Shown here: positions 1 through 64,000 of the stretch, one piece after another
How the letters are laid out: every line of letters starts with the position of its first letter
Numbering within the stretch: position 1 is the first letter of the stretch
Source: Longimicrobiales bacterium
GTDB taxonomy: Bacteria > Gemmatimonadota > Gemmatimonadetes > Longimicrobiales > RSA9
Assembly (NCBI GenBank): GCA_035465395.1
Contig: DATHRK010000015.1
Location: 7,916-71,915, forward strand
Direction of reading: 5' to 3'
Length of the DNA: 64,000 nucleotides
Made by a program: the position numbers and the translations under genes
Notes under the pieces: generated by a model
The model's input: the letters and a program-made list of their open reading frames with translations, nothing else
The model's database searches: none
Told to the model about the DNA's origin: nothing

Positions 1-384
1 TCCCTCCCCGATGCGCCCGTGACGGAGGGTTCCCAGTGGGTCGACACGCTGCGGACCCGCGACGTGGGCGCGGGCGTACGTCGCACGACGACGATCGTTG
101 CGCGGAGCCGCGTAGCCGAGCGCGCCACGGTGGCGGGGCGACCCGTTCTGATTCTCGAGTCCGTGCTGGACCTGGATACGCGGGCCGAAACGGAGCCCGG
201 AGCGACCGAGCCCAGCGCGCAGACGCTGCGCGGCACCTTGCGCCGGCGGACGACCTGGGACGCCGGGCTGCGGCGTCTCACGCACTATCGGGCGACCGGA
301 CGCCTGGTAGGCCGGCTGGAGGTGGAGGGGCTCGAGCCGATCCCGCTGTCCGCCGACCTCGTGCGCGAGGTTACGGCGAGGTGA
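1..384 (+). CDS. C-terminal fragment of a hypothetical protein (open to the window edge)
   Basis: Frame 1 is open from base 1 to the TGA at 382-384. Third positions are G/C-rich. No recognisable domain. Confidence 0.35.
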   Translation, partial: SLPDAPVTEGSQWVDTLRTRDVGAGVRRTTTIVARSRVAERATVAGRPVLILESVLDLDTRAETEPGATEPSAQTLRGTLRRRTTWDAGLRRLTHYRATGRLVGRLEVEGLEPIPLSADLVREVTAR

Positions 385-424
385 CCCCCGACGCTGTGCC
401 GGAAGGCCCTTTTTCAGCGACCTG

Positions 425-2077
425 CTAGTCGCGCGGGCGCCACTGGTCGCGGGCCACCGATACCACGAGCGCAACGCCGCCGATCGCGGCCACCAGGAAC
501 AGGACGAACGCGAACGCCGGATAGCCGAGTACGCGTGCGTCGGTCTCGACCCGCATCAGGAGCGCCGCTCCGAGGATGAGCGACCCGATGACCGCGCCGG
601 CGGCGATGCGGTTCGCGATCTTCTCCAGCCCGTTCAGCAACCGCTGCTCGTCGATCGTGCGGACGCGGAACTCGAGGCGATTCTCCGCCGCCATGTCCAG
701 GAGGCGGTTGACCCGCCCGGGCAGCGCGCGGACCAGCTCGTTCACCTCGAGGAGGGCCGACGCCACGTTCCCCTCCGAGAGCCGATTGCGCGCGTGCAGG
801 CGCAGGATCTCGCCCGCGTGACGGCGGATGCAGGCGACGGGGTCGAAGTCGGGGTCGAGCGTGCGGGCTACCGAGTCCAGGTGGAGCAGCGTACGGCCGA
901 GCGTGCTCAGCTGCGTGGGCAGCCTCAGCCCGTGTCCGGCGCAGGCGTGGGTCACCGCCAGAACCGCGGAGCCCACGCTCCTCTCGGCGGGGGGAATGCC
1001 GAAGTGATCGGCCAGAATGGTTGCGACCGCGGCCCTGTACCCAGGCGCGTCGAAGTCCTCCTCGGGCGTGCCGAGACTCGCGGCCGCGTCGGCGGCGTCC
1101 CGGGCGCGGTCGTCCGCGATGGCGAGAACGACCCGCAGCAGGTCGTGACGCAGCGCCTCGTCGACGTGCGCGACCATGCCCAGGTCGATCAGCGCCAGCC
1201 GACCGTCTTGCGTGAGGAACACGTTCCCCGGGTGTGGATCCGCGTGGAAGAACCCCTCGACCAGGATCTGCCTCAGGTACGCTTCGTAGAGCTGGTCGAC
1301 GAGCGCCGCACCGTCGGTCTCCAGCCGGACGAGCGGGCCCACTTCCGTCACCTTCCGGCCGCGCACCAGATCCATGGTGAGCACCTGGTCGGTCGAGTAG
1401 TCGGGCACGGGGCGCGGGATGAGCAGCCGATCGAAGCGCTCCAGATCGTCGCCGAGCCGCGCCAGGTTGTAGGCTTCTCGCCGGTAGTCGAGCTCGTTCG
1501 CGAGCGTGCGCCGGAACTCCGCGACGGTGCCGACGGTGTCGACGCTCCCCAGCCGTCCATCGAGCGTCTCGCCTATCTCCTCGAGGATCTCGAGATCGGC
1601 GAGAGCCGCCTCGCGGACGCCCGGTCGCTGCACCTTCACCACGACCTCCCTCCCGTCCCGCAACGCCGCTCGGTGCACCTGCCCCAGCGACGCCGCCCCC
1701 AGCGGCTGCGGGTCGAACCGGGAGAAGGCTTTGCCGATCCGGGCCCCGATCTCCCGTTCCACGATCGCTTCTACTTCCTCGAAGGGAATCGGCTCGGCCT
1801 CATCCTGCAGGCTCTCGAGCGCCCGGAGATACGCCGGCGGCAGCAGGTCGTCGCGGGTGGAGAGCAGCTGACCGAACTTCACGAAGGTCGGACCGAGGGC
1901 TCGCAGGTCGTCCGCGAGCCCGGCTGGGTCGACGGCTTCGTCTTCGGCGAAGAGCGAGTCGCGAAAGACCTCCTCGAGGCCGATGCTGCGCAGGAGGTCG
2001 CGGTCGCCGTACTTCCACAACACGCGTCCGATCTCGCCGTATCGGGCGATATGCGAAGGTTTCAGGGACAGGGCCAT
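425..2077 (-). CDS. ABC1/UbiB-family atypical protein kinase
   Basis: Motifs FVKFGQLLSTRDDLLP, ASLGQVHRA, VVVKVQRPG and FHADPHPGNVF..IDLGMV, with C-terminal TM helices. The ATG at 2077 (GGAG about 10 nt upstream) is preferred over the TTG at 2119 that opens the track ORF. Confidence 0.85.
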   Translation of the reverse strand: MALSLKPSHIARYGEIGRVLWKYGDRDLLRSIGLEEVFRDSLFAEDEAVDPAGLADDLRALGPTFVKFGQLLSTRDDLLPPAYLRALESLQDEAEPIPFEEVEAIVEREIGARIGKAFSRFDPQPLGAASLGQVHRAALRDGREVVVKVQRPGVREAALADLEILEEIGETLDGRLGSVDTVGTVAEFRRTLANELDYRREAYNLARLGDDLERFDRLLIPRPVPDYSTDQVLTMDLVRGRKVTEVGPLVRLETDGAALVDQLYEAYLRQILVEGFFHADPHPGNVFLTQDGRLALIDLGMVAHVDEALRHDLLRVVLAIADDRARDAADAAASLGTPEEDFDAPGYRAAVATILADHFGIPPAERSVGSAVLAVTHACAGHGLRLPTQLSTLGRTLLHLDSVARTLDPDFDPVACIRRHAGEILRLHARNRLSEGNVASALLEVNELVRALPGRVNRLLDMAAENRLEFRVRTIDEQRLLNGLEKIANRIAAGAVIGSLILGAALLMRVETDARVLGYPAFAFVLFLVAAIGGVALVVSVARDQWRPRD

Positions 2078-2245
2078 TGGGTCGAGGCTCCGCTGGTGAG
2101 TTCGACGTCTGCCGGCCAAGGAGCACGGACCAGGCCAGACCGTCGAGCGGCGCCTCGTAACGACCGTCTCCGCCGTCCCGGGCGGCGCGACGGAGAGGGG
2201 GGATGCTACATCGGGGAGTCCTGCCGGCGCCCCACGACCAGCACC

Positions 2246-3499
2246 CTACTCGTAGCGCAGAGACTGGATAGGGTCCAGGCGCGCGGCGCGCCGCGCGGGC
2301 CAGATCCCGAAGAAGACCCCCACCGCACCGGCGAACCCGAAGGCCAGCAGGATCGACTCCGGCGCGACCGCGGTGTTCCACTCGGCGATGCGCGACAGCG
2401 CCACCGCCGCCCCGACCCCCACGAGGATGCCCACGACTCCGCCCGCGAGGCAGAGCATCAGGGACTCGGTCAGGAACTGCAGCAGGATGTCACGGCGCCG
2501 CGCGCCCATGGCCTTGCGGACGCCGATCTCCTTGGTTCGCTCGGTCACCGAAACGAGCATGATGTTCATGATTCCGATGCCGCCGACCAGGAGAGAAATG
2601 AAAGCGATGCCGGCGAGCAGGAACGAAAACGTCCGCGTCGTCTCCTGGAAGGTGTCGATGAAGATCGCCTGGTCGCGGATGGTGAAATCGCTGGCCTCGC
2701 CTGGCTGGAGCCGGTGCTCGCGCCGCAGGACGGCGTCGATGGCGCTCGTGGCTCGATCCATCACGTCCGGCGAGGAGGCCTGCACCGAGATCGATCGCAG
2801 GCGATCCGTCCCGAATACGCGGAACTGCGCCGTCGCGAGCGGCACGTAGATGCGCTCGTCGGGGTTGCTCCAGCCGCCGTCGCCGCGCTCCTTCAGGATG
2901 CCGATCACCTCGAAGGGGATGCCGCGGATCTGGATGCTCTTGCCGAGCAGGTCAGAGGTGTCGTCCACCCCCAGGCGCTCCCCGGCGGTGGCGCCCAAAA
3001 CCGCCAGGCGACGCCGGCCCCGCTCCTCTCCCGGCGTGAAGAACCGGCCCCATGCGAGCTCGTAGTTGTTCACGTCGAAGAACGAGGGCCACGTGCCGAG
3101 GACCGAGATGTTGCCGTTCGCGGGACCGGCCGAAACCTGCTGGCGGCGCTCCATCTCGGGCGCCACGGCGATGATCCCCTCTCCCGCGGCGAGGATCGCC
3201 TCGCTGTCCTCCGCCGTCAGCGCGGCGTCGCCTCGGTCCACGCCGCCGAAGAAGCTCTGCCCGGGCCGCACGGTGAGGATGTTCGTGCCGAGGTCGGCCA
3301 GGCGGTCCTGCACGGAGCGCTGGGCGCCTTCGCCGAGCGAGACCATCGTGATCACGGCGGCGATGCCGATGATGATGCCCAGCATCGTCAGGAACGAGCG
3401 CAGCTTGTTGGCGCGGATCGCGCTCGCCGCCACGCGCAGCACCTCGCCCACGACGAGTCCCCCCCGCCCGCCGCGGCCGCCCCCGGCCGCCTCCGACAT
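2246..3499 (-). CDS. MacB/FtsX-type ABC transporter permease
   Basis: N-terminal TM LRSFLTMLGIIIGIAAVITMVSLG, a large periplasmic domain, and a C-terminal FtsX module (KEIGVRKAMGARRRDI). The ATG at 3497-3499 shares one base with the upstream stop (TGATG). Confidence 0.85.
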   Translation of the reverse strand: MSEAAGGGRGGRGGLVVGEVLRVAASAIRANKLRSFLTMLGIIIGIAAVITMVSLGEGAQRSVQDRLADLGTNILTVRPGQSFFGGVDRGDAALTAEDSEAILAAGEGIIAVAPEMERRQQVSAGPANGNISVLGTWPSFFDVNNYELAWGRFFTPGEERGRRRLAVLGATAGERLGVDDTSDLLGKSIQIRGIPFEVIGILKERGDGGWSNPDERIYVPLATAQFRVFGTDRLRSISVQASSPDVMDRATSAIDAVLRREHRLQPGEASDFTIRDQAIFIDTFQETTRTFSFLLAGIAFISLLVGGIGIMNIMLVSVTERTKEIGVRKAMGARRRDILLQFLTESLMLCLAGGVVGILVGVGAAVALSRIAEWNTAVAPESILLAFGFAGAVGVFFGIWPARRAARLDPIQSLRYE

Positions 3500-5043
3500 C
3501 AGCGCCCCCCGCCGAACGGATTGGAGCGGCTGCGGATCCGGTCGACGAGCTCCTGCTGCTCCTGCTGCAGGCGCGCGACCGAGATGAGGTAGACCTGCTC
3601 GCCCTCCTCCACGCCGCGCAGCACCTCGGTCGACTCCCAATCGTTCAGCCCGAGCATCACGAAGCGTGGCTCCGGGCCGTCGACGCCCTTCACGAACACC
3701 ACGCCGGGCCGAGGACGCACGCCCGCCATCTCCTCGTCGTCGGCCCCCGGCGGCGTAGCCGTGCCCGCGGCTCCGCGCATGCGCCGGAAGCACGCGCCCG
3801 CGTCCGGCCGCTCGGCTTCGGTGAGGGCCGCACGGCCCTCGTCGCGCACCTTAGCCATCAGTTCGCGACACCGATCGTCGCTCGGCGCGGCGGCCGACGC
3901 ACCGGCGGCGGCGCCCTGCGTGGCCCCGCTGGCTCCCGTCCGCGCGGAGCTCCCGTTCCCGGCCGGGCCGCTCGTACCCGCACGCCCGCCATCCCCCGCC
4001 GCCACCGGACCGTCCGGACGGGGGCCGCCGGCCCCGGGGGCGCCCCGTCGGCCGGCGAACTGCTCGCGCATCGCGTCCTCGTCGAGCCCGAGCACGGCCG
4101 CGGCGGCCATCGCGTCCGCCGGGCTCACCACAGCCGAGTTCGGGACCGTGAGCACGTCCGGACGCCGCGCGATCTCCACCCGCACCTCGGCGTTCATTCC
4201 GGGTTTGAGCGCGCCGTCGGGGTTGGGCAACTGCACGAGGACCGGGAACATCGTGACGTTCTGATCGACCACGGCCTGCGGCTCGATCTTGGTCACCGTG
4301 CCGGTGAAGTTCCGATTGGGGAAGGCCTCCACCTGGACCGTGGCGGTCTGGCCGGGCTGCACGCGCCCGATGTCGGTCTCATCCACCAGCGTGCGGACCT
4401 GCATCGTCGAGATGTCGGCCATGAGGAGCAGCGTCGTGCCGCCGGAGATGTTCTGGCTCGCGGAAGCGATGATCTGGCCCGTCTCCACGTCCTTCTGGAT
4501 GACGACACCGTCGATCGGCGAGCGGATCGTCACGTCCCCGAGGCGCTCGCGAGCCAGCTCGAGCGACGTGCGGGCCTTGATGTAGTTGGCGTTGGCGTTG
4601 GCGAGCTCCAGCGCCGCGCTCTCCAGCTCCTGTTCCGTGACGACGCCGGCCTCGCGCAGCTCGGACACGCGCTCGTGCTGCGCCTGCGCCGTGGACAGGC
4701 GGGCGCGCGCGACCTCCAGATCGGCGTCGGCCTGAGCGTAGCCGTTGCGGACGTCTCGCGGGTCGATTTCCGCGAGCAGCGCGCCGCGCTCCACGACGTC
4801 GCCGGTCTCGACGTGCATCCGGAGCACCTCCCCGGAGGCCTTGGATTTCACCTCGATGACGCGCGGCGGCTCCATCAGTCCCGCGGCTTCGGCGGTGATG
4901 TCGAGCGTGGCGCGGACCACGGGCTGTACGTCTGCGCTGCCGGGTTGCTCGGCGGCGTCGGCCGAGCCGCACGCGGCCGCCGCGAGGATCGCGAGCGCCG
5001 GGAAGAAGCGCGCGCGGCACTCCTGGAGACGGGTCCGGTTCAC
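3499..5043 (-). CDS. Efflux periplasmic adaptor (HlyD/MFP family) lipoprotein
   Basis: Lipobox LAAAAC, a coiled-coil hairpin (ADADLEVARARLSTAQAQHERVSEL) and a beta-barrel region. The GTG start overlaps the TolC stop (GTGA, 5040-5043). There is a Gly/Ala/Pro-rich low-complexity insert near the C-terminus. Confidence 0.8.
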   Translation of the reverse strand: MNRTRLQECRARFFPALAILAAAACGSADAAEQPGSADVQPVVRATLDITAEAAGLMEPPRVIEVKSKASGEVLRMHVETGDVVERGALLAEIDPRDVRNGYAQADADLEVARARLSTAQAQHERVSELREAGVVTEQELESAALELANANANYIKARTSLELARERLGDVTIRSPIDGVVIQKDVETGQIIASASQNISGGTTLLLMADISTMQVRTLVDETDIGRVQPGQTATVQVEAFPNRNFTGTVTKIEPQAVVDQNVTMFPVLVQLPNPDGALKPGMNAEVRVEIARRPDVLTVPNSAVVSPADAMAAAAVLGLDEDAMREQFAGRRGAPGAGGPRPDGPVAAGDGGRAGTSGPAGNGSSARTGASGATQGAAAGASAAAPSDDRCRELMAKVRDEGRAALTEAERPDAGACFRRMRGAAGTATPPGADDEEMAGVRPRPGVVFVKGVDGPEPRFVMLGLNDWESTEVLRGVEEGEQVYLISVARLQQEQQELVDRIRSRSNPFGGGR

Positions 5044-6422
5044 GAAAGATCCCTTCCTACGAGCGCCTCCAACTCGGCGCGCGCGATCTGATAGTCGTAC
5101 CGCGCGGCGATCTCGTCGGTCTCCGCCTGCGCGAGGTTCAACTGCGACGTAATGAGGTCGAGGATCGTCGAGGCACCCAAACGGTACCGCTCGTCCTGCA
5201 CCCGCAGATCCTCCCGTGCGACCTCCACGGCCTCGGCCGTGAGCGTGACGCGCTCCTCGGCGAGCCGGAGCGCACCCAGGAGCCGCTCGAAGTCCACGCG
5301 GGCGGCCCTGCGGGCATCCCGAAGCTGAAAGCGTGCCACGTTCTCGGAGATCCGTGCGCGGGTGACGGCGGTCTCCCGCTGGAACCCGTTGAATACCGGC
5401 AGCGACACGGACAGGCCCATGTTCCAGCTGGAGCTGCCCTGGTCGAAGGAGAACTGGTCGTTGAACCAGTTCAGGTTGCTGGACGCCCGCAGCGTGGGGA
5501 AGTAGGAGGCGCGCGCCACGTCGACGCCGGCCTCGGCCGAGCGGACCTCGGCCTGCGCGGTAATGACCGCCGGGCTCGTCGACTCCACGATCCGCCGCAG
5601 CTCGTCCTCGGAGAGCGCGAGCGGGCGCACCACGACCGGCTCCGCCAGCGCCGCGCCCACCCGATCGTCCACCCCGGTCACCCGTCCCAACGTGTAGGTG
5701 GCGACGGTCCACGCGGTGCGCTCGGTGAGTTCGGCCTGGCGGGCGTCGTTCAGCTCGAGGCGCGACCGCAGCACGTCCGAACGGGTGGCCGTGCCCACCT
5801 GCAGCCGGCGATCCGCCGCGGTGAGCGATTCCTCCGCGCGCCGGATGCGCGCCCCGGAGACGCGCAGGAGCTCCTCGCGGCGGAGCACGTCGTAGAAGGC
5901 GGTCTTGGCCGCCAGCACCACGTCGAACCGGCGTTGCCGCGCCGTCGCCTCGGCGGCCTCCAGAGCGGCCGAAGCGTTGTCGATCTCGGCGCCACGTCTG
6001 CCGCCGTTCCAGATGTCGACGCCCGCGTTGAGACCGGCGTTGTAGCTGTTCGAAGATCCCGTGACCGTCGTGTTGGTCTGCGGATTGAATCGGTTGCTGG
6101 ACGAACGCGAGGCGCCGGAGTTCGCGTTGATGTTCGGCAGGTAGGCGCCGTACGCGCTACGGCGGCCCGCCTCCGCGGATCGGACGCCCGCGGTCGCCTG
6201 CGCCATCGTGGGGCTCACGGCGAGTGCGCGTTCGATCGCTTCGTCGAGCGACATGACGGTCGCGGGCGGGTCCGGGACCGTGGGCCCGGCGTCGGTCACG
6301 GCCACCGCGGAATCGGGGGCCTGCGCGACGGAGGGCCCGGCGCCGACGGTGATGGCCGCGGCGAGCGCCAGGAGCGCACCGGCGCACCACCGGCGCGACG
6401 GGACAGGCAGGGGGGCTGTCAT
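5040..6422 (-). CDS. TolC-family outer membrane efflux protein
   Basis: Signal peptide ending VAQA, and the duplicated TolC repeat pattern (two stretches of the form LxxAxxxY..G.....dvl.a...l). Confidence 0.8.
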   Translation of the reverse strand: MTAPLPVPSRRWCAGALLALAAAITVGAGPSVAQAPDSAVAVTDAGPTVPDPPATVMSLDEAIERALAVSPTMAQATAGVRSAEAGRRSAYGAYLPNINANSGASRSSSNRFNPQTNTTVTGSSNSYNAGLNAGVDIWNGGRRGAEIDNASAALEAAEATARQRRFDVVLAAKTAFYDVLRREELLRVSGARIRRAEESLTAADRRLQVGTATRSDVLRSRLELNDARQAELTERTAWTVATYTLGRVTGVDDRVGAALAEPVVVRPLALSEDELRRIVESTSPAVITAQAEVRSAEAGVDVARASYFPTLRASSNLNWFNDQFSFDQGSSSWNMGLSVSLPVFNGFQRETAVTRARISENVARFQLRDARRAARVDFERLLGALRLAEERVTLTAEAVEVAREDLRVQDERYRLGASTILDLITSQLNLAQAETDEIAARYDYQIARAELEALVGRDLS

Positions 6423-6572
6423 TCGAATCGATCCCTCGGTCGGCTACGGGCGTACCGCGAACCGTGTAGACGCTCAACAGACCAAAAAAGTTAAGGCCAT
6501 CCGGGGGGTGTGTGCGAGTCCCCTTCGGACGGCTATGTTGCGCGGCCCGGCCCGACACCTCGACCCTCACGC

Positions 6573-7712
6573 ATGCGACCCCGACGCGACGATTTCTCGA
6601 TTCCCGCGGGCACCCGTTACCTGAACTGCGCCTACATGTCGCCGCTGCCGCGCGCCGTGGAGGAAGCGGGGATCGAGGGGGTGCGCGGCAAGCGGGATCC
6701 GAGCCGGATCGAGGCCCACCACTTCTTCGACCTGAGCAACCGGGCGCGCGCCCTGTTCGCGGGCCTGATCGGCGCGGACGCCGCGGGCGTGGCGATCGTT
6801 CCGGGTGTCTCTTACGCGATGGAGGTTGTCGCGCGCAACCTGGACGCCGCCCACCCCGGTCGAACCTACGTCGTCCTCGGTGACCAGTTCCCGGCCAACG
6901 TCTACCCGTGGGTGGCGCTGGCGGAACGCGCCGGCGGAGAGGTGCGCACGGTCGATCGCCCGCCGGGCGGCGAGGACTGGACGGGGCGCGTGCTGGACGC
7001 GATCGACGCGGCCACGGCGCTCGTGGCGCTTCCCCAGGCGCACTGGACCGACGGCACCCTGATCGACCTCGCCGCGGTAGGCGCCCGCGCCCGCGACGTG
7101 GGAGCCGCGTTCGTGATCGACGGCACGCAGTCCATCGGCGCCATGCCCTTCGACGCGACCGCGATCGGCGCCGACGCGGTCGCCTGCGCCGGATACAAGT
7201 GGCTGCTCGGCCCCTACTCGCTCGGGTTCGTGTGGCTGGGGGCGCGCTTTCGGGGGGGCACGCCGCTGGAGCAGACGTGGATCGGCAGAGCCGGCAGCGA
7301 GGACTTCCGGGCGCTGGTGGACTACACAGGTGAACTGCGCGATGACGCCTCGCGGTTCGACGTGGCGGAGCGGAGCAACTTCACGCTGATGCCGATGGCG
7401 GTCGCCGCGCTGGAGTACCTGGAGGCGCTCGGCGTGAACGCCGTGAAGGGCCATTGCGCAGAGCTGACGGCCCGGCTGGCCGCCGGCAGCGCGGCGCTGG
7501 GGGCGGCGCCGCCGGCCGGGCCGCACGCGGACCACATCGTCGGCCTGCGGCTGCCCGGGGCCGCCGACGGCGCGGCCGTCTTCGACCATCTGCGCGACGC
7601 GGGGATCCACGTCTCACGCCGGGGCGCCGCGCTGCGTGTCTCGCCGCACGTGTACAACGGACACGAAGACGTGGATGCGTTCCTGGCCGAGCTCGCGGAG
7701 GCGCTGCCGTGA
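6573..7712 (+). CDS. Class-V aminotransferase-fold PLP-dependent enzyme
   Basis: Begins MRPRRDDFSIPAGTRYLNCAYMSPLP. PLP-lysine context ACAGYKWLLGPYSLGF. ATG at 6573 within track ORF 6510..7712. Confidence 0.75.
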   Translation: MRPRRDDFSIPAGTRYLNCAYMSPLPRAVEEAGIEGVRGKRDPSRIEAHHFFDLSNRARALFAGLIGADAAGVAIVPGVSYAMEVVARNLDAAHPGRTYVVLGDQFPANVYPWVALAERAGGEVRTVDRPPGGEDWTGRVLDAIDAATALVALPQAHWTDGTLIDLAAVGARARDVGAAFVIDGTQSIGAMPFDATAIGADAVACAGYKWLLGPYSLGFVWLGARFRGGTPLEQTWIGRAGSEDFRALVDYTGELRDDASRFDVAERSNFTLMPMAVAALEYLEALGVNAVKGHCAELTARLAAGSAALGAAPPAGPHADHIVGLRLPGAADGAAVFDHLRDAGIHVSRRGAALRVSPHVYNGHEDVDAFLAELAEALP

Positions 7713-8533
7713 AGGACCCCTACGAGATTCCGTGGCAGCGCCTGCCGCCGACCTTCGCGCGCGGGCTGGAGGCGGACCCGACCGATCCCCCGGAGCCTCG
7801 GCCCTCCGCCACCATCGTGCTGATGCGCGACGGACCGGATGGCCCCGAAGCCCTGCTCATGAAGCGCCGCCGGGAGGCCGGCTTCGTGCCTGGCGCGTTC
7901 GTGTTTCCCGGGGGGCGCGTGGACGACGCCGACGCCGACGCGGCCCTCGCGGCATTCTGTGACGGGCCGGCCGCGTCCGAACCCCCGTTCCCCTACTGGG
8001 TCGCGGCGGTGCGGGAGGCGTTCGAGGAGACCGGACTGCTGCTGGCCATCGCGGACGGGGCACCCGTGCCGCCCGCGGAGTCATCGCCGGCCGTGGACGA
8101 GCTCCGCGACGCGCTGCTGGAGGACCGCCTCGGCCTGGCCGATGTCCTGGACCGGCTAGGCGCCAGGATCGATCTGTCCGCGGTGGCGTACCTAGCGCGT
8201 TGGATCACGCCGGTGGTGGAGCCTCGACGCTACGATACGCGCTTTTTCGTGGCCGCGGTCCCGTCCGATGCCGTGGCACTCGCCGACCCGCGCGAGATGG
8301 TCGAAGCCGTCTGGCTCCCGCCGGCGAAGGCGCTGCGGCGCTTCGCCGAGGGCGCGCTGCCCATGGTGTTTCCGACGGTGCGTACGCTCGAAGACTTGAA
8401 GGAGTTCGACACCGCTGCGGACGCGGTGGCCTGGGCGCGCACGCTGCGCGTGCCGTCTCGGCTGCCGAGACTGGTGAAGACCGAGACCGGGGTGACGATC
8501 CGCCTGGGCCCCGAGGACGAGGAGGACGGATGA
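7709..8533 (+). CDS. NUDIX hydrolase
   Basis: Nudix box region FPGGRVDD...AAVREAFEETGLLL. The GTG start overlaps the upstream stop (GTGA, 7709-7712). Confidence 0.75.
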   Translation: MKDPYEIPWQRLPPTFARGLEADPTDPPEPRPSATIVLMRDGPDGPEALLMKRRREAGFVPGAFVFPGGRVDDADADAALAAFCDGPAASEPPFPYWVAAVREAFEETGLLLAIADGAPVPPAESSPAVDELRDALLEDRLGLADVLDRLGARIDLSAVAYLARWITPVVEPRRYDTRFFVAAVPSDAVALADPREMVEAVWLPPAKALRRFAEGALPMVFPTVRTLEDLKEFDTAADAVAWARTLRVPSRLPRLVKTETGVTIRLGPEDEEDG

Positions 8534-10047
8534 CGGACGCGCGACCCACGACGCTGGGCGCCTTGAAGGAGAGCGGCTGGGTCAGCCGGAGCGTGCGCGA
8601 CGAGGTGCGCGCCAACCTCATCGACAGGATCGCCGCCGGGCGGCCCGTCTTCGAAGGGGTCGTCGGCTACGACGACTCGGTCGTGCCCCAGATCGTGAAC
8701 GCCCTGCTGGCGCGCCAGACCTTCATCCTCCTGGGCCTGCGCGGACAGGCCAAGAGCCGCATGGTGCGGCAGCTCGTCGAGCTGCTGGATCCCGAGATCC
8801 CCATCGTCGCGGGCAGCGAGGTGAACGACGACCCGACGCGACCTATCTCGCGCCACGCACGCGCGGTCCTCGACGAGTGCGGCGACTCGACCCCGATCGC
8901 CTGGGTGCCTCGCGAGGCGCGATTCGTCGAGAAGCTGGCGACGCCCGACGTGACCATCGCCGACGTCATCGGCGACGTGGACCCGATCAAGGCCGCGCGC
9001 GGCGGACACGTCCTGTCGGACGAGATGACGATCCATTTCGGCCTTCTGCCGCGCGCCAACCGCGGCATCTTCGCGGTGAACGAGTTGCCCGACCTGTCCG
9101 GCAAGATCCAGGTGGGCCTCTTCAATGTCCTGCAGGAGGGCGACGTGCAGATCAAAGGATACCCGGTGCGTCTGCCTCTCGACGTACTGGCGGTCTTCAC
9201 CGCGAACCCGGAGGACTACACCGCGCGCGGCAAGATCATCACCCCGCTGAAGGACCGCATCGGCGCCGAGATCCGCACGCACTACCCCGAGAGCGTCGAG
9301 GACGGCGTCCGCATCACGCGGCAGGAGTCATGGCTCCACCGGCAGGGCCGACAGGTGGAGGTGCCGGACTTCGTCGCCGACGTCGTCGAGCGGGTGGCGT
9401 TCCTGGCGCGCGAGGACAAGCGGGTCGACCAGCGCAGCGGGGTCAGCCAGCGCCTGCCCATCGCGACCCTGGAGAACGCGGCCTCCGCGGCGGAGCGGCG
9501 TGCGCTGCTGACGGGCGAGGACCCGCTCGTGCGCGTGAGCGACGTGTACGCGGCGCTCCCGGCGATCGAGGGCAAGCTGGAGCTGGAGTACGAAGGCGAG
9601 CTGCAGGGAGCCGAACGCATCGCGCGCGAGCTGGTCGGACGCGCGGCGGCCGAGACCCTGGAGGCCAGGGCGGCTATCGGCCCCGACGGCTTGGGGGCGG
9701 AAGCCCTCGAGGTGCACCTCGCGGAGGTGGTCGACTACTTCGACCGCGGCGGCGTCCTCCAGGTCGGAGACACGGCAGCCGCCGACGCGGCGCTCGACGG
9801 GCTGCTGGGGGTCGAGGGCTTGGCGGCGGCGTCCGCCGGGCTGGGCGTGGCTGGGGACGCGCCGGCCGGCGCCCGTGTCGCCGCGTGCGAGCTCGTGCTG
9901 GAGGCGCTCGCGGCGGAGCGGCGCATCAGCCGGTCCGCGGCGGGGGGGTTCCGCCGGCGCCGGACGCCGCGCCGCAAGGGGCCGGGTGGAAGCGGCGGGG
10001 CTGGCAGCGGCGGCAGCGGCCCGGCGGGACCTGTGCTGGAGGCCTGA
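8530..10047 (+). CDS. ChlI/BchI-like (Mg-chelatase-type) AAA+ ATPase
   Basis: Variant Walker A LLGLRGQAKSR and Walker B region IFAVNELPDL. ATGA overlap with the NUDIX stop (8530-8533). Gly/Ser-rich C-terminal tail. Confidence 0.7.
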   Translation: MTDARPTTLGALKESGWVSRSVRDEVRANLIDRIAAGRPVFEGVVGYDDSVVPQIVNALLARQTFILLGLRGQAKSRMVRQLVELLDPEIPIVAGSEVNDDPTRPISRHARAVLDECGDSTPIAWVPREARFVEKLATPDVTIADVIGDVDPIKAARGGHVLSDEMTIHFGLLPRANRGIFAVNELPDLSGKIQVGLFNVLQEGDVQIKGYPVRLPLDVLAVFTANPEDYTARGKIITPLKDRIGAEIRTHYPESVEDGVRITRQESWLHRQGRQVEVPDFVADVVERVAFLAREDKRVDQRSGVSQRLPIATLENAASAAERRALLTGEDPLVRVSDVYAALPAIEGKLELEYEGELQGAERIARELVGRAAAETLEARAAIGPDGLGAEALEVHLAEVVDYFDRGGVLQVGDTAAADAALDGLLGVEGLAAASAGLGVAGDAPAGARVAACELVLEALAAERRISRSAAGGFRRRRTPRRKGPGGSGGAGSGGSGPAGPVLEA

Positions 10048-10058
10048 GGGCCCGCAGC

Positions 10059-11060
10059 TCAGCCCGCCGGCTGCGCGAGTTGCGCCATACGGCGGCGTAC
10101 CGACGCACCCCAAGCGGGCGCTCCCAGCCGTGAGAACAGCGCTTCCGCCTCGCTTCGGAGAGCGTCCGCCCGCTCCGGCTCCAGTACGGCGATGGCCTCC
10201 AGCGTCTCGGCCTCCAGCAGCGCGGAGCCTACCTCCCGGGCGAGACGCAGGGCCTCCTCCATCGGCTCCCGGGCCTCGGCTCGCCGCCCATCGACGAGTC
10301 GCCCGAGGCCGATGACGCGGAGGCATTCCGCGACGCCCGCGAGGTCGCCGACTCTCGCCATCCGGGCGCGCGCCCGCTCCGCGGTGGCCTCAGCCAGGGC
10401 GCCGTCTCCCCGCAGCAGGAAGAGCACCGCGCGCTCTTCGGCGGCGCGTGCGATCACGTCCTCGTCCACACCGGGCCGCGCTCCACGCGTGGCGGCGCGG
10501 AAATGCTCGTCAGCCTCCCGCAGCAGCCCGCGTTCCCGGTAGGCGATCCCCAGGTTCTGGTGCGTCAGGGCGATGCCACGGGCCTCGCCCAGGCGCTCGT
10601 ACGCCGCGAGCGCGCGGGCGTGGTGCGCGAGGGCCTCCTCCGAGCGATCCGACAGGGTCGCCACGACGCCGAGATTGTTCGCGGCGTGGGCGACCATGCT
10701 GTGCTCGTCCAGCGCGAGCGCCTGCGCGAGGACATCCTTCCAGAGCTCGTTCGCCTCGGCGACCCGCCCCAGGTCGAACAGGGCCATCGCTTCCAGGTTC
10801 GCTCGTCGCATCGACAGCGGCGGATCGCCGGCCCCACGGCACGGTTCGGCCAGGTCGCGCGCGAGCGCGAGCGCCCGCTCCACCTCTCCGAGCCGGCGCA
10901 GCGCATAGGCCAACTCGAAGCCCAGGCCAGGCTCGTCGTGCAGCAACGTGGCAGGCTGCGAGGCGACCAGCGTGCGGATACCCTCGAAGTCGCCGACGTG
11001 GCGGCATTTCGCAACCGCCTCGACGAGCTCGCGTCGCGCGGTGTCGTCGCCGGGGGCCAT
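10059..11060 (-). CDS. TPR-repeat protein
   Basis: Repeated A..y.....G....A TPR-like helices (e.g. NLGIAYRERGLLREADEHFRAA, LTHQNLG). ATG at 11060 lies just after the upstream gene's stop at 11077. Confidence 0.6.
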   Translation of the reverse strand: MAPGDDTARRELVEAVAKCRHVGDFEGIRTLVASQPATLLHDEPGLGFELAYALRRLGEVERALALARDLAEPCRGAGDPPLSMRRANLEAMALFDLGRVAEANELWKDVLAQALALDEHSMVAHAANNLGVVATLSDRSEEALAHHARALAAYERLGEARGIALTHQNLGIAYRERGLLREADEHFRAATRGARPGVDEDVIARAAEERAVLFLLRGDGALAEATAERARARMARVGDLAGVAECLRVIGLGRLVDGRRAEAREPMEEALRLAREVGSALLEAETLEAIAVLEPERADALRSEAEALFSRLGAPAWGASVRRRMAQLAQPAG

Positions 11061-11076
11061 CACGGGGCGGCGATGG

Positions 11077-11697
11077 TCAGCCGGCGAGCACGAACCCCGT
11101 GAAGCCGGTGATCTCGGCGCGCATCTCGTCGAGATCCTCGAGCTTGAGGGTTCCGGCGCGGATCCAGGGATCGCCGGGCCGCTCCTGGCGCCACAGGTCC
11201 AGACGACCCTCGAATTCGGCGTCGGCTTCATCGGCCGTGCCGGATCCGTCGAGGTCGCCGCGGGTGGACCCGTAATCGATATCGAGGCGGGCCGGACGGT
11301 CGGGGTCGAACGTCAGCCCGGACGGTTCGAAGTCGAAGAGGAAGAATCGCTCGTCGAAGCGCAGGACGACCTCGATCGAATCGCCGTCGGCGAACGCGGA
11401 CCCGTCGGGACGACGAAGAAGGGACTCGGCGTCGACCTCGAACCGCAGGAAATCCTCCGGCTCGCCCCCGTCGACCGAGACGTCCAGCTCGAGGCGCCGA
11501 TCCTCCCCCCGAACGGCCCACAGCCGCAGTTCGGCCGGGAGCTGCGCGGCCACGCCGGCCGGCAACGGCATGAACTGCAGCTGCGACGTGGACACGGTAT
11601 CCGGCAGCTCCTGGTTCGTCGGTGACACGCCGTCGTCGCACGCCGCCGCCATCGCCACGGATCCGATCAGGATCGCCCCTGCCATCGATCGCACCAT
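11077..11697 (-). CDS. Acidic hypothetical lipoprotein
   Basis: Signal peptide plus lipobox MVRSMAGAILIGSVAMAAAC. G/C-rich third positions. No known domain recognised. Confidence 0.55.
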   Translation of the reverse strand: MVRSMAGAILIGSVAMAAACDDGVSPTNQELPDTVSTSQLQFMPLPAGVAAQLPAELRLWAVRGEDRRLELDVSVDGGEPEDFLRFEVDAESLLRRPDGSAFADGDSIEVVLRFDERFFLFDFEPSGLTFDPDRPARLDIDYGSTRGDLDGSGTADEADAEFEGRLDLWRQERPGDPWIRAGTLKLEDLDEMRAEITGFTGFVLAG

Positions 11698-11780
11698 CGC
11701 TCTATCGCCCTTGCATGGAGTTTCCGCGAGACGGGAGAACGGCTCGGCGCCGTCGCAGCTCGCCGCCACCGAGGTGCACG

Positions 11781-11797
11781 GGGCACGCCGCGTGCCC
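11781..11797 (-). promoter_or_regulatory. 17-bp palindrome GGGCACG-N3-CGTGCCC; reads as a sigma-54 -24/-12-like element or a hairpin
   Basis: The minus strand reads GGGCACG-CGGC-GTGC, against the consensus TGGCACG-N4-TTGC. It lies between the EBP gene and the downstream lipoprotein/TPR genes. Confidence 0.25.
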
Positions 11798-11880
11798 GGC
11801 GGAAAGGCCCGAAATGCGCGGCGTCCGCCATCGTCCGCGTGCCCCGAGGCGCGACGGCTGTCGCGAATCGATACAATGTG

Positions 11881-13212
11881 TCACTCGGCGTCATCCTCTC
11901 CCAGGAGGCGGTAGAGCCGCGACCGGCTGATGCCCAGGGCTCGCGCGGCCGCGCTCTTGTTGCCTCGGTGTCGTGCCAGCGCGGCGCGCGCGGCGGCGAT
12001 CTCGATCTCCTCTATCGTCGCGGGAAACGGCAGGGGATGATCCCTCGCGGGCACCGTGGTCTCCGCGAACAGGTCGTCTTCGGTCAGCCTCGGTCCGCCC
12101 AGCACGACCCCCCGCTCCATCGCGTTTCGCAGCTCGCGCACGTTGCCAGGCCACGCGCGCCGGAGCAGGGATTCCGCGGCCTCGCGGTCCAGCTCCGGAG
12201 GCTCCAGGCCGTATTCCTCGGCGATCGTGCGCAGGAAGTGGCGCGCGAGAAGCAGCACGTCCGCGCCGCGCTGACGCAGCGGCGGAAGGTGAATGGTGAC
12301 GACGTTCAGCCGGAAGAAGAGGTCGCTGCGAAACTCTCCGGCCTCGACGGCGGTGGGCAGATCGACGTGCGTGGCGGCGATGATGCGGACGTCGACCGGC
12401 CGCGACTGGATCCCTCCCAATCGCCGGACCGAGCGTTCCTCCAGCGCCCGCAACAGCTTGGCCTGCAGGTCGACCCGCAGCTCACCGATCTCGTCCAGGA
12501 AGAGCGTCCCGCCGTGGGCGGCCTCGAACAGCCCCGGCTTCGCCGTGCGCGCGTCGGTGAACGCGCCCTTCTCGTAGCCGAACAGCTCGGCCTCGAGCAG
12601 CGTCGCCGGAAGCGCGGAGCAGTTGATCTCGACGAATGGGTTGGCGGCCCGTGCTCCGTTGTAGTGGATAGCCTGGGCGATGAGCTCCTTGCCGGTGCCC
12701 GTCTCGCCCGTCAGGAGCACCGTGGCTCGATCCGCCGGGATCGCGCGCGCGGCCCGCTCCAGGGCGTCCTTGAGTTGCTCGCTCTCGCCCAGGATCGCGC
12801 CGAAATCGTAGGAGAGACGCTCCGCGCGCGTGCGTGCGCGCACCCGCCGCGACGCCGCCTGGGCCTCGGCCTGGGCTTCGACCCACGAGACGAGACGCGC
12901 ATAGTCCTGCGGCAGCGCGAAGTACTCGTCCGCGCCGCCTCGCAGCGCGGCGACACCGGCGCGGTGACCCGGATCGGCTCCCACCACGGCCGTCGCCACG
13001 GTCGCGTCTCCCCGCGCCGCGGAGAGGTCGTCCGACACGTCGAATTCGCACCCCGCGGCGCCGACCAGGAGCGCGACCGCCTCCCCCAGCGGGCCGATCC
13101 CGGATGGCTCCGTCCCGACGCGGAGGCCCACGCCCGCGGCGCGCGCGATCCCTTCCCACTCCGCCGCGAAGGAATCCGTGAGCGTCAGTACGGCGAGCAC
13201 CGGGGGACCCAT
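11881..13212 (-). CDS. Sigma-54-dependent transcriptional activator (bEBP) with a degenerate receiver-like N-terminus
   Basis: AAA+ core [28 protein letters not shown] (GAFTDA variant of GAFTGA), RIIAATH and a Fis-type [24 protein letters not shown]. Start at 13212 (ATG); the alternative is 13362. Confidence 0.8.
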
Positions 13213-13484
13213 CTCGGTCGCGGCCTTTCGAGTCCTGCCGTCTTCGTCCAGTGCCCCCTCCAGTTGCGTCGCCTCCAGACACCACCCGCCGATCGATTGT
13301 AGCGAAACGGGACAAGACAGGGAACGGCGGCCACGGGTCGGTGCTCGGCCATATCCGTCCATCTGTCTGGTGTGTAACCAGTTGAGGTGCGGCACCGGCC
13401 CTCGGCCTCGCGCTTGCCTCGACTCAGCGCCGTCCGCGACCGCCGAACGGCGATTCGATGACACCGCTACGAAAGAGATGAGGA

Positions 13485-14273
13485 ATGTCAAAGCATGCGA
13501 CGGCACTCGCGCTGGCCGCCGCCCTGGGAGTCCTGGGCTGCGGGGATGACACGCTGGGCACGGGCATCGACGGGGGGGCGAACGTGGCCATCCGACTCCA
13601 GACGGCCGCTGCGGGCTCCCCGCGCGTGTCGCTGGCCGGTGGGGGAGCGGCTCTCGCCATCGCCGGAACGAACGGCACGCTCCGCATCGACGACCTGCGC
13701 CTGGTGGTGGCCGAATTCGAGCTCAAGCGGCAGGACGACGATGACTGCGACGTGCTGACGGGGCCGGCCCACGAGGCCTGCGAGAAGTTCGACGCCGGGC
13801 CGTTCTTCATCGACGTCCCGCTCGACGGAGGCGGCACGATCGTCGTCAGCACGGTGGTCGCGGCAGATACGTACCGCCGCATCGACTTCGAAGTGGAGGA
13901 CCTGGAAGACGACGGGGACGCTGCTGAAGCCGCCCGGATCGAAGCCGTGCTGGCAGAGATTCGCACCGAATTCCCGGAGTGGCCGCGCAAGGCAAGCATG
14001 CTCGCCGTCGGCGAGTTCGAGCCGGCGGACGGATCGACCGGCCGACCGTTCCGCGTGTTCTTCGAGGCCGAGATAGAGGTGGAGCGGAGCCTCGAGCCGC
14101 CGATGGTCGTGGGAGGGGACGATGCCCAGCGGACGATCTCCGTCGAGCTCGTGCCGGCGCTGTGGTTCACCCTCTCCGACGGTTCGGTGATGGACCTGTC
14201 GGCGTTCGACGGGTCGCTCCTCGAGTTCGAGGTCGAGATGGAGCGCGGCTTCACGTCCGTCGAGTTCGACTGA
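13485..14273 (+). CDS. Acidic hypothetical lipoprotein
   Basis: Lipobox ALGVLGC, ATG preceded by GAGG, G/C-rich third positions. Confidence 0.6.
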
Positions 14274-14315
14274 CGGCCGCGGGCGCGAGGCGGGTCCCGA
14301 CGCTCCCGGGAGAGG

Positions 14316-14334
14316 CCGGTGCTTCGGCAACCGG
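14316..14334. terminator. Hairpin with a UUCG loop between convergent genes
   Basis: CCGGTGC-TTCG-GCAACCGG (one bulged A). No U-tract follows. Confidence 0.25.
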
Positions 14335-14399
14335 AAACGGAGCGGCGGGGCCCGCGTTCGCTCAGCCGCGGTGGTCCCGGAGGCGGTGCTCGCCGCCCG

Positions 14400-15545
14400 T
14401 CAGCGGTGCGGGCGCTCTGCCAGACCGAGGCAGCCTGCGCAGATACGCCTGAAAGCCGCCGGCATGGCCAGGTTCGCCAGCGCGTCGGGGCGCACCCAGG
14501 CCGCACCCTCGGCCGGCTCGAAGGTTCGCGGCGCGCGCAACCCAAGCACCTCGTACGTGCCGACGAAATGGCTGTAGGCGTGGCGCACTCGCAGGCGCGG
14601 GACGGTTTCATCCACGGCGAGGTCCCGGGGCGCGGCGCAGGCGGCGCGCAGGGCCGCCCGGGCCGACTCGAGGGCGGCGTCCCGCGCATCCCCGTCCGAT
14701 CCAGCCCGGCCCGGAACCGTGGGGAACTCCCAGAGGCCGCCCAGGAACCCGCCCGGGGCGCGCCGACGGACCAGCATGCGCTCCGATCCCGACGCGCCGC
14801 TCCTCACGAGGCCGACCACGAACGAGCGCGCGGGGACCGGCGCGCGGGCTCGTCTCCGCGGGCGCTCTGCGACCGTGCCCCTTCGCAGGGCGAGGCACGC
14901 CTCCGCCAGCGGGCAGGCGCCGCACGCGGGGTCCCGGGGCGTGCACACGGTGGCGCCCAGGTCCATGACGGCCTGGTTGACGTCGCCGGCCCGGTCCGGC
15001 ACGAGCCAGGACCGCGCGAGCCGCTCCAGCTCCGCCGGGGCCGGCGCGGCGAGATCGTACACGCGGGCCAGCACCCGGCGTGCATTGGCGTCCACGGCGG
15101 GCTCGTTGGCGCCGAAGGCGATGCTCGCGATGGCGCCGGCCGTATAGGACCCGATGCCGGGCAGGGCGCGCAGCTCCTCCGAGGTGGAGGGCAGGGTGCC
15201 GCCGCGCTCGCGGACGAGGCGCGCGACGGCGTGAAGGCGGCGGGCGCGCGCGTAGTAGCCCAGCCCCTCCCACACCTTGAAGACGTCTTCCAGGTCGGCG
15301 TCGGCGAGCGAGGCCACGTCCGGAAACCGACGCATCCAGCGCTCGAAGTAGGGCTCCACCGTGCCCACGCGGGTCTGCTGCAGCATCACCTCGGAGACCC
15401 AGACCGCGTAGGGGTCCGGCGTCTCGCGCCGCCACGGCAGCTCGCGTCCGTTCCGGTCGTACCAGCGCAGGAGCTCACGCCCGATCGCCCGGCCGCACGC
15501 CGCACCGTCCCCGGCCGGTCCCTCCGCTTCGGTTGCCTCGTCCAC
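14400..15545 (-). CDS. mutY: A/G-specific adenine DNA glycosylase
   Basis: WYDRNGRELPWRR..PYAVWVSEVMLQQTRV, GLGYYARARRL, the 4Fe-4S Cys cluster CTPRDPACGACPLAEAC, and a C-terminal NUDIX-like domain. GTG start. Confidence 0.9.
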   Translation of the reverse strand: MDEATEAEGPAGDGAACGRAIGRELLRWYDRNGRELPWRRETPDPYAVWVSEVMLQQTRVGTVEPYFERWMRRFPDVASLADADLEDVFKVWEGLGYYARARRLHAVARLVRERGGTLPSTSEELRALPGIGSYTAGAIASIAFGANEPAVDANARRVLARVYDLAAPAPAELERLARSWLVPDRAGDVNQAVMDLGATVCTPRDPACGACPLAEACLALRRGTVAERPRRRARAPVPARSFVVGLVRSGASGSERMLVRRRAPGGFLGGLWEFPTVPGRAGSDGDARDAALESARAALRAACAAPRDLAVDETVPRLRVRHAYSHFVGTYEVLGLRAPRTFEPAEGAAWVRPDALANLAMPAAFRRICAGCLGLAERPHR

Positions 15546-15697
15546 GCCCTCCGCCTAGCGCTCGTGCGTCATCGCCTGGAACTTCGACCGCCTCCACCGC
15601 TACGATAGCGTTGTACGCCAGATCCCGCGGCGGCGCCCCCTGCCGTCGCGCCGAAGACTAGCAGGTCGCCGAAAGAGGGGAGTGCGGCCCGGCCGCC

Positions 15698-16987
15698 ATG
15701 CGATTCACGACCTACTCGAAGTACAAGGGCGGCTTCCTCGAGGCGCTCAACCTGGAGGCTCTCCTCGAGCGGCTCGCCGATTTCCTGCTCCAGAGCGGCT
15801 TTGCGGGCGGGCCCCGGTACCACCCTTGGTGGGGCTGGACCGGGGACGACCCGGACCAATCCGTCGACGGGCTGAAGCAGCGCCTGCTCGACGCGCTGAT
15901 CGAGACCGGCCAGCTCACCCCCGAGATGCTCGCCGAGCTCCGGGGCCAGGGCGGCGACGAGGCGGCCCGCGAGGCGCTCGCGCAGATGCTCGACGACCTG
16001 GTGGAGCGCCTCGCCGAGGAGGGCTACCTCGAGCTGGGCGGCGGCAACGCGCCGTCGCTGCCGTCGGCCTTCCAGGACATGGAGGCGCCGGGGCACGTCG
16101 ACGAGGCCGCGCGCGCAGCGCGCCAGGTCGAGTTCTCGCTCACCGCGAAGGGCCTCGACTTCCTGGCGTACCGGACCCTGCGAGAGATCATCTCCGCGCT
16201 CGGCCGTTCGACCCGGGGCAGCCACGACACGCCGCACCTGGACACCGGCGTGGAGGCCGGCGCCGCGTCGCGTCTCTACGCCTTCGGCGACGCGCTCAAC
16301 CTGGACATTCCCGCGACCCTCGGGAACGCCATCCGGCGTTCGGGACCCGGCCTGCCGCTGGAGCTCGACTATCCGGACCTGATGGTGCACCAGGCGGAGT
16401 ACCGCAGCTCGTGCGCGACCGTCCTGATGCTGGACGTGTCGCACTCGATGATCCTCTACGGGGAGGACCGCTTCACGCCCGCCAAGAAGGTGGCGCTGGC
16501 GCTGTCCCACCTGATACGGACCCAGTTCCCCGGGGACAGCCTGCGGGTGATCACGTTCGGCGACCGGGCCGAGGAGATCCCGCTGGCGGCCGTGGGACGG
16601 GCGCAGGTCGGCCCCTACCACACCAACACGGCCGAGGGGCTGCAACTGGCACGCAGGCTGCTCCGCGCGCAGTCCAAGGACATGCGCCAGATCATCATGG
16701 TCACGGACGGCAAGCCGTCCGCGATCACCCTGCCGGGCGGCCGCGTCTACAAAAACCCCGCGGGGCTGGATCCGCGGGTGCTCCACGAAACGTTTCGCGA
16801 GGTGGCGGCCTGCAGGAAGTCGAACATCGTCATCAACACCTTCATGCTGGCCCGCGACCCGGCGCTGGTGGCGTTCGTCAGCCGGGTGTGCGAGATGGCG
16901 CGCGGGCGGGCCTACTTCACCAGCACGATGTCGCTGGGCCAGTACCTCATGCGAGACTTCCTGCGCGGCAAGACCCGTCGGGGTTGA
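15698..16987 (+). CDS. VWA-domain protein (likely partner type for ChlI/MoxR-like ATPases)
   Basis: MIDAS motif LMLDVSHSM, IIMVTDGKPSA, and an N-terminal helical domain. Confidence 0.75.
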   Translation: MRFTTYSKYKGGFLEALNLEALLERLADFLLQSGFAGGPRYHPWWGWTGDDPDQSVDGLKQRLLDALIETGQLTPEMLAELRGQGGDEAAREALAQMLDDLVERLAEEGYLELGGGNAPSLPSAFQDMEAPGHVDEAARAARQVEFSLTAKGLDFLAYRTLREIISALGRSTRGSHDTPHLDTGVEAGAASRLYAFGDALNLDIPATLGNAIRRSGPGLPLELDYPDLMVHQAEYRSSCATVLMLDVSHSMILYGEDRFTPAKKVALALSHLIRTQFPGDSLRVITFGDRAEEIPLAAVGRAQVGPYHTNTAEGLQLARRLLRAQSKDMRQIIMVTDGKPSAITLPGGRVYKNPAGLDPRVLHETFREVAACRKSNIVINTFMLARDPALVAFVSRVCEMARGRAYFTSTMSLGQYLMRDFLRGKTRRG

Positions 16988-17073
16988 GCGGGCCGTCCGC
17001 GCCGTCATCGTCCGCGCACGCCCCTTGCAGAACCCTCCCTTCGAGCCCACGTCACCCGCACACGGAGACCACC

Positions 17074-17544
17074 ATGGGAATCTTCGATTTCCTGAAGGAT
17101 GTCGGCGAGAAGCTCACCGGGCGCGACGACGAGCGGAACGAAGCGGCCGAGGAGGCCGCAATGGAGGGCGCGATCGTGCGCCACGTGAAGCAGCTCGGGC
17201 TCGAGCCGGATGCCTTCCGCGTAGACTTCGATGACGGCACGGCGACGCTCCACGGCACCGTCGCGACGCAGGCGGCGAAGGAGCGGATCATCCTGGCGGC
17301 CGGCAACGTGAACGGCGTGTCCCGCGTGGACGACCGTCTGATGGTCAAGGCGCCGGCCCCGGAGGCTACGTTCTACACGGTGAAGTCGGGAGACACGCTG
17401 TCCAAGATCGCGCGCGAGCACTACGGCGACGCGGGCCGCTACCCGGAGATCTTCGAGGCCAACAAGCCCATGCTGAAGGACCCCGACAAGATCTATCCCG
17501 GCCAGGTCCTGCGCATTCCCGTGACCGCGTCGGCGGACGCCTGA
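17074..17544 (+). CDS. BON + LysM domain protein (Kbp/YgaU-like)
   Basis: Begins MGIFDFLKDVGEKL. BON region GTVATQAAKERIILAAGNVNGVSRVDDRL. LysM region YTVKSGDTLSKIAREHYGDAGRYPEIFEANKPMLKDPDKIYPGQVLRIP. Confidence 0.85.
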   Translation: MGIFDFLKDVGEKLTGRDDERNEAAEEAAMEGAIVRHVKQLGLEPDAFRVDFDDGTATLHGTVATQAAKERIILAAGNVNGVSRVDDRLMVKAPAPEATFYTVKSGDTLSKIAREHYGDAGRYPEIFEANKPMLKDPDKIYPGQVLRIPVTASADA

Positions 17545-17753
17545 GCCGACCCAGCGAACCGTGGACCGCCCCTTCGACTCAGCCTCGAAACGTTTGATTT
17601 CGGCAGAGGGCAGGGGCATCTTCCGAGGTATCCCCGCTCGGGGGGCGACGCCGCGCGTCACCCCCCGGGCGGAAGTCGTGTACGGCGCCGGGCGAGCCCG
17701 GAGGCCGACGAGGCGGGGCGGCTGTTCGCCCCGCGCCCCCGTCCGGAGCTGAC

Positions 17754-18944
17754 ATGCCTGGTTTTCGAATTCTGGCCGACCCGTGGTGGATCGCTCTCGT
17801 CTATCTCGCCATCCTGGGACACATCACGAACATTTGCGTGACCCTCTACCTGCATCGCTCCGCGACGCACGGGGGGGTTCGCTTCCATCCGGTGGTCGAG
17901 CATTTCATGCGCGCCTGGCTGTGGCTCACGACGGGCATGAACACCCGTGAATGGGTTGCCGTCCACAGGAAGCACCACGCGTTCAGCGACCGGCCGGGCG
18001 ACCCCCACTCGCCGCACGAGGAGGGGTTCTGGCAGATCGTCCTCGGAGGCGTGTGGTTCTACAAGGAGGCGATCGAGGACGAGGAGATGCTCGAGAAGTA
18101 CGGCAAGGGCACGCCCGAGGACTGGGTCGAGCAGAACGTCTACTTGCGGTACCGCTGGGCGGGCCTCTTCTCGATGATGGCTCTGGACATGTTCCTGTTC
18201 GGACCGCTGCTGGGGCTCGTGGTGTGGACTGGCATGGCGGTGTGGATCCCGATCTTCGGGCAGGTCATCAACGGCGTCGGGCACGCGCTGGGCTACCGGA
18301 ACTTCGACACCAAGGACCATAGCCGGAACATCTACCCGCTCGGCCTCTGGATCGTCGGCGAGGAGCTCCACAACAACCACCACGCCGACCCCCGCTCGGC
18401 CAAGTTCAACGCCCGCTGGTGGGAGTTCGACATCGGCTGGCTCTACATCCGCCTGCTCTCCGCCGCCAAAATGGCGGAGATCGTGTACGCGCGCTCGCTC
18501 GGCGTGCGCGAGTTCACGGCCAAGTACTACCAGAAAGCCGCCGAGCCCATCGCCGCCGGGGTCGATGCGGCGGGCGAGCGCGTGGACCGCGCGCGCGAAG
18601 ACTTCTCCGTCTGGGTGGACCGCGTGTGCGCCACCGCCCGCGCGGAGTTGGATCTCCGCGCGGCGCGCCTCGAGCAGCTCGCCCAGGAAGCGCGCGCCGA
18701 GGTCGCGCATCTGCGCGAGGAGGCAGCCGACGAGCTGGATCGCTTGCGCAGCCGCATGGAGGAGATCCGCGCCGAGGCGCTCGCAGCGTTCGAGCAGAGG
18801 CGCGCTCGCCTGGACCAGGTCAAGGCCTCCGTGCGGGCCGAGATCGACGAAGCCGTCGGGGCGGCCCGAGCCACGCTCGACGGCGTCGTCGCCGAGGCCG
18901 AGCGGCGTCTGGCCGGCGGCCGACTCGGCCGCGCCGGAGCCTGA
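17754..18944 (+). CDS. Acyl-CoA (delta-9-type) fatty acid desaturase with a C-terminal helical extension
   Basis: Histidine boxes HRSATH, HRKHH and HNNHH. GGAG lies 5 nt upstream of the ATG. About 150 residues of Ala/Arg/Glu-rich helix follow the desaturase core. Confidence 0.85.
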   Translation: MPGFRILADPWWIALVYLAILGHITNICVTLYLHRSATHGGVRFHPVVEHFMRAWLWLTTGMNTREWVAVHRKHHAFSDRPGDPHSPHEEGFWQIVLGGVWFYKEAIEDEEMLEKYGKGTPEDWVEQNVYLRYRWAGLFSMMALDMFLFGPLLGLVVWTGMAVWIPIFGQVINGVGHALGYRNFDTKDHSRNIYPLGLWIVGEELHNNHHADPRSAKFNARWWEFDIGWLYIRLLSAAKMAEIVYARSLGVREFTAKYYQKAAEPIAAGVDAAGERVDRAREDFSVWVDRVCATARAELDLRAARLEQLAQEARAEVAHLREEAADELDRLRSRMEEIRAEALAAFEQRRARLDQVKASVRAEIDEAVGAARATLDGVVAEAERRLAGGRLGRAGA

Positions 18945-18946
18945 GG

Positions 18947-19501
18947 TCAGGTCCCCTGGCCGAAGCGTGAGAGCGCCGCCGCGACGGCGAGGAGATTGAG
19001 CAGGAAGTGCACCGCGGCGGGCGCGGCCAGCGCCCGCCCGAGGCCGGCGTGCCGGAAGGCCAGATAGCTCCACGCGAGCACCAGCCCCGTGGGCACGTGG
19101 ACCAGCACGGCCGCGAGTCCGCTCTGAAAGTGCAGCGCCGCGAACAGCACCGCCGAGGCGACCGCCGCGGCGGCAGCGGAGCCTCCCACGCGCCGCACAA
19201 GCGCGATCGGGAACCACTGGAAGAGGACCGTTTCCAGGATCGGTGCCCCCACCAACGCCAGCCCCACCAGCAGTTCCACCGGGTACTGCTCGAGCAGGTC
19301 CAGCGCGGTGGTCGCATCTTCGGCGACCCCCAGCTGGACCGCCAGCCACACGGCGGGGATGCGCAGCGCGAGGGCGAGCAGCGTCATTTCCGCGACGAAG
19401 CGACCGAACCCGTACTCGCGCGTCCGATCGAGATAGCGCCCGAGGGCCGTGCCGGGGGCGATGCGCGCGGCCGGCGGCCGCGCGTCCAGGGCGCGACTCA
19501 A
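18947..19501 (-). CDS. CPBP-family (CAAX) intramembrane protease
   Basis: Motifs APILETVLFQW and FAALHF, with multiple TM helices. The start is uncertain; a TTG at 19501 would overlap the upstream stop (TTGA). Confidence 0.6.
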   Translation of the reverse strand: MSRALDARPPAARIAPGTALGRYLDRTREYGFGRFVAEMTLLALALRIPAVWLAVQLGVAEDATTALDLLEQYPVELLVGLALVGAPILETVLFQWFPIALVRRVGGSAAAAAVASAVLFAALHFQSGLAAVLVHVPTGLVLAWSYLAFRHAGLGRALAAPAAVHFLLNLLAVAAALSRFGQGT

Positions 19502-20553
19502 CGAACCGCTGGCTCCAGAAGGCGAACGGTCGCGCTCTCGGTGTCGATCTCGGCCTCCACGCCCAGGGGCAGCGTCCACTTGAGCGGAATGTGACCGACC
19601 ATCCCGCCGGCCCAGACCGGAATGCCCAGGCCGCCGAGGTGATGCTGCAGCACTTCGGGGAGGGTCAGGGACCCGTAGGTCGAATCCGGGTCGCAGTCGG
19701 TGCACTTGCCGAAGACGACCCCGGCTACGGATTCCAGCACGCCGGCCAGCGATAGCTGCGTGAGTAGCCGGTCGATCCGGTAGATCGCCTCGCCGATGTC
19801 CTCCAGGAAGAGGATCGACCCGGTCCAGTCCGGCACGTAGGGGGAGCCGAGCAGCGACGCGAGCACGGTCAGGTTGCCCCCCAGCAGGCGTCCGCGCGCC
19901 CGGCCGGCGGTGATGACCCGCGGGCGATGCTGTGTCGGCACGAGGTCCGAGCCGCGCTCGCGCGGGTTGCTCAGCGTCGGCGCAGTCCCCTCGAAGACGA
20001 TCGCACGCAGGGCCCCGACCGAGAAATCGTTCCACTCAGAGGTGCCCACCGGGCCGTGGAACGTCACGAGTCCCGTGCGCGCCTGGAAGGCCAGCAGCAG
20101 CGTGGTGATGTCGCTGTAGCCCATGAACACCTTGGGGTGCTCGGCGACCGCGTCGAAATCGATCAGGTGCAGCAGGCGGGCGGCCCCCCAGCCGCCGCGC
20201 ACCGCGATGATTCCGTCGATGGTCGGGTCGGCGAACATCTCGTTGATGTCGGACGCGCGCGCCTCGTCGGTGCCAGCCAGGTAGCCGTGCCGATCGAGCA
20301 GGTGCCAGCCCCGGACCGGCACGAGGTCCAGCGCGGCCAGGCGGTCCTCGACGACCTCGATGTCCTGCTTGTCGAAGGTCGCGCCGGCCGGGTTGACCAG
20401 CGCCACGCGCGAGCCGGGCCGCAGACGCGGCGGCTTGACCGCCGGGGGCTTTCGTCCCGCCGCGGCCGTCTGTCCCGCCGCGCCAGCCGGCAGGCCGAGA
20501 CCGGCTCCCGCGACGCCCGCCGCCGCCTTTTCCAGAAACGCCCGACGTCTCAC
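19498..20553 (-). CDS. S66-family LD-carboxypeptidase with a twin-arginine signal
   Basis: Nucleophile context FMGYSDITTLLLAF. The GTG start (GTGA overlap, 20550-20553) gives VRRRAFLEKAAAGVAGAG, a Tat-like N-terminus. Confidence 0.75.
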   Translation of the reverse strand: MRRRAFLEKAAAGVAGAGLGLPAGAAGQTAAAGRKPPAVKPPRLRPGSRVALVNPAGATFDKQDIEVVEDRLAALDLVPVRGWHLLDRHGYLAGTDEARASDINEMFADPTIDGIIAVRGGWGAARLLHLIDFDAVAEHPKVFMGYSDITTLLLAFQARTGLVTFHGPVGTSEWNDFSVGALRAIVFEGTAPTLSNPRERGSDLVPTQHRPRVITAGRARGRLLGGNLTVLASLLGSPYVPDWTGSILFLEDIGEAIYRIDRLLTQLSLAGVLESVAGVVFGKCTDCDPDSTYGSLTLPEVLQHHLGGLGIPVWAGGMVGHIPLKWTLPLGVEAEIDTESATVRLLEPAVR

Positions 20554-21770
20554 CCTGCCACCTCCTCCGTGCTGATCTTCACCCCGCCCTCGAGCGTCCG
20601 GTGCACGGGGCACCGGTCCGCGATCTCCAGCAGGCGCTCGCGCTGCGTGGCGTCGAGGTCGGGTCCCTCGATACGAATCTCGCGGCGCATGGCCTCGATG
20701 CACGACCCCGGGTCCTCACACGCCCCGCCGTGCTCCGCGTGCACGCGACCGTGCGTGACTTTCACGAGCACCTCCTCGAGCGGCCACTCCTTGCGATCGG
20801 CGTACATGCGAAGCGTCATCCCCGTGCACGCGCCGAGAGCGGCCGCCAGAAGGTCATACGGCGTCGGGCCCTCGTCGGTGCCCCCGACCGCGACCGGCTC
20901 GTCGGCCACGAGCGTGTGGGGGCCCGCGACGAGATCGGTGCGATAGCCCACCTCGGGCGTGCGCGACACCACTCCCGAGCCCGCGGGCGGCGGCGCTTCA
21001 TCCTGCGGTGGCGCGACGTAGCGGCCCGCCCAGGCCGCGAGGACCTCCGCGACGTAGCGTGCATCCGCCGGGTCGCCGAGCAGGTGGTCGGCGTCGTCGA
21101 GGGACACGAAGCTCTTGGGATGGCGAGCCGCCTCGTAGATCCTGGCGGCGTTGTCGATGCCGACGACCTCGTCCACGGGGGAGTGCATGACCAGGAGAGC
21201 GCGGCGCAGATCGCCGATCGCCCTGCGCATGACATCGGGCTGGAGGTCGTCGAGGAACTCGCGGCGGATGCGGAAGGCGCGGCCGGCGATCCGGACCGTC
21301 GCTACGCCGAGCCTCTCGATTTCCTCGCGGCTGCTCTCCACCAGCCTGAGCACGTGAGCCGGATCCGCCGGCGCCGCGATCGTGGCGACGGCGACCACCG
21401 AAGGCAGCCGGTGCGCCGCCTGCAGGACCGCGGCGCCGCCGAGCGAGTGGCCGATCAGGATGCTGGGGGCGGCCGCCACCGTATCCAGGTGCTCGGCGGC
21501 GAGCACGAGGTCCTCGACGTTGCTGCTGAACGTCGTCTCGGCGAAGTCGCCTTCGCTCTGGCCCAGGCCCGTGAAGTCGAAACGGAGCACCGCGATCCGC
21601 CGCCGGACGAGCGTGCGGGAGATGGCGACGACCGCCTTCAGATCCTTCGAGCAGGTGAAGCAATGCGCGAAGACCGCGCAGGCGTCCGCACGGCCGTCGG
21701 CCGGCGTGTCGAGAATCGCGGCGAGGTCGGCGCCCGCCGAGCCGGGGAACGTGAGGCGTCTCGTGGTCAT
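20550..21770 (-). CDS. Bifunctional alpha/beta hydrolase / OsmC-family protein
   Basis: N-terminal hydrolase with the GHSLGG nucleophile elbow. C-terminal OsmC/Ohr-like region (GPTPYDLLAAALGACTGMTLRMYA, RCPVHRTL). Confidence 0.8.
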   Translation of the reverse strand: MTTRRLTFPGSAGADLAAILDTPADGRADACAVFAHCFTCSKDLKAVVAISRTLVRRRIAVLRFDFTGLGQSEGDFAETTFSSNVEDLVLAAEHLDTVAAAPSILIGHSLGGAAVLQAAHRLPSVVAVATIAAPADPAHVLRLVESSREEIERLGVATVRIAGRAFRIRREFLDDLQPDVMRRAIGDLRRALLVMHSPVDEVVGIDNAARIYEAARHPKSFVSLDDADHLLGDPADARYVAEVLAAWAGRYVAPPQDEAPPPAGSGVVSRTPEVGYRTDLVAGPHTLVADEPVAVGGTDEGPTPYDLLAAALGACTGMTLRMYADRKEWPLEEVLVKVTHGRVHAEHGGACEDPGSCIEAMRREIRIEGPDLDATQRERLLEIADRCPVHRTLEGGVKISTEEVAG

Positions 21771-22007
21771 CGCGTCGTCTCCGGGCGGCCGGCGCTCCTG
21801 CTGGCGGCCGCCTCATCTGCGCGACCGGGCGTCGGGCGCGAGGGGCGCGGGTTCGATGCGCGGATCATCCGCGCGCGGCCGTCGGCGCACAAGGGCGACG
21901 TCGCTGGCACGGAAGTTCCTCCTCCGGTGTCGCGCTCCGGTCCGACGGACCGCCGCGCGCATGCGCTCAGCGGCGCGCTGGCCACGACCTCCAGCCTCGG
22001 GGTGGCG

Positions 22008-23522
22008 ATGCTGTCGCGAGTCGCGCTGCTCAAGTGGTGGGAAGACATCCGCTCCAGCTACTGGTTCATCCCCACGCTCATGGCGGTCGGGGCGATCGCG
22101 CTGTCCATCGGGGCGGTGTTCGTCGACAGCCGGATCGGCGCGGACTGGCTGGAGGCGGTCCCGTGGCTCTACGAGAACCGGCCCGCCGGCGCGCGCGACC
22201 TGTTGTCGACCATCGCGGGCTCCATGATCACGGTGGCCGGCGTCACGTTCTCGATCACCATCGCGGCGGTGGCCTACGCCGCCTCCCAGTTCGGCCCGCG
22301 CCTGCTCACCAACTTCATGGGCGATCGCGGCAACCAGGTCACCCTCGGCGTCTTCATCGCCACCTTCCTCTACTGTCTTCTGGTGTTGCGGACGATCCGC
22401 GACGGCTCCGAGGTGGCGGCCGGCACGCCGCTGGACGCCACGGAGGCGGCGGCCCACACGGCGTTCGTGCCGCACTCGGCCATTCTGGTGGCCCTGGCGC
22501 TCGCCGTCCTCAGCGTGGGCGTGCTGATCTACTTCATCCACCACGTGCCCCAGAGCATCCACGTCTCGAACGTCATCGCCGCGGTCGGCCGTGACCTGAT
22601 CGAGGGGATCGACCGGGCCTTTCCGGAGGCCGATGCCTCGCGCGAGGAAGGGTCGACGGCGTCCGGGCCGGGTCCGCGCGAAGCCGCCGACCGCGACACG
22701 GCGGAAGGTAACGAGGCCGACCCGGTGTACACGGACGATGCCGATCCGGCGTACACGTACGAGGCCGATCCCGCGCCGGCCGACGCGGTTCTCATCGACG
22801 CGCGCCGCACGGGCTACGTCCAGCGGATCGACGATGACGGGCCCGCGGAGATCGCCGAGGAGCACGACCTGGTCGTGCGGCTCGTCGTGCGGCCGGGCGA
22901 CTTCGTGCGCGCGGGTCAGCCGCTCGTCTACGCGTGGCCGGCGGACGGCGTCACCGAGGACACGGCCGATCGTCTCCGGGGCGCCTTCGCGTTCGGCGAC
23001 CGCCGTACCCATGCACAGGACATCGTCTTCCTGGTGAACGAGCTCGCGGAGATCTCCTCGCGGGCCCTTTCCCAGGGGGTCAACGACCCGTTCACCGCGA
23101 GCGCGTGTGTGGACTGGCTGGGTGCGGCGGGGGTGCGGCTGGCGGAGCGCCCGACTCCGGAACTGCGCCGCCTCGGCCCGTCGGGCCAGGTGCGCCTGTT
23201 CTTGCGGCCGCTGACGTTCCGGGACTTCCTCGCCGAGGGGTTCGGCCGCATCCGCCCCTACGCCGCGTCGGACGTGAACGCGTGTCTGCACCAGCTGGCA
23301 TCGCTCGCCGGCATGGCGGCCCAGGTGCCGGAGGGGGACTGCCGGCTCGCGGTGCTGGAGGAAGCGCGCGCTCTCGCCGCCGACGCCCACCGACGCCTGG
23401 AGGGGGCGGGCGACCGGCGACGCGTGGCGGCGCGCCTGCGCGCCCTCGAGGACCTGATCGAGGGGAGGGCGACCGTGGCCGCACTGGCGTGGCGGCACCG
23501 CTGGTTCCTGGGGCGTGCGTAG
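22008..23522 (+). CDS. DUF2254-family membrane protein
   Basis: Begins MLSRVALLKWWEDIRSSYWFIPTLMAVGAIAL, then ITVAGVTFSITIAAVAYAASQFGPRLLTNFMGD. The upstream part of track ORF 20601.. is antisense shadow. Confidence 0.7.
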   Translation: MLSRVALLKWWEDIRSSYWFIPTLMAVGAIALSIGAVFVDSRIGADWLEAVPWLYENRPAGARDLLSTIAGSMITVAGVTFSITIAAVAYAASQFGPRLLTNFMGDRGNQVTLGVFIATFLYCLLVLRTIRDGSEVAAGTPLDATEAAAHTAFVPHSAILVALALAVLSVGVLIYFIHHVPQSIHVSNVIAAVGRDLIEGIDRAFPEADASREEGSTASGPGPREAADRDTAEGNEADPVYTDDADPAYTYEADPAPADAVLIDARRTGYVQRIDDDGPAEIAEEHDLVVRLVVRPGDFVRAGQPLVYAWPADGVTEDTADRLRGAFAFGDRRTHAQDIVFLVNELAEISSRALSQGVNDPFTASACVDWLGAAGVRLAERPTPELRRLGPSGQVRLFLRPLTFRDFLAEGFGRIRPYAASDVNACLHQLASLAGMAAQVPEGDCRLAVLEEARALAADAHRRLEGAGDRRRVAARLRALEDLIEGRATVAALAWRHRWFLGRA

Positions 23523-23642
23523 TGCGGTGACGCAAGGGTTTCGATGGCACTCGGCGCGCGCTGCATTCCGCGGATGCTCGCCCCGCGGGCGCTTGATGCG
23601 CCTCGGTGCGCGCGGGTCTTCTGCGCAACTACGCCAAAAGTC

Positions 23643-24167
23643 TCAGTCGAACATCCGGTTGACGAGCCAACCCGCCAGCAAGGCTCCGGCGATGGTGGCC
23701 AACGGATTCCGCTCGACGCGGCCGGCGAGGCCGTCCAGGCCCCGGTCCCGCAGGGGCCGGCCCAGCACCCCCCCGACGCGCGTCTCCACGGCCTCCACGT
23801 GGTCGGCGAGATCGAGCGCCACCCTCCGCGGCCCGGCCTGGGCCGGCCCGCCGGCACCCCAGCGCCGCATCAGGCCCGCCAGCCCGGTACCGTCGAGCTC
23901 GCCCGTTCCGCCGGCGTCCGGGGCGTGGTCGGCGTCGAGGCCCTCGGTCGCAGTGGGCCCCGGCGCGGCGTGGCCCGAGCCGCTCCCCGTGGGCCCCGCG
24001 TGGTAAGGGTCGACGTACGGATCGACGAACGCGTCGGCGGACTTCCACGGATCCGGGCCGGGGTCGACCTCGGGCCCGACTTGCGGCGGCGGCTCCTCGG
24101 TCCCGTCGGGGTCGGCGGGGGCGGGCTCCGGCGGCTTCTGGTCGAATTCAGGAAAGGCTTCGGGCAT
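23643..24167 (-). CDS. Pro/Asp-rich hypothetical protein with a C-terminal membrane anchor (DUF883/ElaB-like tail)
   Basis: ATG at 24167, strongly G/C-biased third positions, C-terminus NPLATIAGALLAGWLVNRMFD. Confidence 0.5.
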   Translation of the reverse strand: MPEAFPEFDQKPPEPAPADPDGTEEPPPQVGPEVDPGPDPWKSADAFVDPYVDPYHAGPTGSGSGHAAPGPTATEGLDADHAPDAGGTGELDGTGLAGLMRRWGAGGPAQAGPRRVALDLADHVEAVETRVGGVLGRPLRDRGLDGLAGRVERNPLATIAGALLAGWLVNRMFD

Positions 24168-24243
24168 GTCGAACTCCAGGCGGTCGATGCGGTACTTCTA
24201 GGATGATCGCGCTCCGTCCCCCGCGCCAGACTCCGGCGGCGCG

Positions 24244-24546
24244 GTGATGCTGCCGGTCGAGGACGCCCACGGGCGCACCCGCTTTCGTGTGCGGGTCGTG
24301 CCGCGCGCGTCGCGGACCGAAGTGGCCGGCGAGTACGCTGGCGCGCTTCGCGTTCGGCTGGCGGCCCCCCCGGTAGACGGCAAGGCGAATGCCGCGCTGA
24401 TTCGATTCCTGTCCTCGGCGCTTTCGGTCCCTCGAGCGGAGATCCGGATCGTGAGGGGCGAGTCGTCCCGGTCCAAGACCGTCGAGGTGGACGCGCCGCC
24501 CGCCGACGTGCGCCGGGCGCTCGAAACGCTCGTCGGGCGTGGTTGA
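24244..24546 (+). CDS. DUF167 (YggU) family protein
   Basis: VVPRASRTEVAG...LRVRLAAPPVDGKANAALIRFLS..L.VPRAEIRIVRGESSRSKTVEV. Confidence 0.8.
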   Translation: MMLPVEDAHGRTRFRVRVVPRASRTEVAGEYAGALRVRLAAPPVDGKANAALIRFLSSALSVPRAEIRIVRGESSRSKTVEVDAPPADVRRALETLVGRG

Positions 24547-25516
24547 GGTCGGCGCGGGCGCCATCCGCAGGTCCCTCCTCGTCTTCGTGGACGGAGTCGG
24601 CATCGGCGCGGAAGACGCCGCCCGCAACCCCTTCCTGACTGCGTCCATGCCGACCCTCGATCGGCTCCTCGGGGGGCGGCCGCATGAGGGAACGCCTTCG
24701 CTCGGGAGCGCGGAGGGCGCGGCGGCCTGCGTGCCGCTCGACGCGTGCCTGGGGGTGGAGGGCCTGCCCCAGAGCGGCACGGGCCAGGCGGCCCTGCTCA
24801 CCGGCACGAACGCGCCCCGGGCGTTCGGTCGCCACTTCGGGCCCTGGACGCCGGTGGCGCTGCGGCCGGTCGTGGCCGCGGGCAACCTGCTGACGGTGGC
24901 GCGGGCCGACGGCCGCACCGTGGCGTTCGCCAACGCCTATCCCGAAGAGCTCGTGGCGGCCGCCGACGATCCCCGTCCGCCGGCGCCGTTGCGGGCCGCC
25001 ACGGTGATCGCCGCGCGCGGCGCCGGGGCTCTGGTCCGCGGCACTCCGGAGCTCGCGCGCGGGAGCGCCGTCGCCAGCGAGATCACCAACGGCGGCTGGC
25101 GCGAGCATCTGAGGCGCACCGAGGTCCCCGAGATCGACGCGGCGGCCGCCGGAGCGAACCTGGCCGCGATCGCCGGCGCGCACGACCTGACACTGTTCGC
25201 GCACTACTCGACCGACACCGCGGGTCACACCGGCGACGCCGACAGGGCCATCGCCGCGCTGGAGCGACTGGACGCCTTCCTGGACGGCCTGGTCCGGGGC
25301 TCACCGGCGGACCTGCGGATCGTCGTCGCCAGCGACCACGGCAACATCGAGGACCTGAGCGCCGGGCACACGCGTCATCCGGCGCTGGGGTTGGTGCTGG
25401 GGCCCGGAGCGGCGGCCTTCGCCGGCGGCCTCCGGTCGATCCTGGACGTAGCGCCGGCGATGCTGGCGGAGCTCGGAGTGCGCCCGCCGGGGCCGCGGGA
25501 CGCCGGGCCGGGCTAG
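24539..25516 (+). CDS. Alkaline-phosphatase-superfamily metalloenzyme (cofactor-independent phosphomutase-like)
   Basis: LLVFVDGVGIG, GLPQSGTGQAALLTG, TDTAGHTGD and VVASDHGN. The GTG start overlaps the DUF167 3' end. Confidence 0.65.
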   Translation: MVEVGAGAIRRSLLVFVDGVGIGAEDAARNPFLTASMPTLDRLLGGRPHEGTPSLGSAEGAAACVPLDACLGVEGLPQSGTGQAALLTGTNAPRAFGRHFGPWTPVALRPVVAAGNLLTVARADGRTVAFANAYPEELVAAADDPRPPAPLRAATVIAARGAGALVRGTPELARGSAVASEITNGGWREHLRRTEVPEIDAAAAGANLAAIAGAHDLTLFAHYSTDTAGHTGDADRAIAALERLDAFLDGLVRGSPADLRIVVASDHGNIEDLSAGHTRHPALGLVLGPGAAAFAGGLRSILDVAPAMLAELGVRPPGPRDAGPG

Positions 25517-26271
25517 ATCTCGCGCAGCAGGATCGATATCCCCAGGAAGGCGACGAACAGCGCGGCGTAGCCGGCGGCGTAGCCGAACGAGGCCCAGGGA
25601 ATCGGGGCAACGCCGGCGAACGCGTTCTCGAGTTGGTAGAGCGCGCCCTGCGGGGGGAGCACGAAGGTCAAGAAGCTGCGGACCCCGCGCGGCACGGTGT
25701 CGGCGGCCCCGCTGCGCAGCGCCGAGTGCCACACGTGCGCTCCGCCCGCCAGGAGCGCCCCGATCGCGAGAGCCGCGTCGGCTCGGAGCCACGCCGAAAG
25801 GAAAGCCGCGAGGGCGCCGTAAACCAGCACGGCGGCCCCCGCCAGCACGAAGGTCGCCGCGCCGGCCCAGGTGCCCAGCACCAGGAGGTCGAAGAGGGGC
25901 AGGACGATCGCGGCGGCGGCGAACGCGATGGTCAGGCAGAGCGCCCAGCGCACGGCATAGACGGCCGCCGGCGAGCGCGACCGCGCGTGGGCCATCCTCG
26001 CCCACCCTCCTCCTCCGCCCCAGCCCACGACGGATCCGAGCACGAGCGCGGCGAAGATGGGAAACCGCCCCACGCTCCAGCCCATCAGCAGGACGGCCGA
26101 CACCAGCGGGTAGCCCCCGCGCCGGAAAAGCTCGTCCAGGCCTGGGTCGGCGCCGCCCCCCGCGATCGACGCCGTCGCGGCGGCGCCCCCCAGGAAGAGC
26201 AGCCCCACCGCCCCGACGAGCAGCAACCGGCTCCGGAGCTCGGCCAGCGACAGCCGCACGAGCCCGTTCAC
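25513..26271 (-). CDS. ABC-2-type transporter permease-like membrane protein
   Basis: Six predicted TM helices. The GTG start overlaps the ATPase stop (GTGA, 26268-26271). The rest of the 1019-aa track ORF is antisense shadow. Confidence 0.65.
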   Translation of the reverse strand: MNGLVRLSLAELRSRLLLVGAVGLLFLGGAAATASIAGGGADPGLDELFRRGGYPLVSAVLLMGWSVGRFPIFAALVLGSVVGWGGGGGWARMAHARSRSPAAVYAVRWALCLTIAFAAAAIVLPLFDLLVLGTWAGAATFVLAGAAVLVYGALAAFLSAWLRADAALAIGALLAGGAHVWHSALRSGAADTVPRGVRSFLTFVLPPQGALYQLENAFAGVAPIPWASFGYAAGYAALFVAFLGISILLREI

Positions 26272-27248
26272 GTTCCGCCTCCGGCGGCCGCCAAGGCGGC
26301 GCGGATCCGCTCCTCCAGAGCGGTGCGCGCCGGCGCCACCTCCACGACGCACGCGCCCGCGTCGAGCAGGCTGCGCAGCCGGTCCTGGAGCTCGGCGGCG
26401 TCGCGCGCCGGGACGGTGGCCTCGCGGACCGGCGTCTCGGGGTCGGCCTCGGCGGGGTGGGGCGTCGCGGTGGACTCCTCCGGGGCCGCGGCGCCACGGG
26501 CCAGCGCCCCCAGCGCGGCGTGCGGCGACGCGAGCGCGATCCGGTACGCGGTTGGCGCGCGCGCGCCGTCGGTCGCGTCGAACGCGTCGGCGAGGTGGCC
26601 CTCGGCGAGCACCGCCACCGCGTCGGCGGCAGCTCCTGCCAGCGCCGTGTCGTGCGTCGAGAGGAGGACCGTCGCACCGGCCGTGCCGAGCTCCCGGACC
26701 CAGGCCACGAGCTTCGTCCTGCCGTCGGCATCGAGGCCCTGATCGGGCTCGTCCAGCACCACGAGGGCGGGGTCGCCCAGCGCCGCCTGCGCCAGCGCGA
26801 AGCGCTGCAGCTCGCCGCGGGACAGCCCCCCGAGACGACGCTCCCGGACGTCCTCCAGGCCGAACCGGTCCACGACACGCTCGCTTTCGGCATCGACGGC
26901 GCCCTTGGCCCGGCGGTCCAGTCTGGCGAGGTCCCGTAGCGCGGGCGCCACCCGCCACGTGCCCGGCGGGACGACGCGCTCGGGCACGTACCCGGCGGCA
27001 CGTGAGCGCAGCCAGCGCGCGGGCGGGTCGCCATCCAATGCCACCGAGCCCGAGGAGGGCCGCAGGAAGCCGAGGCAGAGGGACAGAAGCGTCGTCTTCC
27101 CGGCACCGTTTGCGCCCATGACGGCAGTGACGCCGGGCCGGGCGCGCAGCGAGACGTCGCGCAGCGCGCCGCCGTCGAGGCGCCTGCCGGACCCGTAGCG
27201 CTTGTGCAGCGCGCGGGTCTCCACCGTGGGTCCTGGGCTGGGGGCCAT
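26268..27248 (-). CDS. ABC transporter ATP-binding protein
   Basis: Walker A GANGAGKTT, signature LSRGELQR, Walker B LVVLDEPDQGLD, plus a C-terminal extension. Confidence 0.9.
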   Translation of the reverse strand: MAPSPGPTVETRALHKRYGSGRRLDGGALRDVSLRARPGVTAVMGANGAGKTTLLSLCLGFLRPSSGSVALDGDPPARWLRSRAAGYVPERVVPPGTWRVAPALRDLARLDRRAKGAVDAESERVVDRFGLEDVRERRLGGLSRGELQRFALAQAALGDPALVVLDEPDQGLDADGRTKLVAWVRELGTAGATVLLSTHDTALAGAAADAVAVLAEGHLADAFDATDGARAPTAYRIALASPHAALGALARGAAAPEESTATPHPAEADPETPVREATVPARDAAELQDRLRSLLDAGACVVEVAPARTALEERIRAALAAAGGGT

Positions 27249-27313
27249 GCGGCATTCTAACGCGTCGCCCCGCCAGGCATGGAGCCGCCCCGCTTTCGCC
27301 GGCAGCCTGCGGC

Positions 27314-29008
27314 GTGACCGAGCCCGACGATCGAGCCCGCAGGACCAGCGCCCCGCGCGTTCTGGGACAGCTACTGCGGGCGGCCGAGGCGATCACGGAG
27401 GCGGAGCTCCAGGCGGCGCTGAACGAGCAGCGTTGGACCCGGGAGCGGCTGGGGGTCGTCCTGATCCGTAACGGCACCGAGCCGGAGGTGGTCGCGCGGG
27501 GCCTGGCCGAGCAACTCCGCGTGCCGTTCGTCGCCGGCCCGCTTGCGCAGGATGGCGAGGCCGCGTCGCTGCTCGATCCCGCGTCCGCGGAGCGCGCCCG
27601 GATGCTCCCCCTCAGGATCGAGGGGGGCGCGATCCTGGCGGCCGTGGACGACCCCCTGGACGCCGGCGCGCTGGACGAGCTGCGATTCAGGACGGGGCGG
27701 CGGGTGGAGCCGGTGGTGGTCACTCCGCAGGCGCTGGACGACGCCTTCGCCGCGCTGGCGGGCGTACCCGCGTCTTCGGGCAATGCCGGCGGCGAGGCAC
27801 GGCCGACGACCGCCGATGCCTCGCCCCCCACGAGTGCCGCGGTGGCCGACGCCGGGGTCGTCGCGCTGGTGGAGAGGATCCTGGCCGCCTCGAGCCAGGT
27901 CGGAGCTTCGGACATCCACGTGGAGCCCCGCCCCGAAGGGCTCGGCGTCCGCGCTCGCGTGGACGGCGAGCTCCGCCGGGTGTTCGAGCTGCCCGGGGAC
28001 GCGGCCCCGGCCGTAGTATCGCGCCTCAAGATCATGGCCGGGCTGGACATCTCGGTGAGGCGGATGCCGCAGGACGGGCGGGCGAGCGTGCGACTCGAGG
28101 GCCGGCCGCTCGACCTGCGCGTATCGACGCTGCCCTCCGTCCACGGCGAGAAGGTCGTGCTGCGCATGCTCGATCCCGAGCACGCGGGCATGGGCATGGA
28201 CGAGCTGGGGTTGCCGCCGGGGCTGCGGATCCGGTTGGACAGGCTCCTGCTGCGGGCGCACGGGGCGCTGCTGGTCACCGGCCCAACCGGCAGCGGCAAG
28301 ACGACCACGCTGTACGCGGTGCTGGGGTCGGTCGACCGGGAGCATCGCAATGTGGTGACGTTGGAGGACCCCATCGAGTATCGGCTTCCCGGACTCACCC
28401 AAGTCCAGGTCCAGGTCCGCGCGGGGTTCACGTTCGCCGCGGCGCTGCGCGCGGTGCTGCGCCAGGATCCCGACGTGGTCATGGTCGGCGAGATGCGCGA
28501 CCCGGAAACGGCGGAAGTGGGCATGGCCGCCGCGCTGACTGGGCACCTGGTGCTGTCCACCCTGCACACCAACGACGCCGCGTCCGCGGTGTCGCGCCTG
28601 ATCGAGATGGGCGTGCCGCCCTACATGATCGCCGCCGGCCTGTCGGGGGTCCTGGCCCAGCGGCTCGTCAGGCGCCTGTGCCGCGGGTGCCGACGACCCG
28701 TCCCGGCCGACCCGGCGGAGCTGGCATCGCTCGGCCTGCCGGAGGACGGCCTCGCGGTCCACGAGGCCGGCGGCTGCGCGGGCTGCGGCGGACGCGGTTA
28801 TCGAGGGCGCACCGGGATCTTCGAGCTGCTGGAGATCGACGCGGGGGTGCGCGAGGCGATCTTGCGGCGCGAGGGTCCGGATCGGATCCGCGGCGCGGCG
28901 GCCGACGCGGGAGCGGCGGGCTTACCCCAACACGCGGCGGCCAGGCTGGCGGCTGGCGAGACATCCCTCGCGGAGGTCGCGCCGTTCCTGGCGCTGCTGG
29001 CGTCGTGA
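27314..29008 (+). CDS. GspE/PilB-family secretion ATPase
   Basis: N-terminal T2SSE_N-like repeats, Walker A GPTGSGKTTTL, Asp/His boxes, and a tetracysteine CRGC...CAGC motif. GTG start. Confidence 0.85.
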   Translation: MTEPDDRARRTSAPRVLGQLLRAAEAITEAELQAALNEQRWTRERLGVVLIRNGTEPEVVARGLAEQLRVPFVAGPLAQDGEAASLLDPASAERARMLPLRIEGGAILAAVDDPLDAGALDELRFRTGRRVEPVVVTPQALDDAFAALAGVPASSGNAGGEARPTTADASPPTSAAVADAGVVALVERILAASSQVGASDIHVEPRPEGLGVRARVDGELRRVFELPGDAAPAVVSRLKIMAGLDISVRRMPQDGRASVRLEGRPLDLRVSTLPSVHGEKVVLRMLDPEHAGMGMDELGLPPGLRIRLDRLLLRAHGALLVTGPTGSGKTTTLYAVLGSVDREHRNVVTLEDPIEYRLPGLTQVQVQVRAGFTFAAALRAVLRQDPDVVMVGEMRDPETAEVGMAAALTGHLVLSTLHTNDAASAVSRLIEMGVPPYMIAAGLSGVLAQRLVRRLCRGCRRPVPADPAELASLGLPEDGLAVHEAGGCAGCGGRGYRGRTGIFELLEIDAGVREAILRREGPDRIRGAAADAGAAGLPQHAAARLAAGETSLAEVAPFLALLAS

Positions 29009-29058
29009 GGGTCCGCCGGCGCGCGGTGGCGCCGCGCGCCAATCGCCGGTCCGGGTGC

Positions 29059-29370
29059 CTAGCGGGTGGCGGCCGGGGCCGCGCCCGGCACGAGGCCGAC
29101 CCGCAGGCCCAGCGCGCCGGCGGCGAAGCCGATGGCCAGTACCAGAAGGCAGGCCGCGGCGCCGATTCGCTGCGCCCGGGACAACCTCCGGCCACGCGTC
29201 ACTGGGACGGGGCTCTGCACCGGGGCGGTCCACCGCAATCCCCCCGATTCCTGCAGCAGCAGGGTCGGATCCGCGCCGCAGACGTGGCACAGCCGGCTGC
29301 CACCGGAGTTGACGGCCCAGCAGTGCGGGCACACGAGCAGGTCGCCCGGATGGGTCACGCGTCGCTCCAC
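29059..29370 (-). CDS. Zinc-ribbon membrane protein
   Basis: CPHC...CHVC ribbon followed by one TM helix (IGAAACLLVLAIGFAAGALGL). Start is GTG at 29370, or GTG at 29358 (GTGA overlap with the upstream stop). Confidence 0.5.
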   Translation of the reverse strand: MERRVTHPGDLLVCPHCWAVNSGGSRLCHVCGADPTLLLQESGGLRWTAPVQSPVPVTRGRRLSRAQRIGAAACLLVLAIGFAAGALGLRVGLVPGAAPAATR

Positions 29371-30074
29371 GACGCGCCGTCGGAGGCCTGGCGCAGGAGG
29401 CGTTCAACCGGGTCCGCGGCGCGCGGGAAGAAGTAGCGGTCGGAGATGCGGTTGAGGCTCACGCGAAGCGCGGGGAAGAGCCGTCCGCAGCGATCGAGCA
29501 GCCCGTCGATGCCATGGGCGGCGGCCGCCGACGACCGCGCGGCGGCCTGGTAGCCGGCCGCCCCGAGCGTCTCGAAGTAGTCGAGGCCGGGAGCACCACG
29601 CCGCTGGACCCGGGCCGTGACGCGGTCCGGGAACACGCCGCTCAGCCAGAGCGCGGTGTCACCCATGTGGGCCTGGAGCATGAACGCGGTCGATCCATCG
29701 GACTCCTCGATCCGTGCGAGCAGATCGGTAAGGTACTCCGTGCGGCTGCCGTCGTCTTCGACCCTCGGCCCCCGGTTCTCGACTCCGAAGGAATGGAGAA
29801 GGGCGGCGAGATAGTCGGCGAGGGCGCGGTCGTCGAGCCCGCCTTCGAGCAGCGCATGCCGCACGAAGAGGTAGAGCAGGAGCCGTACCGTGGGCTTGCC
29901 GTGGTCGACCGCACCACCCGCCAGCACCGCGTTGAGCATCCGCGGGTCATCCAGAACCGCATCGAGGCCGTCCCGGCAGAGGCGCGCTTCTGCCTGGTCG
30001 GGAGTCTCCTCGTGGACGCGTTGCAGCGCCTCGATGGTCGAGTCGATCTCGGCGGCCCCGAAGGCAGCCCGCAT
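29355..30074 (-). CDS. Hypothetical protein
   Basis: ATG at 30074 (MRAAFGAAEIDS...). G/C-rich third positions. No recognised domain. Confidence 0.5.
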   Translation of the reverse strand: MRAAFGAAEIDSTIEALQRVHEETPDQAEARLCRDGLDAVLDDPRMLNAVLAGGAVDHGKPTVRLLLYLFVRHALLEGGLDDRALADYLAALLHSFGVENRGPRVEDDGSRTEYLTDLLARIEESDGSTAFMLQAHMGDTALWLSGVFPDRVTARVQRRGAPGLDYFETLGAAGYQAAARSSAAAAHGIDGLLDRCGRLFPALRVSLNRISDRYFFPRAADPVERLLRQASDGASWSDA

Positions 30075-30418
30075 GTCCGGCAGTATCACGCCACACCTCC
30101 CTCCACGCACCCCGACACTCGCCCCGGGCGATGGGCACTCCTGCTGCCGGCGCCACCTCCCCGCACCCGCGGGGGTTGCTCGGCGATCATTGCCGCACGC
30201 CGCGGAGCCGCTTGCAGGGCATCAAGGCCCGATCTAGCTTCGGGGAGTCGCGCACACACAACGGCACTGAGAGGGGTATCCGAACCTCTAATGCGCCCTT
30301 TCGGGCCCTGTCAACGTTCTCGTTTGTCGGCCGTGCGCGACTTCTCGGTCGTACCGCGCCCGGGGTCGCGATGATCCCGGGCGCGATCGTGTGTGCCTTT
30401 TCTCCGCATCAGCGCGCG

Positions 30419-31165
30419 ATGAGCCAGATTTCTCGTGCCGCCGCCGCCACGACGCCGTGGCTGTCCAGCGTCCTGCTTTCCGTCCTCGCCGGTTGCGCAT
30501 CCGCGCCGGAGCCGGAGGCGTTCAGCGAGGGGGTCCTCGTGCTGGCCGAGAACGTCTCCGACGGGGCCTCCAGCGAGTCCATCGCCAGCGAGGTGACCCA
30601 AGCGGGATCGGACTTCGTTCTCCTTGCTTCGCCGAGCGACAGCGCCTGGTTCGCGGACGTCGCCGCCGGCAGCGGGCTGGTCATGTCAGGGCCTTCGATC
30701 GAAGAAGGGCTCGGCTTCGCCTACCTGGCCGCGACGGAGCCGCTCGGCGACACGACGATCGCGATCCCCGTCGGCTCGGACGGAGCCGTCGTCCTGCACG
30801 ACGCGCTCTACGAACTGGGAGACGGCGTCTTTCTCGACTTCATCGCGTTCCGGGCCGACGACGCGCCCGACCCCCACGCCCTGATCCAGTCATTTCTCGC
30901 CTACATGGCCACGGATGTCATGACGAACGCTCCGCTCGTCCTCGGCATTCACGCCCGGGACGAGCGGCTGGCGGACTCGCTGGCGGTCCTGCTTCGCCCC
31001 TCGTTCCAGCCACCGGCTGCGTGCGAGAGCGGAGGCGACGCGGCACCGAGTGTGGGCGGCCTGCGCCTGTTCATCGGCACGCCGGTGCAGATCCGCTGTC
31101 AGGAGATCCGTCGCCCGCCGGGCGCCGGGCGCGGCCTCCTCGCGAAGCTGCTGCTGCTGCGGTGA
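30419..31165 (+). CDS. Hypothetical lipoprotein (first gene of the LuxE/LuxC operon)
   Basis: Signal peptide plus lipobox LLSVLAGC. ATG at 30419 within track ORF 30131..31165. Confidence 0.6.
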   Translation: MSQISRAAAATTPWLSSVLLSVLAGCASAPEPEAFSEGVLVLAENVSDGASSESIASEVTQAGSDFVLLASPSDSAWFADVAAGSGLVMSGPSIEEGLGFAYLAATEPLGDTTIAIPVGSDGAVVLHDALYELGDGVFLDFIAFRADDAPDPHALIQSFLAYMATDVMTNAPLVLGIHARDERLADSLAVLLRPSFQPPAACESGGDAAPSVGGLRLFIGTPVQIRCQEIRRPPGAGRGLLAKLLLLR

Positions 31166-32886
31166 ACGGCCCCGACGGCGGCGACGGGCGGGGAGCGGCA
31201 GCGCCCGCCGTCCCTGGCGAGGGCGTGCCGTGGCGGGCCTGGGGCCCCGCTGCGTTCGCCGAGGCCGCGGAGGCGGAGCGACCGATCTTCCTTTCCCTGC
31301 AGACCCGGTGGTGCGCCTGGTGCCGGCGCCTGGAGCGCGAGACGTTCGCCGACCGTCGCGTCGCCAGGTTGCTCGCCGACGCGACCGTGCCGATCCGCGT
31401 CGACGCCGAGCGTTATCCGCACGTGCGCGATCGCTACGTGACGTCCGGTTGGCCGACCAACGCCTTCCTCACGCCGTCGGGAGGCGTCCTTTGGAGTGGG
31501 CCATTCGTGGAGCCGGCCGAACTGCTGCCTGCCGCGCGACGCGTGCTGGCGGCCTGGGAGCGACAGGCGGAGGAGCTGGAGGCGGAGCTGGAGCGTCGGC
31601 GGGCCGCGATCGCGTCGGGCCGGAAGCAGGCGTCCAGGGGCGGGATGCCGCGCCGCGAGGCGGCGGACGCCGTGCTGACGTTCCTGCGCCAGTCGTTCGA
31701 TGCGCGCAACGGCGGCTTCGGGGAGGCCCCCAAGTACCCACCCGTAGACGCCGTGGCGCTGCTGTACGCCGAGGCCGAGCGCGTCGGCGACGCCGACCTC
31801 GTGGGCATGGCGGATCGGACCCTCGACGGCATGCTGGCGGGAGAGCTGTGGGAGCGCGAGACGGGGGCGTTCCACCGGTACGCGCTGGCCGAGGATTGGA
31901 CCGAACCATCGACGGAGCGCCTGCTCACGGTCAACGCGGAGCTGGCGCGGTGCTACGCGCTGTCGGCCGCGCTCCGAGACCGGGACGACTGGCGGGAGGT
32001 CGCGGAGAGAGCCGTGGCCTGGGTGGAGGATGCGCTGGCCCGGACGCACGGACTGGTGGCCGCCAGCGTCGCCGCCCGAGACGAGGACGGCGCGGCCGTG
32101 CGGGATGACACCGCCTTCGCCGACGCCAACGCGGCCTGGGTGCGATGTCTGGCCGACGCGGGCGCCGCTTTGGGGAAGGCCGATTGGGTCGAGCGTGCCC
32201 GCGCGGCGCTGGAGGCCGCGCGCGCGGCCTTCGACGACGACAGCGCGTCGCTGCCTCGCCACTTCGTCGCCGAAGACGAGGACGGCGCACCTCCCCGCGG
32301 GCTCCTCGTGGACGCGGCGGAGTTGCTCACGGCGGCGGTCGCCGTAGCGCGCGCGTCGGGCGAAGCCGAAACGCTCGCGTACGCGATCGACCTCGCGGAG
32401 CGCATGCGCGCGGAGCTGTGGAGCGAGCACGGAGGGTTCCGCGACCGGCCCCACCTGGCGGGCGACCCGCTCGGGGCGCCCGAACGCCCGTTCCACGAGA
32501 ACGCGACCGCTGCCGCCGCGTTGCTGTCCCTGGACGCGCTGGCCGAGACCGGGGGCGCTCGCTCCCAGGCGGAGCGCACGCTCGCCCTGCTCTCTCCGAC
32601 GGCGCCCCGCTACGGGCTGGACGCCGCCGGGTTCGCCCTGGCCACGCTGGAGTTCTTCGACGCGGCCCCCGTCGCCGTCGTCCGCACCGACAGTGCGGCC
32701 GGTCCGCTGCGCTCCGCGGCGGCGACTTCCGCACGCGGCCGCTGCTGGAACCTGACGGAGGACGCCCCCGTGGCCGGGCGAACGTTCGAGGCGGCCGGCG
32801 ACCCCGCCGCCTGGGTCAAGCGCGATGGGGATTGGTCGGGCCCCGTGACCGAGGCGTCGGAGCTGCGGGCCCTGCTGGGCGGATGA
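31162..32886 (+). CDS. DUF255/YyaL-type thioredoxin-domain protein
   Basis: PIFLSLQTRWCAWCRRLERETFAD..PIRVDAERYPHVRDRY...GWPTNAFLTPSG, then a helical (alpha/alpha)6-like C-terminal region. The GTG start overlaps the upstream stop (GTGA). Confidence 0.75.
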   Translation: MNGPDGGDGRGAAAPAVPGEGVPWRAWGPAAFAEAAEAERPIFLSLQTRWCAWCRRLERETFADRRVARLLADATVPIRVDAERYPHVRDRYVTSGWPTNAFLTPSGGVLWSGPFVEPAELLPAARRVLAAWERQAEELEAELERRRAAIASGRKQASRGGMPRREAADAVLTFLRQSFDARNGGFGEAPKYPPVDAVALLYAEAERVGDADLVGMADRTLDGMLAGELWERETGAFHRYALAEDWTEPSTERLLTVNAELARCYALSAALRDRDDWREVAERAVAWVEDALARTHGLVAASVAARDEDGAAVRDDTAFADANAAWVRCLADAGAALGKADWVERARAALEAARAAFDDDSASLPRHFVAEDEDGAPPRGLLVDAAELLTAAVAVARASGEAETLAYAIDLAERMRAELWSEHGGFRDRPHLAGDPLGAPERPFHENATAAAALLSLDALAETGGARSQAERTLALLSPTAPRYGLDAAGFALATLEFFDAAPVAVVRTDSAAGPLRSAAATSARGRCWNLTEDAPVAGRTFEAAGDPAAWVKRDGDWSGPVTEASELRALLGG

Positions 32887-34010
32887 CGCCGGGGGAGCGG
32901 CTGCGCCAGGAGCTGCTCGCGCGCTTCCGACGCGGCGCGGATCATCCGTTCGATGCGCCCGCGTTCAACACGTTGGCTCTGGCCGCCTTTTCGGTGCAGT
33001 TCGAAGCCGACGACACCTACCGGGCGTACTGCGGGCGGCGCGGCGTGGGGCCAGCCACGGTCGACGACTGGCGGCGCATCCCGGCCGTGCCCGCTCGCGC
33101 CTTCAAGGATCTGGTGTTCGCGTCGGGTCCGAGGGGCGAGCGCTCCGCGGTGTTCGCGACGAGCGGCACCAGCGCAGGCCCAGCGCGTCGCGGCCGCCAC
33201 CACGTGCCCGATCTGGACCTCTACGACGCGTCCGCCGCGGCGACGCTCCAGCACTTTCTCCTGCCGGATCTCGAGGCGTGCCGGGTGCTGTCCCTGATCC
33301 CGCCGCCGGAGGATCTGCCGGACTCCTCGCTGTCCTACATGGCCGGGCTGGCGCGAGAGCGCTTCGGCGCCCCGGGCAGTGGGTGGTTCATGTCGCCGTC
33401 CGGGGGGCTCGCGTCCCGGCGTCTCGGCGCCGCGCTGGAAGACGCCCGCGGGGCCGACGAGCCCGTTTGCCTGCTGGGGACCTCGCTGGCGTTCGCGGCG
33501 TGGCTGGAGGAGCTGGCCGCGTCTGGGACGCGCTTCCGCCTCCCCGACGGCTCACGGCTTATGGACACGGGCGGGGCGAAGGGCCGGTCGCGATCTCTCG
33601 ATTCGGCGGAGCTGCGACACGGTTACGCTACGGCGCTCGGCATCCCGGACCATCGGTGCGTCAACGAGTACGGGATGACCGAGCTCTGCTCGCAGTACTA
33701 CGACCGCTGCCTCCGACGGGGTTTCCGCGAGCCGCGAGACCTCAAGGGCTCCGCGCCCTGGTTGGCGTGCGTGGCCGCCGATCCCGATACGCTGGAGCCG
33801 TTGCCGGACGGCGCGATCGGCGTGCTCCGGCACGTGGATCTCGCCAATCTGGGGTCGGTCGTCGCCGTCCAGACGGAAGATCGCGGCCGGGTGGTCGACG
33901 GCGCCGTGGAGCTGTTGGGACGCACCCCGGGCGCGGAGCCGCGAGGCTGCTCGCTCGCGCTGGAGCTGATGCTCCAGCAGGCGGGTGCCGCCGAAAGGCG
34001 CGGTGTCTGA
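32883..34010 (+). CDS. luxE: LuxE-family acyl-protein synthetase (adenylate-forming)
   Basis: FNTLALAAFSVQFEADDTYRAYC...WRRIPAVPARAFKD, FATSGTSAG, NEYGMTE. ATGA overlap with the upstream stop. Confidence 0.75.
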   Translation: MTPGERLRQELLARFRRGADHPFDAPAFNTLALAAFSVQFEADDTYRAYCGRRGVGPATVDDWRRIPAVPARAFKDLVFASGPRGERSAVFATSGTSAGPARRGRHHVPDLDLYDASAAATLQHFLLPDLEACRVLSLIPPPEDLPDSSLSYMAGLARERFGAPGSGWFMSPSGGLASRRLGAALEDARGADEPVCLLGTSLAFAAWLEELAASGTRFRLPDGSRLMDTGGAKGRSRSLDSAELRHGYATALGIPDHRCVNEYGMTELCSQYYDRCLRRGFREPRDLKGSAPWLACVAADPDTLEPLPDGAIGVLRHVDLANLGSVVAVQTEDRGRVVDGAVELLGRTPGAEPRGCSLALELMLQQAGAAERRGV

Positions 34011-35436
34011 GGTGGCCGCCGCGGCGCTCGACGGCTTCTTCCTGCCCGGCCTCGACCCGGCCGATGTCGCCGATTGGGCGGAGACGCCGCTGGCCGGCCT
34101 CGACACCGTCGTGCGTCACCCCCTGCTCGACGGTGAGGCGACGGCGCTGGTCTGGGGCCGACTGCGCGCGGCGCGCGTGGTCCGGCTGTCCGGCGCTCCG
34201 CTCGGGGACACCGCGCCGACGCTGGCGGAGGCGGCCGCCAGGCTGGTTTCCGCAGCCCGCGAGGAACCGTGGCGGGCGGCCATCGCGGCGCAGTTCGGCC
34301 TGTCGCCGGACATGCTGGACCACGTCCTTGAGAACATGGCGCGCGGCTGGACGGCGCGCGCTTTCTCCGGGCTCGTAGCCGCGGAGTTCGGCGAGGCGAA
34401 CGTGGTCACGCGGTTCGCCGAAGACCCCTCCCGCCCCGGCGTACTCCACAGGCCGGTCGCGGAAGACGTGATCTTCCACGTCCTCGCCGGCAACGTCCCC
34501 GGGGTGGGCGTCACCGCGCTCGCCCGCGCGCTGCTGGTCGGCAGCTCCGCGTTCGCGCGCGCCGCTCGATCGGGATCCCTGCTGCCGGCGCTTTTCGCGC
34601 GCTGTCTGGCCGCTACGGACCCCGCGCTGGCGGCCTGCGTCGCGACGACCTGGTGGCCCGGCGGCGACGCGGACGCCGAGCGGGCGCTGCTCGTTCGGGC
34701 GCGGCTGGTCGTGGTGTACGGAGGGGCGGAGGCGGTGTCGGCGATCCGGGCGCGGGCGCGCGCGGAAACAAGGGTGGTCGTGCACGGCCCCGGGGTCTCC
34801 GTGGGCATGGTGTCGGCCGACGCCCTCGCGTCGGAACGCGTGGACCGAACGGCGGAGGCCGCGGCTCTGGCGCTGGCGACGTTCGATCAACGCGGCTGCA
34901 CGTCGCCGGTGGCCTTCCTGGTGGAGAGGGCCGACGCCGCGAGCACCGGGACTTTCTGCGAAGCGCTTGGACGCCGACTCACCGAGCTGTCGCGGGCGAT
35001 GCCACCGGGTCCGCCACACCCACCGGAGGCGGCACGCCGTCGCCAGGTGATCGAAGCCGCGGAGATGAGGGCCGCCCGGTCCGATGGCGGCTCGAGCGCT
35101 CCGGGTCCGCCGATCGAGGGGCCCGGCTTCTGTCTAATTCCCACCTTCCGACTGGAGCCTTCCGACTTCTGCGTGGGGCGGACGGTGCAGGTGCTGGAAG
35201 TCGCCGACCTGGAGGATGCGGCGGAGCAACTCGACCCGCTGGCGGGGGCGCTCCAGACCGTCGGCTACGCCGGCAATCCCGCGGGCATCGATCGCATCGC
35301 CGACCGCCTGGCGGCGCTCGGCGTGTCCCGGATCACGACGCTGGATGCGATGCCGTGGCCCCCGCCGGCGTGGCGGCACGACGGGGCGCATCCCCTCCGC
35401 GAGCTGGTGCGCTGGTCGGACCTGGAACGGGCCTGA
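33985..35436 (+). CDS. luxC: LuxC-family acyl-CoA/acyl-protein reductase
   Basis: FHVLAGNVPGVGVTALARALLVG, and the catalytic Cys context FDQRGCTSP. Candidate GTG starts at 33985, 34003 and 34012 all bracket the luxE stop at 34008-34010. Confidence 0.75.
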   Translation: MPPKGAVSEVAAAALDGFFLPGLDPADVADWAETPLAGLDTVVRHPLLDGEATALVWGRLRAARVVRLSGAPLGDTAPTLAEAAARLVSAAREEPWRAAIAAQFGLSPDMLDHVLENMARGWTARAFSGLVAAEFGEANVVTRFAEDPSRPGVLHRPVAEDVIFHVLAGNVPGVGVTALARALLVGSSAFARAARSGSLLPALFARCLAATDPALAACVATTWWPGGDADAERALLVRARLVVVYGGAEAVSAIRARARAETRVVVHGPGVSVGMVSADALASERVDRTAEAAALALATFDQRGCTSPVAFLVERADAASTGTFCEALGRRLTELSRAMPPGPPHPPEAARRRQVIEAAEMRAARSDGGSSAPGPPIEGPGFCLIPTFRLEPSDFCVGRTVQVLEVADLEDAAEQLDPLAGALQTVGYAGNPAGIDRIADRLAALGVSRITTLDAMPWPPPAWRHDGAHPLRELVRWSDLERA

Positions 35437-35454
35437 AACCGTCCGATCCGCCGC

Positions 35455-35655
35455 CTATTCGGGGTCGTCGGAGTCGCTCCGTTCGGCCCGCCACATCACG
35501 AGCTGGCGCGTCCCGGAAGAGCTCTCTTCGACGCGCACGGTGAGAGAATCGCCGTCCTGGAGCCCCATGTCGTCGCGAATGTCCTGGGGAATGGTGACGC
35601 GTCCGCCCACGCCGACCGACACATCGCCGTAATACAGCGTACGATACAGGGCCAT
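35455..35655 (-). CDS. AbrB/MazE/SpoVT-family DNA-binding protein (66 aa)
   Basis: SpoVT-AbrB motif GRVTIPQDIRDDMGLQDGDSLTV. ATG at 35655 with GGAGGA 7 nt upstream. Confidence 0.7.
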   Translation of the reverse strand: MALYRTLYYGDVSVGVGGRVTIPQDIRDDMGLQDGDSLTVRVEESSSGTRQLVMWRAERSDSDDPE

Positions 35656-35710
35656 CTGCTTGTCCTCCGCGACCGGTGTGGCGCGCGCTACCGCGCCTTG
35701 AGAAACGGAA

Positions 35711-35740
35711 TAAATAACAGAAATGCGCTGGGGTCGGCAA
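35711..35740 (-). promoter_or_regulatory. Candidate sigma-70-type promoter of the AbrB-like gene
   Basis: Minus strand reads TTGCCG-N17-TTATTT (or N18-TATTTA), inside the only AT-rich patch of the region. Confidence 0.35.
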
Positions 35741-36021
35741 TCCCCGCGCGCGCACGCGCGTGTGTAGGTCATGATGGTTCGTTGTCGCGATGCGTTTGCA
35801 CGATGCAACACTTCGGGCGGGATCCTTCCGGAGTTCGATGGGTATCCAAGTCGCTTCCGGACACCCTCGGTTGTGACCTAACTGCGTGCTAATCCATCAG
35901 TTGAATGGGCGCATCGGCGTCCGGAAGGGCCCCTGGGGCACGACCGTTGCCCCCCTGGCGGCCGGATTTCGCGGTGCCGACGCCGGCACCACGTGAAATA
36001 GAGAACAAGGCTGGTTTACAT

Positions 36022-36735
36022 ATGTCCCCCGCGAACGAACTCGACCTGATGTGGGGTCGATGGAAACGGCGCGTTACGGCGGTACTGGTCGGCGGTGCGG
36101 CATTGACCGCGCTGACGGCGATGTTGGGCGCGGCGCCGATCGCCGAGGCGAAGCCCGTCTCGGAGGCCGACGCCCTGGATGTCGTCGCCCTGCAGGGGCG
36201 GGCCGAAACCCTCGGGGACGCCCTGGACGACGCCGGTCGCTACTTCGAGGAGACGGTAGCGCCCATCGAGCGCGTGTTGCTGCAGTACCGCGACGATCCG
36301 GCCCTGGTGTCCACCATCGCTCGGTCCGTCGTGCGGGAGGCGAACGCCGCGGGGCTGGAGCCCCGGCTCCTGCTGGCCGTGATGCTCGTCGAGAACCCGT
36401 GGCTGGATCCCGAGGCGGAAAGCTTCGTGGGTGCGGTGGGCCTCATGCAGGTCATGCCGCTGCACGAAGGCGAATGGGACGGCTGCACACCGGACCTGCG
36501 CGACATCCGGGCCAACATCTGCCACGGTGCCCGCATCTTCGCCCATTACTTCGAGCGGTCCGCGGGCGACGTCGAGCGCGCGTTGCTGCGCTACAATGGC
36601 TGTGTGAAGGGCACCAACACGCCCGACTGCCACAGCTACCCGTACCACGTATACGCACGCGCCGGGCGCGCGAGCATGCTGGCCTGGCTCGGCCAGACGG
36701 GGGGAGCTCCGGTAGGCCGGGCGGCGACGCCCTAG
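36022..36735 (+). CDS. Lytic transglycosylase (SLT domain)
   Basis: Signal/TM helix, catalytic region LLLAVMLVENPW, and the motifs GLMQVMP and YNGC. Confidence 0.8.
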   Translation: MSPANELDLMWGRWKRRVTAVLVGGAALTALTAMLGAAPIAEAKPVSEADALDVVALQGRAETLGDALDDAGRYFEETVAPIERVLLQYRDDPALVSTIARSVVREANAAGLEPRLLLAVMLVENPWLDPEAESFVGAVGLMQVMPLHEGEWDGCTPDLRDIRANICHGARIFAHYFERSAGDVERALLRYNGCVKGTNTPDCHSYPYHVYARAGRASMLAWLGQTGGAPVGRAATP

Positions 36736-36807
36736 GCGGCGCCCGGCCACACCGCGGCCGTCCAGACCGCGGCCGTCAGCACCGCGCCCCGTCCAGACGG
36801 CGTACCG

Positions 36808-38334
36808 CTATACGGCTTCGGTCTGGACCGTGCCCGTCTGGATCGCGCCACTCACCTGGCCCCGCCGCATCGGCTCGGTGCGCGCCGTTCCATGGGGCTG
36901 CGAAACCGGGAGCTCCAGAGTGATCGACGTGCCCTCACCTTCGGTGCTGCTTGCGCGGATGGTGCCGTTGTGCGCAACGACGACCTGACGCGCGATGGCC
37001 AACCCGAGGCCGCTTCCGAGTCGGCGGGCCTCCCGGCCGGCCTGGTAGTACTTGTCGAAGATGTGATCCAGTTCGTCGGGCGGTATGCCGCTGCCGGTAT
37101 CGCGAACGAGGATGCGGACGAAGCCTCCGGAGGCTTCCGCCCAGACCTCGATCCGTCCTCCCTCCGGCGTGAATTTGAAGGCGTTTGACAACAGGTTGCC
37201 CAGCACCTCGTTGCGGAGGCGATCCGGGTCGCCGCAGATCAAGTGAGGGCAATCCGGCTCGAGACCGACCACGAGCTCGATCTTCTTCTGCACGGCCAGC
37301 GCGTCGAAGCTTCGGCGCAGCGCCTCCAGCATGTCCACGAGTGACATATCGGCGATCTGGATCTCGAATCCGCCCGCCTCGATCCGGCTCGCGTTGAGCA
37401 ACTGGTTCACCAGGGCGCCCAGGTGACGCGCCTGCTCCAGCATGGTTTGGAAGATCTCCTTCTGTGCCTCGTCGACCTCCCCGTACATGCCCGTCTCGAG
37501 GAGCTCGGCGTACCCGGAAATGACGTTGATCGGCGTCTTCAGGTCGTGACTCGCCATGCCGATGAACTCGGCTCGGATCCGCTCCAGCTCGCCGAGGCGG
37601 CCCGTCATGGTGCGGAAGGCGCGCGACAGGTCACCGATCTCGTCTTCCCGGTCGTAGGGCAGATCTCCGGGGACCTGGAAATGGCCGTCCATCACCTGTG
37701 ACGTCGCGGCCTGCAGGCGCCGCAGGGGGGTGGTGAGCGCGGTGGTCGTCCAGGCCCCGAGGAGCAGCACGACCGCCAGCGCGCCGATGAGCGTGACGAG
37801 CACCGTCGTGGAGGCGGTCGCGGAGATGCGCTCGGCGCGCAGCACGTCTTCGCGCGCTCGGCGGTCGATCGCGCCGGCGAGCGCGGACAGCGTGTCCAGC
37901 GTGCTCGCGATGGCCGGCTTCACCTCGTCCAGCGCGGTGGTCGCGTCGTCGAAGTCGCCGGCCTCCACCATCCCCCGGATGGACGTCGCGCCTTCCTGGA
38001 TGCTCGTTACCCTCGCGGCCGGCCCACGTACGTCCGTGGCGTATCCCAGCTCGTCGAGATCGCGGAGGTGGAGGCGCGCCTCGGCCAGGTGCTCCACGAC
38101 CTGGTCGCGTAGCGCCGGATCCGGCGCCGCCACGTAGCTGCGCAGCGAGCGATCCAGCTCCGCGAGCGATCGCTCCAGACGGCCGAGCGCCAGGTAGGCG
38201 GCGGCGTGGCGCCCACGGAGGCGCTCGGTGATCTCCTTGACCTGGGACAGCTGGCTCGCCGAGTAGACCGCCGGAACGGTGAGCAGGGCGGCGATCCCCA
38301 GGAGGGTGAGGATGAGGCGGCGCCGAACGGTCAC
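36808..38334 (-). CDS. Sensor histidine kinase (periplasmic helical sensor, HAMP, HisKA, HATPase_c)
   Basis: Two TM helices, H-box MASHDLKTPINVISGYAELL, N-box LGNLLSNAFKFTP, G-boxes VRDTGSGIP and GSGLGLAI. GTG start. Confidence 0.9.
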   Translation of the reverse strand: MTVRRRLILTLLGIAALLTVPAVYSASQLSQVKEITERLRGRHAAAYLALGRLERSLAELDRSLRSYVAAPDPALRDQVVEHLAEARLHLRDLDELGYATDVRGPAARVTSIQEGATSIRGMVEAGDFDDATTALDEVKPAIASTLDTLSALAGAIDRRAREDVLRAERISATASTTVLVTLIGALAVVLLLGAWTTTALTTPLRRLQAATSQVMDGHFQVPGDLPYDREDEIGDLSRAFRTMTGRLGELERIRAEFIGMASHDLKTPINVISGYAELLETGMYGEVDEAQKEIFQTMLEQARHLGALVNQLLNASRIEAGGFEIQIADMSLVDMLEALRRSFDALAVQKKIELVVGLEPDCPHLICGDPDRLRNEVLGNLLSNAFKFTPEGGRIEVWAEASGGFVRILVRDTGSGIPPDELDHIFDKYYQAGREARRLGSGLGLAIARQVVVAHNGTIRASSTEGEGTSITLELPVSQPHGTARTEPMRRGQVSGAIQTGTVQTEAV

Positions 38335-38343
38335 AGCGACCTG

Positions 38344-39072
38344 CTAGGGACGCAGAGTGCGGCGGATTCGCTCGAGCTCCTGCTGCTGGATCTCGACCCG
38401 TTCCCGGAGGGCTTCGACCTGCTCCTCGAGCTCGGCCACGCGGAGCGCGAGCGAGTCGCGCGTGCCTTCGGCAGCGGCGATGCGGTCCGGTACCGTCGCC
38501 GACGGCAGGTCCGGCAGCCAGTCGATCGGGCCGTCGGTCGCGTGGTCACCCGGCACCGCCGATTCCAGCAGCGCGAGACTGGCGCGCGGCTCGTCCGACG
38601 AGCAGCCCGCAGCCGCGGCCCGCGTGTCGCGCCGCGCCTCCTCGAGCGGCTCGGCGCGCGGCGGCGGGGCGCCGTGCTCCTTCGCGAGCAGGTAGATCCC
38701 CGTGGCCGTCGAGCCCAGGGGCGACCCGGACGGGGCGAGGTCCGCCACATGCGCCGCCAGGGCCGCGGCGAGGTCCGGACGTCGCTCGTTGTTGCGCGGG
38801 TCGAGATAGCCCGTGGCCAGCAGCAACAGCGCGGTGCGCCCGTCGTCGCTGCCCGGGCAGTGCATGTACACCCAACCCAGGTCCGTGCGGGCTGCGCTGA
38901 AATTACCGATGTCGAGCGCGGCCGCCCCCGCGGAAAGTCGTCCCGCCGCCTCCGCCTCGGGTGTGCCGGGAAGCGGTTCCACACCGGCCCGTTGAGAGCG
39001 CGTGCATGCGACCACGAGACAGGCCAGGGTCGCGATGCCGAGCTTTGTGAGGAAGGTGGCGTTGGGCTTCAT
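38344..39072 (-). CDS. Hypothetical lipoprotein with a C-terminal coiled coil
   Basis: Lipobox LACLVVAC. C-terminal LALRVAELEEQVEALRERVEIQQQELERIRR. Its stop lies 9 nt before the kinase start. Confidence 0.6.
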   Translation of the reverse strand: MKPNATFLTKLGIATLACLVVACTRSQRAGVEPLPGTPEAEAAGRLSAGAAALDIGNFSAARTDLGWVYMHCPGSDDGRTALLLLATGYLDPRNNERRPDLAAALAAHVADLAPSGSPLGSTATGIYLLAKEHGAPPPRAEPLEEARRDTRAAAAGCSSDEPRASLALLESAVPGDHATDGPIDWLPDLPSATVPDRIAAAEGTRDSLALRVAELEEQVEALRERVEIQQQELERIRRTLRP

Positions 39073-39144
39073 CGTCCTCTCGGGAACCGCGCATCGGGTC
39101 CCATCTTTCTGGAGCCGCGCCCCTTGCGGCAGGATGGTGACGGG

Positions 39145-39960
39145 TCAGGAATCTACGGGGCGTGGCCCATCGGGCATAGAGGGCGGGTCGGCGGGCAACG
39201 TCAGTTGTTTCTGCTCTCTATCGCTCGGCAGCGTGGTGGTAGCCGGCCCGCTGCGCTCCGATATCTCCCGGGCGATGTCTTCCACCAGTGCCCCGAGCGC
39301 ACGCGTTCGTCGGGCCACGGCGCCGCGGTAGAGACTCCGCGCCAGCAGGTAGGACCCACCGAAGGCTGCGACCGGAATCAGCACTCCGAGAAGGACCGAA
39401 CCCAGGGCCCCACCGAGCGCTCCGCCGACGCCGAACCCGATCCCTCCCCCGGCCCCCCCGACGATTCCGCCGTAGAGGGCCCAGGCGGTGCCGGCGAGCC
39501 GCTCCTCGACCCGCACGAGCGTGTGGTCGTCGCTTTCGGCGCTGACGAGCACCTGCAGCGAGCGCGTGTTGCCGTGGGCGTTCGAGCTCCAAGTGAGTGT
39601 GTCCCCGACTGCGCTCGCTTGTCCCGGGGCATCCGCGGCGCGCTGAATGAGGGGGACCAGCGCATCCAGGGACTCGCGCGGCAGCGAGCCCGCGACGCGC
39701 GCCTCGAGAGCGACGACCAGAGGCCCTCCAGCGAGCGCATTGCCCAGGCCGCTGCCGACGGGAGCATCTAGCTCCCGCGCGGCCGCGCGTAAGGTGGCCG
39801 CGTCGATGCCCGCTTCGACCCCGATCTCCTGAAGCTCCCGCAGGGTCAGGCCTTCGCGAGCCGGCCCAGATCGCGCCGTGGCCTGGAGCTGGGTCGCCCG
39901 CTCGAGGATCCGCGAGACTTCCTTGTCGGAATACCGCCGTTCGCCGTCGGGTAGATCCAT
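39145..39960 (-). CDS. Hypothetical membrane protein with a glycine-zipper segment
   Basis: ATG at 39960. Contains GGIVGGAGGGIGFGVGGALGGALGSVLLGVLIPVAAFGG. Confidence 0.5.
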   Translation of the reverse strand: MDLPDGERRYSDKEVSRILERATQLQATARSGPAREGLTLRELQEIGVEAGIDAATLRAAARELDAPVGSGLGNALAGGPLVVALEARVAGSLPRESLDALVPLIQRAADAPGQASAVGDTLTWSSNAHGNTRSLQVLVSAESDDHTLVRVEERLAGTAWALYGGIVGGAGGGIGFGVGGALGGALGSVLLGVLIPVAAFGGSYLLARSLYRGAVARRTRALGALVEDIAREISERSGPATTTLPSDREQKQLTLPADPPSMPDGPRPVDS

Positions 39961-40178
39961 GACCGCCAATCTAGGGTGCGAGGCTCGTCGAGGAAGGACG
40001 ACCGCTAGCGCGTTCCGCGGCGCTGGGGCCTGCGTCGTCGAGCGGTCGAAGGGAGCGCGCGCGAGGGCCCGCCGCACCCGCGTCGCCGGGTTGCGGGCCA
40101 CCCTGGGGGGACCCATCTTGGCGCCGATTTCCGGGCGGGCCGGGCGAGGCCGCCGACTTTCGACGAATCAAGGATGCG

Positions 40179-40727
40179 ATGATCCGAGGTAGGGGTGCGG
40201 TCCTCGCGGCTGGCCTCGTTGCGGCGCTCGCGCTGGCCGGGCTGATCGCCGCCCAGGGGGATTCCGCCGACGGCGGTCCATCCGCGGCGTCGACCGCCGA
40301 CACCGGCCAGCCCATCGCGTATCCCCACAACGTGCACGCAGGACAGCTCGAGATCCCCTGCATGTACTGTCACTACTCCGCGGATCGCTCGGTCGATGCC
40401 GGCATACCCCCCGTCGCGTCCTGCATCGGCTGTCACGCGCCGGGAGGCGCTCAGTTGGCCGCGGCGGACCGCCCCGAGGTGCAGAAGCTCATCGACTACT
40501 GGAACCGGGGTGAACCCATTCCATGGGTTCGCATCCACGACCTGCCGGACCACGCACACTTCCCGCACTACATGCATGTGAACGCGGGGCTGACGTGTCA
40601 GGAGTGCCACGGCCAGGTGCAGGAGGTCGGCCAGGTCGAACAGGAATCGTCGCTGAGGATGGGGTGGTGCGTGGAATGCCACCGCGCCCGTGGGGCCAGG
40701 ACCGATTGCTCGGTGTGCCACTACTAG
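40179..40727 (+). CDS. actA: Alternative complex III subunit ActA (pentahaem cytochrome c)
   Basis: Five CxxCH motifs: CMYCH, CIGCH, CQECH, CVECH, CSVCH. N-terminal TM/signal helix. Confidence 0.85.
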   Translation: MIRGRGAVLAAGLVAALALAGLIAAQGDSADGGPSAASTADTGQPIAYPHNVHAGQLEIPCMYCHYSADRSVDAGIPPVASCIGCHAPGGAQLAAADRPEVQKLIDYWNRGEPIPWVRIHDLPDHAHFPHYMHVNAGLTCQECHGQVQEVGQVEQESSLRMGWCVECHRARGARTDCSVCHY

Positions 40728-40790
40728 ATGGGCGGCGCGGATGACGGGTCTCGCGGGGTTCGCCGGAGTCAGGGCGTGAAGAAGAAAGGC

Positions 40791-43700
40791 ATGGAACGCC
40801 GTGACTTCCTGAAGGTCGTCGGCGCCGCCGGCGCCGGAACCGGTCTCGCCGGCTGCACCACCGGGGCCGCCGAGAACCTCATTCCCTACGTCGTACCGCC
40901 GGAAGAGATCGTTCCCGGCATCGCGACCTGGTATCGCACGACGTGCAGGGAGTGCGACGCCGGCTGCGGCATGAGCGTGCGCACGCGTGAAGGGCGGGCG
41001 GTGAAGGCCGAGGGCAACGCCCTCTCGCCGGTCTCGCACGGTCGACTCTGCGCGCGCGGTCAGGCTTCGCTGCAGGGCCTCTACGACCCCGACCGGGTGC
41101 CGCAGGCGCTGCGTCGCGGATCGGGGGGCGGTTGGGACCGCGTCACATGGGACGCCGCAGAGCAGGAACTGGCGCGGGGGATCGCCGAGGCGGACGGCAG
41201 CGCGGTGTTCCTCACCGGATCCTCGAGCGGCACGATGGACCGGCTGATCGACGACTGGTGCGCCGCGATGGGGGTCGAGCGGGTCCGCTTCGACGCCTTC
41301 GGGCTCGAGGCCGTGCGCACCGCGAGCCGACTCGTGTACGGCCGGGAGGGCGTCCCCCGGCACGACCTCGCGGCGGCCGAGGTGGTGGTCACGTTCGGCG
41401 CCGACTTCATGGAGACCTGGGGCTCTCCGGTCGACTACACGCACGGTTTCGTGCAATCCCATGCCTACCAGGACGGCCGGCGGGGTCGCCTCATCGCGGT
41501 GGGTCCGCACCTGTCGCTCACCGGCCTGTCCGCCGACGACTGGATCGCGGCGCGTGCCGGCACCGAGCACCTCGTCGCGCTGGCGATGGCGCGGCTGGTG
41601 GCCGAGTCCACGGGCGCCGCGCTCGACGGACCGCTCGCGAGCGTCGACGTCGCCGCCGCGGCGCAGGCCGCCGACGTGGACGTGGAGGCGGTCCGTAACG
41701 CCGCGCTCGCGTTCGCGAACGACGGGCGCTCGGTGGCGATGGGCCCGGGCGTCGCGGCGACGAGCAGCGCCGCGACCGCGCTTGCCACGGCGGTCGCCCT
41801 GCTCAACCGGGCTGCCGGCAACGTCGGCCGGACGGTGTTCCCCGCAGAGGCCGAGCTCGGCCCGGCGGGCACCTACGCCGCCTTGAGCGATTTGATCGAC
41901 CGGGCCTCGGCCGGCACACTCGGCGCGCTGCTGATCCACGGCGCCAACCCGCTGCACGGCGTGCCGCTCTCCGCCGACGCGGCCGCGGCGCTCGATCGCG
42001 TCGGCTTCATCGCGTCGTTCGCGTCGCAGCTCGATGAGACCGCCGCGCGCGCGCACCTCCTCCTCCCCGACCACCACTTCCTGGAAGCGTGGGGCGACGT
42101 GGAGCCGCGGCCGGGCGTGTTCGGGATCGTGCAGCCGGTGATGCGGCCGGTCTTCCAGACCAAGCAGACGGGCGATGTCCTGTTGTCGGTCGCGCGGCGC
42201 GCCGGCGCGTCCCTGCCGAACGCTGCCAACACCTTCTACGACTATCTCCGCGCGCGCTGGACGCGGGACGTCGTGCCCGGCGCCGACGAAGAGGCGTGGC
42301 GGGCCGCGCTGCGCACGGGGGTGGTCGTCGCGCAGGGCGGAACCGCGTCGGCGCCCCCGCCCATCGCGGCCCTGGCCGGAGCACCGAACCAGGCGGCGCA
42401 GTCCGACGCGCAGCAGCAGCCTCAGCCCGGCGCGCAGCAGCAGCCCGCCGGTCCGATCGCCGCCGCCGCGGGTTCGCGGCCCGCCAGCGTAGCGGACGTC
42501 GACTTCGCGCGCGCCGAGCTCGCCGGTGCGGACGACGCCGAGTTCGATCTCGTGGTCTATCCGTCCTACCGGTTCCTCGACGGCCGCCTCGCGAACCGCT
42601 CGTGGCTGCAGGAGCTCCCCGATCCGGTCAGCAAGATCGCCTGGAGCTCCTGGGTGGAGATGCACCCGGACGCCGCTGCGGAGCGCGACCTGGATGTCGG
42701 CCACATCGTCACGGTCGCGACCGAGCAGGGCGACTTCGAGCTCCCCGTCTGGACCCACCCCGGCGTGCGCGAGGACACCATCGCCGTGCAGCTCGGGCAG
42801 GGCCATACCAACCTCGGTCGCTACGCGAGGAATCGGGGCGTCGACGCGGCGCGCATGCTCGCCCCGCTCGTCGACGCCTCCTCCGGCGGGGTCGTGTGGA
42901 TCCAGACGCGGGCGGCCGTAACCGCCACCGGACGGTGGGAACGGCTCCCGTACACCGAGGGCGAGTCGGATGCCTCTGCGCGCGACGTGGCGAAGGCGAT
43001 GTCGCTCGAGGACGCGCGGGCCGCCGAGCCGGTCGACATCCTCGGGCTCGCGGCGTACCGGGCAGGGGTCGAGAACGCCCCGGGCGGCGAGGGCAACGCG
43101 CGCGGGCAGGAGGCCGACCACGCCGACCCGATGCCGATCGGGAGCGCGCCACACCACGGCCAGCCCCACCCGCTCGAGGCCCAGGTCGACGAGCTTCAGG
43201 CCGCGGGCGGCTTCGGTCCGATCGTCGGCATGGGCGCGGCGCCCCAGGACTACCCGCCGCCCGACACCTATTACGGCGAGTACTCGGAGGAGAAGCCCCG
43301 CTGGGCCCTGGCGATCGACACGGAGCGCTGCACCGGATGCAGCGCCTGCATGACCGCGTGTTACGCCGAGAACAACATCGCCGTGATCGGCCCGGAGCAG
43401 GTCGCCAAGGGCCGGCTGCTCTCCTGGATCCGCATCGAGCGGTATTGGGAGCTCGGCCACGAAGAGGGCGGAGGCGAGCATTTCCAGGGCACCCGCTTCC
43501 TGCCGGTCATGTGCCAGCAGTGCGGCAACGCGCCGTGCGAGCCGGTGTGTCCGGTCTACGCCTCCTACCACACGCCCGAGGGCCTGAACGCGCAGGTCTA
43601 CAACCGCTGCGTAGGCACGCGGTACTGCGCGAACAACTGCCCGTACAAGGTGCGACAGTACAACTACTACACGGCGGAATGGCCCGAGCCGCTGAACTGG

Positions 43701-44020
43701 CAGCTCAACCCCGACGTGACGGTGCGCGAGAAGGGCGTCATGGAGAAGTGCACGTTCTGCGTGCAGCGCATCCGTGACGCGCAGCACCACGCGAGGATCG
43801 AGGACCGGCCCGTGGCCGACGGCGAGATCGTGCCGGCGTGCGCCCAGACCTGCCCCGGCGACGCGATCGTCTTCGGCGACATCAAGGACCCGACGTCGCG
43901 GGTCGCCCAGGTGTCGGCCTCGGGCCGCGCCTACCGGATGCTCGGCGAGCTCAACACGCAGCCCGGCGTCACCTACCTGCAGCGCGTGTCGATGCACGCG
44001 GAATCCGGGGAGTCACACTG

Positions 44021-44021
<1 letters not shown>
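40791..44021 (+). CDS. actB: Alternative complex III subunit ActB (fused molybdopterin-like B1 and Fe-S B2 domains)
   Basis: Tat signal MERRDFLKVVGAAGAG. CISM-like N-terminal domain, a Gln/Pro-rich linker, and ferredoxin Cys clusters (CTGCSACMTAC, CQQCGNAPCEPVCP, CVGTRYCANNCP, CTFC). Alternative GTG start at 40776. Confidence 0.9.
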
Positions 44022-45465
<1,444 letters not shown>

Positions 45466-45466
<1 letters not shown>

Positions 45467-45987
45467 TGACCGAGCGCCGCGACGGCATTCTGGGGATCTT
45501 CCACCACTCGGATGCGGTCGAGGAGGCGGTCGCGGGCCTGCGCGCGCAGAAGCCGGCCGACATCACCGTGTACGCGCCGCTGCCACACCACGACATCGAG
45601 CACGCGCTGGACCGGCCCGAGAGCCCGGTGCGTGTCTACACCCTGGTCGGTGGCCTCACCGGCGCCGCGACGGGCTTCGCGATGCCGATCTGGATGTCGC
45701 TCGACTATCCGCTGATCACGGGGGGCAAGCCGATCATCTCGCTGCCGCCGTTCGTGATCATCGCCTTCGAGTTGGCGATCCTCTTCGGTGCGCTGGCCAC
45801 GGTGCTCGGGCTGGTCCTGAACGCGTTCGTCTTCAAGCCCAAGGCGACCTACGCCTACGACCCCTCCTTCTCGGCGGGGTCGTTCGGCGTGTTCGTGGTC
45901 CCGGCGGAGGGACGCGGCGACGAGGTGCGGTCCGTGCTCGAGCGCGCGGGCGCAGCGGAGATCCGCGCGGAGGTGGCCCATGCGTAG
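45466..45987 (+). CDS. actD: Alternative complex III subunit ActD (DUF3341)
   Basis: Begins MTERRDGILGIFHHSDAVEEAV, with two central TM helices. TGATG junction with actC. Confidence 0.8.
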
Positions 45988-46660
45988 CGCGCGCACGGCG
46001 CGGGTCGCCCTGACACTCCTGCTGGCGACGACGCTCGGCGCCTGCACCGAGATCGACAACATGCTGGCGCGCGTGTCGTTCTTCGCGTTCATGCGCGAAT
46101 CGCCCGCCTTCGACCCGTACGAGGCGCCCCGGCTGCCGCCGGAGAACTCGGTTGCGTTCGAGGGTCCGACCGGGCAGGTGCCGGCGCCGATCGAGGCGAG
46201 CCAGGCCGGCCTGCAGGCGTTCGGCGACGCCAACGCGAATCCGATTCCGCGCGGCGAAGCGTCCGAGGAGCGCGGCCGCGTTATGTACGACCGCTACTGT
46301 GCGATCTGTCACGGGCCGGCGGGCATGGGTGGGAACACCGGCACGGTCACGTCGACCGGCGTCTATCCGCCGATCGTACCGCCCGTCGCGGCCGGTCGCG
46401 CGACGACGCTCTCCGATGGCTACATCTACGCGATCATTCGGGTGGGCAGGGGCCTGATGCCGGCGTACGCCGTCCAGGTTCCGCACGAGGACCGCTGGCA
46501 CATCGTGAACTACCTGCGGAGGATGCAGGAAGGCGGCGCTCCGGCGGCCGACCGGGGGCAGGAGGGGGCCGCAGACGACGTGGCGTCCGGAGCCGGTCAG
46601 GACGACCCGGGTGCCGCACCCCCGGGCGGCGCGACCGACGGCAACGGATCGGAGGGCTGA
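45980..46660 (+). CDS. actE: Alternative complex III subunit ActE (monohaem cytochrome c lipoprotein)
   Basis: Lipobox TTLGAC, a single CAICH haem motif, and an 8-nt overlap with actD. Confidence 0.8.
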   Translation: MRSARTARVALTLLLATTLGACTEIDNMLARVSFFAFMRESPAFDPYEAPRLPPENSVAFEGPTGQVPAPIEASQAGLQAFGDANANPIPRGEASEERGRVMYDRYCAICHGPAGMGGNTGTVTSTGVYPPIVPPVAAGRATTLSDGYIYAIIRVGRGLMPAYAVQVPHEDRWHIVNYLRRMQEGGAPAADRGQEGAADDVASGAGQDDPGAAPPGGATDGNGSEG

Positions 46661-46662
46661 TC

Positions 46663-47946
46663 ATGGCGCAGACGACACCCGCCGAGCTGCCGAACCGCCG
46701 CCTGAATGCGGTGCCGCGACCGATCCTGCTCGGCGGCCTCGCGGCCGCGGTGCTCGGTGTGGCGACGTTCGCGTTGGGCCTCCTCCAGGGCGACGGCCGG
46801 GCCTGGCAGGCCTACCTGTTCAACTGGCTGTTCTGGTTCGGCATCGCGCAGGGGGCGGTCGTGTTCTCCGCCGTGACGGTGATCACCCGCTCGGTCTGGG
46901 CGCGGCCGGTGCGGAGGATCGCGCTCTCGTTCGTCGCGTTCCTGCCGCTGGGCTTCGTGCTCTACCTGCCCTTGCTGCTGGGGGGCGAGCACATCTTCCC
47001 GTGGACCCACGCGATGTACCACGACGGCCTCGAGGTCTGGCTGAACGAGGGCTTCGTGGCCGCTCGCAATGTCGTCGCGCTCGCCATCCTGGTGGGCCTT
47101 TCCGTGCTGTACGCGCGGATCGCGCTGCGCCCGGACGTGGGCATGGACGGCGACGCGACGGGCGCCGTCCGCGGTTGGGTGGCGGCCGGCTGGAGGGGGC
47201 AGGAGGAGGAGGAGCGCGAGTCGCACCGCCGGCTCGCCCGCCTCGGGCCGATCCTCGCGATCGTCTACGCGTTCGGGATGAGCGTCGTGGCGTGGGACTA
47301 CATCATGTCCCTCGAGGCCGGCTGGTTCAGCACCCTGATCGGCCCGTACTACTTCATGGGGGCCTTCCTGGGCGGTATCGCGGCAACCACGGTGGCCGCC
47401 GTGATCTATCGCGCCCGGCTGGGCCTGACCGACACGATCCGGCCGCCCCATTTCCACGATCTGGGCAAGCTGACCTTCGCCTTCTGCGTGTTCTGGGCCT
47501 ACCTGTTCTGGTCCCAGTACATCGTGATCTGGTACGGCCAGCTGCCCTGGGAGCAGAGCTTCCTGGTGCACCGGCTCACGGCTCCCTACCGCTGGCTGTC
47601 CGTGGTGGTCTTCGCCTTCCTCTTCCTGGCTCCCTTCTTCGCGCTGCTGAGCGTCACCGCCAAGAAGAACCCCCCGTTCCTGGGCACGGTGGCCGCCCTG
47701 ATCCTCTTCGGGCTGTGGCTGGAACGGTACACGCTGGTGTATCCGTCGCTCCATCCCGGCGCCGACGGCATGCCTTTCGGGATCATCGAGATCGGCGTCA
47801 CGCTGCTGTTCGCGGGCCTGTTCGTGCTGTCGGTCGCCGCGTTTGCGACGAAATTCCCGATCTTCCAGCTGTGGGAGCCGATGGTCGACGCCCACGAGTT
47901 CGACGACCCGTACTACCCGTCCAGGGAGCCTTCCGCGAGCGCCTGA
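46663..47946 (+). CDS. actF: Alternative complex III subunit ActF (second NrfD-like membrane subunit)
   Basis: Polytopic protein paralogous in pattern to ActC. GGAGGG Shine-Dalgarno sequence upstream of the ATG. Confidence 0.8.
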   Translation: MAQTTPAELPNRRLNAVPRPILLGGLAAAVLGVATFALGLLQGDGRAWQAYLFNWLFWFGIAQGAVVFSAVTVITRSVWARPVRRIALSFVAFLPLGFVLYLPLLLGGEHIFPWTHAMYHDGLEVWLNEGFVAARNVVALAILVGLSVLYARIALRPDVGMDGDATGAVRGWVAAGWRGQEEEERESHRRLARLGPILAIVYAFGMSVVAWDYIMSLEAGWFSTLIGPYYFMGAFLGGIAATTVAAVIYRARLGLTDTIRPPHFHDLGKLTFAFCVFWAYLFWSQYIVIWYGQLPWEQSFLVHRLTAPYRWLSVVVFAFLFLAPFFALLSVTAKKNPPFLGTVAALILFGLWLERYTLVYPSLHPGADGMPFGIIEIGVTLLFAGLFVLSVAAFATKFPIFQLWEPMVDAHEFDDPYYPSREPSASA

Positions 47947-48752
47947 GGATCTCCCGCACGGGTCCTCCGCCTCACGTACTCGCGGGCCTCGATGGCGGCG
48001 GCCCGCACCAGCTTCGCCTCGCGCCGATCCAGGTCGGCCCGCCGCGCGACGGCCCGCACGGTGCGCATGATCGCCTCGGGGTTCTTCTTCTTGAAGAACT
48101 CGATCCTGCCGAGCGTGCGCTCGATATCGCCGAACATTTCCTGCAGCTGGTCGTGTGTGGCGGGGTCCGCCGCCTTGCGCCAGGTGGGAAGCTCCGCCTC
48201 GCTTCCGGGCCCCGCCATCCAGAGCTCGTGGGCGATGAGGAGCACCGCCTGCGCCAGGTTGAGCGAAGCGAACGCCTCGTCGGTCGGCACGGTGAGCACG
48301 CGGTCGCACCGGTCCAGCTCGGGATTCTCGAGGCCCCGGTCCTCGCGGCCGAAGAGGAGCGCGACCGGCCCTTCGCCGGCGTTCGCGAGCGCGAGTAGCT
48401 CCGGCACGGCCTCCTTCGGGTGCTGCCAGAAGAACACCGCGGTCCGGCGCCGCGCGCTGGTGCCCGCGACGTGCACGGTGTCGGCGAGCGCGTCGTCCAG
48501 CGAGTCCACGATCTCCACGCGTTCCACCACCGGTTCGGCGGCGTGGGCGATGCCGAGTACGCGCCGCTCGTCCCAGTCGGCCGGATTCACCAGGCGCAGC
48601 CTGCGCAGCCCGAAGTTCATCATCGCGCGCGCGGTCGTCGCCATGTTGACGACGTCCTGCGGCTCGTGCAGGACGACGACGAACTGTTCGGCGAGCAGCG
48701 AGGCGTCGGCACGCAAGGGCGTTCTCCGGTCGGTGTGGGGCTGCAGAGACAT
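47913..48752 (-). CDS. SpoU/TrmH-family RNA 2'-O-methyltransferase (TrmJ-like)
   Basis: VVVLHEPQDVVNMATTARAMMNFG, LLFGREDRGL, NLAQAVLLIAHEL. ATG at 48752. Its 3' end overlaps actF by 34 nt. Confidence 0.75.
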   Translation of the reverse strand: MSLQPHTDRRTPLRADASLLAEQFVVVLHEPQDVVNMATTARAMMNFGLRRLRLVNPADWDERRVLGIAHAAEPVVERVEIVDSLDDALADTVHVAGTSARRRTAVFFWQHPKEAVPELLALANAGEGPVALLFGREDRGLENPELDRCDRVLTVPTDEAFASLNLAQAVLLIAHELWMAGPGSEAELPTWRKAADPATHDQLQEMFGDIERTLGRIEFFKKKNPEAIMRTVRAVARRADLDRREAKLVRAAAIEAREYVRRRTRAGDPQALAEGSLDG

Positions 48753-48820
48753 GTTCACCGCGGCCCGCACGCGCAATGCCGGATCTCCCGACCGCCTCGC
48801 GACGCGACTACGTTGAGGCA

Positions 48821-50890
48821 ATGAAACCGCTCGCCTCCTGGGAGCGTCAGGTATTCGCCGCGGCGGCCGCCGCCCTGCTGGGCGTGCCCGAGTTCGGCGA
48901 CGGACCCCTGGCCTCGGTCGACCGGATCCTGCGCTCCCTTCCCGCTCCGCGTCGCCGCATGCTGCGCGCGTTCCTGGCCCTGCTGGAGTTCGGCGGGCCC
49001 GGACTGCGACTCCGCCGGGCCCGCTTCACGTCGCTCCCACGAGAGGACGCGATCGATCTGCTCGCCGGATGGGCCGAGGCGCGACCCCCGGCCCTGCGGC
49101 GCGGGGTCAACGGCCTCAGGGCCCTGGCGGGACTGGCCTACTACGGCGACGACGCGTCGTGGGCGGCAATAGGGTACGACGGGCCCTGGCTCGGCAGGAT
49201 CGACGTCGCGGTGCTCCCTGCCCCGTGGCCTCCGTTGCCCGCGCCGGTGCCGGTCGTCGCGGAGGGGGAGGTGCCGGAGATGGCGGCGCCGGCCGAGGGG
49301 GTGACCACGGCCGGGCCGTTCGGGGGCCCGCACGGCTTTAGGCGCCCGCGCGCCCGCGATGCGCTCGGCGGGGCCCTGACGCTGGGACGATCGGCCCTGC
49401 GCGACCTGCGCTTCCGCTGCGACGCGGTCGTCGTCGGCGCAGGCGCCGGCGGAAGCGCGGCGTTCGCCCGGCTCGTGGGCGGCGGGCTCGAAGCGGTGCT
49501 GCTGGACGTGGGCGGCGCGCCGTCCGCGGGCGATTTCAACCAGCGCGAGCTGGACATGATGCCCGCGCTGTATCGTGAGGCCGGCCTGCGCGCGACCGCC
49601 GACGAGTCGATCGGAATCCTTCAGGGCAGCGGGGTGGGCGGCTCGACCCTGCACAACACCGGCCTCGTCGTGCCCGCGCCCCCCGGGATTCTCGCGCGCT
49701 GGCGGGGCGAGCACGGACTGCCGTGGTCGGACGACGCGCTGGCCGCCGAGACGGAGCGCGTGCTGTCGGCCCTGGGGGCGACGCCCGTTCCGGAGGAGCA
49801 CATCAACCCGTTCAACCGGGCGCTCCAGCAGGGCGCCCACGCGCTGGGATGGAGCGCCTTCGTGGCGCGGCACAACCGGGTGGAGTGCTCCGGCTGCGGC
49901 TACTGCATGGTCGGCTGCGCATACAATCGAAAGACCAACGCGGCGTTCGCATTCGTGGCACCGGCGGTCGCCGCTGGCGGGCGCGTGCTGGCCGACGCGC
50001 GGGCGATCCGGGTCCGCGAGGAGCGCGACGGGTGGCGGGTCCGCGGCGAGCTGCTGGACGGCGGCGGCCGCCCGACGGGCCGCTCGTTCGAGGCCCGCGC
50101 CCGCATCGTCATCCTCGCCTGCGGAGCGATCGATACTCCCGTCCTGTTGCGGCTGTCCGGGCTCGGCGGCGACGGCGTCGGCGAGGGTCTGCGTCTCCAC
50201 CCGGCGCCGTTGCTCACTGGCGTCTTCGACGAGGACATCCGCGCCTGGCGCGGGCTTCCGCAGGCGGTCCTGGTCGACGAGTTCGCGTCCTTTCACCGGG
50301 ACGGCCGCGGGGGCTTTCTCCTGCTGGCATCGAACGCGGGGCCGGCCATGACCGCCGCGCTCCAGCAGGGTCTGGGCGAGGACCACCGGCGGTCGATGGA
50401 GGCCTACGCGCACGCCGGCACGGCGGCCGTGCTGCTGCACGACGAGACGGCGGGTCGGGTCTCGACCGCGGCCGGCGGCCGCCCGCGCGTCCAGTACCGC
50501 CTCGCACCGGGGGATCAACGGGAGCTGAGGCGGGGCATGTACGCGCTCGGCCGATTGCTGTTCGCCGCGGGCGCCCGGGAGCTGCGGCTCCCCGGGCAGG
50601 GGGGCGATTCCGTTCGTGATGACGAGGGCCTCCGGGGCGCCATCGGCGGCCTTTCGCTCGCTCCCCACCGGGTCCGCCTGGACTCGGTCCACCCGCAGGG
50701 CACGTGCGCGATCGGCGAGGATCCGAAGCGTGCGCCCTGCGACCCGCACGGACGGCTGCGCGGGGCGCCGGGGCTCTACGTCGCCGACACCTCGCTCTTT
50801 CCCACATCCGTGGGTGTGCCTCCGCAGGTGACTACGATGGTGCTGGCTGGCCTGGTGGCGGACTCCGCGCTTGCCGACCGGGGAGGCTGA
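48821..50890 (+). CDS. GMC-family FAD oxidoreductase with an N-terminal gluconate-2-dehydrogenase-subunit-3-like domain
   Basis: FAD fold DAVVVGAGAGGSAAF, GSGVGGSTLHN, and a C-terminal GMC region (HPQGTCAIG). About 190 additional N-terminal residues. Confidence 0.75.
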   Translation: MKPLASWERQVFAAAAAALLGVPEFGDGPLASVDRILRSLPAPRRRMLRAFLALLEFGGPGLRLRRARFTSLPREDAIDLLAGWAEARPPALRRGVNGLRALAGLAYYGDDASWAAIGYDGPWLGRIDVAVLPAPWPPLPAPVPVVAEGEVPEMAAPAEGVTTAGPFGGPHGFRRPRARDALGGALTLGRSALRDLRFRCDAVVVGAGAGGSAAFARLVGGGLEAVLLDVGGAPSAGDFNQRELDMMPALYREAGLRATADESIGILQGSGVGGSTLHNTGLVVPAPPGILARWRGEHGLPWSDDALAAETERVLSALGATPVPEEHINPFNRALQQGAHALGWSAFVARHNRVECSGCGYCMVGCAYNRKTNAAFAFVAPAVAAGGRVLADARAIRVREERDGWRVRGELLDGGGRPTGRSFEARARIVILACGAIDTPVLLRLSGLGGDGVGEGLRLHPAPLLTGVFDEDIRAWRGLPQAVLVDEFASFHRDGRGGFLLLASNAGPAMTAALQQGLGEDHRRSMEAYAHAGTAAVLLHDETAGRVSTAAGGRPRVQYRLAPGDQRELRRGMYALGRLLFAAGARELRLPGQGGDSVRDDEGLRGAIGGLSLAPHRVRLDSVHPQGTCAIGEDPKRAPCDPHGRLRGAPGLYVADTSLFPTSVGVPPQVTTMVLAGLVADSALADRGG

Positions 50891-50941
50891 GACCCGTCAG
50901 GGATTCGGACCGGCGGCCGCCCGGATGGGCCGTTCCCCGAC

Positions 50942-51226
50942 TCAGTCCTCGGGCAGGCCCGCTCTCAAGAAACGCCGGGCGAGCTGTGCGAGACGGGCGT
51001 CTCCTCGCTCCACCGCTTCGGCCAGAATCCGTCGCACGTAGGGCGCTAGCCGCGACTCCCCCCAACGCAGACCCGTCGCCAGCTCGGCGCTGCGCGAGTC
51101 GCCCTCGTCGGCGCCCTGCAGCAGCGCCCAGGCGGCCGCCTCATCGTAGTAGGGCGAATCGGCTTCGGGCAGGCTGAACCCGGGCTGCGCCCGCTCGGCG
51201 TCTTCGTTGACGAAAGCTCGCGACAT
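50942..51226 (-). CDS. Hypothetical small protein
   Basis: ATG start (MSRAFVNEDA...), G/C-rich third positions. Confidence 0.45.
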   Translation of the reverse strand: MSRAFVNEDAERAQPGFSLPEADSPYYDEAAAWALLQGADEGDSRSAELATGLRWGESRLAPYVRRILAEAVERGDARLAQLARRFLRAGLPED

Positions 51227-51422
51227 GGTTGCGTCTGTCGTTGGAAACGTAGGATAGAATCTGCCGCCGGATACGCCGGGTTTTCAAGAATTTTGTCGGC
51301 CGGCGGCTTACCGCGATCCGCGAGGCGCCGTCCCCGTGCACCCCGGGCGAGGCTTGTCACAGGCCGTCCGTTCGTGCACGTTTGCGCCCCGCCCACGACA
51401 TCGTCGGACCCGGAGCACGCCC

Positions 51423-51701
51423 ATGTGCCGCAACATCCGTACGCTGTTCAACTTCGAGCCCCCGGCGACCGACGCCGAGGTGCGAGCCTCGGCGCTGCAA
51501 TATGTGCGCAAGCTGAGCGGCTTCACCAAGCCTTCTGAGGCCAACCGGGAAGCCTTCGATCGCGCGGTCGAAGAGGTGGCCGTCGCGACCCGGAGATTGC
51601 TGGACGACCTGGCCACCCGCGCGCCGGCGAAGAATCGCGAGCACGAGGCGGCGAAGGCGAAGGCCCGCGCCGCGAAGCGCTACGCCCGCGCACCGGCGTG
51701 A
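51423..51701 (+). CDS. DUF2277-family protein
   Basis: MCRNIRTLFNFEPPATDAEVRASALQYVRKLSGFTKPS is the characteristic N-terminus of this family. Confidence 0.7.
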   Translation: MCRNIRTLFNFEPPATDAEVRASALQYVRKLSGFTKPSEANREAFDRAVEEVAVATRRLLDDLATRAPAKNREHEAAKAKARAAKRYARAPA

Positions 51702-51767
51702 GGCCCTTTGCGGGGATACCCGGCGAGCGGCCTACGTGCCGGATCGGGCGCGCGCGGTGCTGAGGCG

Positions 51768-52274
51768 ATGGAACGCGCGGTCGACGCACTTCGACCTCCT
51801 GAAGAGACGCGAGCGGCCGTGAAGGCGGCGCACCCGCGCCGTCGCGCCGCGGCGGTTTACGCGCTAGTGGCGGCACTGCTCGCCGCGCTGTGGTTCTTCC
51901 CTTCGATCTGGGCGAGGGGCGACCTGTACGGTGCCCTCGTCCTGCTCGTCGTGCCCGCCCTGTCGGGCTGGGTGGCCGGGTGGTCGGTCGGCGCCCCTCT
52001 GTGCGATCCGCCTCCGGGTTACGGTCCGGGCAGGGCGGTGATGACCGGCGCCGCGGTGTCGTCGTTGGCCCTCGTCCTGTTCGCGATCCTCTTCTCGCTG
52101 TCCTACGTGCTGGGCCCCCACGGCTCCGTGGAATCGCTCGGCCGCGGGGCGTCCGTACTGGTCCTCGCGGTCACGGCGCTGGGACCGATCATCCTGCTGG
52201 CGGGTGCCTCGGCGGGGCTCTTCCTCTACCGCTACAGCCGCATGTCGAGCAGCGGGTCCGTGGCGTCCGACTAG
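51768..52274 (+). CDS. Hypothetical integral membrane protein
   Basis: Four predicted TM helices. ATG at 51768. Confidence 0.5.
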   Translation: MERAVDALRPPEETRAAVKAAHPRRRAAAVYALVAALLAALWFFPSIWARGDLYGALVLLVVPALSGWVAGWSVGAPLCDPPPGYGPGRAVMTGAAVSSLALVLFAILFSLSYVLGPHGSVESLGRGASVLVLAVTALGPIILLAGASAGLFLYRYSRMSSSGSVASD

Positions 52275-52355
52275 CCAGGAAAAGGGAGCGTCCGCGCGTC
52301 GCCGGTTGTATATTCCTCGACCTCCCCCGAATCGACCCGCACCAGGGGGAATCGA

Positions 52356-53033
52356 ATGCGCCGCACCCGCGTTCTGCCGCTGCTCGTCCTGCTCCTGTCC
52401 ATGCCGGCCGGTCTCCACGCCCAGTTCCGCATCGGGGGTGGCCTGAGCCTGTCGGAGCTCTTCGGCGAGGATGTAGGTGAGAACGACGCGCGCGCCGGTC
52501 TCGCGCTCGGCGCCTCCGCGGGCCTGTTCGGTTTCGGGCCGGCCCGGCTGATGGCCGAGGTGTATTATCGCCAGAAGGGCGCGAAGGACGTGATGGAGGC
52601 GCAGAATTTCCTGGCCGCCGGCGAGGCGGTGGAGTTCGGGGTCGACTACATCGAAGTCCCTCTGCTGGTACGCTTCAACCTGCCTCCGCTTGGCGAACGC
52701 GTGGTGCCCTATCTCCAGGGTGGACCGGTGTTCGGATGGCAGGTCGATTGTGGCGTGCGCGTCACTCCCGAAGGCGGGGAGGAAGCGTGCGACGACTTCT
52801 CCGGGGAGAATCTCGAGGAGACGATCCGGGACTACGAGCAGGGCGTGACCGTGGGCGGCGGTCTGGACATCGTGGTGCTCGAGGGGCTCGGCGCGGTGAG
52901 CCTCGACGGACGCTACATCAGGGGCCTGTCGCGGCTCAGCCAGGATGGCGAGGTGAAGAACCAGGGCTTCGCGCTTCTGCTGGGCTACTCGTTCGGCCTC
53001 CCCGCCGACTTCCCCGGGCTGCCGCGCCGGTAG
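52356..53033 (+). CDS. Outer-membrane beta-barrel protein (OmpA-like/PorT-like barrel)
   Basis: Signal peptide ending LHAQ, alternating beta-strand pattern, and a terminal aromatic motif LLLGYSFG. Confidence 0.7.
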   Translation: MRRTRVLPLLVLLLSMPAGLHAQFRIGGGLSLSELFGEDVGENDARAGLALGASAGLFGFGPARLMAEVYYRQKGAKDVMEAQNFLAAGEAVEFGVDYIEVPLLVRFNLPPLGERVVPYLQGGPVFGWQVDCGVRVTPEGGEEACDDFSGENLEETIRDYEQGVTVGGGLDIVVLEGLGAVSLDGRYIRGLSRLSQDGEVKNQGFALLLGYSFGLPADFPGLPRR

Positions 53034-53051
53034 GGCCGGGCGTACGAAATC

Positions 53052-53609
53052 GTGTCACACGCATCCTCCCGGCTGGGGGCCGTCGCCCTCGTGGGCCTCT
53101 GCTGCGCTGCCGCCGCTTGCGGAGCCCACCAGCAGGGCCCGTCGACGCATCGCGCGACGACTCCGGCTCCGAGCTGCGACGCGTTCGCGACCCACGGACT
53201 CGCAATCGCCATCCCCGATCGCGAAGCCTTCCGGCGCAGCGTCGGCGAGCCCACGGGCGTCTCGCGGACTCCGGTGGCGAACCGCCACATAAGCGATCAG
53301 ACGGACACGCTGCACGTATTCACCCGCGACGGCCTGGAGGCGACGTACTACGTGCTGCCGCGGCGCGACCTGTTGGCCTCGGTGGCGGTCCGCGATCCTC
53401 GCTGGCTCCGGTACGGGTCCCCGACCATCGGCAGCAGTGGCGCGGCCGTGGAGGCGGCATTCGGGCCACCCGCGCAGCGCGCTTCCGGTGGCGCGGGTCC
53501 GGGCCTCACGTACACGTGTCGGCGGGCCGCCGGACCCGACGAGCCGGTGGTGTTCCTGATGGATTCCGGCGTCGTCCGGGAGGTCGTGTTCCTCTACTAC
53601 GTCGACTAG
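53052..53609 (+). CDS. Hypothetical lipoprotein
   Basis: Lipobox CCAAAAC. GTG start. Confidence 0.5.
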   Translation: MSHASSRLGAVALVGLCCAAAACGAHQQGPSTHRATTPAPSCDAFATHGLAIAIPDREAFRRSVGEPTGVSRTPVANRHISDQTDTLHVFTRDGLEATYYVLPRRDLLASVAVRDPRWLRYGSPTIGSSGAAVEAAFGPPAQRASGGAGPGLTYTCRRAAGPDEPVVFLMDSGVVREVVFLYYVD

Positions 53610-53733
53610 CTTTCGGCCGCTCGCCAGCCCCGGGCACGGCCCCCATCTTGCGGCCGGACGCGCCGTTCGCGCTCGAGCACGGCCGCCGAGACGCGGTCTT
53701 TCGGAAATCGCACCCGCCGACCCCTGGATCCAC

Positions 53734-55497
53734 ATGAGCCACGCGCACAAGAACAGCGCCGCCGCCGAGCCTCGGCGCTCCACTCTCCGGCTTTTCCCCG
53801 CGTGCCTGTGCCTCGCATTCGCGACTTCGTGCGCCGCGGGGGCAGCTCCGGGTGAGGCCCCGTCGCCCGCGCCGCCGACGCCCGAGGGGGAGGCCGCAGC
53901 CGAGGCGACGCAGCCGCCCTCCGATGCCGAAGGCCGGGCCGCCGCCGACTCCGCGGCAGCCGGAGCCGGGGACGCTGCGGCGCCCCCCGGCCCGCGCACG
54001 GCGCCGGCGCGCTGGCTCCACCTGACGCGCCTGGCCGAATCGGGGCCGACCGCGGTCCCGGGCGCGGGCGTCGATGCCGCCTACGCCCTCCTGGAAGGAC
54101 GGAGCCCGGCGCGCGAAGTCGTCGTGGCGGTGATCGACGGCGGCGTCGACATCCAGCACGAGGACCTCGACGGCGTGCTGTGGGTGAACGAGGACGAGGT
54201 GGCCGGGAACGGGATCGATGATGACGGCAACGGCTACGCCGACGACCTCCACGGCTGGAGCTTCCTGGGTAGCCCGGGGGGCGAGAGCGTGGACTTCGAC
54301 ACCTTCGAGCTGACCAGGCTCTACGCGGCCTGCGCGGGCGGGGCGGCCGCGGCCGGACTCGCCCCTCCGGGCGAAGAGCGCTGCGCGGCGATCGAGGAGG
54401 AGTACGCCGAGGAGCGTGCGGAGACCGAGGCGCTCGTGCAGCAGATCACGCAGATCGAGCAGGTTTATCCCGTGATCCTGCAGATCCTCGCCCAGGCGGT
54501 CGGCGGCGAGCCGACCCCCGAGAGCGTCGCGGCGCTCCAGAGCCCGAACCTGCGGGTCATGCAGGCGCGACAGGCCTACCTGCAGCTCGCCGCGGCGGGC
54601 CTCGACGAGAGGGCGCTCGCGGAGCAGGCGAGGGCGATCAGGGGCCGGGCCGAGTTCGGGCTGGACCCGGAGTACGATCCCCGCGGACTCGTGGGCGACG
54701 ACTGGCTGGACTACGACGACCGCGCGTACGGCACGCCGGACGTGGAGGGGCCGGACCCATCCCACGGCACGGCGGTGGCCTCGGTGATCGCCGGCGAGCG
54801 CGACAACGGCGTCGGCGTCGACGGCGTGGCGACGGGCGTCAAGATCATGGCCGTGCGCGCGGTCCCCAACGGGGACGAGCGCGACAAGGACGTAGCCAAC
54901 GCGATCCGCTACGCGGTCGACAACGGCGCCGACATCATCAACATGAGCTTCGGTAAGGCGTTTTCGCCCGGGCGCGAGGCCGTCGCGGCGGCGATCCGCC
55001 ACGCCGACGAGCACGGCGTCCTGATGGTCCACGCGGCGGGCAACGAAGGGGAGGACCTGGCCGAGTCGGACAACTTCCCGACGCGGGTCTATCCCGACGG
55101 CGGCCAGGCGGCGCTCTGGATCGAGGTCGGCGCGTCGGCCTGGACCACGGTGGACAGCGTCGCCGCGGTCTTCAGCAACTACGGCGCCGAGCAGGTGGAC
55201 ATCTTCGCGCCGGGGCAGGCCATCCCGTCGGCCGCGCCCGACGACGAGTACCGCCCCAACGACGGGACCAGCCTGGCCGCGCCCGTCGTCAGCGGCGTGG
55301 CGGCGCTGCTCATGGCCTATTTCCCCGACCTCGACGCGGCGGCGGTCCGGACCATCCTGCTGGAGACCGCGACCGATCTGCGCACCCAGAGCGTGGTCAG
55401 GCCCGGGGACGCCGGAGGCCCGGTCCCGTTCGGAGATCTCTCCGTCACGGGCGGCATCGTGAACGCGGAGGCGGCGGTCCGGCGGGCGATGGAGTGA
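53734..55497 (+). CDS. S8-family (subtilisin-like) serine peptidase
   Basis: Catalytic triad contexts VAVIDGGVD, SHGTAVASVIAG and GTSLAAPVVSG. Signal peptide and an Ala/Pro-rich linker. Confidence 0.9.
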   Translation: MSHAHKNSAAAEPRRSTLRLFPACLCLAFATSCAAGAAPGEAPSPAPPTPEGEAAAEATQPPSDAEGRAAADSAAAGAGDAAAPPGPRTAPARWLHLTRLAESGPTAVPGAGVDAAYALLEGRSPAREVVVAVIDGGVDIQHEDLDGVLWVNEDEVAGNGIDDDGNGYADDLHGWSFLGSPGGESVDFDTFELTRLYAACAGGAAAAGLAPPGEERCAAIEEEYAEERAETEALVQQITQIEQVYPVILQILAQAVGGEPTPESVAALQSPNLRVMQARQAYLQLAAAGLDERALAEQARAIRGRAEFGLDPEYDPRGLVGDDWLDYDDRAYGTPDVEGPDPSHGTAVASVIAGERDNGVGVDGVATGVKIMAVRAVPNGDERDKDVANAIRYAVDNGADIINMSFGKAFSPGREAVAAAIRHADEHGVLMVHAAGNEGEDLAESDNFPTRVYPDGGQAALWIEVGASAWTTVDSVAAVFSNYGAEQVDIFAPGQAIPSAAPDDEYRPNDGTSLAAPVVSGVAALLMAYFPDLDAAAVRTILLETATDLRTQSVVRPGDAGGPVPFGDLSVTGGIVNAEAAVRRAME

Positions 55498-56507
55498 GCG
55501 CGGTCCCGGACTTCCGTGACCGCCCGCTCTTCCGGGCCTATCCGTGGGCGGCGGACCGCCTCCCGTGGGTGCCCCTGGCAGACCTCCCGACGCCTGTGGA
55601 GGCGCTCTCCATGCCCGGCGCCGCCGACCTGTGGATCAAGCGCGACGACCGGACGGGGGCTCCCTATGGCGGCAACAAGGTGCGCAAGCTGGAGTTCCTG
55701 CTGGCGCACGCCCGTCAGCACGGCGCCGAGCGCCTGATCACCGCGGGCGCCTTCGGATCCCACCACGCGCTGGCCACCGCCGTCTACGGACCGGCCCTCG
55801 GTTTCGATGTCACCCTGGTCCTCTTTCCGCAGCACCGCACCGACCACGTCAGGGAGGTGATGGCGGCGCAGGAGGCGACCGGTGCCGAGATCCGGACCAC
55901 GAGCCGGATGGAGCTGGTGCCCGTGGCCACGCTCATGGCGCAGGCGGCGCACCGGGGCCAGCCAACGGCGGTGATCCCGCCCGGCGGCTCCAACCCGACC
56001 GGCACGCTCGCCTACGTCAACGCCGCGCTCGAGCTCGCCGACCAGGTCCGAGGCGGCGACGCCCCCGAGCCGTCCGAGATCCACGTCGCCGCGGGGACGA
56101 TGGGGACGATGGCGGGCATCGCGATCGGCTGCGCCATGGCAGGCCTGGGTGCGCGCGTCATCGGCTGGCGCATCACCAGCCGCATCGTCACCAACGAATG
56201 GGCGTACCGGCGCCTCGTCGTTCGTACGCTGCGCCGGTTGGAGCGCGCGGGGATCGAGGTGCCCTCCGCCGAGCCGATTCTGGCGCGCTCGACGATCCGC
56301 GACGACCAGCTCGGCGACGGCTACGGCCGCGCGACGGAGGCGGGCGAGCGGGCCACGGAGATCTTCGCGGAAGCGGGCGTCGAGCTCGATTCCACGTACA
56401 CGGCCAAGGCCGCGGCGGGCATGCTGGCGACCGGCGCCGGCCACGCTGCGGGCGGCAGCGGCCCGGCGCTGTTCTGGCACACGCTCAGCGATCGTATGCC
56501 GGGGTGA
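55494..56507 (+). CDS. PLP-dependent D-cysteine desulfhydrase / ACC deaminase family protein
   Basis: PLP-lysine motif YGGNKVRKLEFLL. GTGA overlap with the S8 stop. Confidence 0.8.
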   Translation: MSAVPDFRDRPLFRAYPWAADRLPWVPLADLPTPVEALSMPGAADLWIKRDDRTGAPYGGNKVRKLEFLLAHARQHGAERLITAGAFGSHHALATAVYGPALGFDVTLVLFPQHRTDHVREVMAAQEATGAEIRTTSRMELVPVATLMAQAAHRGQPTAVIPPGGSNPTGTLAYVNAALELADQVRGGDAPEPSEIHVAAGTMGTMAGIAIGCAMAGLGARVIGWRITSRIVTNEWAYRRLVVRTLRRLERAGIEVPSAEPILARSTIRDDQLGDGYGRATEAGERATEIFAEAGVELDSTYTAKAAAGMLATGAGHAAGGSGPALFWHTLSDRMPG

Positions 56508-56674
56508 ATCGGTGGCACGGCCGACGGCGACGTGCCAGTCGATGGCGCTCGGACGTTGATAGGTGTCCACGGAAGCCGGAGTGGTCCGCATGACCTACCC
56601 GCTTGCCGCGCCCCTGCATCGGGCGCGAACCTGATTCCGGACGTAGACGACAACCCCGACACGGAGCCCCCACG

Positions 56675-57310
56675 ATGATCTTTCGCTTCATGCAACCCGT
56701 CCGCTCCACCGCCCTGGCCGTTGTCGGCATGGCCTGTCTCGCCGTTCCCGCCACCGCCCAGTATCTCGGCGGCGGCACCAAGGACGCCGCCGAGGCCCAG
56801 GTCGCCGATCTCGAGAACATGCGCGACAAATTCGTCTCACTGGCCGAGGCTTTTCCGGAGGAAACCTGGGCGTGGCAGCCGATGGAAGGCGTCCGGTCGG
56901 TCCACGACGTCATGTCGCTGATCGCCGCCGAGGGCACCCTCTTCCCTACGATGTGGGGCTTCGACAAGGCCGCATGGACTGCCGACGGAGGCTTCGGCCC
57001 CGAACTGGCGCGGCTGGGCGCCATGGGCAAGGACGAGGTCATCGCCAATATGGAGCGCTCGTTCGAGCACCTGATCGCCCTCGTGGGCGGCCTCACGCCC
57101 GAGCAGCGCGCCCAGGAGGTGTCGTTCTTCGGGCTGACGGTCGATCTCGGAACCGCGGTCACGCTCATGGCGAACGACATGCACGAGCACCTGGGGCAGT
57201 CGATCGCGTACGCGCGCACGAACCGGATCGTGCCGCCGTGGAGCCGGCCGGATACGGAAGAGGCTGACGACGACGCCACCGATGACGATGCATCGGAGGA
57301 AGGGGCGTAG
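56675..57310 (+). CDS. DinB-family protein with a signal peptide and an acidic tail
   Basis: Signal peptide ending PATAQ, DinB-like His motif NDMHEHLGQSIAY, and an acidic tail DTEEADDDATDDDASEEGA. Confidence 0.65.
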   Translation: MIFRFMQPVRSTALAVVGMACLAVPATAQYLGGGTKDAAEAQVADLENMRDKFVSLAEAFPEETWAWQPMEGVRSVHDVMSLIAAEGTLFPTMWGFDKAAWTADGGFGPELARLGAMGKDEVIANMERSFEHLIALVGGLTPEQRAQEVSFFGLTVDLGTAVTLMANDMHEHLGQSIAYARTNRIVPPWSRPDTEEADDDATDDDASEEGA

Positions 57311-57351
57311 ACGCGGCGCGATTTCTCCAGCCACGCTCCAGCCTTCAGCAC

Positions 57352-57381
57352 GCGCGCCCGCGCCGAAATCCGCGGGCGCGC
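57352..57381 (+). terminator. Candidate intrinsic terminator after the DinB gene
   Basis: Perfect 11-bp stem GCGCGCCCGCG / CGCGGGCGCGC with an 8-nt loop, followed by TCGTTCCGTT. Confidence 0.5.
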
Positions 57382-57456
57382 TCGTTCCGTTGCCCTTGCT
57401 GACCACACCCCTGCGCCCGATGTTGCCCGGTCGCCAAACCTGAGACGGGAGCCGTC

Positions 57457-59196
57457 ATGGAAGGCATCGAACAGCTAATAGGCGCGACCAAGAGCTTCCT
57501 CGACAACACCGGGATACCGGTGGCCGGCGAGACGATCCCCTTCAAGGTGATCGTCCTCCTCGGCGCGGGGATCTTCCTGACGCTGCGGCTGGGGTTCGTC
57601 CAGTTCCGTCACCTGTTCCACGGGTTCGCCGTGACGACGGGACGCTACGACGACCCGGCGGAGCCCGGCGACGTGTCGCACTTCCAGGCGCTGACCACCG
57701 CGCTCTCGGCGACCGTCGGGATCGGCAACATCGCCGGCGCCGCCTGGGCGATCCACTACGGGGGGCCCGGCGCGCTCTTCTGGATGTGGGTTACCGCCCT
57801 CCTCGGGATGGCGACCAAGTTCTCGGAGGTGACGCTCGCGCAGCGGTACCGCTCGGTGGAGGCGGACCAGGACCCGATCCGCTGGGAAGGCACCGTGTCG
57901 GGCGGCCCGATGTACTACATCGAGCGAGGTCTGGGGCCGGCGTGGAAGCCCCTGGCGGTGTTCTTCGCGATCATGCTCGGGTTCACCGCGTTCATCACCG
58001 GGAACGCGGTGCAGGCGAACACGCTCGCCGACACCATGGAGTCGACGTTCGCGATTCCGAACTACGTGACCGGGCTCGTGGCGGCCGGGCTGATCTCGGC
58101 GGTCATCGTGGGTGGCATCTCCCGGATCGGGCGCGTCACGGGGATCCTCGCGCCCGTCATGGCGGCGATCTACGTGACCGGCGCCGTGCTCATCATCCTG
58201 CTCAACATCGGCGAGCTGCTGCCGGCGATCTCCCTCATCCTCACCGAGGCATTCAACCCGTCCGCGGGCGTGGCCGGCACGGGCGTGGGGGCGCTGCTCG
58301 TCACGCTGAACTGGGGCGTGGACCGGGGGCTGTTCTCCAACGAGGCGGGCCAGGGCTCGGCGCCCATCGCGCACGCCGCGGCCAAGACCGATGAGCCGGT
58401 GTCCGAGGGCGTGGTGGGGCTCGTCGAGCCCTTCATCGACACGATCGTCATCGTCTCCATGACCGCGCTGGTGATCATCATGACCGGCACGTGGGACCTC
58501 AGGGTGCCGTCGGAGGTCACCATCGCTGGCGGCGACGTGACCTACCGCATGGTCGACGACGAGACCGGCTCCACGATCGTCGCGGCGGCGCCGACGGAGA
58601 TCCGGGTCGTCGACGGCGCGCAGGAATCGGCCGACGACGCCGCGGCCTTCGCCTGGCATGACGTCATCGTCGACCGGTTCTACCTCGACCTCGACCAGAC
58701 GACCCCGTTCTCGGGCACGATCACCCCGGGCGGCGCCGCCGTCGGGCTCGACGGGACGACGTATACGAGCCTGTACGCGGACGCTCCGGAGGGCGGTGCG
58801 CCGTTGACCATGCTCGCGTTCCGCAGAGGCCTCGCGCCGATCGGCGACTTCGGCCACTGGATCGTGATCATCTCGGTATTGCTGTTCGGCATCTCGACCG
58901 CGATCTCGTGGAGCTACTACGGCGACCGCTGCGCGCGGTACCTCATGGGCAAGAAGGCGGTGTTGCCCTACAAGTTCGCCTACGTCGCGATGTTCTTCGT
59001 CGGCGCCATCATCGCGCCCGCCTCGGCCTGGGAGCTGGGGGACATCGCGCTGGCGATCGTGATCATCCCGAACCTGCTCGCGCTGGTCCTGCTGTCCGGC
59101 GAGATCCGGCAGATGATGGACAGCTACTTCGAGCGGAAGCCGTGGATCGAGAACGCCGAGGTGCACCGGCGCCTGAAGCAGGAAGGCAAGGTGTAA
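57457..59196 (+). CDS. Alanine/glycine:cation symporter (AGCS family)
   Basis: HFQALTTALSATVGIGNIAGAAWAIHYGGPGALFWMW, SNEAGQGSAPIAHAAAKT. GGGAG Shine-Dalgarno sequence. Carries an insert of about 100 aa. Confidence 0.9.
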   Translation: MEGIEQLIGATKSFLDNTGIPVAGETIPFKVIVLLGAGIFLTLRLGFVQFRHLFHGFAVTTGRYDDPAEPGDVSHFQALTTALSATVGIGNIAGAAWAIHYGGPGALFWMWVTALLGMATKFSEVTLAQRYRSVEADQDPIRWEGTVSGGPMYYIERGLGPAWKPLAVFFAIMLGFTAFITGNAVQANTLADTMESTFAIPNYVTGLVAAGLISAVIVGGISRIGRVTGILAPVMAAIYVTGAVLIILLNIGELLPAISLILTEAFNPSAGVAGTGVGALLVTLNWGVDRGLFSNEAGQGSAPIAHAAAKTDEPVSEGVVGLVEPFIDTIVIVSMTALVIIMTGTWDLRVPSEVTIAGGDVTYRMVDDETGSTIVAAAPTEIRVVDGAQESADDAAAFAWHDVIVDRFYLDLDQTTPFSGTITPGGAAVGLDGTTYTSLYADAPEGGAPLTMLAFRRGLAPIGDFGHWIVIISVLLFGISTAISWSYYGDRCARYLMGKKAVLPYKFAYVAMFFVGAIIAPASAWELGDIALAIVIIPNLLALVLLSGEIRQMMDSYFERKPWIENAEVHRRLKQEGKV

Positions 59197-59228
59197 GGCT
59201 TCGAGAGCGACGCGCCTCGACGAAGTGC

Positions 59229-59263
59229 TGCGGGGCAAGCGGAGGCGATCCGCTTGCCCCGCA
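59229..59263. terminator. Strong bidirectional terminator hairpin between convergent genes
   Basis: 14-bp stem TGCGGGGCAAGCGG / CCGCTTGCCCCGCA with a 7-nt loop. Confidence 0.6.
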
Positions 59264-59293
59264 ATCTATGGAAAACCGTTCCCCGCTACCGAT

Positions 59294-59800
59294 CTACTCC
59301 TCGGCGGGCAGGACCACGGTGTCGATGACGTGAATCACGCCGTTTGACGCCGGCACGTCGGCCGCGACCACGGTCGCGGCGTCCACCATGACCGTGCCTT
59401 CCACCACGCGCACGCTCAGCGCCTGGCCCTGTGCGGTCGTCGGCGCGGCCTTCCCCGCGGAGAGCACGTCTGCCGCCGAGATACGCCCCGGTACGACGTG
59501 ATACTTGAGAATGGCGGCCAGCTTGTCGGTGTCGGCCAGAAGCGCCTCCACGGTCCCCTCGGGAAGCTTGGCGAACGCCTCATCCGTAGGGGCGAAGACG
59601 GTGAACGGGCCGTCGCTCTTCAGCACGTCAACGAGCCCGGCGGCTTCGACCGCGGCCAGCAGCGTCTGGAAGGATCCGGCTTCCGCCGCGACCTCCACGA
59701 TGTCGCCACCCTCAGCCGCCTCCTCCTGCGCCGTGAGCGCCATCGGGAAGGCGAGAACCGCGAGCATGCCCAGGCCGGGCAGCACCTTGGAAACATTCAC
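59294..59800 (-). CDS. Fasciclin (FAS1) domain protein, secreted
   Basis: GPFTVFAPTDEAFAKLP, KYHVVPG, NGVIHVIDTVVLP, with a signal peptide. GTG at 59800 has AAGGGG upstream; the alternative is ATG at 59767. Confidence 0.8.
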   Translation of the reverse strand: MNVSKVLPGLGMLAVLAFPMALTAQEEAAEGGDIVEVAAEAGSFQTLLAAVEAAGLVDVLKSDGPFTVFAPTDEAFAKLPEGTVEALLADTDKLAAILKYHVVPGRISAADVLSAGKAAPTTAQGQALSVRVVEGTVMVDAATVVAADVPASNGVIHVIDTVVLPAEE

Positions 59801-59842
59801 TTGAGTACCCCTTGCTACAGGTTTGTTTAAGTCGTGTCCAGA

Positions 59843-59871
59843 ACAGTACGCCTCCAATGCGGGGATGTCAA
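59843..59871 (-). promoter_or_regulatory. Candidate promoter of the fasciclin gene
   Basis: Minus strand reads TTGACA (59866-59871), a 17-nt spacer, then TACTGT (59843-59848). Confidence 0.5.
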
Positions 59872-59892
59872 GGATCTGTTCAAGACGTAGCC

Positions 59893-59921
59893 TTGACACT
59901 CATTCGCCGTGCATCTACCGT
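59893..59921 (+). promoter_or_regulatory. Candidate promoter of the carH-like gene
   Basis: TTGACA (59893-59898), a 17-nt spacer, then TACCGT (59916-59921). It mirrors the fasciclin promoter. Confidence 0.5.
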
Positions 59922-59954
59922 GGGAGAGACCGCGGGTCCCCCGAAGTCGTCAAC

Positions 59955-60890
59955 ATGACCACGAGCGATAAGAGAGAAGCTGCCATCCACCCGATCGGCG
60001 TCGTCGCGGAGCGCGCCGGCGTCAGCCCCGACGTCGTGCGCGCATGGGAGCGGCGTTATGGGGTCGTGGAGCCGGAGCGAGATGCTTCCGGCCGGCGTGT
60101 ATACACCCAGTCGGACATCGACCGGCTGGTCCTCCTGGCGCGAGCTACAGAGGGCGGCCGCTCCATCGGTCAGGTCGCGAACCTCGAGGACGAAGTGCTC
60201 GAAGAGCTCATTCGCCAGAGGGTCGCCGCCCGCGCCTCCACCGGTCCGCTGGATCTACCCGCGGATTCGGGAGAACTGGTCCAGGAGGGGATGCGCCTCG
60301 TGCGCGCTCTCGATGGGCACCAACTGGAGGTGTTCCTCCTGCACGCGGCATCGCGCCACGGCGTTCCCGTCCTCCTGCGCGCCGTGGTCGGTCCCCTCTT
60401 CCGCGCAATCGGCGTCGAGTGGCACGCCGGCAATCTGACGGCGGCGCAGGAGCACCTGGCGACGACGACCGTACGGGGTGTGCTCGTGCGCTTGCTCGGA
60501 AGCCTCCCTCGGATCGACGATGCGCCGGTTCTGCTTGCCGCGACGCCGACCGGCGAAAGGCACGAAATAGGGATTTTGATGGTCGTGGCGGAAGCCGTCA
60601 CGCTGGGCTGGCGCGTCACCTATCTCGGCGCGGATCTCCCCGCCGAGGAGATCGCGTCGGCCGCGAAGCAGACGGGGGCTCGCGCGGTTGCCCTGGGTGC
60701 GGTGTACACGCCGGACCCGGCGCGTCTGGTGAGGGAGATCGCCGCGCTTCGCCGAGCCCTTTCGGAGGACATCGCCCTCATGGTGGGAGGCGCAGCCGTC
60801 CGCCCCCTCGACCTACCCGAGGGCGACGGAAAGACCGTCTACATACGGGACCTCGACGAGCTGCGAACCGAGTTGAACGCGCTGGCCTGA
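59955..60890 (+). CDS. carH: MerR-family, B12-binding light-responsive regulator (CarH/LitR type)
   Basis: MerR HTH IGVVAERAGVSPDVVRAWERRYG. Wx9EH motif WHAGNLTAAQEH (W codon at 60420-60422). B12 loop GERHEIG (His codon at 60561-60563), followed by a Rossmann-like region. Confidence 0.8.
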   Translation: MTTSDKREAAIHPIGVVAERAGVSPDVVRAWERRYGVVEPERDASGRRVYTQSDIDRLVLLARATEGGRSIGQVANLEDEVLEELIRQRVAARASTGPLDLPADSGELVQEGMRLVRALDGHQLEVFLLHAASRHGVPVLLRAVVGPLFRAIGVEWHAGNLTAAQEHLATTTVRGVLVRLLGSLPRIDDAPVLLAATPTGERHEIGILMVVAEAVTLGWRVTYLGADLPAEEIASAAKQTGARAVALGAVYTPDPARLVREIAALRRALSEDIALMVGGAAVRPLDLPEGDGKTVYIRDLDELRTELNALA

Positions 60891-60891
60891 C

Positions 60892-60906
60892 GCGCGCAAA
60901 GCGCGC
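60892..60906. terminator. Short GC hairpin between convergent genes
   Basis: GCGCGC-AAA-GCGCGC. No U-tract follows. Confidence 0.25.
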
Positions 60907-60938
60907 TGCGGCGGCCATCCGGGCCACGGGGCGCCGAC

Positions 60939-61412
60939 CTAGTCGAGCCCTTCCAGCACGGCGATCGCGTCGCGTGCCGTCAGCCGCCCCACCTTGCCGC
61001 TCGAGTACACGGCGTGGGCGACCGTCCCGTCCCGGTGGAGCACGAAGCCGGCCGGCTGAACGTGGGCCTTGCCCTCGCGGGTGCCCGTGTAACAGCCGAT
61101 GGCTCGGGACATGGCCTCGGCGTCCAGCCCGTAGAGAACGGTGTAGTGGAGATCGAGCCGTTCGACGACGCCGCGCGCGTCCGATTCCGAATCGGACGAC
61201 AGCGCGACCACCTGCGCGTCCAGGGCCTCGATCTCGGCCAGATGCTCCTCCATGTCGGCCAACTGCCGACGACAGTGGCTTCACCAATGTCCGCGGTAGA
61301 ACACGAGGACGGCGCGCAGGCCGTCGAGGTCGTCGGGGATAGCGAAGTGGCTACCATCGACGGCCTGCGCGTCGACGTGCGGGAAGCGGTCACCGGTGGC
61401 GAGCTTGGTCAT
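60939..61412 (-). CDS. Peroxiredoxin-like (PRX_like2/AhpC-TSA) protein with an in-frame TGA; probable selenoprotein (UxxC)
   Basis: Track ORFs 61281..61658 and 60939..61262 share one frame. The joined product reads ...VLVFYRGHW-[TGA 61281-61283]-SHCRRQL...VVALSSD, matching the WCxxC...S.D pattern. ATG at 61412. Confidence 0.65.
61254..61270 (-). promoter_or_regulatory. SECIS-like hairpin downstream of the in-frame UGA
   Basis: The mRNA can form GUCGGC-AGUUG-GCCGAC: six perfect base pairs and a 5-nt loop containing GU. It starts 10 nt after the UGA. Confidence 0.45.
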
Positions 61413-61584
61413 GGGTAGTCGGGGCCTGATCGTCGGGGTCTCCGGCGTCTTCGCTCTGCAAATGCGATTCCGGAGCGGTCCGTTCCGGTACGCGTCGCGC
61501 CCTCCGTGGCGAGACCCTACTTTCGCGGCGGTCCACGGCACCGGGCGCAGCCGCGGGGCCGACGTCCGCCGTAGGAGGTGTGCC

Positions 61585-62124
61585 ATGGCATGGGATCTCG
61601 ACACGCTGGCGAAGCTGGGCGAGTTCGTCGGCGGCTCCTTCGTCGTGGTGACCCTCATCTACCTGGCCTACCAGGTCCGTCAGAATACGCAATCGCTCCG
61701 CAGCGAGAACTACGCGCGCGTGCTCGAGCGCATGTCGACGCTGCAGTCACGGCTGGCCGCCGATCCCGATGTCAACCGCGTGATAGCGGTCGGAGCCGAC
61801 GATCCCGCGAAGCTCAGCCCGAGCGACCGCATGCGGCTGGGCTGGGCGCTGTACGAGCTGTTCGGCGCCGCCGAATTCATGCACCACATGAACCGGAACA
61901 GGGCGCTGCCAGCCGAGGTCTGGGAGCGGTGGGACGCATCGCTCGCCTGGTGGCTGTCCCACGTTGGCATTCGCCGGTGGTGGGAGGCGAAGCCGGCGCC
62001 CATGAGCACCAGCTTCGAGGCCCACGTCGAGGACGTGCTGGCACGGCCGCTCATCGACCCGGGCCGGGAGAGGAAATGGCGGAGGTTCGTGGCGGGGGAG
62101 AGTCCGAACGATCCGGCGCCGTGA
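61585..62124 (+). CDS. Hypothetical N-terminally anchored protein
   Basis: ATG with GGAGG 6 nt upstream. One TM helix ([16 protein letters not shown]). Confidence 0.55.
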
Positions 62125-63596
62125 GGCCGCGCAGCGAGGTCCTCGGCGGCGCGGCCGGCTTCGTGTCTCTGGCGCTGGTGAGCGCGTGCTTCGCGCCCGC
62201 GCCGTCCAGAGCCCAGGAGCCGTCCTCCGCCCCTCCCCGGGCCGAAGAAAGGCCGATCGCGATCCTCGGCGGCGAGATGTTCGACGCGGTTGCGGGCCGG
62301 ATCGTTCCCAACCCGGGCATTCTGGTCGTTGCGGGTCGGATCGTCGGGGTGGGAACGCTCACCCCGGCCGATACCGTGGCCGCCGACGTGCGCGTCCTCG
62401 CCGCGGGCGAGGTCGTGCTTCCGGGGCTCATCGACCTCCACGCGCACTACGCCATAGACCTGTTCGGCGATGGCCGCGTCGACGAGCTAGAGGCCTATCC
62501 GCTCCTGTTCCTAGCGAACGGTGTCACCACGACGTTCCCCGCGGGAGAGATGCAGCCCGACCGGGTCGAGGAGGCCGCGCGCCGCTGGGCCAGCGGGCAG
62601 CCCGGAGATCCTCCGGGCCCCAGGCTCGTGCGTTCGGGGCCGTACTTCGGATCGTGGCGTCCGGGCTGGGACGACGCGGCCATGACGCCCGACTCGATCG
62701 CCGTGGAGGTCGACTACTGGGCGGCTCGCGGGGTCGCGGGGTTCAAGGCGAAGGGCATCCGCGCCGAACAGCTTCGCGCGCTTATCGAGCGCGCCCACGC
62801 GCACGGCATCACGGTGACCGGCCATCTCGACTCAGGCTATCGCGGATCGGTCAACACGGCCGACGCCATCGCCATGGGGATCGACCGGATCGAGCACTTC
62901 CTCGGCGGCGCGACGACGCCTCCCGAGCGCTCCGCCTACGCGTCCCTCGCGGCCCTCACGGACGCCGACAGCGCCGCCCTCCGCTCGACCATCCAGCGAT
63001 TCCTGCAAGCCGGCGTGTACTTCGACGCGACGCTCTCCACGTACGGGTACTGGGGCCCGCACGACCCCCAGCTCGTCGCCCACTGGACGGACGAGAAGCG
63101 CTTTCTGACGCCGTACGCGCGGACGGCGGTGGAAGCGCGTCCGCCCAGGCCGGTCAACGAGCTCTTCGCGAGGGTTTTCGAGGCGAAGCGGCGCACCCTC
63201 GCCGCGTTCTACGACGCCGGAGGCCGCGAGCTGATCACGCTCGGCACCGACCATCCGAGTTGGGGAGAGTACTTCTCTCCCTTCAGCGCTCACCGCGAGA
63301 TGCTCGCGCTCGTGGGTGCCGGCATCCCGGCGGCCGATGTCCTGCGCATCGCGACCCTGAACGGCGCACGCGCTCTCGGCCTGGGGGATCGCCTGGGCAG
63401 CATCGAGCCCGGCAAATGGGCGGACCTGGTCGTCGTCGGAGGCGACCCCGTGGCGGACATCCGCCACGCGCGCGACGTGCGTTGGGTGGTGGTGCGGGGC
63501 AGGGGGTACGATCCGGCGAGCCTGCTCGCGATGGCGGAGGGAACCATCGGGCCGGAGTCCGCGGAAGACGAGCCGTGGTGGCGGCCGGGCAGGTAG
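62121..63596 (+). CDS. Amidohydrolase-family metallo-hydrolase (secreted)
   Basis: Signal peptide, metal-binding motif [12 protein letters not shown]-terminal [18 protein letters not shown] overlap with the upstream stop. Confidence 0.8.
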
Positions 63597-63614
63597 AGCG
63601 CCATCGTCACGTCC

Positions 63615-64000
63615 ATGGTCACGGCAAACGGGCGTTCCGTCCCGAGCCACGGCGCGCGCGACGGGCGGGTGGCCGCCATCGTCCTGGCGGCGGGCCTCTC
63701 GCGCCGGCTGGGTCGCAACAAGCTGCTCGCGGAGATCGACGGCGAGCCGCTCGTGCGACGGGCCGCCCGGCGCGCTCTCGAGGCCGGCCTCGACCCGGTG
63801 CTGGTCGTCGTCGGACACGAGCGGGAGCGGACGGAGGCTGCCCTGGCGGGCCTCGACTGCCGGCCGGTCTTCAACCCGCGCTACGAGGAGGACGGCCGGA
63901 CCGGGTCGCTGCGAACCGGCATCGTCGCGGTCCCCGACGACGCCGCCGGCGCGATGGTGATCCTGGCCGACATGCCGCGCGTCGAGGCGGCGAGCATGCG
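63615..64000 (+). CDS. MobA/MocA-like nucleotidyltransferase (5' partial, runs off the window)
   Basis: AAIVLAAGLSRRLGRNKLLAEIDGEPLV, MVILADMP. No stop codon before the window end. Confidence 0.7.
   Translation, partial: MVTANGRSVPSHGARDGRVAAIVLAAGLSRRLGRNKLLAEIDGEPLVRRAARRALEAGLDPVLVVVGHERERTEAALAGLDCRPVFNPRYEEDGRTGSLRTGIVAVPDDAAGAMVILADMPRVEAASM

What the first reader, a model, noticed from the sequence alone, without database searches (positions are those of the whole stretch)
30419..35436. Four-gene translationally coupled operon: lipoprotein, DUF255-thioredoxin, LuxE and LuxC, with no luciferase genes
Four genes are chained by start/stop overlaps: GTGA at 31162-31165, ATGA at 32883-32886, and candidate GTG starts at 33985, 34003 or 34012 bracketing the luxE stop at 34008-34010.

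- LuxE-like: FNTLALAAFSVQFE...WRRIPAVPARAFKD, TSGTSAG, YGMTE.
- LuxC-like: HVLAGNVPGVG, catalytic QRGCTSP.

Together these form the fatty-acid activation and reduction half of the bacterial lux system, which makes a fatty aldehyde. There is no luxA/B/D, aldehyde decarbonylase or wax synthase nearby.

Instead the pair is coupled to a DUF255/YyaL protein (CAWC thioredoxin motif plus a helical toroid-like domain) and an uncharacterised lipoprotein. The coupling implies stoichiometric co-production of a cytoplasmic aldehyde-forming pair with envelope or redox proteins. I cannot map this combination to any described pathway.
Basis: partly seen in the sequence, partly recalled or inferred. Interest (0 to 1): 0.65.

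Follow-up and report, generated by a model that had tools for sequence, protein, structure and literature searches.

The report
LuxE/LuxC acid-reductase operon, no luciferase
A soil-type Gemmatimonadota bacterium has a real four-gene operon whose last two genes should turn a carboxylic (probably fatty) acid into an aldehyde; it is a trimmed copy of a gene cluster conserved across that phylum, unrelated to light production, and its product is unknown.

Summary
Four + strand genes (30419-35436) are joined by GTGA, ATGA and an 8-nt overlap, and three match the families named: DUF255, LuxE and LuxC. The organism is a Longimicrobiales MAG.

- **The enzyme pair.** Both cysteines of the LuxE-to-LuxC acyl relay are conserved. 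Neither protein reaches NCBI's score for true lux orthologues. No luciferase, LuxD or aldehyde-consuming gene lies within about 6 kb.
- **Conservation.** LuxC relatives occur in 394 species genomes, and the best 80 are all Gemmatimonadota. LuxE-LuxC is the tightly coupled core. DUF255 precedes it in 29 of those 80.
- **A trimmed cluster.** The commonest form is histidine kinase, lipoprotein, sigma-54 regulator, Omp85 barrel, DUF4390 (PlrP-like), DUF255, LuxE, LuxC. The window's clade lacks the kinase, regulator, barrel and DUF4390.
- **A leader.** That clade instead has a conserved ~190-nt leader (30207-30396) with no Rfam match.
- **The other two proteins.** The lipoprotein is predicted to have an endonuclease/exonuclease/phosphatase fold. 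DUF255 lacks a signal peptide, so it is cytoplasmic.
- **Outside the phylum.** Five distant LuxE-LuxC loci lack DUF255.

LuxE/LuxC homologues without luciferase are already known. The substrate, the fate of the product and the role of DUF255 remain inferred.

The parts
30207..30396 (+). Conserved non-coding leader upstream of the lipoprotein gene. It includes the invariant block TCTAGCTTCGGGGAG and a 10-bp G+C-rich hairpin or palindrome (CGCGCCCGGG ... CCCGGGCGCG) that ends about 28 nt before the start codon.
   Evidence: - The DNA is better conserved than the adjacent proteins among window, L003 and L010.
- nhmmer, a covariance model and a metagenome pattern scan found six copies, always in front of lipoprotein-DUF255-LuxE-LuxC: window, L003/L004, L010, L092, L093, L094.
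- Its minimum free energy is -112.8 kcal/mol, z = -4.46 against shuffles.
- Covariation is not significant with only 4 distinct sequences.
- There is no Rfam match at E <= 1.
- It is not coding. The upstream frame is broken in L003 and L010 (read from the alignment).
30419..31165 (+). Exported lipoprotein of 248 aa (lipobox LAGC, Cys26) with a predicted endonuclease/exonuclease/phosphatase-like (EEP) fold.
   Evidence: - No Pfam or NCBIfam hit.
- The lipobox is kept in the homologues whose N-terminus was recovered.
- Twelve database homologues were found. Invariant residues include the HDALYE motif, TDV and two cysteines.
- The AlphaFold2 model has pLDDT 82.8 and pTM 0.79.
- Foldseek against PDB gives EEP proteins as top hits: 3MPR, TDP2 and neutral sphingomyelinase 8J2F, with E 4e-8 to 1e-6 and TM 0.5-0.6.
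- It is homologous (33-42% identity) to the lipoprotein that sits between the kinase and the regulator in the full cluster.
31162..32886 (+). DUF255/YyaL-type protein of 574 aa: an N-terminal thioredoxin fold with CAWC, then a helical domain. Predicted to be cytoplasmic.
   Evidence: - PF03190 scores 85.2 bits and Thioredoxin_7 scores 47.6 bits.
- The best solved relative is 7TKV, 'Thioredox_DsbH domain-containing protein', E 3.5e-27, aligned over residues 21-423.
- CxxC is kept in 29 of 30 homologues. Only 16-29 residues precede the domain in several of them, so there is no signal peptide.
- It lies directly upstream of LuxE in 29 of 80 Gemmatimonadota species loci.
- The junction is within 20 nt or overlapping in 27 of 31.
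- An alternative start is GTG 31225.
32883..34010 (+). LuxE-like acyl-protein synthetase of 375 aa, an adenylate-forming enzyme of the LuxE/PaaK group. The predicted acyl-accepting residue is Cys356 in PRGCS.
   Evidence: - PF04443 scores 55.1 bits against a threshold of 24.9. The NCBIfam LuxE equivalog scores only 38 against a 550 cut-off.
- The only PDB sequence hit is LuxE 7XC6_E. There, 'eprgCSLAL' aligns with 'eqkGCSLSM'.
- RGCS is present in all 70 LuxE homologues recovered.
- TSGT, NEYGMTE and TGG.KG are invariant.
- The AlphaFold2 model has pLDDT 90.8. Its nearest folds are PaaK-family ligases, TM about 0.6.
34003..35436 (+). LuxC-like acyl-thioester reductase of 477 aa, aldehyde-dehydrogenase fold. 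The predicted catalytic residue is Cys299 in FDQRGCTSP. Alternative starts are 33985 and 34012.
   Evidence: - PF05893 scores 174.6 bits against a threshold of 21. The NCBIfam LuxC equivalog scores 45.5 against a 750 cut-off.
- The only PDB sequence hit is LuxC 7XC6_A. HVLAGNVPGVGVT aligns with HLLAGNVPLSGVT, and FDQRGCTSP with YDQQACFST.
- Cys299 is invariant in the 13-sequence alignment.
- It is 100% identical to the NCBI product 'acyl-CoA reductase [Longimicrobiales bacterium]'.

Best explanation
**What it is.** A single operon of a Longimicrobiales (Gemmatimonadota) bacterium. Its conserved core is a two-protein carboxylic-acid reductase of the LuxE/LuxC type.

**Proposed mechanism**
1. 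LuxE-like adenylates a carboxylic acid with ATP. A long-chain fatty acid is most likely, but this is inferred.
2. It transfers the acyl group to its own C-terminal Cys356.
3. The flexible tail delivers the acyl group to Cys299 of the LuxC-like partner.
4. LuxC reduces the thioester with NAD(P)H and releases an aldehyde.

The catalytic residues, the pairing of the two genes and the gene order are shown. The chemistry is inferred from the solved Photobacterium complex.

**Relation to lux.** The pair has nothing to do with light production. It is a Gemmatimonadota-lineage LuxE-LuxC pair, found in 394 species genomes whose best 80 matches are all from that phylum.

**The larger cluster.** The pair normally ends a longer cluster: NtrY-like kinase, EEP-fold lipoprotein, sigma-54 regulator, Omp85-family outer-membrane barrel, DUF4390 (PlrP-like periplasmic sensor partner), DUF255, LuxE, LuxC. 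The window's clade has lost the kinase, regulator, barrel and DUF4390. It keeps the lipoprotein and DUF255, and it carries a conserved structured leader in front of the operon.

**Inferred roles.** The aldehyde, or an alcohol derived from it, probably feeds an envelope lipid or envelope modification. The cytoplasmic thioredoxin-fold DUF255 protein probably assists the pair, for example by keeping the two relay cysteines reduced. Neither role has been shown.
For: **Family and catalytic residues**
- Pfam matches are above threshold.
- Both relay cysteines align to the Photobacterium phosphoreum complex 7XC6. Its mechanism is described in PMC9157457 and summarised in PMC12041015.
- The LuxE cysteine is present in all 70 homologues. 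The LuxC cysteine is invariant.

**The two enzymes work together**
- The junction is a 4-nt overlap in 49 of 60 loci.
- A natural LuxE-LuxC fusion exists (P0389, 871 aa).
- LuxE lies next to or near LuxC in all five distant loci sampled.

**Phylum-wide cluster**
- 394 species genomes carry a relative, and the best 80 are all Gemmatimonadota.
- Among those 80: 29 have DUF255-LuxE-LuxC, 5 have Omp85-DUF4390-LuxE-LuxC, 19 have bare LuxE-LuxC, 19 have p699-LuxC and 8 are other or truncated.

**Link to the envelope**
- The Longimicrobium protein p699 is homologous to the Omp85 protein (hhalign 98.6%, E 6.6e-16). An outer-membrane barrel therefore sits next to LuxC in three different architectures.
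- DUF4390 is PlrP, the periplasmic third component of NtrYX-type systems (PMC13001219).
- The lipoprotein has a lipobox and an EEP fold.

**The window's version is trimmed**
- There is no Omp85 or DUF4390 homologue anywhere in the 64 kb.
- The flanks are the same as in full-cluster loci.

**DUF255**
- It is cytoplasmic and keeps its CxxC motif.
- It is tightly joined to LuxE in 27 of 31 loci.
- Three of the five DUF255-less Omp85-type species loci carry a DsbD_TM gene and a thioredoxin gene right after LuxC.
Against: - No substrate information exists. Neither protein is an orthologue of the fatty-acid enzymes (38/550 and 45.5/750 bits). Other LuxE/LuxC homologues act in glycan-decoration pathways (PMC7874193, PMC4772473).
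- No gene for a downstream aldehyde-using step lies in the window or in the related loci.
- DUF255 is absent from most LuxE-LuxC loci (51 of 80), so it is dispensable for the core reaction.
- The whole region is syntenic across the phylum: T2SSE, the 251-aa gene, AbrB-like, SLT, a histidine kinase and alternative complex III. Part of the conserved order may therefore reflect inheritance rather than function.
- The junction between DUF4390 and DUF255 is looser (median 36 nt). This suggests two sub-operons.
- The junction estimates choose the start codon nearest the upstream stop, which biases them towards small gaps.
- The lipoprotein lacks a clear canonical EEP catalytic set, for example the C-terminal SDH motif (read). 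It may not be an enzyme.
Confidence: 0.55

Rival explanations
1. The pair reduces a carboxylate that is not a fatty acid, such as a small hydroxy acid, an amino-acid-derived acid or a carrier-bound acid. The aldehyde is used to decorate a surface glycan, lipoprotein or secondary metabolite. The LuxE/LuxC homologues of Aeromonas flagellin glycosylation islands and V. cholerae RfbN (tetronate on the O-antigen) are proposed to work this way.
For: - Scores fall far below the NCBIfam fatty-acid equivalog cut-offs.
- Identity to 7XC6 is low and only part of each protein aligns.
- The nearest folds to the LuxE model are PaaK-type ligases for aryl or short acids.
- Non-lux roles are described in PMC7874193 and PMC4772473.
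- Relatives outside the phylum are fused or adjacent to a class-III aminotransferase (P0106, L009, L096). The aldehyde therefore has different fates in different lineages.
Against: - No glycosyltransferase, acyl carrier protein, sugar-nucleotide or aminotransferase gene lies next to the pair in the window or in the Gemmatimonadota loci whose genes carry Pfam annotation.
- The recurrent neighbours are envelope and regulatory proteins, not glycan-synthesis genes.
Confidence: 0.2
2. Only LuxE-LuxC is a functional unit. The lipoprotein and DUF255 are neighbours by descent. The lipoprotein belongs to the lost two-component sensing module, and DUF255 is a general-purpose redox protein. The codon overlaps reflect genome compaction, not a shared pathway.
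For: - 51 of 80 species loci have LuxC, with or without an adjacent LuxE, but no DUF255.
- In full clusters the lipoprotein sits between the kinase and the regulator, not next to DUF255.
- The junction between DUF4390 and DUF255 is loose (median 36 nt).
- Broad synteny of unrelated flanking genes is kept across the phylum.
- DUF255 was absent from all five distant LuxE-LuxC loci.
Against: - DUF255-LuxE adjacency persists at about 40% LuxC identity across two orders, with overlapping or near-abutting codons in 27 of 31 loci.
- When the sensing module was lost, the lipoprotein and DUF255 were both kept and became directly joined. This is seen in the window clade and separately in L070.
- The lipoprotein stays under constraint in that clade (53-92% identity, invariant motifs).
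Confidence: 0.25
3. The two enzymes are a catabolic CoA ligase (PaaK-like) plus an ordinary aldehyde dehydrogenase working in the oxidative direction.
For: - The Foldseek top hits for the LuxE model are PaaK1, PaaK2 and other PaaK-family ligases.
- PF00501 AMP-binding co-hits appear in many homologues.
- Some distant LuxC relatives also touch PF00171.
Against: - Pfam reports only LuxE and LuxC for the window proteins at E <= 0.01.
- The C-terminal acyl-accepting cysteine, a LuxE feature (PMC9157457), is invariant.
- The only PDB sequence matches are LuxE and LuxC of 7XC6.
- The two genes are overlapped or fused, as expected for a relay pair.
Confidence: 0.05
4. The pair is a decayed remnant of a bioluminescence (lux) operon.
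For: Only the family names support this.
Against: - There is no luciferase or LuxD gene nearby.
- The proteins are far below the equivalog cut-offs.
- The pair is conserved under selection in hundreds of Gemmatimonadota species.
Confidence: 0.01

Closest known systems
LuxC-LuxE fatty acid reductase of luminous bacteria (Photobacterium phosphoreum complex, PDB 7XC6; PMC9157457)
   Same: - The same two Pfam families.
- The same two thioester-carrying cysteines: C-terminal GCS in LuxE and the active-site Cys in LuxC.
- The same nucleotide-binding GNVP motif in LuxC.
- Adjacent, co-translated genes.
   Different: - Only distant sequence similarity (E about 1e-7). NCBIfam equivalog scores are 38/550 and 45.5/750.
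- No luxA/B luciferase and no LuxD acyl-transferase.
- Gene order is E then C, directly overlapped.
- A different phylum, and different neighbours: DUF255, a lipoprotein, and in relatives Omp85, DUF4390 and a two-component system.
LuxE/LuxC homologues in non-luminous bacteria: Aeromonas polar-flagellin glycosylation islands (PMC7874193), V. cholerae O1 RfbN and Riemerella anatipestifer AS87_03730 (PMC4772473)
   Same: A LuxE/LuxC-type activation and reduction pair used outside bioluminescence. The precise product is still unproven in those systems too.
   Different: Those pairs sit among acyl carrier protein, ketoreductase, AMP-ligase and glycosyltransferase genes. None of these is present here.
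LuxE-LuxC-aminotransferase arrangements, and stand-alone acyl-thioester reductases that feed transaminases (TabE of the tambjamine BE-18591 pathway, bioRxiv 10.1101/2025.08.11.669332)
   Same: A LuxC-class reductase makes an aldehyde from an activated acid. Distant relatives of the window's LuxC are followed by or fused to a class-III aminotransferase (L009, L096/P0106).
   Different: No aminotransferase lies at the Gemmatimonadota loci. TabE works without a LuxE partner on acyl-carrier or CoA thioesters.
PlrS-PlrR-PlrP (an NtrYX-family two-component system with a periplasmic DUF4390 protein; PMC13001219)
   Same: The full Gemmatimonadota cluster has a histidine kinase, a sigma-54-type regulator and a DUF4390 protein in one operon.
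   Different: - That module is absent from the window.
- In Gemmatimonadota it also contains an EEP-fold lipoprotein and an Omp85 barrel, and it is followed by DUF255-LuxE-LuxC.
- The proteobacterial clusters carry rsmB and trkAH instead.
DUF255 / YyaL / SPATA20 family (PF03190; solved example 7TKV)
   Same: A thioredoxin-fold N-terminus with CxxC, followed by a helical domain.
   Different: - At 574 aa it is shorter than the 668-aa solved example.
- No function is established for the family. In the papers I could search, the only hits concerned human SPATA20 association studies and sperm biology.
- I found no previous report of a link to LuxE/LuxC.

Membership tests
LuxE acyl-protein synthetase (PF04443) | Pfam model score above the family threshold | tested here: met
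   55.1 bits against 24.9, covering residues 26-361.
LuxE acyl-protein synthetase (PF04443) | Orthology with the long-chain-fatty-acid ligase LuxE of lux operons (NCBIfam equivalog NF052244) | tested here: not met
   38.1 bits against a cut-off of 550.
LuxE acyl-protein synthetase (PF04443) | C-terminal cysteine that carries the acyl thioester | tested here: met
   Cys356 in PRGCSLAL aligns with KGCSLSM of 7XC6_E. RGCS is present in all 70 homologues.
LuxE acyl-protein synthetase (PF04443) | Adenylate-forming core motifs and fold | tested here: met
   TSGT, NEYGMTE and TGG.KG are invariant. The model has pLDDT 90.8 and its nearest folds are PaaK-family ligases, TM about 0.6. 7XC6_E was not in the top 50, so the fold places the protein in the LuxE/PaaK group but does not separate LuxE from PaaK.
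LuxE acyl-protein synthetase (PF04443) | Long-chain fatty acid as substrate | not testable with these tools
   Needs enzyme assays.
LuxC acyl-thioester reductase (PF05893) | Pfam model score above the family threshold | tested here: met
   174.6 bits against 21, covering nearly the full model.
LuxC acyl-thioester reductase (PF05893) | Orthology with the lux-operon LuxC (NCBIfam equivalog NF052251) | tested here: not met
   45.5 bits against a cut-off of 750.
LuxC acyl-thioester reductase (PF05893) | Active-site cysteine and GNVP nucleotide-binding motif | tested here: met
   FDQRGCTSP aligns with YDQQACFST, and HVLAGNVPGVGVT with HLLAGNVPLSGVT of 7XC6_A. Cys299 is invariant.
LuxC acyl-thioester reductase (PF05893) | Works with an adjacent LuxE partner | tested here: met
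   The two genes overlap in the window. A 4-nt overlap occurs in 49 of 60 loci. A natural fusion exists, P0389.
Bacterial lux (bioluminescence) operon | luxA/luxB luciferase genes and the luxD acyl-transferase linked to luxC/E | tested here: not met
   No such domain occurs in the genes within about 6 kb on either side, nor in the annotated related loci. The rest of the 64-kb window was not scanned.
DUF255 / YyaL / SPATA20 (PF03190) | Thioredoxin-like domain with CxxC, scoring above the family threshold | tested here: met
   85.2 bits against 27. The motif is CAWC, and CxxC is kept in 29 of 30 homologues.
DUF255 / YyaL / SPATA20 (PF03190) | C-terminal helical (alpha/alpha) toroid domain | tested here: inconclusive
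   Sequence alignment to 7TKV continues to about residue 423 of 574, with weak similarity. No structure model of this protein was made.
Endonuclease/exonuclease/phosphatase (EEP) superfamily, for the lipoprotein | EEP four-layer alpha/beta sandwich fold | tested here: met
   The model has pLDDT 82.8. There are 131 PDB matches at E <= 0.001, and the top 50 listed are EEP-fold proteins, TM 0.42-0.61.
Endonuclease/exonuclease/phosphatase (EEP) superfamily, for the lipoprotein | Sequence match to a Pfam EEP model, and the canonical catalytic residues (metal-binding Glu, Asp/Asn pair, terminal Asp-His) | tested here: inconclusive
   No Pfam hit at E <= 1. Invariant His127-Asp128, Asp111, Asp166 and Asp186 exist. 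No terminal SDH-like motif is evident. A residue-level structural alignment was not available.
NtrYX/PlrSRP-type two-component module | Kinase, sigma-54 regulator and DUF4390 protein encoded in the cluster | tested here: not met
   The window's cluster lacks all three. Omp85 and DUF4390 have no homologue anywhere in the 64 kb. The window's only kinase and regulator matches lie outside the cluster on the - strand. All three are present in 20 or more related loci.
Known structured RNA (riboswitch or leader), for 30207-30396 | Match to an Rfam covariance model, or significant covariation | tested here: not met
   No Rfam match at E <= 1. Covariation is not above the shuffled controls with 5 sequences. 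The fold energy is unusual (z = -4.46).

The most novel reading that the evidence does not exclude
Gemmatimonadota possess a phylum-specific, trans-envelope system that has never been characterised. In it, a LuxE-LuxC acid reductase, helped by a dedicated cytoplasmic thioredoxin-toroid protein (DUF255), makes an aldehyde-derived envelope lipid or signal. Its handling or sensing involves an EEP-fold lipoprotein, an Omp85-family barrel and a PlrP/NtrYX-type sensor. In the window's clade the protein sensor has been replaced by a new cis-acting structured leader, possibly a riboswitch for the pathway's metabolite. This would give the first functional context for the DUF255/YyaL/SPATA20 family.
Probability: 0.2. 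Interest if true: 0.65.

Novelty: new variant of a known kind. Interest (0 to 1): 0.4.

Why it matters
**Why it could matter**
- Gemmatimonadota are abundant in soils but barely studied. A gene cluster conserved across the phylum that joins an aldehyde-forming enzyme pair to outer-membrane and sensing proteins points to an unknown envelope lipid or modification.
- The recurrent, tightly coupled DUF255-LuxE-LuxC trio is one of the few genomic clues to the function of the widespread but functionless DUF255/YyaL/SPATA20 family.
- The clade-specific conserved leader is a candidate new regulatory RNA or operator.

**Why it is not surprising**
- LuxE/LuxC homologues without luciferase are already known.
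- Nothing here shows new chemistry.

Tried and rejected
- **Sigma-54 promoter upstream of the operon.** The near-match at 30133-30147 is not meaningful. Matches with up to 2 mismatches are fewer in the window than in shuffles (32 against a mean of 46.9), and that stretch is not conserved.
- **Sigma-70-type promoter and intrinsic terminator scans of 29900-36000.** Nothing was found. The hairpin in the leader has no conserved U-tract, so it is not a canonical terminator.
- **Rfam search of the leader.** No match.
- **Wider copies of the leader.** A covariance model searched over 40 loci and the window found no copy outside the window-type clade. The covariation test was not significant.
- **The leader as an N-terminal extension (MIPGAI...).** Some gene callers used this start. 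I rejected it because the frame is broken in L003 and L010, and because it would bury the signal peptide.
- **Homology of the Longimicrobium 189-aa and 181-aa proteins to DUF4390 or the lipoprotein.** hhalign found none beyond the signal peptide.
- **Profile search with LuxE to reach other phyla or find DUF255 fusions.** It returned 2514 hits, but the 120 listed are all unfused, and every one that carries a taxon label is Gemmatimonadota.
- **Literature on Gemmatimonadota ether lipids or fatty aldehydes, and on bacterial DUF255.** Nothing relevant was found. One apparent 'LuxE' hit was the word 'Luxeon'.
- **Lux-operon remnant and PaaK/ALDH reassignment.** I considered both and rejected them (see rival explanations).

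Full report
**1. The observation**

The window has 72% G+C, so long ORFs occur in all six frames and ORFs alone mean little. Four + strand ORFs match the finding exactly.

| Gene | Coordinates | Junction with the next gene |
|---|---|---|
| lipoprotein | 30419-31165 | GTGA at 31162-31165 |
| DUF255 protein | 31162-32886 | ATGA at 32883-32886 |
| LuxE-like | 32883-34010 | stop at 34008-34010; GTGs at 33985, 34003, 34012 |
| LuxC-like | 34003 (or 33985/34012)-35436 | - |

- The junction sequences are as described.
- An identical NCBI protein of 477 aa, 'acyl-CoA reductase [Longimicrobiales bacterium]', fixes the annotated LuxC start at 34003 and names the organism.
- Pfam supports three assignments above the family thresholds: PF03190 at 85 bits, PF04443 at 55 bits and PF05893 at 175 bits. 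The lipoprotein has no hit.
- The DUF255 start is the least certain. GTG 31225 is an alternative.

**2. The enzyme pair**

Against all PDB sequences, the LuxE-like protein hits only LuxE of the Photobacterium phosphoreum complex 7XC6. The LuxC-like protein hits only its LuxC.

- *LuxE cysteine.* The window's ...EPRGC(356)SLAL aligns with ...EQKGCSLSM, which contains the cysteine that carries the acyl thioester in LuxE (mechanism: PMC9157457, summarised in PMC12041015).
- *LuxC cysteine.* FDQRGC(299)TSP aligns with YDQQACFST, the LuxC active site. HVLAGNVPGVGVT aligns with HLLAGNVPLSGVT.
- *Conservation.* The LuxE cysteine is present in all 70 homologues I recovered. The LuxC cysteine is invariant in a 13-sequence alignment.
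- *Fusions.* A natural LuxE-LuxC fusion exists (P0389).
- *Not lux orthologues.* NCBIfam equivalog scores are 38 against 550 and 45.5 against 750.
- *Fold.* An AlphaFold2 model of the LuxE-like protein (pLDDT 90.8) is closest to PaaK-family ligases. That places it in the LuxE/PaaK branch of the adenylate-forming enzymes but does not separate the two. The C-terminal cysteine and the LuxC partner do separate them.
- *What is shown and what is inferred.* The acid-to-aldehyde relay is well supported by sequence. The identity of the acid is not.

**3. No lux context**

Genes within about 6 kb are:
- an ABC ATPase;
- a PilB/T2SSE ATPase;
- a zinc-ribbon protein;
- a conserved 251-aa unknown on the - strand;
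- an AbrB/MazE-like gene on the - strand;
- an SLT transglycosylase;
- a HAMP histidine kinase;
- two unknowns;
- alternative-complex-III genes.

These come, and from the syntenic annotated locus L003. There is no luciferase, LuxD, decarbonylase, wax synthase, alcohol dehydrogenase or aminotransferase.

**4. Neighbourhood survey**

A motif scan of one genome per species found 394 genomes encoding a relative of this LuxC. The best 80 are all Gemmatimonadota, from Longimicrobiales and Gemmatimonadales. In a library of 1.84 billion 50%-identity cluster representatives, the LuxC has 206 relatives at E <= 1e-30 and 2227 at E <= 1e-3.

I ran tblastn of the window's proteins, and of proteins from annotated relatives, against these loci.

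| Architecture | Species loci (of 80) |
|---|---|
| DUF255-LuxE-LuxC, usually preceded by kinase, lipoprotein, sigma-54 regulator, Omp85 and DUF4390 | 29 |
| The same long cluster without DUF255 | 5 |
| LuxE-LuxC alone | 19 |
| Longimicrobium type: 181-aa, 189-aa and 699-aa genes, then LuxC, with LuxE displaced 2-4 kb downstream or elsewhere | 19 |
| Truncated or other | 8 |

- *The Longimicrobium barrel.* The 699-aa protein is homologous to the Omp85 protein (hhalign 98.6%). An outer-membrane barrel therefore neighbours LuxC in three architectures.
- *DUF4390.* This is PlrP, recently shown genetically to be a periplasmic third component of NtrYX-family two-component systems (PMC13001219).
- *The window's lipoprotein.* It is homologous (33-42% identity) to the lipoprotein encoded between the kinase and the regulator.
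- *The window's exact order.* Lipoprotein-DUF255-LuxE-LuxC, without kinase, regulator, Omp85 or DUF4390, occurs only in the window, L003/L004, L010, L092 and L093 (one clade) and in L070. The window holds no Omp85 or DUF4390 homologue anywhere.
- *Flanks.* They match those of the full cluster. I therefore read the four genes as a trimmed derivative.

Junction estimates follow. They are biased towards small gaps, but they are frame-constrained.

| Junction | Result |
|---|---|
| LuxE to LuxC | 4-nt overlap in 49 of 60 |
| regulator to Omp85 | overlapping in all 26 (23 by 4 nt) |
| Omp85 to DUF4390 | overlapping in 25 of 28 (21 by 4 nt) |
| DUF255 to LuxE | overlapping or within 20 nt in 27 of 31 |
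| DUF4390 to DUF255 | looser, median 36 nt |

This pattern suggests a sensing and outer-membrane sub-operon followed by a DUF255-LuxE-LuxC sub-operon.

The five most distant LuxC relatives I could place are L009, L090, L091, L095 and L096. All keep LuxE beside or near LuxC. None has DUF255. Two have a class-III aminotransferase, adjacent or fused. The DUF255 link is therefore seen only within Gemmatimonadota.

**5. The two accessory proteins**

*DUF255*
- It has the thioredoxin fold with CAWC. CxxC is kept in 29 of 30 homologues.
- Several homologues have only 16-29 residues before the domain, so it is cytoplasmic, not an envelope protein.
- Its best solved relative is the functionless structural-genomics entry 7TKV.
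- I found no functional literature for bacterial members.

*The lipoprotein*
- It has a conserved lipobox and 12 database homologues with invariant HDALYE, TDV and Asp residues and two cysteines.
- Its AlphaFold2 model (pLDDT 82.8) matches endonuclease/exonuclease/phosphatase-fold proteins: the Bacteroides EEP protein 3MPR, TDP2 and neutral sphingomyelinase.
- I could not decide whether a catalytic site survives. No Pfam EEP match exists and I see no terminal Asp-His motif.

**6. A conserved leader**

While aligning the region upstream of the lipoprotein gene, I found that about 190 nt (30207-30396) are better conserved at the DNA level than the neighbouring proteins.

- A pattern scan of metagenomes and profile searches found six copies, all directly upstream of window-type operons.
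- The region folds unusually stably (z = -4.46).
- It ends in a perfect 10-bp G+C palindrome or hairpin.
- It has no Rfam match and no significant covariation with the few sequences available.
- It is not coding.
- It occurs only in the main clade that lost the two-component module, and was not found in L070. It could be a leader RNA or a protein operator that replaced that control. This is a hypothesis.

**7. Interpretation**

*Best-supported reading.* The operon is a Gemmatimonadota-lineage LuxE/LuxC-type carboxylic acid reductase operon that makes an aldehyde by a cysteine-to-cysteine acyl relay.

*Envelope destination.* The recurrent company of an outer-membrane barrel, an exported lipoprotein and an envelope-type sensor suggests that the product serves the cell envelope. 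A fatty acid is the default substrate by analogy.

*DUF255.* The tight coupling suggests that DUF255 helps the pair, perhaps by protecting the relay thiols. A hint in the same direction is that three of the five DUF255-less Omp85-type species loci (L014, L018, L067) carry DsbD_TM and thioredoxin genes just after LuxC.

These last steps are inference.

*Rivals.*
- A substrate that is not a fatty acid, as in glycan-decoration pathways (PMC7874193, PMC4772473).
- Mere inherited synteny for the lipoprotein and DUF255.
- A PaaK/ALDH catabolic pair or a lux remnant. Both are poorly supported.

**8. Novelty and verdict**

LuxE/LuxC homologues outside luminous bacteria are known, so the headline 'LuxE and LuxC with no luciferase' is not surprising.

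What I could not find described is:
- the phylum-wide cluster;
- its DUF255 and Omp85/PlrP associations;
- the trimmed variant with its conserved leader.

I rate it a new variant of a known kind, of moderate interest. Its main value is as a lead to Gemmatimonadota envelope biochemistry and to the function of DUF255.

Noticed in passing
window 30207-30396 (+); also L003 4169-4367, L010 4122-4315, L092 6360-6554, L093 9636-9448 (-), L094 1172-1295: A roughly 190-nt non-coding leader in front of the operon is more conserved than the proteins. It has invariant blocks (TCTAGCTTCGGGGAG, ACCTCTAA, TGTCAA) and a perfect 10-bp G+C hairpin or palindrome. There is no Rfam match. Its fold is unusually stable, and covariation is inconclusive. 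It was found only in the main clade that lacks the two-component module, and not in L070, which also lacks it.
   Followed up: partly
L005/L006/L014 9499-10987; also L018 and L067, just downstream of LuxC: In Omp85-type clusters that lack DUF255, LuxC is followed by a Transgly_assoc gene, a DsbD_TM (CcdA-like) gene and a thioredoxin/AhpC-TSA gene. A thiol-redox module therefore accompanies the pair in both arrangements.
   Followed up: partly
P0389 (871 aa); P0106 (822 aa) = L096 3508-5976; L009 9089-10282: Natural fusions and neighbours of distant relatives: a LuxE-LuxC fusion; a LuxC fused to a class-III aminotransferase; and LuxE-LuxC followed by an aminotransferase in a Deltaproteobacteria MAG. 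These imply an acid-to-aldehyde-to-amine route in those lineages.
   Followed up: partly
L008 5708-6898: In one Gemmatimonadota lineage an FAD-dependent oxidoreductase (DAO family, 171 bits) overlaps the start of LuxE, in the place where DUF255 sits elsewhere.
   Followed up: no
window 29355-30110 (-): A 251-aa protein with no Pfam match is divergently transcribed from the operon. It keeps this position in window-type and full-cluster loci (48-75% identity). Its function is unknown.
   Followed up: no
window 35455-35811 (-): An AbrB/MazE-like (SpoVT-AbrB fold) gene lies convergent to LuxC. It holds this position in most Gemmatimonadota loci, including those with bare LuxE-LuxC.
   Followed up: no
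L001 4534-7975 (Longimicrobium terrae) and about 19 similar loci: In the Longimicrobium-type arrangement LuxC follows a 699-aa Omp85/DUF5686-like barrel, a 189-aa exported protein and a 181-aa RsbRD_N/HisK_N-like protein. LuxE is displaced 2-4 kb downstream or is absent from the locus.
   Followed up: partly
window 40179-44021 (+): A multihaem cytochrome c7-like gene is followed by a 1097-aa ORF whose L003 counterpart is a molybdopterin/FeS oxidoreductase. Together they look like the ActA/ActB start of an alternative complex III. The same genes follow the cluster in L003 and L007.
   Followed up: no
window 30131-31165 (+): The lipoprotein frame stays open 288 nt upstream of the true start. Some public gene calls (P0118-P0120) start at an upstream MIPGA... 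that lies inside the leader hairpin. This is probably a mis-annotation caused by the high G+C content.
   Followed up: yes

Follow-up and report, generated by a model that had tools for sequence, protein, structure and literature searches.

In a Longimicrobiales bacterium (Gemmatimonadota), a gene for a predicted B12-dependent photoreceptor of the CarH type and a fasciclin gene are transcribed divergently from a common intergenic region, and CarH bound to adenosylcobalamin (AdoCbl) probably represses both genes in the dark and releases them in the light. Directly supported are the homology of the protein, its motifs and its fold, the conservation of promoters and operator, and the conserved pairing of the two genes; the reading builds on these. 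The locus lies within the 64-kb stretch of DNA analysed here, referred to below as the window, and its features are collected in Table 1.

Table 1. Features of the fasciclin-carH locus, in window coordinates
Feature	Position	Strand	Basis or remark
Fasciclin (FAS1) gene, 168 aa, GTG start, single FAS1 domain	59294..59800	-	Pfam Fasciclin
Second putative operator pair, TGTTTA (59824-29) and TGTCCA (59835-40), 11 bp apart	59824..59845	-	'ttgtcnaannnttgTccAgg' block conserved in alignment
-10 TACTGT of the fasciclin promoter (ACAGTA on plus), 17 nt from -35	59843..59848	-	sequence; conserved A..TA columns
-35 TTGACA of the fasciclin promoter (TGTCAA on plus), also putative operator repeat	59866..59871	-	sequence; invariant alignment block
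Putative 33-bp palindromic operator core, centre 59882	59866..59898	.	spans both -35 boxes
Parts of the core: TGTCAA (59866-71), TGTTCA (59877-82), pseudo-repeat AAGACG (59882-87), TTGACA (59893-98)			
-35 TTGACA of the carH promoter, also putative TnnACA operator repeat	59893..59898	+	sequence; near-invariant columns in anchored alignment of 14 loci
-10 TACCGT of the carH promoter, 17 nt past -35	59916..59921	+	sequence; TAnnnT-type consensus ('ctacct') kept there
carH/litR gene, 311 aa	59955..60890	+	Pfam, TtCarH alignment, motif columns, AF2 fold
carH/litR modules: MerR-type wHTH (~residues 12-78); linker; four-helix bundle; Rossmann B12-binding module			
Motifs: W156-x9-E166-H167 (four-helix bundle); E201-x-H203-xx-G206, G248-A-V250 and G278-G279 (Rossmann)			

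Judged from its sequence, the product of 59955..60890 is a full-length class I CarH/LitR homologue. The sequence-only reading had arrived at the CarH/LitR type from two motifs, Wx9EH and GERHEIG, which we read directly at the places given for them, and the alignment to Thermus thermophilus CarH (TtCarH), the motifs and the best fold match agree on this identity. Pfam assigns to the protein a MerR_1 domain (E 1.1e-14, residues 14-78), a B12-binding_2 domain and a B12-binding domain (PF02310, E 1.2e-11, residues 193-283), and its best sequence match is TtCarH (5c8d, E 8e-26, residues 9-261). The first motif lies in WHAGNLTAAQEH (W156-HAGNLTAAQ-E166-H167) and aligns with TtCarH AWHRGEIGVAEEH, and H203 of the second sits 36 residues past H167; the two motifs align with W131, E141, H142 and H177 of TtCarH. 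Class I proteins are defined by an RxWERRY recognition helix and the series D/ExHx2G/P-x41-SxT/V-x22-27-GG, and the adenosyl group is contacted by the Wx9EH cap, which has been termed crucial for photoreceptor activity (PMC9304148). In the window protein the recognition helix reads RAWERRY (R29-A-W31-E-R-R-Y35), and the Rossmann series runs from E201-R-H203-E-I-G206 over 41 residues to G248-A-V250 and over another 27 to G278-G279, with Gly for the Ser of SxT/V. This G248 is shared by 8 of 41 aligned sequences, namely the window protein and 7 of its 8 closest relatives, the remaining 33 having Ser. Invariant among the 41 homologues are R29, W31, R33, R34, W156, E166, H167, H203, G206, G278 and G279; the Wx9EH motif is present in 75 of 77 related proteins, and W156 is followed by H157, whose TtCarH counterpart is the light-state upper ligand.

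The AF2 model of the protein has a pLDDT of 89.9, and the top 12 Foldseek matches obtained with it are all full-length TtCarH chains, with 5c8d, 5c8e and 5c8f at E 1e-15 to 1e-13; for the cobalamin-binding domain by itself the TM score is 0.77-0.83 and the rmsd about 3 Å. The best NCBIfam match, over the full length (10-303 vs 5-270 of 274, E 1.1e-33), is NF052513 ('HTH-type transcriptional repressor CarH', equivalog), with a score of 116.7 bits, below the curated cut-off of 400; the protein is a CarH homologue, not an equivalog under NCBI's narrow model. JGI annotates homologues as 'light-induced transcriptional regulator', and among the matches listed in a scan of genome contigs with the single window protein there were only unrelated MerR/B12-domain proteins from Streptococcus and other taxa. 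Two neighbouring classes do not fit the protein, the B12-independent paralogues of the CarA type because of the complete Wx9EH motif, whose Trp and flanking residues CarA lacks, and class II LitR because of the Rossmann B12 domain.

The two genes are separated by 154 bp (59801-59954), and the mirror-image, back-to-back promoters with perfect -35 boxes described earlier for this region were recovered at the same coordinates, with 17-nt spacers and conserved in relatives. TGTCAAGG at 59866-59873 and CCTTGACA at 59891-59898 were read directly; TGTCAA-N21-TTGACA with at most one mismatch occurs once in the 64 kb against 0.01 expected, and relatives down to about 40% identity retain the back-to-back TTGACA boxes with 21 bp between them, as well as -10 boxes of the form TAnnnT. 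Altogether, the sequence features pointed out in the earlier reading are far beyond chance. A consensus sigma-70 promoter and terminator scan of 59200-61000 gave no terminator and called neither promoter, the -10 boxes TACCGT and TACTGT being weak under the E. coli rule, with three of six positions of TATAAT matched. Their assignment rests on conservation: in the alignment of relatives, -10 positions T1, A2 and T6 and the 17-nt spacing are kept. A consensus -35 box with a 17-nt spacer, present at both promoters, is the design of strong promoters in need of a repressor. MerR-type activators work on an over-long spacer of 19-20 bp, with their operator between -35 and -10; activation of this kind, by promoter distortion, is ruled out by the 17-nt spacers on both sides.

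According to the published rule (PMC9304148), CarH operators consist of 11-bp nnnnTnnACAn repeats in tandem that lie over the -35 or -10 and one of which contains TTGACA. The repeats in the window match this rule and constitute a putative operator. TnnACA sites stand at 59824, 59835, 59866 and 59877 on the minus strand and at 59893 on the plus strand, giving two pairs at 11-bp spacing, 59824/59835 and 59866/59877; the latter covers the fasciclin -35 and adjoins the carH -35, itself a TnnACA. A degenerate third copy had been noted before, and indeed TGTTCAAG at 59877-59884 starts 11 bp after the start of TGTCAAGG. The proposed fit of this phasing to CarH operators has likewise held, whereas the proposed repeat unit, CCTTGACA, has to be replaced by the published TnnACA (TGTnnA on the other strand). 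As to the extent of the operator, the repeats at 59866-59898 had been seen correctly, but the second pair (59824-29/59835-40) had been missed. This pair covers the predicted fasciclin transcription start, 31 bp from the core, and its element 59835-45 is palindrome-like (TGTCCAGAACA) and overlaps the fasciclin -10 by 3 bp. The inner 11-bp palindrome of the core, TGTYCWRGACA, is conserved in loci L006, L008, L011-L014 and L098. Neither cluster in the window has more than two full repeats in a row, and both orientations occur in the core; characterised CarH operators comprise about three to five repeats in a single orientation (PMC9304148).

The phasing is also conspicuous statistically. Tandem TGTNNA-N5-TGTNNA occurs twice in the 64 kb, both times in the fasciclin-carH intergenic region (0.18 expected), the stricter TGTYMA-N5-TGTYMA once (0.00 expected), and a search for further phased repeats over the 64 kb found only the two intergenic pairs. 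Across 32 fasciclin-carH intergenic regions we counted 58 TnnACA pairs at exactly 11 bp, compared to 0-2 at the other spacings from 8 to 14 bp and 0.36 +/- 0.6 in shuffles. Forty CarH loci that lack fasciclin yield 45 such pairs against 0.48 in shuffles, indicating that the motif travels with CarH. Sorted by gene, pairs lie upstream of 38/73 carH, 14/28 fasciclin and 5/7 DUF378 genes, but of only 10/253 other genes. A CrtJ/PpsR-type site (TGT-N12-ACA) is ruled out, as its spacing does not fit.

Where fasciclin was tabulated against the Wx9EH motif, the presence of fasciclin was called by tblastn and that of Wx9EH by positional regex. The divergent pair is found in all 7 close relatives, and no non-redundant relative in the range of 55-90% identity has lost it, even though the outer flanks differ; divergent fasciclin orthologues adjoin carH in L006, L008 and L011-L014. 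Among 61 distant CarH loci (34-49% identity, GC contents from 49 to 73%) the pair recurs in 25, and Gammaproteobacteria MAGs carry it as well. Given its presence in both the close and the distant loci, fasciclin is the commonest neighbour of this CarH subfamily and no oddity. The earlier description of fasciclin as an unusual target thus stands with respect to published CarH regulons, but not for the subfamily in metagenomes, nor with a view to other bacteria, in which fasciclins are known members of singlet-oxygen and photooxidative-stress regulons under sigmaE-ChrR. Further neighbours in the subfamily, photolyase, SDR/DUF2867 and amine-oxidase-like genes, are typical light-regulon content. 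That the regulon is not a carotenoid one, as had been proposed, agrees with the conserved fasciclin partner and with the ORF scan of the 64-kb window, which gave no carotenoid (crt) genes; control of carotenoid biosynthesis is typical of class I CarH/LitR, though no part of its definition. Genes for B12 biosynthesis or B12 transport were not seen in the 64 kb either, and the window contains no Rfam family, including no cobalamin riboswitch. A literature search for fasciclin together with LitR or CarH, which did not cover the PhrR/B12 regulon (Romine et al. 2017), retrieved only irrelevant eukaryotic papers. The pairing of CarH with fasciclin is a recurrent feature of many uncultured bacteria, and fasciclin is apparently an unreported conserved target.

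The fasciclin itself matches PF02469 (E 3.6e-39) over positions 2-123 of 123, and its N-terminus, MNVSKVLPGLGMLAVLAFPMALTA, is hydrophobic and, judged by eye, signal-like, with a putative cleavage site after ...ALTA; a signal peptide and one FAS1 domain are the pattern of bacterial family members. The closest single-domain solved bacterial structure is that of Rhodobacter sphaeroides Fdp (1w7d, E 3.7e-39), while AstaP (8c18) matches at E 1.6e-16. In R. sphaeroides, A. brasilense and Synechocystis, singlet oxygen or high light induces fasciclins. The window fasciclin is a predicted periplasmic or secreted single-FAS1 protein that most likely has a role in the light or photooxidative-stress response. 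By analogy to R. sphaeroides Fdp and the A. brasilense fasciclin, it may act in adhesion or aggregation, the better-supported guess; the weaker one, by analogy to AstaP, is that it might bind carotenoids.

For the locus as a whole, we infer B12 binding, oligomerisation, a light response, the direction of regulation and the function of the fasciclin; the regulatory steps would follow those of Thermus, Bacillus and Cystobacter CarH. In the dark, CarH would bind AdoCbl, with H203 as lower axial ligand and W156-x9-E166-H167 as a cap over the adenosyl group. It would then oligomerise and place its MerR-type winged helices, with the recognition helix RAWERRY, on the 11-bp-phased TnnACA repeats, presumably occupying the core at 59866-59898 with both -35 boxes and the pair at 59824-59840, which lies beside the fasciclin -10 and over the predicted start. 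CarH bound in this way would block RNA polymerase at both 17-bp-spacer promoters and so repress the secreted fasciclin gene along with carH. Light below about 530 nm would break the Co-C bond, upon which the oligomer would fall apart and both genes would be transcribed.

It is conceivable, if unlikely, that CarH regulates only itself, that another dimeric factor controls fasciclin from the 11-bp palindrome TGTCCAGGACA, and that the two genes are adjacent because they share promoter space. In the clade of the window the inner element is nearly palindromic, as is typical of dimeric regulators, a second copy of the palindrome adjoins and slightly overlaps the fasciclin -10, and the known CarH operators are unidirectional repeats (PMC9304148). 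However, the palindrome is clade-specific, while TGTCCA at +11 from TGTCAA is general; all half-sites obey the TnnACA rule of CarH, and the same 11-bp pairs precede carH in 26 of the 40 fasciclin-free loci. Moreover, the fasciclin -35 is itself a repeat, and any CarH bound there must therefore occlude the fasciclin promoter.

A cobalamin-availability sensor, repressing in the presence of B12 whatever the illumination and tying fasciclin to corrinoid or other B12-dependent physiology, would account for motifs that directly predict B12 binding and from which light sensitivity is extrapolated, for the many dark host environments such as soil and sediment, and for G248 in place of the conserved Ser. 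We nevertheless regard it as distinctly unlikely, for the Wx9EH cap is intact and H157 is present, protein-bound AdoCbl is intrinsically photolabile, the subfamily neighbours are those of light regulons, and in other bacteria it is singlet oxygen or high light that induces fasciclins. In favour of a third alternative, these fasciclins answer singlet oxygen rather than light itself, and CarA paralogues retain the lower-axial motif and EH yet need no B12 (PMC9304148). A CarA-like, B12-independent repressor relieved by an antirepressor or by another signal, for example singlet oxygen acting via a partner protein, is still very improbable here, considering that Wx9EH is not only complete, Trp included, but invariant in the clade, and that none of the loci examined has a CarS-like or ChrR-like gene adjacent to carH. 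Dark repression of both genes by AdoCbl-bound CarH is the reading that we prefer; counting against it are G248, the score below the NCBIfam cut-off, the two-repeat clusters of mixed orientation, the weak -10 hexamers and the lack of B12 and carotenoid genes and of a cobalamin riboswitch in the 64 kb.

While CarH/LitR photoreceptors have been studied almost entirely as switches of carotenoid synthesis and as optogenetic parts, the commonest conserved putative target in this large, mostly uncultured subfamily is a secreted fasciclin, and the rule of 11-bp TnnACA repeats, worked out on three model proteins, holds across its loci. This would widen the known output of B12-based light sensing and tie it to the photooxidative-stress fasciclins under other regulators. 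The locus also offers a compact natural candidate for a bidirectional light-switchable promoter, about 100 bp in size, and a way to test what bacterial FAS1 proteins do. Possibly, though we would not yet call it probable, CarH and fasciclin, joined by a common TnnACA operator, form a widespread and apparently undescribed light-response module of Gemmatimonadota, Gammaproteobacteria and other uncultured lineages, in which B12 photochemistry switches on a secreted FAS1 protein. If so, FAS1 would be a general photoprotection effector recruited repeatedly, as also in the sigmaE-ChrR fasciclins of Alphaproteobacteria, Synechocystis sll1483 and algal AstaP; as an effector it could mediate aggregation or adhesion triggered by light, or bind carotenoids outside the cytoplasm. 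The pair would then make the function of bacterial fasciclins, long unclear, accessible to simple genetics, and palindromic repeats in two orientations would be a DNA-binding geometry new to CarH oligomers.

The locus is no new kind of system, since the CarH/LitR type is already known; it is the target that is apparently unreported. With Thermus thermophilus CarH (LitR; PDB 5C8D/5C8E/5C8F), its best fold match, the window protein shares the MerR wHTH, the four-helix bundle and the Rossmann B12 domain, with RxWERRY, W-H-x8-E-H and ExHxxG all aligned, as well as an 11-bp TnnACA operator that includes the TTGACA -35 in a divergent intergenic region; autoregulation is established in Thermus (PMC9304148). 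It differs in its identity of only 26-29% in structural alignments, in a longer interdomain linker (~residues 80-115), in the Gly for the Ser of SxT/V, in having fasciclin instead of carotenoid genes as its putative target, and in the layout of the repeats, which form two pairs and point both ways where Thermus has three in tandem. The CarH systems of Bacillus megaterium and Cystobacter (Myxococcales survey, PMC9304148) likewise have direct and pseudo-direct repeat elements overlapping the -35 or -10, a plastic operator design and divergent gene pairs that share one intergenic operator, but they control crt genes, their four or five repeats all point the same way, and the dimeric Cystobacter CarH is subject to inhibition by CarS as well. 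The class II/III LitR regulons of Pseudomonas and Burkholderia likewise comprise non-carotenoid light-inducible genes (photolyase, folE, fatty-acid modification), and no fasciclin is listed among their targets in the text consulted; these LitR proteins lack the Rossmann B12 domain, class II retaining only the four-helix bundle, and sense light otherwise, through a LOV partner or in an unknown manner. On the effector side, AstaP (Coelastrella, PDB 8C18) is a secreted FAS1 protein of detectable homology that accumulates under photooxidative stress; it is eukaryotic, however, has extra N- and C-terminal regions, and binds carotenoids by a neofunctionalisation not demonstrated for bacterial FAS1 proteins, and the window fasciclin is much closer to Fdp. 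The sigmaE-ChrR fasciclins (R. sphaeroides RSP_1409/Fdp, A. brasilense) share with it the secreted single-FAS1 effector and the theme of light and photooxidative stress, but stand under an ECF sigma/anti-sigma pair that senses singlet oxygen, where the window has a putative B12 photoreceptor repressor.

Judged by its sequence, the regulator (carH) is a new member of the known CarH/LitR family. It contains the Pfam domains MerR_1, B12-binding_2 and B12-binding, and its closest solved structure is full-length Thermus thermophilus CarH (TtCarH; 5c8d, E 8e-26). The sequence-only reading had pointed to a Wx9EH motif and to GERHEIG, whose His lies 36 residues beyond that of EH. Both are present at this spacing, the former in WHAGNLTAAQEH (W156-x9-E166-H167), and the alignment to Thermus CarH that it had proposed places W156, H157, E166 and H167 on the TtCarH cap residues and E201, H203 and G206 on the lower-axial-ligand residues. 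Invariant among 41 aligned homologues are R29, W31, R33 and R34 of the RxWERRY recognition helix, W156, E166, H167, H203, G206 and G278-G279; the RxWERRY, Wx9EH, lower-axial and GG motifs are the criteria by which the Elias-Arnanz/Padmanabhan group defines CarH and tells it apart from the B12-independent CarA (PMC9304148). By its domain set, the regulator belongs to class I as Takano classifies LitR proteins (PMC9758184). The AlphaFold model (pLDDT 89.9) finds its best fold match in TtCarH chains, with a TM of about 0.8 for the cobalamin-binding domain. In two small respects the regulator departs from the family. The narrow NCBIfam CarH equivalog model is the best match to it, at a score far under the cut-off, and the Ser of the SxT/V motif is replaced by Gly (GAV, residues 248-250) in the regulator and seven of its eight closest relatives, together 8 of the 41 aligned sequences; 33 have Ser. 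The nearest database protein is 99% identical, in a cluster that includes HSM35089.1 (NCBI, Longimicrobiales MAG), and further homologues are labelled Gemmatimonadota. The ExHxxG of the regulator is the classical form; 50 of 73 motif-bearing related CarH (distant loci L016-L095) carry QxHxxG instead of the textbook D/ExHxxG, their His still 35-37 residues past the EH of Wx9EH.

Across a 154-bp intergenic region lies a gene for a single-domain fasciclin of 168 aa with a signal-peptide-like N-terminus. Reading 59200-61000, we found every promoter and repeat element that had been claimed for this region, with a 17-nt spacer in both promoters. These features are not due to chance: in the 64-kb window, TGTCAA-N21-TTGACA occurs once at no more than one mismatch (0.01 expected), and tandem TGTNNA-N5-TGTNNA twice (0.18 expected), both times within this region. 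A generic sigma-70 scan called neither promoter. With TATAAT both -10 hexamers share only T1, A2 and T6, the most important -10 positions, and an anchored alignment shows these three kept in relatives.

Coordinates of the features discussed (window positions unless a related locus is named)
Feature	Position	Strand	Remark
Fasciclin gene	59294-59800	minus	
carH	59955-60890	plus	
TGTCAAGG	59866-59873		
TGTTCAAG	59877-59884		begins 11 bp after start of TGTCAAGG
CCTTGACA	59891-59898		
Fasciclin -10	59843-59848	minus	ACAGTA, TACTGT on minus strand
carH -10	59916-59921	plus	TACCGT
TnnACA	59824-59829, 59835-59840, 59866-59871, 59877-59882	minus	
TnnACA	59893-59898	plus	
Near-palindrome, 11 bp	59877-59887		TGTTCAAGACG
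Palindromic core, 33 bp	59866-59898		centre 59882
GAV codons	60696-60704		
AhpC/TSA-family gene	60939-61411	minus	
In-frame TGA	61281-61283		
Oxidoreductase fusion ORF and NrfD-type subunit	40728-45466	plus	
NAD(P)-binding-DUF2867 gene	L012 7072-8418; L014 6852-8417		also L048, L057, L034, L088, L073, L028, L081
Two successive fasciclin genes	L011 4260-5828		
Y1 transposase gene	L096 1385-2068		

Published CarH operators consist of tandem 11-bp nnnnTnnACAn repeats overlapping the -35 or -10, three for TtCarH and four for Bacillus CarH, and a TTGACA -35 frequently supplies the TnnACA of one repeat (PMC9304148). The window contains two pairs of TnnACA elements spaced exactly 11 bp apart, and each -35 box is also a repeat. 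Related intergenic regions, anchored on TGTCAA, have back-to-back -35 boxes 20-22 bp apart in 21 of 33 cases. The 14 regions with exactly 21 bp between the boxes share TGTCCA at +11, another pair, TGTnnA-N5-TGTCCA, lying 31 bp to the left, adjoining the fasciclin -10 and covering the fasciclin start site, and the carH -10; TGGACA 11 bp past TTGACA is conserved in the more distant clade. Over 32 fasciclin-carH intergenic regions, 58 TnnACA pairs are spaced at 11 bp, against 0-2 at each other spacing from 8 to 14 bp and 0.36 +/- 0.6 in shuffles. The motif goes with CarH and not with fasciclin, since 40 CarH loci without fasciclin hold 45 such pairs (other spacings 0-2; shuffles 0.48). Across all loci, 11-bp pairs precede 38 of 73 carH, 14 of 28 fasciclin and 5 of 7 DUF378 genes, compared with 10 of 253 others. 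The 11-bp phasing proposed in the sequence-only reading was thus right, but its unit is TnnACA, not CCTTGACA, and the second pair, beside the fasciclin -10, had been missed; with these refinements its observation is confirmed and its interpretation supported.

The divergent pair is kept in every non-redundant relative at 55-90% identity (L006, L008, L011-L014), although the outer flanks vary. Scanning metagenomes with the alignment of the family yielded 80 further loci (34-49% identity); 61 of these include 700 bp or more of upstream sequence, and 25 of the 61 have a divergent fasciclin, at GC contents of 49-73%. The pair also occurs in L016, gammaproteobacterial judged from its nearest named relatives, and in the Gammaproteobacteria-type loci L096 (GCA_012974725.1) and L098. 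When all neighbour genes were clustered, fasciclin was by far the commonest (29 loci), which makes it the typical partner for CarH in this subfamily. Next came NAD-binding/DUF2867 (9), an unannotated protein of 150 aa (8), DUF378 (7), DUF4397 (5), photolyase (4) and an amine-oxidase-like flavoprotein (3), partners typical of a light regulon. The apparent regulon had been called unusual for comprising a fasciclin instead of carotenoid genes; fasciclin is no oddity in this subfamily. Among the ORFs scanned in the 64-kb window, none was a gene for carotenoids, photolyase or B12, and no riboswitch turned up.

Several arrangements vary this theme. A small DUF378 membrane-protein gene lies between operator and fasciclin, on the fasciclin strand, in L018, L028, L041, L048, L057, L069 and L070, presumably co-transcribed with it; the TnnACA pairs are upstream of DUF378 in five. 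The gene fusing an NAD(P)-binding (NmrA/epimerase-like) part to DUF2867 often follows carH directly on the same strand, and may be co-transcribed with it, since it lacks its own TnnACA pair in the eight loci with an assessable upstream region. In L011 (61% identical CarH, 1.4-Mb contig), the single-domain fasciclin gene precedes a second one, whose 308-aa product has two FAS1 domains. In L096, a Y1 (IS200-type) transposase gene lies directly past the fasciclin gene, and the 356-bp intergenic region has scattered rather than compact repeats.

Both -35 boxes are perfect and the 17-nt spacers optimal. Target promoters of MerR-type activators have long spacers, and the spacers found here do not fit such activation; the design fits strong promoters under a repressor. 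The canonical CarH cycle is the model with the best support. Our analysis shows homology, motifs, fold, operator and linkage; we infer that the regulator binds its cofactor, oligomerises, responds to light and represses. In the dark, an AdoCbl-bound oligomer on the repeats would occlude both -35 boxes as well as the -10 and start site of fasciclin; light would cleave the Co-C bond, the oligomer would dissociate, and both genes would be transcribed. The occupant may be one tetramer or two oligomers.

Among solved bacterial structures, the fasciclin has its closest relative in R. sphaeroides Fdp (1w7d, E 3.7e-39), the adherence protein RSP1409; RSP_1409 is listed in the singlet-oxygen/sigmaE regulon (log2 changes 2.8 and 4.5). 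A role in photooxidative stress and flocculation is reported for an A. brasilense fasciclin under RpoE-ChrR. Singlet oxygen induces the periplasmic Synechocystis fasciclin sll1483, and the algal fasciclin AstaP, secreted and carotenoid-binding, accumulates under photooxidative stress. Light-induced FAS1 proteins are thus a recurring theme. As a guess at the role of the window fasciclin, adhesion or aggregation has the better support; carotenoid binding is speculative.

Convergent with carH lies an AhpC/TSA-family gene with an in-frame TGA at its redox motif (VLVFYRGHW-TGA-SHC), where UxxC replaces CxxC. With TGA read as Cys, the 157-aa product covers positions 2-123 of the 124 of AhpC-TSA (E 1.7e-18) and is a weak match to 'SelL-related redox protein'. 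About 10 nt past the TGA begins a GTCGGC/GCCGAC hairpin whose loop is AGUUG and whose energy is unexceptional for the GC content (z -0.9). We regard the gene as coding for a candidate selenoprotein and not as a pseudogene. Elsewhere, an ORF of about 1097 codons, counted from stop to stop, fuses a molybdopterin oxidoreductase to a 4Fe-4S protein and precedes an NrfD-type membrane subunit, an arrangement reminiscent of ActB/ActC in alternative complex III or of a complex like polysulfide reductase.

In the literature searched, where B12/PhrR regulon work is incompletely covered, we found no paper linking fasciclin with CarH or LitR. The CarH-fasciclin finding is real and coherent, yet it concerns a known kind of system; fasciclin as a conserved target and an operator with repeats in two orientations are modest new variations. 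Compared with the known light- or singlet-oxygen-linked fasciclins, that of the window appears to be wired to a different sensor, CarH. The 33-bp palindromic core of the window operator, with the inner repeat inside an 11-bp near-palindrome in the window clade (TGTCCAGGACA in L012), and the 44-bp two-fold-symmetric set of four repeats in the distant clade place repeats in both orientations, whereas characterised CarH operators are unidirectional (PMC9304148).

What the first reader, a model, noticed from the sequence alone, without database searches (positions are those of the whole stretch)
60939..61412. In-frame TGA at the first Cys of a CxxC motif in a peroxiredoxin-like gene, followed by a SECIS-like hairpin: probable selenoprotein split by the ORF caller
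Track ORFs 61281..61658(-) and 60939..61262(-) are in the same frame. They are separated only by TGA (61281-61283) and six sense codons.

Read from the ATG at 61412, the product is MTKLATGDRFPHVDAQAVDGSHFAIPDDLDGLRAVLVFYRGHW-[TGA]-SHCRRQLADMEEHLAEIEALDAQVVALSSD... This fits the PRX_like2/AhpC-TSA pattern (vlvFYRG.WCp.C ... vvaiS.D), with the TGA exactly where the first redox Cys belongs, giving U-S-H-C.

Ten nucleotides after the UGA, the mRNA can fold into GUCGGC-AGUUG-GCCGAC (plus-strand 61254-61270). That is a short perfect stem with GU in the loop, at roughly the spacing known for the E. coli fdhF SECIS.

UxxC thiol-disulfide oxidoreductases are a known class of bacterial selenoproteins. 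Standard gene callers would annotate this locus as two fragments or as a pseudogene.
Basis: partly seen in the sequence, partly recalled or inferred. Interest (0 to 1): 0.75.

Follow-up and report, generated by a model that had tools for sequence, protein, structure and literature searches.

The report
Selenocysteine gene split by gene callers
A small peroxiredoxin-fold redox gene has a UGA codon that almost certainly encodes selenocysteine, followed by a conserved RNA hairpin; it belongs to a known class of bacterial selenoproteins, although every public gene call seen here cuts it in two.

Summary
On the minus strand, one reading frame runs from ATG 61412 to TAG 60939 and is interrupted only by TGA 61283-61281. 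With Cys in place of the stop, the 157-aa product is an AhpC/TSA-Redoxin domain protein.

The TGA lies at the first position of W-[TGA]-S-H-C. All 14 full-length homologues aligned carry Cys there (W-C-x-x-C). The same TGA codon is present in every relative I could read, about 40 loci. These come from Gemmatimonadales MAGs, soil and marine metagenomes, with 30-80% protein identity and 36-72% GC. The 40 codons upstream of the TGA are ungapped and as constrained as the downstream part.

Ten nucleotides after the UGA sits a 6-bp stem with an AGUUG loop. It pairs in 100% of sequences and has two compensatory G-C to A-U switches. It uses codons that are rare in this genome (CGT, TTG, GCT). It meets all four criteria of the published bacterial SECIS model.

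By the field's own rule (pfam00578 plus UxxC), this is a "Prx-like thiol:disulfide oxidoreductase" selenoprotein, a kind known since 2005. It is a new member of a known kind.

Not testable here: whether selA, selB, selC and selD exist elsewhere in the genome.

The parts
60939..61412 (-). Complete selenoprotein coding sequence: 157 codons plus TAG, with codon 44 = UGA (Sec). Product is MTKLATGDRFPHVDAQAVDGSHFAIPDDLDGLRAVLVFYRGHW-U-SHCRRQLADMEEHL...AVLEGLD.
   Evidence: sequence and translation. Pfam AhpC-TSA 1.7e-18, Redoxin 5e-15, with C at the stop; same architecture and same N-terminus in relatives.
61410..61412 (-). Start codon ATG. The ATG at 61658 of the mechanical ORF is not the start.
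   Evidence: The N-termini of relatives coincide here (M-x-x-L-x-x-G-x-x-F-P). Public gene calls give a 43-aa N-terminal ORF (L047 and L048, the same sequence as the window).
61284..61409 (-). N-terminal coding segment upstream of the UGA (codons 2-43): beta strands leading to the active-site turn FYRGHW.
   Evidence: the 40 upstream codons align without gaps in 24 sequences. pN/pS is 0.535, against 0.522 for 45 downstream codons, so the segment is translated and under the same constraint.
61281..61283 (-). In-frame UGA, the inferred selenocysteine codon (U44), first position of the U-S-H-C redox motif.
   Evidence: TGA is at the identical codon in all relatives. It aligns with an invariant Cys in Cys-type homologues.
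61272..61274 (-). TGT, Cys47: second redox residue of UxxC. It occupies the position of the peroxidatic Cys of true peroxiredoxins.
   Evidence: Invariant column C47. The alignment to Bcp4 3hjp puts U44 on Thr42 and C47 on residue 45 of PxxxTxxC.
61254..61270 (-). SECIS core hairpin: 5' arm GUCGGC (61270-61265), apical loop AGUUG (61264-61260), 3' arm GCCGAC (61259-61254). It lies within codons R48-R49-Q50-L51-A52-D53.
   Evidence: 100% paired in 25 distinct sequences. Compensatory G-C/A-U switch at pair 17/27 (10 vs 15 sequences, none mixed) and at pair 18/26 (L011); rare codons.: -9.4 kcal/mol; kept in distant relatives with 36-69% GC.
61092..61094 (-). TGT, Cys107 in the motif IGCYTG: an extra Cys nearly invariant in the Gemmatimonadales-type clade. 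It is Ala, Ser, Val or Thr in most Cys-type homologues and in the distant Sec forms. Role unknown.
60939..60941 (-). True stop codon TAG.

Best explanation
This is one gene for a 157-residue selenoprotein of the peroxiredoxin fold with a thioredoxin-like U-x-x-C active site. It is not two ORFs and not a pseudogene.

Shown here:
- One frame runs from ATG 61412 to TAG 60939 with a single UGA.
- That UGA is conserved at the same codon across dozens of independent lineages.
- It aligns with the first Cys of W-C-x-x-C in Cys-type homologues.
- The sequence upstream of it is under protein-level constraint.
- A 17-nt stem-loop 10 nt downstream is conserved at the nucleotide level, with compensatory base changes.

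[quoted passage not shown] Selenocysteine is inserted instead of termination. Translation then continues through the hairpin, which itself encodes R-R-Q-L-A-D.

In the folded protein, Sec44 sits just before the first long helix. It most likely acts as the attacking nucleophile and cycles with Cys47 through a selenenylsulfide. The protein would therefore work as a thiol-disulfide oxidoreductase, possibly reducing peroxides or protein disulfides with thioredoxin-type recycling. It would not work as a classical peroxiredoxin, because two conserved positions of the peroxiredoxin PxxxTxxC motif are changed: Pro is replaced by Arg40 and Thr by Sec44.
For: (1) Pfam AhpC-TSA 67 bits and Redoxin 56 bits.

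(2) All 120 best database homologues are 88-119 aa fragments covering only the C-terminal 56-68% of the query. The DNA of 31 of 32 related loci shows TGA at the same codon, in FYRG[HRD]W-TGA-xxC-R[RQ]QL (L032 is a 3' remnant). Six more loci from distant relatives (30-49% identity, 36-69% GC) and five further loci show the same. Thirty-nine loci match TGA-N6-TGY-CGT-CRG-CAG-TTG-GCY-GAY exactly.

(3) Cys homologues of 158-177 aa have W-C-x-x-C in that column. W43, C44 and C47 are invariant across 30 sequences.

(4) The upstream 40 codons are ungapped, with pN/pS 0.535 against 0.522 downstream.

(5) Hairpin: 6 of 6 pairs form in every one of 25 distinct sequences, and 2 pairs show double compensatory changes. 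No shuffle out of 500 reached the observed percentage paired or covariation score, and slid registers pair at 50% or less. RNAalifold picks the same structure.

(6) Synonymous constraint: pS is 0.32 in the 9 codons after the TGA, against 0.56-0.58 elsewhere. CGT (6.4% of Arg codons), TTG (3.9% of Leu) and GCT (3.0% of Ala) are rare in the window's genes. Yet CGT and TTG are invariant here, and GCT appears exactly when its pairing partner is A.

(7) All four criteria of the published bSECIS model (PMC13188914, Fig 2 legend) are met. The loop is 5 nt (3-9 allowed). The stem is 6 bp (4-16). G is at loop position 2, followed by U. There are 16 nt from the UGA to the loop (16-37). MFE is -9.4 kcal/mol (-7.5 or lower required).

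(8) An AlphaFold model of Cys homologue P0129 (pLDDT 94.3) has the peroxiredoxin fold (3hjp, TM 0.78). The Sec-equivalent Cys50 lies immediately before helix 51-62.

(9) UxxC Prx-like selenoproteins are an established predicted family (PMC1088965, PMC1794560, PMC9312934).
Against: No Sec machinery could be shown. There is no tRNA-Sec and no selA, selB or selD in the 64-kb window or in about 254 kb of related loci. That is expected by chance, but it leaves the key co-requirement untested. No paper in the searchable library reports selenoproteins in Gemmatimonadota.

The hairpin is short. Part of its pairing potential comes from the peptide itself: Cys-type homologues encoding CR[RQ]QL.D also form hairpins here, but in other registers. 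A competing hairpin (columns 4-12 with 18-27) pairs in 93.8% of cells in the close relatives.

Sec insertion itself and the enzymatic activity are inferences. No experiment exists.
Confidence: 0.9

Rival explanations
1. Decaying pseudogene: a nonsense mutation hit the catalytic Cys codon (TGC/TGT to TGA) of an ordinary CxxC redoxin, and the gene is no longer functional.
For: A single-base change from TGT or TGC gives TGA. Two relatives show damage: L014 has a 1-nt deletion just before the TGA, and L032 is a 3' remnant.
Against: The same TGA is present in about 40 independent loci spanning 30-80% protein identity and 36-72% GC, with no other stops or frameshifts in all but the two damaged loci (L014, L032). 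The upstream and downstream parts have equal pN/pS of about 0.53. None of the close relatives has TGC or TGT at this codon.
Confidence: 0.02
2. The UGA is read through without selenocysteine. Near-cognate tRNA inserts Trp or Cys, or SelB delivers Cys, and the hairpin merely slows termination.
For: The Sec machinery was not demonstrated for this genome. Hairpins downstream of stop codons can stimulate read-through in general (established knowledge).
Against: The site is the nucleophilic position of a redox motif, where Sec/Cys pairs define selenoproteins. Trp there would inactivate the enzyme. The hairpin has the spacing, size and G-U loop signature of SelB-dependent bSECIS elements (PMC13188914). 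If plain Cys were wanted, a one-base change to TGY would provide it, yet none of about 40 lineages uses it.
Confidence: 0.05
3. Two separate small proteins: a 43-aa peptide ending at the UGA, and a 104-113-aa protein started independently at TTG 61262 or ATG 61250, as public annotations have it.
For: This is how gene callers annotate it in every source seen.
Against: The split falls between the strand ending in FYRGHW and the active-site helix of one compact domain. The supposed downstream start is not conserved: it is TTG, CTG or ATG at different codons, giving 'LAD', 'MAD', 'MEEH' or 'MQEH'. In the window and most relatives it is the TTG inside the hairpin loop. Full-length Cys homologues are single polypeptides.
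Confidence: 0.02
4. Sequencing or assembly error created the TGA.
For: None specific.
Against: The identical sequence occurs in two other independent assemblies (L047 from ENA and L048 from Logan), and the same codon occurs in dozens of unrelated samples.
Confidence: 0.005

Closest known systems
Prx-like thiol:disulfide oxidoreductase selenoprotein family (pfam00578, UxxC/UxxU; reference WP_010940744.1 of Geobacter sulfurreducens; Zhang, Fomenko and Gladyshev 2005, PMC1088965; Zhang et al. 2006, PMC1794560; reviews PMC9312934 and PMC13188914)
   Same: AhpC/TSA domain. Sec at the first position of a thioredoxin-like UxxC motif rather than the TxxU of Sec-peroxiredoxins. Cys homologues have CxxC. 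The SECIS lies inside the coding region just after the UGA. Sec forms outnumber Cys forms among close relatives (here; 22 vs 4 in the Sargasso Sea data, PMC1088965).
   Different: The lineage differs: the family was first catalogued mainly in Deltaproteobacteria, Clostridia and marine metagenomes, whereas this clade sits in high-GC soil Gemmatimonadales and Acidobacteriota MAGs. It also has an extra conserved Cys (IGCYTG). No NCBIfam model captures this clade at its cutoff, and the public gene calls I saw are all truncated.
E. coli fdhF-type bacterial SECIS / consensus bSECIS model (Zhang and Gladyshev 2005, as summarised in PMC13188914)
   Same: Stem-loop in the coding sequence immediately 3' of the UGA. 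About 10-11 nt from the UGA to the hairpin base. Small apical loop with G followed by U. All four model constraints are met.
   Different: Much shorter conserved core (6 bp, 17 nt). No conserved lower helix and no conserved bulged U. The sequence is almost invariant across very divergent hosts.
Typical peroxiredoxins (Bcp/PrxQ, AhpC; PxxxTxxC plus conserved Arg), closest solved structure S. solfataricus Bcp4, 3hjp
   Same: Same fold (Foldseek TM 0.78, rmsd 1.6 A for homologue P0129). Cys47 occupies the peroxidatic-Cys position.
   Different: Pro is replaced by Arg40 and Thr by Sec44. The motif is CxxC-like rather than TxxC. Sequence identity is 20% or less.
Selenoprotein L / SelL-related redox proteins (NCBIfam NF040769; PRX_like2 group)
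   Same: Prx-like fold with a CxxC-type (UxxU in SelL) redox motif. This is the best NCBIfam hit.
   Different: Only 35.9 bits over the N-terminal half, against a cutoff of 120. One Sec, not two.

Membership tests
Prx-like thiol:disulfide oxidoreductase selenoprotein (pfam00578, UxxC) | AhpC/TSA (pfam00578) domain | tested here: met
   PF00578 at 67.2 bits (cutoff 26), residues 7-133.
Prx-like thiol:disulfide oxidoreductase selenoprotein (pfam00578, UxxC) | In-frame TGA forming a UxxC motif that aligns with Cys (CxxC) in homologues (a Sec/Cys pair) | tested here: met
   W-U-S-H-C in the window against W-C-x-x-C in 14 Cys homologues. The column is invariant.
Prx-like thiol:disulfide oxidoreductase selenoprotein (pfam00578, UxxC) | TGA-containing homologues in other organisms, with conservation on both sides of the TGA | tested here: met
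Prx-like thiol:disulfide oxidoreductase selenoprotein (pfam00578, UxxC) | Sequence-level orthology to the reference member WP_010940744.1 | not tested
   The reference sequence could not be obtained with these tools. Membership rests on the domain-plus-motif rule stated in PMC9312934.
Prx-like thiol:disulfide oxidoreductase selenoprotein (pfam00578, UxxC) | Host genome encodes the Sec-decoding trait (selA, selB, selC, selD) | not testable with these tools
   None found in the window or in about 254 kb of loci.
Bacterial SECIS (consensus bSECIS model, PMC13188914 Fig 2) | Apical loop of 3-9 nt and upper stem of 4-16 bp | tested here: met
   Loop AGUUG (5 nt) and a 6-bp stem.
Bacterial SECIS (consensus bSECIS model, PMC13188914 Fig 2) | G in one of the first two loop positions, usually followed by G or U | tested here: met
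   Loop A-G-U-U-G is invariant in 27 of 27 sequences.
Bacterial SECIS (consensus bSECIS model, PMC13188914 Fig 2) | [quoted passage not shown] | tested here: met
   16 nt (alignment columns 4-19), which is the lower limit.
Bacterial SECIS (consensus bSECIS model, PMC13188914 Fig 2) | MFE of -7.5 kcal/mol or lower | tested here: met
   -9.4 kcal/mol for the 17-mer and -14.6 for the 38-nt context.
Bacterial SECIS (consensus bSECIS model, PMC13188914 Fig 2) | Binding by SelB and dependence of read-through on the element | not testable with these tools
   Needs an experiment.
Typical peroxiredoxin (Prx; PxxxTxxC active site) | Conserved Pro and Thr of PxxxTxxC preceding the peroxidatic Cys | tested here: not met
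   The alignment to 3hjp shows Pro38 replaced by Arg40 and Thr42 by Sec44. Only the Cys position is kept (Cys47).
Sec-containing peroxiredoxin PrxU (NF040737, TxxU) | Score above the curated cutoff; Sec at the peroxidatic position | tested here: not met
   20.4 bits against a cutoff of 270. Sec is three residues upstream of the peroxidatic position.
SelL-related redox protein (NCBIfam NF040769) | Score above the curated cutoff (120 bits) | tested here: not met
   35.9 bits, covering the N-terminal half only.

The most novel reading that the evidence does not exclude
This may be a distinct clade of PRX_like2-type redoxins, dominated by Sec forms and not separately catalogued. It is abundant in soil Gemmatimonadales and Acidobacteriota and also present in low-GC and marine lineages. 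Its nearly invariant 17-nt SECIS (GUCRGCAGUUGGCYGAC) has been kept across about 30% protein identity and 36-72% genomic GC. That would be the first concrete evidence that high-GC soil Gemmatimonadota decode UGA as Sec. The extreme nucleotide conservation could reflect horizontal spread of the gene together with its SECIS, or an unusually strict SelB recognition code.
Probability: 0.3. Interest if true: 0.45.

Novelty: new member of a known kind. Interest (0 to 1): 0.35.

Why it matters
The practical value is in annotation. Every public gene call I saw for this clade (more than 120 protein clusters) is a truncated 88-119-aa fragment lacking its active site, and no NCBIfam model reaches its cutoff. 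A simple 30-nt pattern plus the protein profile would recover the whole family.

Biologically, it adds a Sec-dependent thiol oxidoreductase to soil Gemmatimonadales, a phylum for which I found no selenoprotein report in the searchable literature. It also offers a compact, naturally validated SECIS: 17 nt with two observed compensatory variants. That could be useful for studying SelB recognition or for engineering Sec insertion. It does not change how Sec decoding is understood.

Tried and rejected
(1) Rfam at gathering thresholds on the whole window found no hits. This is uninformative for a 17-nt coding-region hairpin.

(2) The single-sequence fold z-score in a 71-nt context was not significant. 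The structure claim rests on covariation instead.

(3) The lower-stem extension seen in the window's own fold (CUGU/AUGG) is not conserved: its four pairs are mostly unpaired in relatives. It was dropped from the element.

(4) The alternative hairpin, columns 4-12 with 18-27, pairs in 93.8% of cells in close relatives. However, it shows no covariation beyond shuffles (261 of 500) and only 5-6 of 9 pairs in 4 of 5 distant relatives. It was rejected as the conserved element, though it might compete in vivo.

(5) The search for the Sec machinery used E. coli SelA, SelB and SelD by tblastn, and ARAGORN, on the window and all loci. Nothing was found.

(6) Conserved gene neighbourhood: none beyond the nearest relatives, so there is no functional inference from context.

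Cys homologue P0129 was modelled instead.

(8) Literature searches for selenoproteins in Gemmatimonadota gave nothing relevant.

(9) The promoter and terminator consensus scan around the gene found nothing.

Full report
**Observation**

The minus strand between 61412 and 60939 is a single reading frame with one internal stop, TGA at 61283-61281. They are separated by the TGA and six sense codons.

Read from ATG 61412, the product is MTKLATGDRFPHVDAQAVDGSHFAIPDDLDGLRAVLVFYRGHW-[TGA]-SHCRRQLADMEEHL...EGLD. The perfect hairpin GUCGGC-AGUUG-GCCGAC lies at 61254-61270, 10 nt after the UGA. It is the only match to that motif in the window.

A scan of all six frames looked for in-frame TGA codons flanked on both sides by 40 stop-free codons with coding-type GC3. 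It returned this site alone. TGA is the usual stop codon of the window's genes, so the genome does not reassign TGA globally. The window is about 72% GC.

**What the protein is**

With Cys in place of the stop, the protein matches Pfam AhpC-TSA (1.7e-18, 67 bits) and Redoxin (5e-15) over nearly its whole length. No NCBIfam model reaches its curated cutoff. The best is the SelL-related redox protein family, at 35.9 bits against 120.

Against solved structures, the region around the stop aligns with the WCGHC active site of protein disulfide isomerase and with the active-site segment of the peroxiredoxin Bcp4 (3hjp). In that alignment Arg40 replaces the Pro, the TGA codon replaces the Thr, and Cys47 takes the peroxidatic-Cys position of the PxxxTxxC motif (the motif itself is established knowledge).

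An AlphaFold model of a full-length Cys-type homologue (P0129, pLDDT 94.3) has the peroxiredoxin fold, with 3hjp as the best match (TM 0.78). The Sec-equivalent Cys lies immediately before the first long helix. So this is a peroxiredoxin scaffold carrying a thioredoxin-like CxxC-type centre. It is not a classical peroxidase site.

**Comparative evidence that the UGA is decoded**

A search of 5.8 billion proteins returned 180 homologues. All of the best 120 are 88-119 aa long and cover only the C-terminal 56-68% of the query. That means gene callers truncate the whole clade at the same place.

I fetched DNA for 4 genome loci and 28 metagenome loci. The genome loci are three Gemmatimonadales/Gemmatimonadetes MAGs and one MAG labelled Acidobacteriota.
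- In 31 of these 32 loci the codon before the conserved x-x-C-R-[RQ]-Q-L is TGA (L032, a 3' remnant, lacks this part of the gene). Wherever the contig reaches further upstream, it is preceded by a conserved M-x-x-L-x-x-G-x-x-F-P...FYRG[HRD]W segment in the same frame; L014 (a 1-nt deletion, below) is the exception.
- Six further loci were chosen from truncated representatives at only 30-49% identity, in DNA of 36-69% GC, including a TARA ocean contig. They show the same architecture.
- So do five more loci, two of which are independent assemblies of the window's own sequence.

The 40 codons upstream of the TGA align without a single gap in 24 sequences. Their pN/pS is 0.535, against 0.522 for 45 downstream codons. 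The upstream part is therefore translated and selected like the rest.

An exhaustive profile-free search of 1.84 billion cluster representatives also found full-length homologues of roughly 150-260 aa at 46% identity or less. The 14 that I aligned, together with 16 reconstructed Sec forms, all have Cys in the TGA column. W43, C44 and C47 are invariant.

Only two loci show decay. L014 has a 1-nt deletion just before the TGA, and L032 is a 3' remnant.

**The RNA element**

I aligned the 51 nt starting at the TGA from 27 sequences, 25 of them distinct.
- The helix of columns 14-19 with 25-30 forms a standard pair in 100% of cells.
- Pair 17/27 is G-C in 10 sequences and A-U in 15, never mixed. 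Here CGG (Arg) changes to CAG (Gln), and this is always accompanied by the synonymous change GCC to GCT.
- In L011, pair 18/26 switches G-C to A-U (CGA...GTC).
- No shuffle out of 500 reached the observed percentage paired or covariation score, and slid registers pair at 50% or less.
- RNAalifold independently predicts this helix and nothing else.

Synonymous variation drops to pS 0.32 in the nine codons after the TGA, against 0.56-0.58 elsewhere. The codons that build the hairpin are rare in the window's genes: CGT is 6.4% of Arg, TTG is 3.9% of Leu and GCT is 3.0% of Ala. Yet CGT and TTG are invariant. They stay the same even in relatives with 36-55% GC. Thirty-nine loci match the 30-nt pattern TGA-N6-TGY-CGT-CRG-CAG-TTG-GCY-GAY exactly.

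The element meets all four constraints of the published consensus bSECIS model (PMC13188914, Fig 2 legend):
- The loop is 5 nt (3-9 allowed).
- The stem is 6 bp (4-16 allowed).
- G is at loop position 2, followed by U.
- There are 16 nt between the UGA and the loop (16-37 allowed).
- MFE is -9.4 kcal/mol (-7.5 or lower required).

**Caveats on the RNA**

- The lower-stem extension seen in the window's own fold is not conserved.
- A competing hairpin, columns 4-12 with 18-27, can form in most close relatives (93.8% paired). It shows no covariation beyond shuffles and breaks down in four of five distant relatives.
- Three Cys-type homologues that encode CR[RQ]QL.D also have hairpin potential at this spot, but in other registers and without the 6-bp/AGUUG form. 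Part of the pairing potential is therefore inherent in the peptide, or is a relic of Sec/Cys conversions.

**Mechanism**

Shown: one frame, a conserved UGA at the Cys position, a translated upstream part, and a conserved covarying hairpin.

Inferred: SelB with Sec-tRNA(Sec) binds the hairpin and inserts Sec at codon 44. Sec44 and Cys47 then form a selenenylsulfide redox pair at the N-terminus of the active-site helix, so the protein acts as a thiol-disulfide oxidoreductase.

The clade-specific Cys107 (IGCYTG) has no assigned role.

Gene context gives no help. The gene stands alone between a convergent MerR/B12-binding regulator gene and a divergent gene of unknown function. The neighbourhood is conserved only in the nearest relatives.

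**What could not be tested**

The window has no tRNA genes. The related loci, about 254 kb in all, have no tRNA genes either. Neither contains homologues of E. coli SelA, SelB or SelD.

**Comparison with what is known**

A "Prx-like protein" selenoprotein family was described in the Sargasso Sea selenoproteome. [quoted passage not shown] It was also found in Geobacter, Syntrophus, Desulfotalea and others (PMC1794560).

Reviews define it as pfam00578 plus UxxC/UxxU, and they state that domain plus Sec motif is the classification rule (PMC9312934, PMC13188914). By that rule this gene is a member.

Direct orthology to the reference protein WP_010940744.1 was not tested. I found no report of selenoproteins in Gemmatimonadota in the searchable library.

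**Verdict**

This is a genuine, mis-annotated selenoprotein gene with a well-supported SECIS. It is a new member, and possibly a new clade, of a known kind.

It is useful for annotation and offers a compact natural SECIS, but it is not surprising to a specialist. I put the probability that it is a Sec-encoding gene at 0.9 and its interest at 0.35.

Noticed in passing
window 59955-60890 (+): The gene convergent with the selenoprotein gene encodes a MerR-type HTH fused to B12-binding domains, a CarH/LitR-like architecture. Regulators of this type are light-responsive in other bacteria. A link to the neighbouring redox gene is speculation, and the pairing is kept only in the same or nearest sequences.
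   Followed up: partly
window 61273-61280 with 61257-61266 (-); alignment A2 columns 4-12 with 18-27: A second hairpin, mutually exclusive with the SECIS stem, pairs the Ser-His-Cys codons with GCAG.UUGGC. It forms in 93.8% of cells among close relatives, shows no covariation, and is lost in distant relatives. It might modulate SECIS availability or be a by-product of sequence conservation.
   Followed up: partly
L035 242-292, L036 370-420, L037 1375-1425 (Cys-type homologues): Cys-type homologues that keep the peptide CR[RQ]QL.D still use TTG for the Leu and can form hairpins at the same spot, in shifted registers. These are possibly fossil SECIS elements left by Sec-to-Cys conversion, or the raw material from which the SECIS arose.
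   Followed up: partly
L014 1380-1455; L032 2250-2430: Two relatives look damaged. L014 has lost one T in CAT-TGG-TGA (now CATGGTGA), which shifts the N-terminal part out of frame. L032 keeps only the last 52 or so codons, next to an unrelated gene. These could be real gene decay or assembly errors.
   Followed up: partly
window 61092-61094 (-), Cys107: An additional Cys in the motif IGCYTG is nearly invariant in the Gemmatimonadales-type Sec clade. It is Ala, Ser, Val or Thr in most Cys-type homologues and in the distant Sec forms. Its distance to the active site could not be measured.
   Followed up: no
L044 6060-7310 (+): In a 1.1-Mb JGI contig, a gene with a weak Pfam SBP56 (56-kDa selenium-binding protein / methanethiol oxidase family) hit lies about 3 kb upstream of the orthologous selenoprotein gene. 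It was seen only once.
   Followed up: no
window 61585-62124 (+): The divergently transcribed neighbour, 179 aa with a hydrophobic N-terminal segment, has no Pfam family. It was not found by tblastn next to the gene in other loci, apart from the window's own duplicates.
   Followed up: partly
window 63597-64000 (+) and L006 2350-2682: A MobA-like NTP-transferase gene (PF12804) lies near the selenoprotein gene in the window and in two close relatives. Enzymes of this family act in molybdenum-cofactor maturation. No link to selenium was tested.
   Followed up: no
window 60044-61342 (+), 60778-61287 (-), 60980-61393 (-), 61014-61418 (+): Several long ORFs overlap the gene in other frames. They are typical artefacts of 72% GC DNA: only the 60939-61412(-) frame has coding-type GC3 and homologues.
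   Followed up: yes
P0135, P0160, P0180, P0139: A few full-length homologues have non-Cys residues in the redox motif: W-S-D-H-C, W-W-F-Y-C (Trp, one base from TGA), Y-R-F-P-F-C, and C-G-Y-S. These may be inactivated or re-purposed family members, or TGA-to-TGG escapes.
   Followed up: no
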